DNA from: Candidatus Hermodarchaeota archaeon
GTDB taxonomy: Archaea; Asgardarchaeota; Hermodarchaeia; Hermodarchaeales; Hermodarchaeaceae
NCBI GenBank assembly: GCA_016839805.1
Contig: JAEOTO010000040.1
Location: 1-11,753, forward strand
DNA length: 11,753 nt
Reading direction: 5' to 3'
The notes under the pieces are model-generated. The model did no database searches. It saw nothing but the letters and a program-made list of their open reading frames with translations, and was not told the origin of the DNA. The translations under genes were made by a program, and so were the position numbers. Below, piece by piece: positions 1 to 11,753 of the stretch; the first letter of the stretch is position 1, and the number at the start of each line of letters is the position of its first letter.

Positions 1-1959
1 ATAAACCACTATATGGCTACAATTGGTACCAAGATTCCTGTTGAAATTCGGGTCCTAGGTTACTTTCCGACCCCGTGGAATGTCACCGATACGTTGAGCA
101 TCGAACGATATCTCGCCTGGATTCTTTCCGCAAGCAATGCATTCCAAGACCTGCAAATGGCAAATCTCATTGATACGTATGGGTTCCAAAGTGTCTTCAC
201 CGATCTTTTTCCTGAAATCCAATACAATGACCAATTCACTGTTCCTCCATCCACTCCCTCAACCAAACTAGTTAAAGTTGCTAATCAACTTGCATCCGAT
301 CTCCAAAAACTCCAAGAACTAAGCCCTATATCAAGTACGGCACTGCTGGGTAGTAATAGTTGGGTTATCAACGGATCACTCTCGGATACTGGTACGCCTT
401 TTCTTTGTAGTGACCCTCATTTGTCACTTACTACACCACCGGTTTGGTATGAAGTTCACCTAATAGGTCCCACCCATAACGTGCAGGGCATCACGTATGT
501 CGGAATTCCCTTTGTGTATCAGGGACATAACGCGGATATTGCTTGGGGGTGGACCGGAATGTTATCTGATGTATCCGATTTCTATTATTATACCTGGCAT
601 CCAAGTCAACCAGATCAATATTGGTGGCAAGGGAGTTGGTGGACAATCGAGCAACGGAACGTAACGATATGGGCTCGAGTTGATAATCAATTCGCCCCTA
701 TTGAAAAAGTCTTCAACTACACAGTTCACGGACCCCTCTTTGAAGAATCCACTGGAAGATTTGCTCTGAAATGGACTGGAGCCAATGGTTCTAAAACAGC
801 TGAAGCCCTCTACAATCTTGCCAAAGCTACAGATTATACCTCATTCCTCTTAGCGCTTGAAGACATCGAATGCCCCAACCTCAATTTCTTGTATGCAGAT
901 ACGAGTGGTAATATCGCTTATCATGCCGCAGCTGCACAACCGATTCGTGCACTTGGTTTAGGTCCTAGTCCACTTAATGGATCATCAGGCAGCGAAGAGT
1001 GGATGGGTTTTATTCCCTTTAGCCAACTTCCACAAAGCTACAATCCTTCCACGGGCTTCCTAGTAACAGCAAACAATCGCCTAGTCAATGCAACCTACCC
1101 CTACTATCTTGGATATAATTTTGCACCACCCCACCGAGCCAACCGTATTAGCCAACTCTTAAACGCATCCACAAGCCACTCAATCATGGAAATGCAAAAC
1201 ATCCAACAAGACATCCTATCACTAGATGCACTCGCCATCAAAGACATAATCGCCAGTGTTGTTCTAGCAGAAATTTCTGCATCAGAAGATCCCACGATTC
1301 ACGCCGCAGCGTCTGAGCTCTTAGCCTGGGATGGAGTAACAAGTCCTGATAGTATAGGAGCAACAATTTGGAGTAATTTCGTCTTCACCTATATGAATGA
1401 AACCTTCTTTGATGAATACTTCGTCGCTGACACCCCCGAAGGCCCCTACCCCTCTGTAACCGTACTAGAGAACTTCACCCAAATCAACTATGAACTATGG
1501 TTCGATAATGTACTCGAACCGGAAACACAAACCCGAGATGATATCATCCTTCTCAGTTTCGAAGCCACGGTAGAATTCTTAGCCAATAATTTAGGACCCG
1601 ACGTTATCACCTGGGAATATAATCTAATTCATGTTCTTTGGATACAACATCCCATGTCATCCAGCTTTCCCTATCTAAACGCTCCCCGATTCCCGATAGC
1701 AGGAAGTGAATACACGGTAAATTATGCCCCAGGTTATCTCGTCGAGTTCGGTGCAAGCTACCGACTAATCATCGATTTCTCCGATTTTGACAACTCCCTA
1801 GGAGTACTACCTGGTGGACAAAGATCCAATCCTTATAGTAACCACTATCTAGATCAACTGAGGTTATGGGTGGTTGGCGAATACCATCCTTTACCCTACC
1901 CAGCTACATTGGTTGAAATGACCCAATATGAATCCATTCTCGTATTAAGACCGGAGTGA
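1..1959 (+). CDS. Penicillin acylase / acyl-homoserine-lactone acylase family Ntn-hydrolase (peptidase S45), 5'-truncated by the window edge
   Basis: G|SNSWVING...PFLCSDPHL...PPVWYEVHL is the beta-subunit N-terminal nucleophile motif (Ser codon 352-354). GHNADIAWGWT, NFLYADTSGNIAY, GFLVTANNR, GASYRLIIDF and PGGQ..NPYSNHYLDQ are typical of the family. Frame 1 is open from base 1 (INHYM...), so the ATG at 13 is probably internal. Confidence 0.93.
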   Translation: MNHYMATIGTKIPVEIRVLGYFPTPWNVTDTLSIERYLAWILSASNAFQDLQMANLIDTYGFQSVFTDLFPEIQYNDQFTVPPSTPSTKLVKVANQLASDLQKLQELSPISSTALLGSNSWVINGSLSDTGTPFLCSDPHLSLTTPPVWYEVHLIGPTHNVQGITYVGIPFVYQGHNADIAWGWTGMLSDVSDFYYYTWHPSQPDQYWWQGSWWTIEQRNVTIWARVDNQFAPIEKVFNYTVHGPLFEESTGRFALKWTGANGSKTAEALYNLAKATDYTSFLLALEDIECPNLNFLYADTSGNIAYHAAAAQPIRALGLGPSPLNGSSGSEEWMGFIPFSQLPQSYNPSTGFLVTANNRLVNATYPYYLGYNFAPPHRANRISQLLNASTSHSIMEMQNIQQDILSLDALAIKDIIASVVLAEISASEDPTIHAAASELLAWDGVTSPDSIGATIWSNFVFTYMNETFFDEYFVADTPEGPYPSVTVLENFTQINYELWFDNVLEPETQTRDDIILLSFEATVEFLANNLGPDVITWEYNLIHVLWIQHPMSSSFPYLNAPRFPIAGSEYTVNYAPGYLVEFGASYRLIIDFSDFDNSLGVLPGGQRSNPYSNHYLDQLRLWVVGEYHPLPYPATLVEMTQYESILVLRPE

Positions 1960-1966
1960 TGAGAAC

Positions 1967-1973
1967 GAGGTGA
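1967..1973 (+). promoter_or_regulatory. Shine-Dalgarno site (GAGGTGA) for the 1980 ORF
   Basis: GAGGTGA ends 6 nt before ATG 1980; archaeal-type SD. Confidence 0.75.
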
Positions 1974-1979
1974 GAAATT

Positions 1980-2489
1980 ATGTCAGGTACATCCTATAAG
2001 GGTACAATTCGGGCATTCTTTGGGAAAACCCAACATCCCTTGATCGGATTACTCGTTTGTTATCTCCTAGTAATAATGATACAGTTTACTGGTATTGGAA
2101 TTGCCATCATCGTGGGTGGGATACTCGCAGGTTTACTAATAAAACGCACCTACAAAGCTATAATCGTCGGTTTTTTGGGTGGTTTCCTAGGATGGCTAAC
2201 GCTCTTCGGATTGATGTATGCTTTCAATCCTGCAGCATTCACCAATGCATGGTTTATCCTGACACCGCTTCTGCCAGCGCCACCCCTCTTTGTGTGCCTC
2301 GTCGGTGGCGTAATTACCGGCGTTGGTGGACAGCTCGGGGCACTCTTTGGTGAAATTGCGATTCGCCCGAAAGATGATTTAGGATTACCCCCAAGTCCAA
2401 CTGAACGGATTCCCACCGAAGAACTTCCCCGACGTAAAAGGGTGAAACGTAAACAACCGAAAAGAAAGAAGAAAAAGAAAAGATATTGA
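1980..2489 (+). CDS. Small Gly-rich integral membrane protein (about 4 TM) with Pro-rich linker and polybasic C-terminal tail; function unknown
   Basis: Strong SD and 20 bp downstream of the acylase. Hydrophobic GxxxG-rich helices (IIVGGILAGLL, IIVGFLGGFLGWL, LVGGVITGVGGQLGALF). Ends RRKRVKRKQPKRKKKKKRY. Confidence 0.85.
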   Translation: MSGTSYKGTIRAFFGKTQHPLIGLLVCYLLVIMIQFTGIGIAIIVGGILAGLLIKRTYKAIIVGFLGGFLGWLTLFGLMYAFNPAAFTNAWFILTPLLPAPPLFVCLVGGVITGVGGQLGALFGEIAIRPKDDLGLPPSPTERIPTEELPRRKRVKRKQPKRKKKKKRY

Positions 2490-2538
2490 ACACCGATATG
2501 CACTGCCAGAATCGGAAGACACATATATTTTCTGGTCA

Positions 2539-3204
2539 GTGGGCGACCGAGGCTTAACGGTGTCACCATCTCCTCCATCAGAACCCAATACCTCTACAGA
2601 CAATGAATCAATTGAGGAACTTATCCAACAACTTACTGCTGAAGATTCTGCCACACGATGCCATATCATCAAAACCTTAGGTAGGCTAGGACCAGAGGCC
2701 ACTAACGCCCTTCCATCTATCCGTAAAGCACTCAATGATCCTGATTTCAAAATTCGTCTTGAAGCAGCGATCGCCCTAGGCTTTATTGGTACCAAAGACG
2801 ACACCCACTACTTACTTCCCCTCCTCGATGATGAAGAAGAAGCAGTTCGATTCCAAACCATTAGTGCCATCGCTTTCCTTCGTGATTCACACGCCACGCC
2901 AGAATTACTCAAACGCTACGATCAAGAAACCCTTCACGTAAAAGATCAGATTCTGCGTGCCTTGGGTCATCTTGGGGGTGATGGAGTCTACGATCTTCTC
3001 CAACGGGAATTAACAGCAAATCACCCTACGCTGCGCACTGGAGCTGTGGTTGGATTCGGGTTTCTAGGAGATCCTAGTGCGTGTACACTCCTTCAGGAAG
3101 TTGCAGAAAAGGACCCTAACAGAATTGTTACCCATGAAGCACGAATAGCCATTCTCCAACTACAAGACTCATGCAATTTGGATGCCAAAAAAATCAAGAA
3201 ATAA
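2539..3204 (+). CDS. HEAT-repeat (PBS-lyase HEAT-like) protein
   Basis: About 5 repeats of roughly 31 aa, e.g. ALNDPDFKIRLEAAIALGFIG, LLDDEEEAVRFQTISAIAFL, HVKDQILRALGHLG, PTLRTGAVVGFGFLGD. Start uncertain (GTG 2539 or GTG 2560). Confidence 0.88.
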   Translation: MGDRGLTVSPSPPSEPNTSTDNESIEELIQQLTAEDSATRCHIIKTLGRLGPEATNALPSIRKALNDPDFKIRLEAAIALGFIGTKDDTHYLLPLLDDEEEAVRFQTISAIAFLRDSHATPELLKRYDQETLHVKDQILRALGHLGGDGVYDLLQRELTANHPTLRTGAVVGFGFLGDPSACTLLQEVAEKDPNRIVTHEARIAILQLQDSCNLDAKKIKK

Positions 3205-3214
3205 CCTCGTCTCA

Positions 3215-3260
3215 AGAAGAAGAATATAAAGAAAAATAGTGAGGCGGAGGATCACGCCTT
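3215..3260 (-). terminator. Putative terminator of the wHTH gene (short hairpin plus pyrimidine/T tract)
   Basis: Minus strand reads AGGCG-tgatcctc-CGCCT (3242-3259) followed by cactatttttctttatattcttcttctt, between convergent genes. Confidence 0.4.
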
Positions 3261-3277
3261 GGCATTACAACTTTTGT

Positions 3278-3520
3278 TTATGCAGCTTCGCTATTGAGGA
3301 GTTGTCGACCCTTATCGGTCAAGTCAAACCAAACGTGGTAGACCCCACGGCGTTCATTGATGAGACCGACCTGTGTGAGTCGTTTTAGGTGATAAGCAGC
3401 AGTAGAAGTGGGGATGTTAAGATCTTTGGCGATTTCACGGAGGAAGGCTTTGTCCTTTGACAGCTTGGTCATGATCCTCCTTCGGGTGTTGTGTTGGAGT
3501 GCTTCAGTTTTTGATATCAT
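3278..3520 (-). CDS. Small winged helix-turn-helix transcriptional regulator (ArsR/MarR-like)
   Basis: ALQHNTRRRIMTKL...LREIAKDLNIPTSTAAYHLKRLTQVGLI...FDLTDKGRQLL is a classic wHTH pattern. No Cys-based metal site is visible. Confidence 0.88.
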   Translation of the reverse strand: MISKTEALQHNTRRRIMTKLSKDKAFLREIAKDLNIPTSTAAYHLKRLTQVGLINERRGVYHVWFDLTDKGRQLLNSEAA

Positions 3521-3550
3521 CTTAACCGTGTTAATCTTTTAAGTAAAGAA

Positions 3551-3559
3551 GTATATAAG
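3551..3559 (-). promoter_or_regulatory. Candidate archaeal TATA box for the wHTH gene
   Basis: Minus-strand CTTATATAC about 30 nt upstream of the ATG at 3520, with no SD; consistent with a leaderless or short-leader transcript. Confidence 0.5.
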
Positions 3560-3594
3560 TGTAATGGTTTCCTCTTATACAAACCTATACAATT

Positions 3595-3615
3595 TCGTCA
3601 AAGGCTAATTGACGA
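3595..3615. promoter_or_regulatory. Operator-like palindrome TCGTCAA-N7-TTGACGA
   Basis: Perfect 7-bp inverted repeat centred between the divergent TATA-like boxes of the wHTH and permease genes. Confidence 0.5.
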
Positions 3616-3642
3616 GACACGCGTTAATCATTTATTTAAAGA

Positions 3643-3677
3643 CTTATAAAACCTTTATCGTTTCTTATTATTATAAT
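3643..3677 (+). promoter_or_regulatory. Candidate TATA boxes for the permease transcript (CTTATAAA at 3643-3650; TTATAAT at 3671-3677)
   Basis: Matches to the archaeal YTTAWA consensus in an AT-rich stretch; cannot tell which is used. Confidence 0.4.
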
Positions 3678-3854
3678 CTAAACAATTACATTCCATGCTA
3701 GTCAGCCAGAAACCAGAATGACAAAGTTCCGTTCTAAACTATTGAACAGCGCGTTCTAAGCCGTAGGATAATGTTGCGCCACGCCGCTATACTTGTTTAG
3801 TTTCATTACTTGAATCCAGATTATTTGAAACTGCTAATAAGAGGTGCAGCATAA

Positions 3855-4832
3855 ATGGGTCTACGAGAATTTGTCGTGCGACGCGTATTCAACAGCATCT
3901 TTTTGATTCTCGGAGCGATTGCCTTCAACTTCTTCATCTTTCGCCTAATGCCAGGGGATCCCGTAGCAATCCTCATTAGCGGGCAAATCGCGGGACAACA
4001 GGATATGGCTGCTGCGATTCGTACCCTCTGGGGATTAGATCAACCACTGTATGTGCAGTTTGTCCAATATTTTATCAACATGATAAATTTTAATTTTGGT
4101 CTGTCGTTTACGGAGGGTTTTCGACCGGTCATTATGTCCATCGCTGCGCGATTACCAAACACGCTACTCCTCATGGGAACTGCTGCCATCGTGACGATTA
4201 TCATCGGTATCATAACGGGCATTACGGCTGCTGCTAAACGTGGCGGGAAGACTGATATGGGGTTAGTTGTGGGGGCTTTAACCTTCTATTCGATTCCTAC
4301 CTTCTGGCTAGGCATGATGTTCATCCTTATGTTCGGATTCTATATCCCACTCTTCCCGATGAGTGGCACCATCTCTGTTCCAGCACCAACGGATCCGCTA
4401 GCGTATGCGTTGGATGTCGCCTGGCATTTAGTCTTGCCAGCGTTGACGCTTGCCCTTGTCTCCTATGGCGGGTATATGCTGGTGATGCGGAATAGTTTGA
4501 TTGATGTCTTGACTGAAGATTATATCGTCACTGCGCGGGCTAAGGGCGTCGATGAACGCTCTGTGCTTTACAAACATGCGTTACGAAACGCTATTCTCCC
4601 CTTAGTGACCATGATTGCGCTAACCTTCGGATTTCTCATTACTGGAGCCACATTAACCGAGACGGTGTTCAATTGGTATGGCATCGGGCGGCTGATTTTC
4701 GATTCCGTCCTGTCCCATAACTACCCCGTATTACAGGCCCTCTTCTACATCATGGCCCTCACCGTCATTATTGCGAACTTTATTGCTGATATGCTCTACG
4801 GCTTCCTTGATCCACGCGTCCGCTATGACTAG
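3855..4832 (+). CDS. ABC peptide/nickel transporter permease, OppB/DppB type
   Basis: N-terminal RLMPGDP...GLDQPLYVQF...NFGLS, RLPNTLLL, SIPTFWLG, HLVLPALTL, EAA loop EDYIVTARAKG...KHALRNA, TETVFNWYGIG and C-terminal DPRVR. SD GAGGTG at 3841-3846. Confidence 0.96.
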   Translation: MGLREFVVRRVFNSIFLILGAIAFNFFIFRLMPGDPVAILISGQIAGQQDMAAAIRTLWGLDQPLYVQFVQYFINMINFNFGLSFTEGFRPVIMSIAARLPNTLLLMGTAAIVTIIIGIITGITAAAKRGGKTDMGLVVGALTFYSIPTFWLGMMFILMFGFYIPLFPMSGTISVPAPTDPLAYALDVAWHLVLPALTLALVSYGGYMLVMRNSLIDVLTEDYIVTARAKGVDERSVLYKHALRNAILPLVTMIALTFGFLITGATLTETVFNWYGIGRLIFDSVLSHNYPVLQALFYIMALTVIIANFIADMLYGFLDPRVRYD

Positions 4833-4849
4833 GAAGAATCCCACAATGT

Positions 4850-4884
4850 GAACCAAAACGAAGGGCGGCTAACAACCGCCCTTC
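4850..4884 (-). terminator. GC-rich hairpin terminator between convergent permease and GNAT genes
   Basis: GAAGGGCGG(4860-4868)-N7-CCGCCCTTC(4876-4884) is a perfect 9-bp stem; on the minus strand it is followed by GTTTTGGTT. Confidence 0.6.
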
Positions 4885-4933
4885 ACCACTCTTCCAAATG
4901 GGAATGGAGGGGGAGAAGGTGCCTGCCTTTGAA

Positions 4934-5482
4934 TTAGGCTGGAAGGGTTATTGGGCGTTTATAGAGTTGTACGAGCATTCCGGGTGCTTGTTCGTAGGGA
5001 TTTCCGTGGGGATTGAAACCAAAGCTTTCGACAAGGGTTCGCATGGTTTCATGTTCCACGAGGATATTGCAGAGATTCGCCGAAGCGCCTATTTGCTCGG
5101 CATATCTGACAAATTGACGATACATGGCACGGACGAGGCCACGATGACGGTAATCAGGATGAACTGTTTGATGTTCACCGAGTAACCCTTCAGGGGTAAG
5201 TAGGGTTTTGTAAAAGCCGGCGAGGTGATTGTCGAATCGGGCTCCAAAGTAGTGGAATCCCTTTTTCATCTCACTGATGACCTGATCTGGGGTGAGAACA
5301 CGTTTTTGTCGCCAAGCGCGTGGAATATGGTCAGCCTGGGGCCACACAAGGGCTAGGAGTTTGGAGATTTCTTGGGCGTCCTTTTCGGTGAGTTCTTCGA
5401 TGTGGATGTCTTCGTCTTCGGGTGGAAAGTCTTTGATCTTCGGTGACATCGACATGGTAGAGAACCTTTGGGTTGAAGACAT
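4934..5482 (-). CDS. GNAT-family N-acetyltransferase
   Basis: Acetyl-CoA-binding motif A TVHPDYRHRGLVRAM, N-terminal IEELTEKDAQEISKL and C-terminal LVESFGF. Start moved from 5614 (which overlaps the rSAM gene) to ATG 5482; ATG 5455 or 5449 is also possible. Confidence 0.85.
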   Translation of the reverse strand: MSSTQRFSTMSMSPKIKDFPPEDEDIHIEELTEKDAQEISKLLALVWPQADHIPRAWRQKRVLTPDQVISEMKKGFHYFGARFDNHLAGFYKTLLTPEGLLGEHQTVHPDYRHRGLVRAMYRQFVRYAEQIGASANLCNILVEHETMRTLVESFGFNPHGNPYEQAPGMLVQLYKRPITLPA

Positions 5483-5501
5483 TTGAATGCTTGCTTTCTT
5501 A

Positions 5502-6632
5502 TCAGGTTTTAATAACCTCATAGGCTTCTTGGAGGGCTGTACATCCTCCACAGCGTATACATCCTGCGCGGTGAATGGAGGGATCAAGGTCGTGATCGTA
5601 GAGGAGCTGTGCACAATCTAGGTATACGTCGATGATCTTGTTGAGGTTATGGACATATGGAGGTATGTGACGTTCCAAGTGCGAACCAGGATTAGGTCGA
5701 TATGGGACTGGAACCGGAATCACTTCTGTTTCGATAGTGGTTTTGAAGCCCTGATAGAGTTGCTCAGGAGTCTCCCCCAGTCCAAGTAGAATGAAAGTGC
5801 TAACTTGCCCGCGACCAAAAAATGTTACAGCCGATCGCCATGCACCTAAATAGTCTGAGAAGCTCGCGTGTTGAAATTTACCAGGGCAGTATTTCTTGCG
5901 TAAAGTGTCGTCATAGATTTCGAGATGAATGCCAACCGTGTCTACGCCTGCCTCCTTTAATGCACGAAATTGATTGAATGATTTGGGAGGTTCGAGTTGG
6001 ACATGGATTGGAATATCACTGTGTTGGCGGAGTTTCGAAACGAATTCAATGTAATCCATTGCTCCTCGATCTGGACGTTTTGGGCTGCCTATGGTGAGAG
6101 TAAGGTGGCTGGCACGGCCTTCTTGTTGTGAAGCCTCGAGGACTTGAAGGAATTGTTCAGGGGATTTTCGGAGAGTAGTTCTGCCTAATTCAAGACTTAC
6201 AGGAATGCTGCAAAAGAGGCATTCTAGCCCTTCGTTAAAGTAATCACAATGTTGGACGAGAGTAGTAGCTAGGCAGTCAATGCCATGAACCAAGGCTATA
6301 TGTGACATCGGGGTGCCATCGTCTAGTTGGTATTGGTAATAGTGAGGAATATGGACGAGTGTAACCTCGAAGACTTCGTTGTCAAGGTTATTGATTTGAA
6401 ACCGATTTTCTGAGATTGGTTTAAGCGCTAAGGAATGAAACTCATTTGCCTGCTGGTTCGATCGAACTGGTGCATTAACGACAATCTTTTCATCTAACAA
6501 GAAATAGCGACCCAGTGTTGGTCCTGCACCCCCTTTTCGTCCCGTGTCTTCTTCTGTTAGGAAATGAACTCCTCGGGTGAGCATTGCTACTTTTCGTTTT
6601 AGTATATCTTGGGCTGAAGTTTGGGGGGACAC
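5502..6632 (-). CDS. Radical SAM protein, MSMEG_0568 / NitD (Nit1C cluster)-like family
   Basis: N-terminal GRKGGAGP, then IALVHGIDCLATTLVQHC with non-canonical CX8CX2C (C129/C138/C141; 6210-6248), PIHVQLEPP, GVDTVGIHLE, FGRGQVSTFILLGLGE, and C-terminal AGCIRCGGC (5541-5561). These match the family's motifs as I recall them. Confidence 0.88.
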   Translation of the reverse strand: MSPQTSAQDILKRKVAMLTRGVHFLTEEDTGRKGGAGPTLGRYFLLDEKIVVNAPVRSNQQANEFHSLALKPISENRFQINNLDNEVFEVTLVHIPHYYQYQLDDGTPMSHIALVHGIDCLATTLVQHCDYFNEGLECLFCSIPVSLELGRTTLRKSPEQFLQVLEASQQEGRASHLTLTIGSPKRPDRGAMDYIEFVSKLRQHSDIPIHVQLEPPKSFNQFRALKEAGVDTVGIHLEIYDDTLRKKYCPGKFQHASFSDYLGAWRSAVTFFGRGQVSTFILLGLGETPEQLYQGFKTTIETEVIPVPVPYRPNPGSHLERHIPPYVHNLNKIIDVYLDCAQLLYDHDLDPSIHRAGCIRCGGCTALQEAYEVIKT

Positions 6633-6709
6633 AGTTCTCGCCAGTGAAGTATATTCGTTAATTTACTGGTCTAAAAGTTTCGCTCTCACCATTTTCAACG
6701 AATTTTATG

Positions 6710-7684
6710 CTAATTGTTGGAATTCGTAGAGAGGGTGGATTTATATTCTTCAAAGAATTTTGAAAGGTCGACGTTTCCGCCACTTAAGATAATGCCGATG
6801 CGTTGGTTATCGATGTTCTCTTTGATTTTCAGGAGCCCTGCTAATGGCACAGCACCAGAGGGTTCAATGACGAGTTTCATCCGTTCCCAAAGGAACCGCA
6901 TGGCATCTAAGATTTCTTCTTCTGTTACAGTAATGATTTCATCAACCTTTTGCTGTATAATTGAAAAGGTGAGTTTACTCAAGGAGGTGCGAAGTCCATC
7001 AGCTATTGTGTTCGGATTTTCACTTGGGACAATTTTGCCAGATTTAAACGAGCGATAGGCATCATCTGCCCCTTGGGGTTCAATGGCATACACCATTGCT
7101 TTAGGACACAGACCCTTCGTAGCGATGGCTGTTCCACTGATGAGTCCTCCACCTCCAATTGGAGCCAACATCATATCAATAGCTCCTACTTCACTAATCA
7201 ACTCAAAAGCCGCAGTCCCTGCTCCAGCAATTACCCGAGAATCATCATAGGGATGAATGAGAATGAACCCATGTTTTTTGATTAGCCGTTTAACAGTACG
7301 TTCCCTCATTTCCATATTTGGTGTACAAAACTCAATTGCGGCGTCATAATCTCGGGTCGCAGCAATCTTGACAGGTGAAGAATTTTCTGGCATCACGATA
7401 GTTGCTTTTATTCCGAGCATTTTCGCTGCAAGGGCAACAGCTTGGGCGTGGTTTCCTGATGAATGGGTAATGACACCACGTTGTTGTTCTTTTTCTGTTA
7501 ATTGAGAGATTGCATTGTAAGCTCCACGGAATTTGAAGGCTCCGATGCGTTGGAAGTTTTCACATTTGAAGAAAATACTACAGTTGGTCAGGCGATTTGC
7601 AGTTAAGGAGGTCATGATTGGAGTCTGTATACTGGCTCTTCGGATCCGCTCATAAGCAGCCTTGACATCTGCGAATGAAACCAT
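6710..7684 (-). CDS. Fold-type II PLP enzyme: serine racemase / Ser-Thr or hydroxyaspartate ammonia-lyase type, no ACT domain
   Basis: FKCENFQRIGAFKFRGA (PLP lysine), THSSGNHAQA, PIGGGGLISG, IEPQGADD, TIADGL, IEPSGA and ILSGGNVD; 324 aa, catalytic domain only. Confidence 0.93.
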   Translation of the reverse strand: MVSFADVKAAYERIRRASIQTPIMTSLTANRLTNCSIFFKCENFQRIGAFKFRGAYNAISQLTEKEQQRGVITHSSGNHAQAVALAAKMLGIKATIVMPENSSPVKIAATRDYDAAIEFCTPNMEMRERTVKRLIKKHGFILIHPYDDSRVIAGAGTAAFELISEVGAIDMMLAPIGGGGLISGTAIATKGLCPKAMVYAIEPQGADDAYRSFKSGKIVPSENPNTIADGLRTSLSKLTFSIIQQKVDEIITVTEEEILDAMRFLWERMKLVIEPSGAVPLAGLLKIKENIDNQRIGIILSGGNVDLSKFFEEYKSTLSTNSNN

Positions 7685-7705
7685 GGATATGTCTATGGTC
7701 GTGAA

Positions 7706-7728
7706 GGAGAATAAGTGTTTATTTCTCC
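7706..7728. promoter_or_regulatory. Imperfect inverted repeat over the candidate TATA of the PLP-enzyme gene
   Basis: GGAGAATAA-gtgt-TTATtTCTCC with one bulge; minus-strand CTTATT lies about 25 nt before ATG 7684. Confidence 0.3.
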
Positions 7729-7764
7729 CTGGACAAAATGCATGGAAGGTTTCGTGGGGAAGAC

Positions 7765-7771
7765 TTTATAA
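7765..7771 (+). promoter_or_regulatory. Candidate TATA box (TTTATAA) for carbamate kinase
   Basis: Consensus archaeal TATA preceded by purine-rich GGGAAGA (BRE-like), about 55 nt before ATG 7826. Confidence 0.55.
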
Positions 7772-7825
7772 CTTGGCATGAAGTGAGAATAGCTCTCTCA
7801 GGGTCAAATGAAAGGGTGTTTAGCC

Positions 7826-8767
7826 ATGTCAAATCGCATTGTTATTGCCATTGGCGGTAATTCTCTTATTAAAGATAAGGCACACAAAACTGTTCCCGAC
7901 CAATATGCTGCTGCTGAAGAAACCGTTCCGCATATCGTTGATCTCGTAGAACAAGGATGGGATGTGGCAATCACCCACGGCAATGGTCCACAGGTTGGAT
8001 TTATTCTTCGTCGGTCAGAACTTGCACGACATGAACTTCATGAAGTCCCCCTTGATTTCTGTGGAGCTGATACCCAAGGTGCCATTGGTTATATGCTACA
8101 GCAAATTCTCTATGCGGAATTTCAGCGCCGCAAGATCCAAAAACAAGCCGTAACCGTCGTCACGCAGGTTCTTGTCGACAGCAACGACCCCGCTTTTTCT
8201 CAGCCTAACAAACCAATTGGTTCATTTATGGATCAACAAACAGCAGAGAATCGGACACAAGATGGTTGGCATGTTGTCGAGGACGCAGGTCGGGGTTGGC
8301 GCCGTGTGGTTCCATCTCCTATTCCCCGTGAAGTTATTGAAGCTGGGGCGGTTGTAAATCTCATTGAAGATGGATTCGTTGTCATCACCGTGGGTGGCGG
8401 TGGTATTCCAGTAATTAAAACCGATGATGGACGATTGAAGGGTGTATCGGCTGTGATTGACAAGGATCGTGCCTCAGCTCTTCTTTGCAAAGCTATTGAT
8501 GCAAAGCGGTTCCTGATTTCAACTTCCATTGACAAAGTCTACCTGAACTTTGGGAAATCCAATCAACAACCCATTGATAAAATGACTCTCAGTGAAGCCA
8601 AACGGTACTTAAAAGAAGGGCACTTTGCCCCCGGCTCCATGGCGCCCAAAATAGAATCAGTAATCACTTTCATCGAAGATGGAGGCGAGCTCGCTATCAT
8701 CACCTCCCCAGAGAGCATGTCGCGGGCCCTGAAGGGTGAAGCGGGTACACACATCACTCCCGATTAA
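7826..8767 (+). CDS. arcC: Carbamate kinase
   Basis: IAIGGNSL, THGNGPQVG, ADTQGAIGY, DPAF..PNKPIG, EDAGRGWRRVVPSP, GGGGIPV, AVIDKD and GSMAPKIE. Start placed at ATG 7826 (SD-like AGGGTG at 7813-7818) rather than 7808. Confidence 0.97.
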   Translation: MSNRIVIAIGGNSLIKDKAHKTVPDQYAAAEETVPHIVDLVEQGWDVAITHGNGPQVGFILRRSELARHELHEVPLDFCGADTQGAIGYMLQQILYAEFQRRKIQKQAVTVVTQVLVDSNDPAFSQPNKPIGSFMDQQTAENRTQDGWHVVEDAGRGWRRVVPSPIPREVIEAGAVVNLIEDGFVVITVGGGGIPVIKTDDGRLKGVSAVIDKDRASALLCKAIDAKRFLISTSIDKVYLNFGKSNQQPIDKMTLSEAKRYLKEGHFAPGSMAPKIESVITFIEDGGELAIITSPESMSRALKGEAGTHITPD

Positions 8768-8836
8768 CTAACAAGTCAAATGTTTCTTGAAACAGTTTAA
8801 CGAGCAAACTGATAGTCAATAAGTGAGAGACCAATA

Positions 8837-9667
8837 ATGATTACAGAAACTTTCGAGGAAGTTGCTCAATTTTCAAAGGAAGACATCAATTCGCTGCTTA
8901 GCCATATTCTGCCAATTCTCCATAAGGAACCACTACTCGCAAGCCTGCCTAAAACGCCACTTCTCTTCGTCGGAGATACCCATGGGGATTGGGAAGCCAC
9001 AAAAACTTTGTTAGCACGGTACTGGGATTCACCAACTACTTTTGTATTTTTAGGCGATTATGTGGACCGAGGACCCCACCAAATTGAGAATATAAATTTA
9101 CTCTTTAAACTGAAAACAAAAACTCCAAATCGATTAGTTCTCCTTCGAGGGAATCATGAAATTCCAAGTATCAATCGCTATTATGGTTTCTACGACGAGA
9201 TTCAGACCCACCTTGGGAATTTAATGAAAGGGTATTGGGACACCTTCGCTCATCTCCCGCTTGCAGCAATCAGCCAAGACTTCAAAATTTTTGCAGTACA
9301 TGGAGGGATTCCCGAGGGGTTAGACCAGATTGATGAGATCAACCACCTTCCTCGAGAAGTGGAACCCGAACATCCAGTCACGTTTCAGTTACTGTGGAAT
9401 GATCCAAAAGAAACACTGAAGGGATTTACAGCTTCCATGCGAGGTGGGCGTGCTCGCAACTTCGGACTCGATGTCACGACCGCATTCATGAATCGGAATA
9501 ATATTGACCTGATTGTTCGAGCCCACGAGGTATTTCATCACGGGTTCCATGAATTCTTTGATGGACGTATTCTAAGCCTTTTCTCCTGTCGAAATTACCA
9601 AGGACCTATAGCAGGTAAAGCTTTGTATATTAATCCAAATGGAGACCGAGAACTAACTCCGATTTAG
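8837..9667 (+). CDS. PPP-family Ser/Thr protein phosphatase (PP1/PP2A-like metallophosphoesterase)
   Basis: GDTHG, GDYVDRG, LRGNHE, VHGGI, LLWNDP, RG...FG, IVRAHE and LFSCRNY all present in order. Confidence 0.95.
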   Translation: MITETFEEVAQFSKEDINSLLSHILPILHKEPLLASLPKTPLLFVGDTHGDWEATKTLLARYWDSPTTFVFLGDYVDRGPHQIENINLLFKLKTKTPNRLVLLRGNHEIPSINRYYGFYDEIQTHLGNLMKGYWDTFAHLPLAAISQDFKIFAVHGGIPEGLDQIDEINHLPREVEPEHPVTFQLLWNDPKETLKGFTASMRGGRARNFGLDVTTAFMNRNNIDLIVRAHEVFHHGFHEFFDGRILSLFSCRNYQGPIAGKALYINPNGDRELTPI

Positions 9668-9679
9668 GTTAAATTATGC

Positions 9680-10027
9680 TCATGTTGAGCGAATGGCTTT
9701 GAGTAATTGGATTTGGGTAAAAGGTTTTTCTAAAAATTGGGTGCCCGTTGACTCGGCGACATCTTTCCCAAGGAATTTAGTTCCCATTAAAATAATTGCT
9801 AATCCTTGTTTTTTCAAACTGGAGATAAAATCACTGGTCATAGAGCTTCCAAGCCAGTAATCAAATAAAATTACCTTAGGAGGCGTCTCACTTGCATCCA
9901 GAGCATGTCGAAAGGCATCTATCGTTTTAATGCCAGGACAGACGTCATATCCTGACTGCTGAAGGAGTGATTCAAGGGATGAACGCAGAGTATCAAGCGG
10001 GGTTATGACCATGACAGCTGTTGGCAT
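9680..10027 (-). CDS. Stand-alone atypical receiver (CheY-like) domain protein
   Basis: PKVILFD (D56), IILMGT and FLEKPF...LLKAI fit the receiver pattern; the beta1 acidic pair is replaced (VITP instead of IVDD). SD-like GAGGAG overlaps the upstream stop. Confidence 0.85.
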   Translation of the reverse strand: MPTAVMVITPLDTLRSSLESLLQQSGYDVCPGIKTIDAFRHALDASETPPKVILFDYWLGSSMTSDFISSLKKQGLAIILMGTKFLGKDVAESTGTQFLEKPFTQIQLLKAIRST

Positions 10028-10040
10028 CCAGCATTTCTCC

Positions 10041-11753
10041 TCATTTCGCTTTTTTCGGGGTTCGTTTTTTTCGTGTCCTTGAACGTTTCACGCTGGGAAT
10101 TAATATCTGAAAGACTGTTCCGTAACGCGGATCATCTAAAACGATATTTTTCACGTAAAATTTACCACGGAAATAGTTCACTAATGCCGGTACGACTAAA
10201 AGATTCGGAACCGCTTTTTGAGGTTGTTCGGTGTCAGAGCGGAAGAGAAGAACCTTTTCGACATCAGATAATACCCATTTGGGATGGGCGATCTCTGTTT
10301 GCCAATATTCAATTTCAAATTCTGTAATCTTTGAAAAAGTGACATCAATCGTTGCCGTACCACCTACATCCTGCCCCAATGTTAATCGGAGAAGTGGTTG
10401 AAAAATTTGTCCAAGATAATAATTAGCTAACACTTGACACTTTTGTGCTGGTAAGGAGAGGTTGATTTGACCTGTGGATTCAGGAACCAATTCTTGGAGT
10501 TCATTAATTACCGCCGCTACTGTGGAGCACAAGTCAATCCGCGAAAATTCTGGTAGGGCCTGTGCATCGATGAGTCGCAACAATTGAATACTTTTCATCA
10601 TATCTTCAATTTCATTTACTTCAGCTTGTATCATACCAAAAAAGTGCTTATGTTCTTCTTTGGTAGTTGCTAATCCCCCAAGTTCAGTAAGACTGAGAAT
10701 ACTTTGAATTCTATTTGTAATGGAGTTACTAAGAATTGCTAGGTAGTAATCCAGATTGGTTAATTGAGAAGTTGAAGGCTTTCGGAGTCTGTGTTCTGTA
10801 ATGGTAAATCGGCGTAACTCAGCCCGGACACGACTTAACTCCTCAACAAGGGAGGCATAGCTATCAGAAACCTCTTGTAATTCAGCAAAAAGCAGTGCAG
10901 GAGGTTCATTGTAAGAAATAATACCAGGTTCTGTAACAGCACCAGTTTCAGCTTCAAGACCTTCTAAGGGTTGATAAAGTAACCGGGAAAGATAGTAAGC
11001 TGCACTTCCACTGATAAGGATAAGTACAGCAATCCCCGCTATCAGTCCTCCACTAATAGTATGTAAAGCAACCATCACATCCGAAGGTGACAAATAAACA
11101 AGTAGAACTCGACCGGTAATGGCAATAGCAATAGTGCTAATTAGGATTAGCACAACTACCAAGGAGAGGACTAATACAACGCGGGTTACAACAGGGTATT
11201 TGATTGAGATGGAGCGAATTGTTGCCATTTTTTCTAGGGTTTCGGTGAAAATAGTGAGAATCGCAATGAGGAAGGTGAAGATGGCAAATAATGAAATGAT
11301 GTCCGATAATGATCCAGAATAGAAGAATGCTGAAATCAAAACATAACCGGAGGCGTATTGAACCGCAAATACTGTATAACCTACAAGGAGGATTAGGCTA
11401 GCAAGAACTAAGAGAAACCGGCTTAATCGTCCAATAACCTCTTTGGGAGGATTCTGATTGAAATAAAAGCTCCAAGCAAAAATTGCGGTGAAAAAACCAA
11501 TAAGAACGCGAAGTCCCGAACCGATTGCGGGAAAAATTGGGGGATGGAAGGTTAAATTCAGCTGATACACTGTTAAAATACAGGCCAGAAAGAAGATTAT
11601 GATTAGAAGATAGCCTCCAACCTGTCGCCAGGATTGGCGCCGTTGCTCAATCGAGACTAAGGCAAATCCGACGAGTAGCACTATATTTGCTATTGCTGCA
11701 AGATAGCTAGAGGCAGAGGGATATGAGACTGGTAGACCAAAAAAGAGGGTTTC
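10041..11753 (-). CDS. Multi-TM membrane sensor with HAMP-like linker and degenerate histidine-kinase (DHp + HATPase-like) module; 5'-truncated by the window edge
   Basis: Frame is open to base 11753 (ETLFFGLPVSYPSASSYLAAIANIVLL...). At least 7 hydrophobic helices, then LSRLLYQPLEGLE...ELQEVSDSYASLVEEL (HAMP-like), LAILSNSITNRIQSIL (H-box position), IDLCSTV, LANYYLGQIFQPLL (N-box position), EKVLLF (F box) and GKFYVKN..DDPRYGTVFQILIP (kinase C-terminal strands). Confidence 0.8.
   Translation of the reverse strand, partial: ETLFFGLPVSYPSASSYLAAIANIVLLVGFALVSIEQRRQSWRQVGGYLLIIIFFLACILTVYQLNLTFHPPIFPAIGSGLRVLIGFFTAIFAWSFYFNQNPPKEVIGRLSRFLLVLASLILLVGYTVFAVQYASGYVLISAFFYSGSLSDIISLFAIFTFLIAILTIFTETLEKMATIRSISIKYPVVTRVVLVLSLVVVLILISTIAIAITGRVLLVYLSPSDVMVALHTISGGLIAGIAVLILISGSAAYYLSRLLYQPLEGLEAETGAVTEPGIISYNEPPALLFAELQEVSDSYASLVEELSRVRAELRRFTITEHRLRKPSTSQLTNLDYYLAILSNSITNRIQSILSLTELGGLATTKEEHKHFFGMIQAEVNEIEDMMKSIQLLRLIDAQALPEFSRIDLCSTVAAVINELQELVPESTGQINLSLPAQKCQVLANYYLGQIFQPLLRLTLGQDVGGTATIDVTFSKITEFEIEYWQTEIAHPKWVLSDVEKVLLFRSDTEQPQKAVPNLLVVPALVNYFRGKFYVKNIVLDDPRYGTVFQILIPSVKRSRTRKKRTPKKAK

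Follow-up and report, generated by a model that had tools for sequence, protein, structure and literature searches.

A pseudo-histidine kinase and a pseudo-receiver kept together as a gene pair in a genus of Hermodarchaeota

What can a histidine kinase-like sensor and a neighboring receiver-like protein still do when both have lost residues that canonical phosphotransfer depends on? The question is raised by two genes at one end of a contig from Candidatus Hermodarchaeota archaeon. The window analyzed here is that one whole contig (C31), 11,753 nt in length, and on its minus strand the sensor gene (10041-11753) lies upstream of the receiver gene (9680-10027). Because the window is the entire contig, the sensor reading frame, listed with 570 aa in the window, is open at its 5' end, where the contig end cuts it. 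The end of C31 and the start of contig C18 overlap by 127 nt and the sensor continues on C18, whose positions 2-418 code for its first 139 residues. The complete protein has 667 aa, as has P0003, so the window holds its last 570 codons and the stop codon, and C18 supplies the 97 codons before them. The receiver gene begins with ATG and codes for a single-domain protein of 115 aa. Neither frame contains an internal stop, and the 13-nt spacer between the sensor TGA and the receiver ATG (10028-10040, minus strand) opens with GGAG, 9 nt ahead of the ATG, which agrees with the two uninterrupted, co-oriented frames 13 bp apart, with a Shine-Dalgarno sequence, of an initial annotation of this DNA.

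The complete sensor has a membrane part of 10 TM helices, according to its AF2 model and to hydropathy, and the window covers residues 98-350 of this putative input domain, from the end of TM3 to TM10 (10995-11753). No known family was found for it in Pfam or in an atlas search with residues 1-360 (best score 0.76, no lead). In a wide VIA structure search, where matches to the kinase part predominated, residues 40-268 matched designed helical bundles only, and their Z of 12.5-12.7 is within the range expected of helical bundles and is therefore uninformative on the TM fold. A HAMP-like unit of helix, connector and helix follows (residues 351-414; 10803-10994), with conserved Pro359 and Glu388. 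Here hhalign gives 97.5% to P0048, a dCache-HAMP-HATPase_c kinase, in an alignment that crosses the Pfam HAMP of P0048 (363-411), and the AF2 helices run up to 371 and then from 387 to 414; a direct Pfam HAMP match is absent at E≤10. The linker that comes next (residues 415-425; 10770-10802) was placed by its invariant columns and by pLDDT below 50 at 410-425, and the wider stretch at ~405-428 is largely invariant across the genus (RRFTITE...PSTSQL, 11 invariant columns) and modeled as disordered. Disorder at the HAMP-to-DHp junction of the AF2 model fits poorly with helical signal transmission.

The cytoplasmic part consists of a DHp-like helical hairpin (residues 426-493; 10566-10769) and then a CA-like α/β domain of GHKL fold (residues 494-651; 10092-10565), as judged from alignment, AF2, Foldseek and VIA. 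Specifically, the sensor model (pLDDT 81.9) matched HK853, WalK, CusS and DivL at E~1e-8 in Foldseek, and DivL (Z 21.3, rmsd 2.8 over 215 residues) and HK853 (Z 19.9) in VIA. The TM-HAMP-DHp-CA layout put forward in the initial annotation is thus present and its cytoplasmic part does adopt the DHp/GHKL fold, but the membrane part is not a simple TM anchor and the HAMP is a HAMP-like unit. The family profile, which has 1887 matches among 1.84 billion representatives, matches canonical kinases over residues ~430-655 only, with E down to 4.7e-24. Searches of PDB sequences gave no kinase at E≤1 with the 19-orthologue profile and one irrelevant match (E 0.84) with the single sensor sequence, and hence the homology to solved kinases is visible by fold only.

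Alignment to canonical Asgard kinases shows that each of the catalytic motifs of the sensor has been replaced. The H-box LAHDISN reads LSNSITN, with Asn440 (codon AAC, 10725-10727) at the place of the phospho-acceptor His, and within the CA-like domain the N box NLLRNA reads PLLRLT (Pro550, Leu554), the G1 box DxGxGI reads HPKWVL (His587, Lys589, Val591) and the G2 box GLGL reads PNLL (613-616). Neither Pfam HisKA nor HATPase_c is matched in the sensor at E≤10. The same holds throughout the orthologue alignment, which comprises 19 of 24 matches, five truncated proteins (420-539 aa) having been omitted: the His is Asn in 19/19, the second N-box Asn is Leu in 18 and His in 1, the G1 Asp is His in 18 and Asn in 1, and GLGL is missing from 19/19. 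The loss of all four boxes claimed from the single sequence is therefore a property of every aligned orthologue, and the substituted positions N440, H587, K589 and W590 are themselves invariant or nearly so. Because the phospho-acceptor His and the ATP-binding residues are lost, the sensor should be able neither to autophosphorylate nor to donate a phosphoryl group, with ATP binding and phosphotransfer both predicted to be gone. As a histidine-kinase homologue that lacks one or more kinase functions and has been retained by selection, it is a pseudo-histidine kinase in the sense of Collins & Childers, as summarized in section 6 of PMC12632262. That sense also takes in a place in a signaling network through binding to a receiver or a kinase, for which gene adjacency makes the present receiver the candidate.

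With every catalytic motif gone, and with one MAG (G105) carrying a sensor split in two frames near its 3' end, the pair might be taken for a decaying two-component system en route to pseudogenes. We regard this as highly improbable, given that 12 of the 13 loci have an unbroken sensor frame, that amino-acid identity across species is 55-85%, that the replaced positions are so strictly kept and that dN/dS is ~0.1. In tables covering 10 sensor and 12 receiver genes, dN/dS in the four closest pairs, the only ones given because dS is saturated in the remainder, is 0.07-0.11 for the whole sensor, 0.04-0.09 for its DHp-like and CA-like parts, 0.06-0.11 for its TM domain and 0.09-0.24 for the receiver; three of the four pairs share genomes and are therefore not independent. 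Since these values are low in both sensor and receiver, the pair is not decaying, and the purifying selection on the two genes bears out the earlier view that they are maintained. Neither a cytoplasmic fold other than DHp/GHKL nor canonical motifs in close orthologues together with neutral evolution of this copy, the sequence-based grounds for rejecting the initial annotation, was found; the substitutions are common to the 19 aligned sensor orthologues and to 49 receiver clusters, and dN/dS is below 1.

A sensor orthologue is present in 14 of the 15 genomes of the genus (the genome of the window and one fragment counted), and the receiver gene lies immediately 3' of the sensor in 13/13 loci, with a gap of -4 to +14 nt at the nine loci whose gene ends are unambiguous. 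The receiver gene occurs in one copy and was never found apart from the sensor. It should be noted that the class comprises 19 genomes only and that 13 sensor-receiver pairs are too few for covariation. This strict linkage speaks against a view in which the 10-TM domain is the working part, as a transporter or membrane enzyme, with the kinase-like tail a structural or dimerizing relic and the receiver an unrelated neighbor. The TM domain has no known family and is conserved as much as the remainder of the protein, as that view would have it, but purifying selection on the DHp-like and CA-like parts is at least as strong as on the TM domain, and the wide structure search brought up no transporter fold, a weak point given that the kinase part dominated it. 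We consider this explanation improbable.

The receiver has a (βα)5 fold (AF2 pLDDT 87.4; TM 0.72-0.82 to CheY4, RR468 and PhoB) and scores 25.0 bits against Pfam Response_reg (PF00072), under the gathering cut-off of 30.2, versus 78.8-83.5 bits for the canonical receivers of the same genome. Its β1 strand ends in VITP where that of those canonical receivers ends in IVDD, and thus Thr9-Pro10 (9998-10003) stand instead of the acidic pair (DD), which is found in 0/46 of the receiver clusters with an N-terminus; the residues there are Ser/Thr/Ala and then Pro/Ala/Ser/Thr. Asp56 (9860-9862) and Lys101 (9725-9727) are retained, each in 49/49 clusters. At the Thr/Ser position lie Gly82-Thr83 (9779-9784), of which Gly pairs with Ser/Thr by hydrophobic pattern and Thr83 closes β4 in the AF2 model; position 83 is T in 42 clusters, S in 3 and N in 4. 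The description of the receiver as having lost its acidic pocket is accordingly correct for the acidic pair and not for the phospho-acceptor Asp, which like the Lys is invariant. Two further invariant residues, Arg15 and Glu19, are on helix α1, and it is through helix α1 that canonical receivers dock on the DHp domain, as in the HK853-RR468 structures.

Since the receiver is without the Mg2+-binding acidic pair, it is unlikely to be phosphorylated. The invariance of Asp56 and Lys101 and, mostly, of Thr83 speaks against this and could mean that the phosphorylation site is still in use. An aspartate-less receiver (ALR) is ruled out by the invariant Asp56. Section 3 of PMC12632262 (Bourret et al. 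2025) defines a pseudo-receiver (PsR) as a receiver fold without at least one of DD, D, T and K, and the present protein, in which both DD residues and so two of the five active-site residues are absent, is of this kind. It is also without Pro at D+4 and Gly at D+8, as are many PsRs.

In which order did the two proteins arrive at this state? In the sister genus the sensor of the syntenic locus is degenerate in part, with Tyr or Ser for the His; the receiver gene is absent from that locus (0/3 loci) and was not found in the genomes of that genus (0/4). The metagenomic relative P0038 keeps every canonical motif (HATPase_c 56.6 bits, PnpS model 61.9 bits), the sister-genus sensors are intermediate (27.6 and 30.4 bits against Pfam, PnpS 50.7) and the sensor of the present genus has no Pfam match and 12.6 bits with PnpS. 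A tree of 38 C-terminal segments (quick search, SH-aLRT support only) has P0038 splitting off first and the pseudo members as one group (SH-aLRT 93). P0041, considered as a canonical member, was rejected, being placed within the sister-genus clade, and the contigs carrying P0038 and P0035-P0037 had no match in two metagenome scans. The ancestor of the sensor was a canonical histidine kinase of the 10-TM/HAMP type, and P0038 is an extant relative with all of the motifs; for the receiver, a canonical ancestor was not found. Because the sister genus is already degenerate without the receiver, loss in the sensor predates, or is independent of, the receiver, and the claim that the two had co-degenerated is not borne out.

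It also follows that the sensor, which the sister genus keeps without such a receiver, must have a receiver-independent role. Like RetS, which acts on GacS, and DivL, which acts on CckA, the sensor might exert that role chiefly on other kinases, by forming a heterodimer with, or a scaffold for, one of the canonical kinases of the genome, in which case those kinases could still phosphorylate the receiver as their target or sink. Apart from the state of the sister genus, this would be in keeping with the canonical proteins encoded in the same genome, 4 clear kinases and 3 receivers, with the invariance of D56 and K101 and with RetS and DivL being among the nearest folds. We nevertheless hold it to be unlikely, since both metal-binding acidic residues are missing in 46/46 clusters, which by the receiver chemistry given in section 3 of PMC12632262 removes the Mg2+ needed for phosphotransfer, and since the receiver is never away from the sensor.

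Based on these data, we put forward a mechanism that we think moderately probable, in which the two proteins form a maintained pseudo two-component pair that signals by binding and shape change. The 10-TM domain would sense a signal, within or at the membrane, and relay it via the HAMP-like unit, altering the conformation of the DHp/CA-like module, which would serve as a regulated docking surface and no longer as an enzyme. In the present genus, we propose that this module is read by the pseudo-receiver, which may be co-transcribed with the sensor, and that the receiver, on being bound, released or reshaped, would pass the signal to a target by protein-protein contact. The residues and the gene order suggest that the pair may work independently of phosphorylation and that sensor and receiver may interact physically, and the direction of signaling is probably from the former to the latter.

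Several known proteins resemble one or the other partner. DivL of Caulobacter crescentus (PDB 4q20) is the best structural match of the sensor and likewise has the DHp and CA fold without the phospho-acceptor His, although DivL has Tyr where the sensor has Asn and the sequence identity is 13%. The input of DivL consists of PAS domains, unlike the 10-TM domain of the sensor, and it is paired with DivK, a true receiver that is phosphorylated, whereas the putative partner here is a pseudo-receiver. RetS of Pseudomonas aeruginosa (PDB 6dk7/6dk8), which in its kinase region is folded much like the sensor (Foldseek E 4.6e-8, VIA Z 16.7), works by binding another kinase and not by phosphotransfer. 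Unlike the present protein, it is of the hybrid kinase type, carrying receiver domains, and its sensor part is periplasmic. In plants, ethylene receptors of subfamily 2 and phytochromes keep kinase-like parts without His-Asp transfer. The plant pseudo two-component proteins are not an operon-encoded pair, several of them act through Ser/Thr phosphorylation, and they have no specific relationship to the Asgard family. Receiver-like parts are similarly kept in the plant pseudo-response regulators (PRR; PMC12632262, section 4). In DivL, according to PMC4211667, the kinase-like module offers a surface that docks and senses a single-domain receiver. Among archaea, the MsmS/RdmS proteins of Methanosarcina acetivorans ('MA_type 2' kinases) are, like the sensor, histidine-kinase relatives without an H-box; PMC11784639 describes them as lacking autokinase activity, as still binding and hydrolyzing ATP and as cytoplasmic orphans. 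The sensor, by contrast, is a membrane protein with a partner gene of its own, and in it the residues of the N, G1 and G2 boxes are lost as well.

The family itself appears in no paper found by literature word searches, by which an unnamed family is not findable; one His-less Asgard kinase, KKK40347.1, is mentioned in passing in PMC10343646, and according to section 4 of PMC12632262 its authors are aware of no archaeal PsR that has been studied functionally. The suggestion of an undescribed system holds to this extent, but pseudo-histidine kinases and pseudo-receivers are kinds already described in PMC12632262, and the present pair is a new archaeal variant of them.

The surroundings of the pair allow two further readings. 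A Metallophos gene is convergent with the pair in both genera, and the sensor might have been rewired to Ser/Thr phosphorylation, serving eukaryote-type kinases and this neighboring metallophosphatase as a substrate or platform, for instance at the RRFTITE linker or the basic tail. The largely invariant and predictedly disordered linker does contain Arg-Arg-x-Thr, but the basic C-terminal tail is unconserved in sequence and absent in the sister genus, convergent genes are no operon and the phosphatase has just a weak ApaH-like match (32.9 bits versus a cut-off of 176), and we judge this rewiring quite unlikely. On the other side, both genera have, upstream of the sensor gene and in its orientation, genes that encode a winged-helix STAND-like ATPase, a small GTPase of the Ras family and a protein of 402-409 aa; in one species it is the GTPase gene that directly precedes the sensor. 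The 402-aa protein has no Pfam match, and its assignment to a helical eukaryotic family was set aside as the atlas recognition is low (1494) and not trusted. PADLOC matched neither sensor nor receiver, nor did it match the 402-aa protein, the GTPase or the phosphatase, and it gave weak matches only for the STAND-like ATPase. It is conceivable, if a long shot, that the pair is the membrane-proximal end of a conserved Asgard signaling island, in which the pseudo-receiver would be an adaptor that couples a bacterial-type sensor to small-GTPase signaling without His-Asp chemistry. Were this so, a prokaryotic module would have been repurposed for eukaryote-style, binding-based signaling, and the canonical, intermediate and dead members would be a natural series showing how the repurposing happened.

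Pseudo-kinases and pseudo-receivers are frequent in databases and poorly understood. On present evidence the maintained pair does not reveal a new principle. It is a clean case, however, in which both partners are predicted to be dead for phosphotransfer, form a tight gene pair and are strongly selected, and it comes with natural controls in the all-motif relative P0038 and in the intermediate sister genus that is without the receiver. Hence, it could show how a two-component system becomes a binding-based switch, in the archaeal group nearest to eukaryotes.

The sensor and receiver genes both lie on the minus strand of contig C31, one complete 11,753-bp contig of a 2.3-Mb assembly with 50 contigs and a G+C content of about 44%. 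In the ORF listing, the sensor occupies 10041–11753 (570 aa, 5' end open) and the receiver 9680–10027 (115 aa), and the 13 bases between the sensor TGA and the receiver ATG start with GGAG, 9 nt ahead of the ATG, so that the initial annotation of two co-oriented neighbouring ORFs holds. It is the contig edge alone that cuts the sensor: the final 127 bases of C31 are the first 127 of contig C18, and the missing N-terminus is encoded by C18:2–418. The 667-aa database protein P0003 matches the 570 residues of the sensor identically, with two mismatches in the first 139 residues when the GTG start is set aside.

The Pfam models HisKA, HAMP, and HATPase_c give no match to the sensor at E ≤ 10, NCBIfam kinase models score it at 12–16 bits only, and its profile finds no kinase among PDB sequences. 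With hhalign, the sensor family aligns with P0048, a dCache-HAMP-HATPase_c kinase, at 97.5% probability over 305 columns that start at the last TM helix and take in HAMP, DHp, and CA. Modelled with AF2 from 35 sequences (mean pLDDT 81.9), the sensor has ten long helices as far as residue ~350, matching ten hydropathy peaks, followed by a helix-connector-helix unit (to 371; 387–414), a low-confidence stretch (410–425), a two-helix hairpin (426–457, 462–493), and an alpha/beta domain (501–651). Foldseek matches the model to HK853, WalK, CusS, DivL, and RetS at E ~1e-8 (target TM-scores for the cytoplasmic kinase fragments, 0.63–0.77), and VIA-align gives Z 21.3 against DivL (rmsd 2.8 over 215 residues) and Z 19.9 against HK853, in agreement with the DHp-CA layout first assigned to the cytoplasmic part. 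Homology of the sensor to histidine kinases is clear.

The catalytic boxes were read from an alignment of 19 orthologues with canonical Asgard kinases, and the loss of all of them, as initially described, extends across the orthologues. The H-box LAHDISN has become L(S/N/G)N(S/T/Q/A)xx(N/S), with Asn at the His position in 19/19; the N box NLLxNA has become PLLRL, its first Asn retained in a single sequence and its second replaced by Leu in 18 and by His in one; G1 has changed from DxGxGI to HPKWVL (Asp to His in 18/19, Asn in 1/19) and G2 from GLGL to (N/S/G)LL(L/V). The replacement residues N440, H587, K589, and W590 are themselves invariant or nearly so. Judged from these alignments, the sensor is a histidine-kinase descendant that has lost its catalytic residues. 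Full-length relatives outside the genus carry intermediate states of the motifs. P0038, a metagenomic protein of 607 aa that has the TM domain in common with the sensor, retains LLSHEIRN, NLLRNA, DRGLGI, and GLGL (HATPase_c 56.6 bits). In sister-genus sensors (HATPase_c 27.6 and 30.4 bits), Tyr or Ser takes the His position and G2 is lost, with the G1 Asp and the first Asn of the N box retained. Three further relatives without a Pfam match have Asn (P0035), Arg (P0036), and Tyr (P0037) at the His position. The NCBIfam PnpS model ranks P0038 (61.9 bits) above the sister genus (50.7) and the sensor studied here (12.6). In a maximum-likelihood tree built by a quick search on the C-terminal ~240 residues, rooted via paralogues and with SH-aLRT as the sole support, the sensor family is split from canonical kinases (98), P0038 branches first, the pseudo members are grouped (93), and long stems lead to both genera, a topology that fits the His having been lost once, with later drift at its position.

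Among 5.8 billion protein clusters, the sensor has 24 relatives (55–100% identity), all labelled Promethearchaeota or Hodarchaeota, both Asgard archaea, and none of the 24 has a precomputed Pfam domain. When a profile built from 19 full-length members was run on 400 genomes of the phylum, full-length matches were confined to the organism's own family: whole or large matches in 13 genomes of the genus (its own included), a contig-end fragment in one and none in one, and matches in three of the four sister-genus genomes, these 19 genomes being the entire class. The remaining matches (E 4.7e-24 to 9e-4) span only profile positions ~430–660, and the eight that were checked are canonical kinases (HATPase_c 58.9–77.3 bits). 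Of 1.84 billion representatives, 1887 match the same profile at E ≤ 0.001 and only 7 at E ≤ 1e-30.

Against Response_reg, the receiver reaches 25 bits, short of the 30.2 cut-off, compared with 78.8–83.5 for the three canonical receivers of the genome. Its AF2 model (pLDDT 87.4, pTM 0.81) adopts the (beta-alpha)5 fold, in which alpha4 is short, and matches CheY4, RR468, and PhoB at TM 0.72–0.82. Aligned with the genome's own receivers, IVDD is replaced by VITP; the phospho-acceptor Asp and the Lys do align. Residues were counted in 49 family clusters (46–100% identity), three of them lacking the N-terminus. The acidic pair is absent in 46/46 (Ser/Thr/Ala, then Pro/Ala/Ser/Thr), which upholds the lost pocket of the initial annotation only in part, as the Asp and the Lys are each kept in 49/49; an aspartate-less receiver is thereby ruled out. 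At the beta4 end, Gly (48) or Ala (1) stands ahead of Thr (42), Ser (3), or Asn (4), and no cluster has Pro at D+4 or Gly at D+8. By the definition in PMC12632262, this is a pseudo-receiver. Cys30 (9938–9940, minus strand), which belongs to a VCPG motif closing beta2, is invariant in 20 aligned receivers, as is the Gly two residues further on, and should lie beside the degenerate acidic pocket; the canonical receivers of the genome have no Cys at this position.

The receiver gene immediately follows the sensor in 13/13 loci of the genus, with gaps of –4 to +14 nt in the nine where both gene ends are unambiguous. Of the other 14 genomes in the genus, 12 contain one strong match to the receiver profile, in every case at the sensor locus (G098 has an additional weak match, E 3e-3), and the two genomes without a match likewise lack the sensor 3' end. 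In the sister genus, the sensor adjoins a Metallophos phosphoesterase gene with no receiver in between at 3/3 loci, and the profile search found no receiver of this family in the four genomes (80–83% complete). As the sister-genus sensor is degenerate without a receiver, sensor degeneration predates, or is independent of, the pairing, and the co-degeneration first put forward is not supported; either one genus recruited the receiver or the other lost it. In C31, the Metallophos gene (8837–9667, plus strand; only a weak ApaH-like match, 32.9 bits) is convergent with the receiver and ends 12 nt from its stop, preceded by a carbamate kinase gene (7808–8767, plus strand; 410 bits), and the order sensor, Metallophos, carbamate kinase is common to both genera. 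Co-oriented with the sensor, an upstream block (C18, 523–5751) encodes a STAND-like AAA ATPase of 386 aa that carries a winged helix, a small GTPase of the Ras family (191 aa; 193 bits to Pfam Ras), a protein of 402 aa without a family, and an M28 peptidase of 690 aa. The block is seen at L031 (this genome), L054 (sister genus, same order plus a radical-SAM-like gene), L033, L034, L037, and L003, the last of which has the GTPase gene directly upstream of the sensor. A TnpB/Cas12f-like gene (OrfB_IS605 and Cas12f1-like TNB domains) lies at C18 6963–7985, ~6.5 kb upstream of the sensor. The remaining contig (1–7684) encodes a penicillin amidase whose gene is cut at its 5' end, a HEAT-repeat protein, an ABC-type permease, a GNAT acetyltransferase with a gene that overlaps a radical-SAM gene, and a PLP-dependent enzyme.

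Nei-Gojobori dN/dS, calculated on the four closest pairs (dS 0.23–0.75; three of the four share genomes), is 0.07–0.11 for the sensor, with 0.04–0.09 in both the DHp-like and CA-like parts, and 0.09–0.24 for the receiver. These values contradict decay of either gene and agree with the maintenance (dN/dS below 1) proposed at the outset. At one of 13 loci (G105:C20), the last ~76 sensor codons are in another frame (profile 2–590/591–666), which may be a genuine frameshift or an assembly error. In one MAG (G096:C73, 13–3489), a single open frame of 1158 aa, measured at 1426 aa in the genome profile search, runs through the upstream M28 peptidase and the sensor; a fusion, a lost stop, or an assembly artefact could each account for it.

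The sensor linker that joins the HAMP-like part to the DHp-like part (residues 405–428; 10761–10832, minus strand), RAELRRFTITE.RLR.PSTSQL, has 11 invariant columns among 19 orthologues, and its residues 410–425 are modelled as disordered (pLDDT < 50). The linker also contains an Arg-Arg-x-Thr motif. The basic C-terminal tail KRSRTRKKRTPKKAK (residues 652–667; 10044–10091, minus strand) varies among orthologues, some being acidic, and is missing in the sister genus, so that a conserved regulatory site is unlikely there.

Pseudo-histidine kinases such as DivL and RetS are an already recognised class. HisKA domains without His are put at ~0.9%, pseudo-receivers at several percent of receivers, and archaeal receivers without Asp at 10–15% (PMC12632262). 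Archaeal kinases that lack the H-box yet bind ATP are known (PMC11784639), and PMC10343646 mentions one Asgard kinase without His in passing. The undescribed system first suggested is therefore not new as a class. What is new is a lineage-specific sensor family with an uncharacterised 10-TM input, the absence of the His together with a predicted loss of the ATP site, a pseudo-receiver that by gene pairing is the sensor's dedicated partner, and a canonical relative that still survives.

We predict that the sensor cannot be a phosphodonor, because the His is absent and every ATP-contacting motif is replaced. Self-catalysed phosphorylation of the receiver is not expected, as both metal ligands, whose part in this reaction is established receiver chemistry, are absent (PMC12632262). 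We propose that the old phosphotransfer interface has probably become a regulated binding interface, based on how strongly the DHp-like and CA-like parts are constrained and on the constraint in receiver helix alpha1. Arg15 and Glu19 of alpha1 are invariant, and in canonical pairs, as in the HK853-RR468 structures, this is the helix that docks on the DHp. Other readings keep some probability, given that receiver Asp56 and Lys101 are invariant, that the sister genus has no receiver, and that the HAMP-DHp linker is modelled as disordered yet conserved. If the pair does work through a binding interface, it is the 10-TM domain together with the HAMP-like unit that would set its state.
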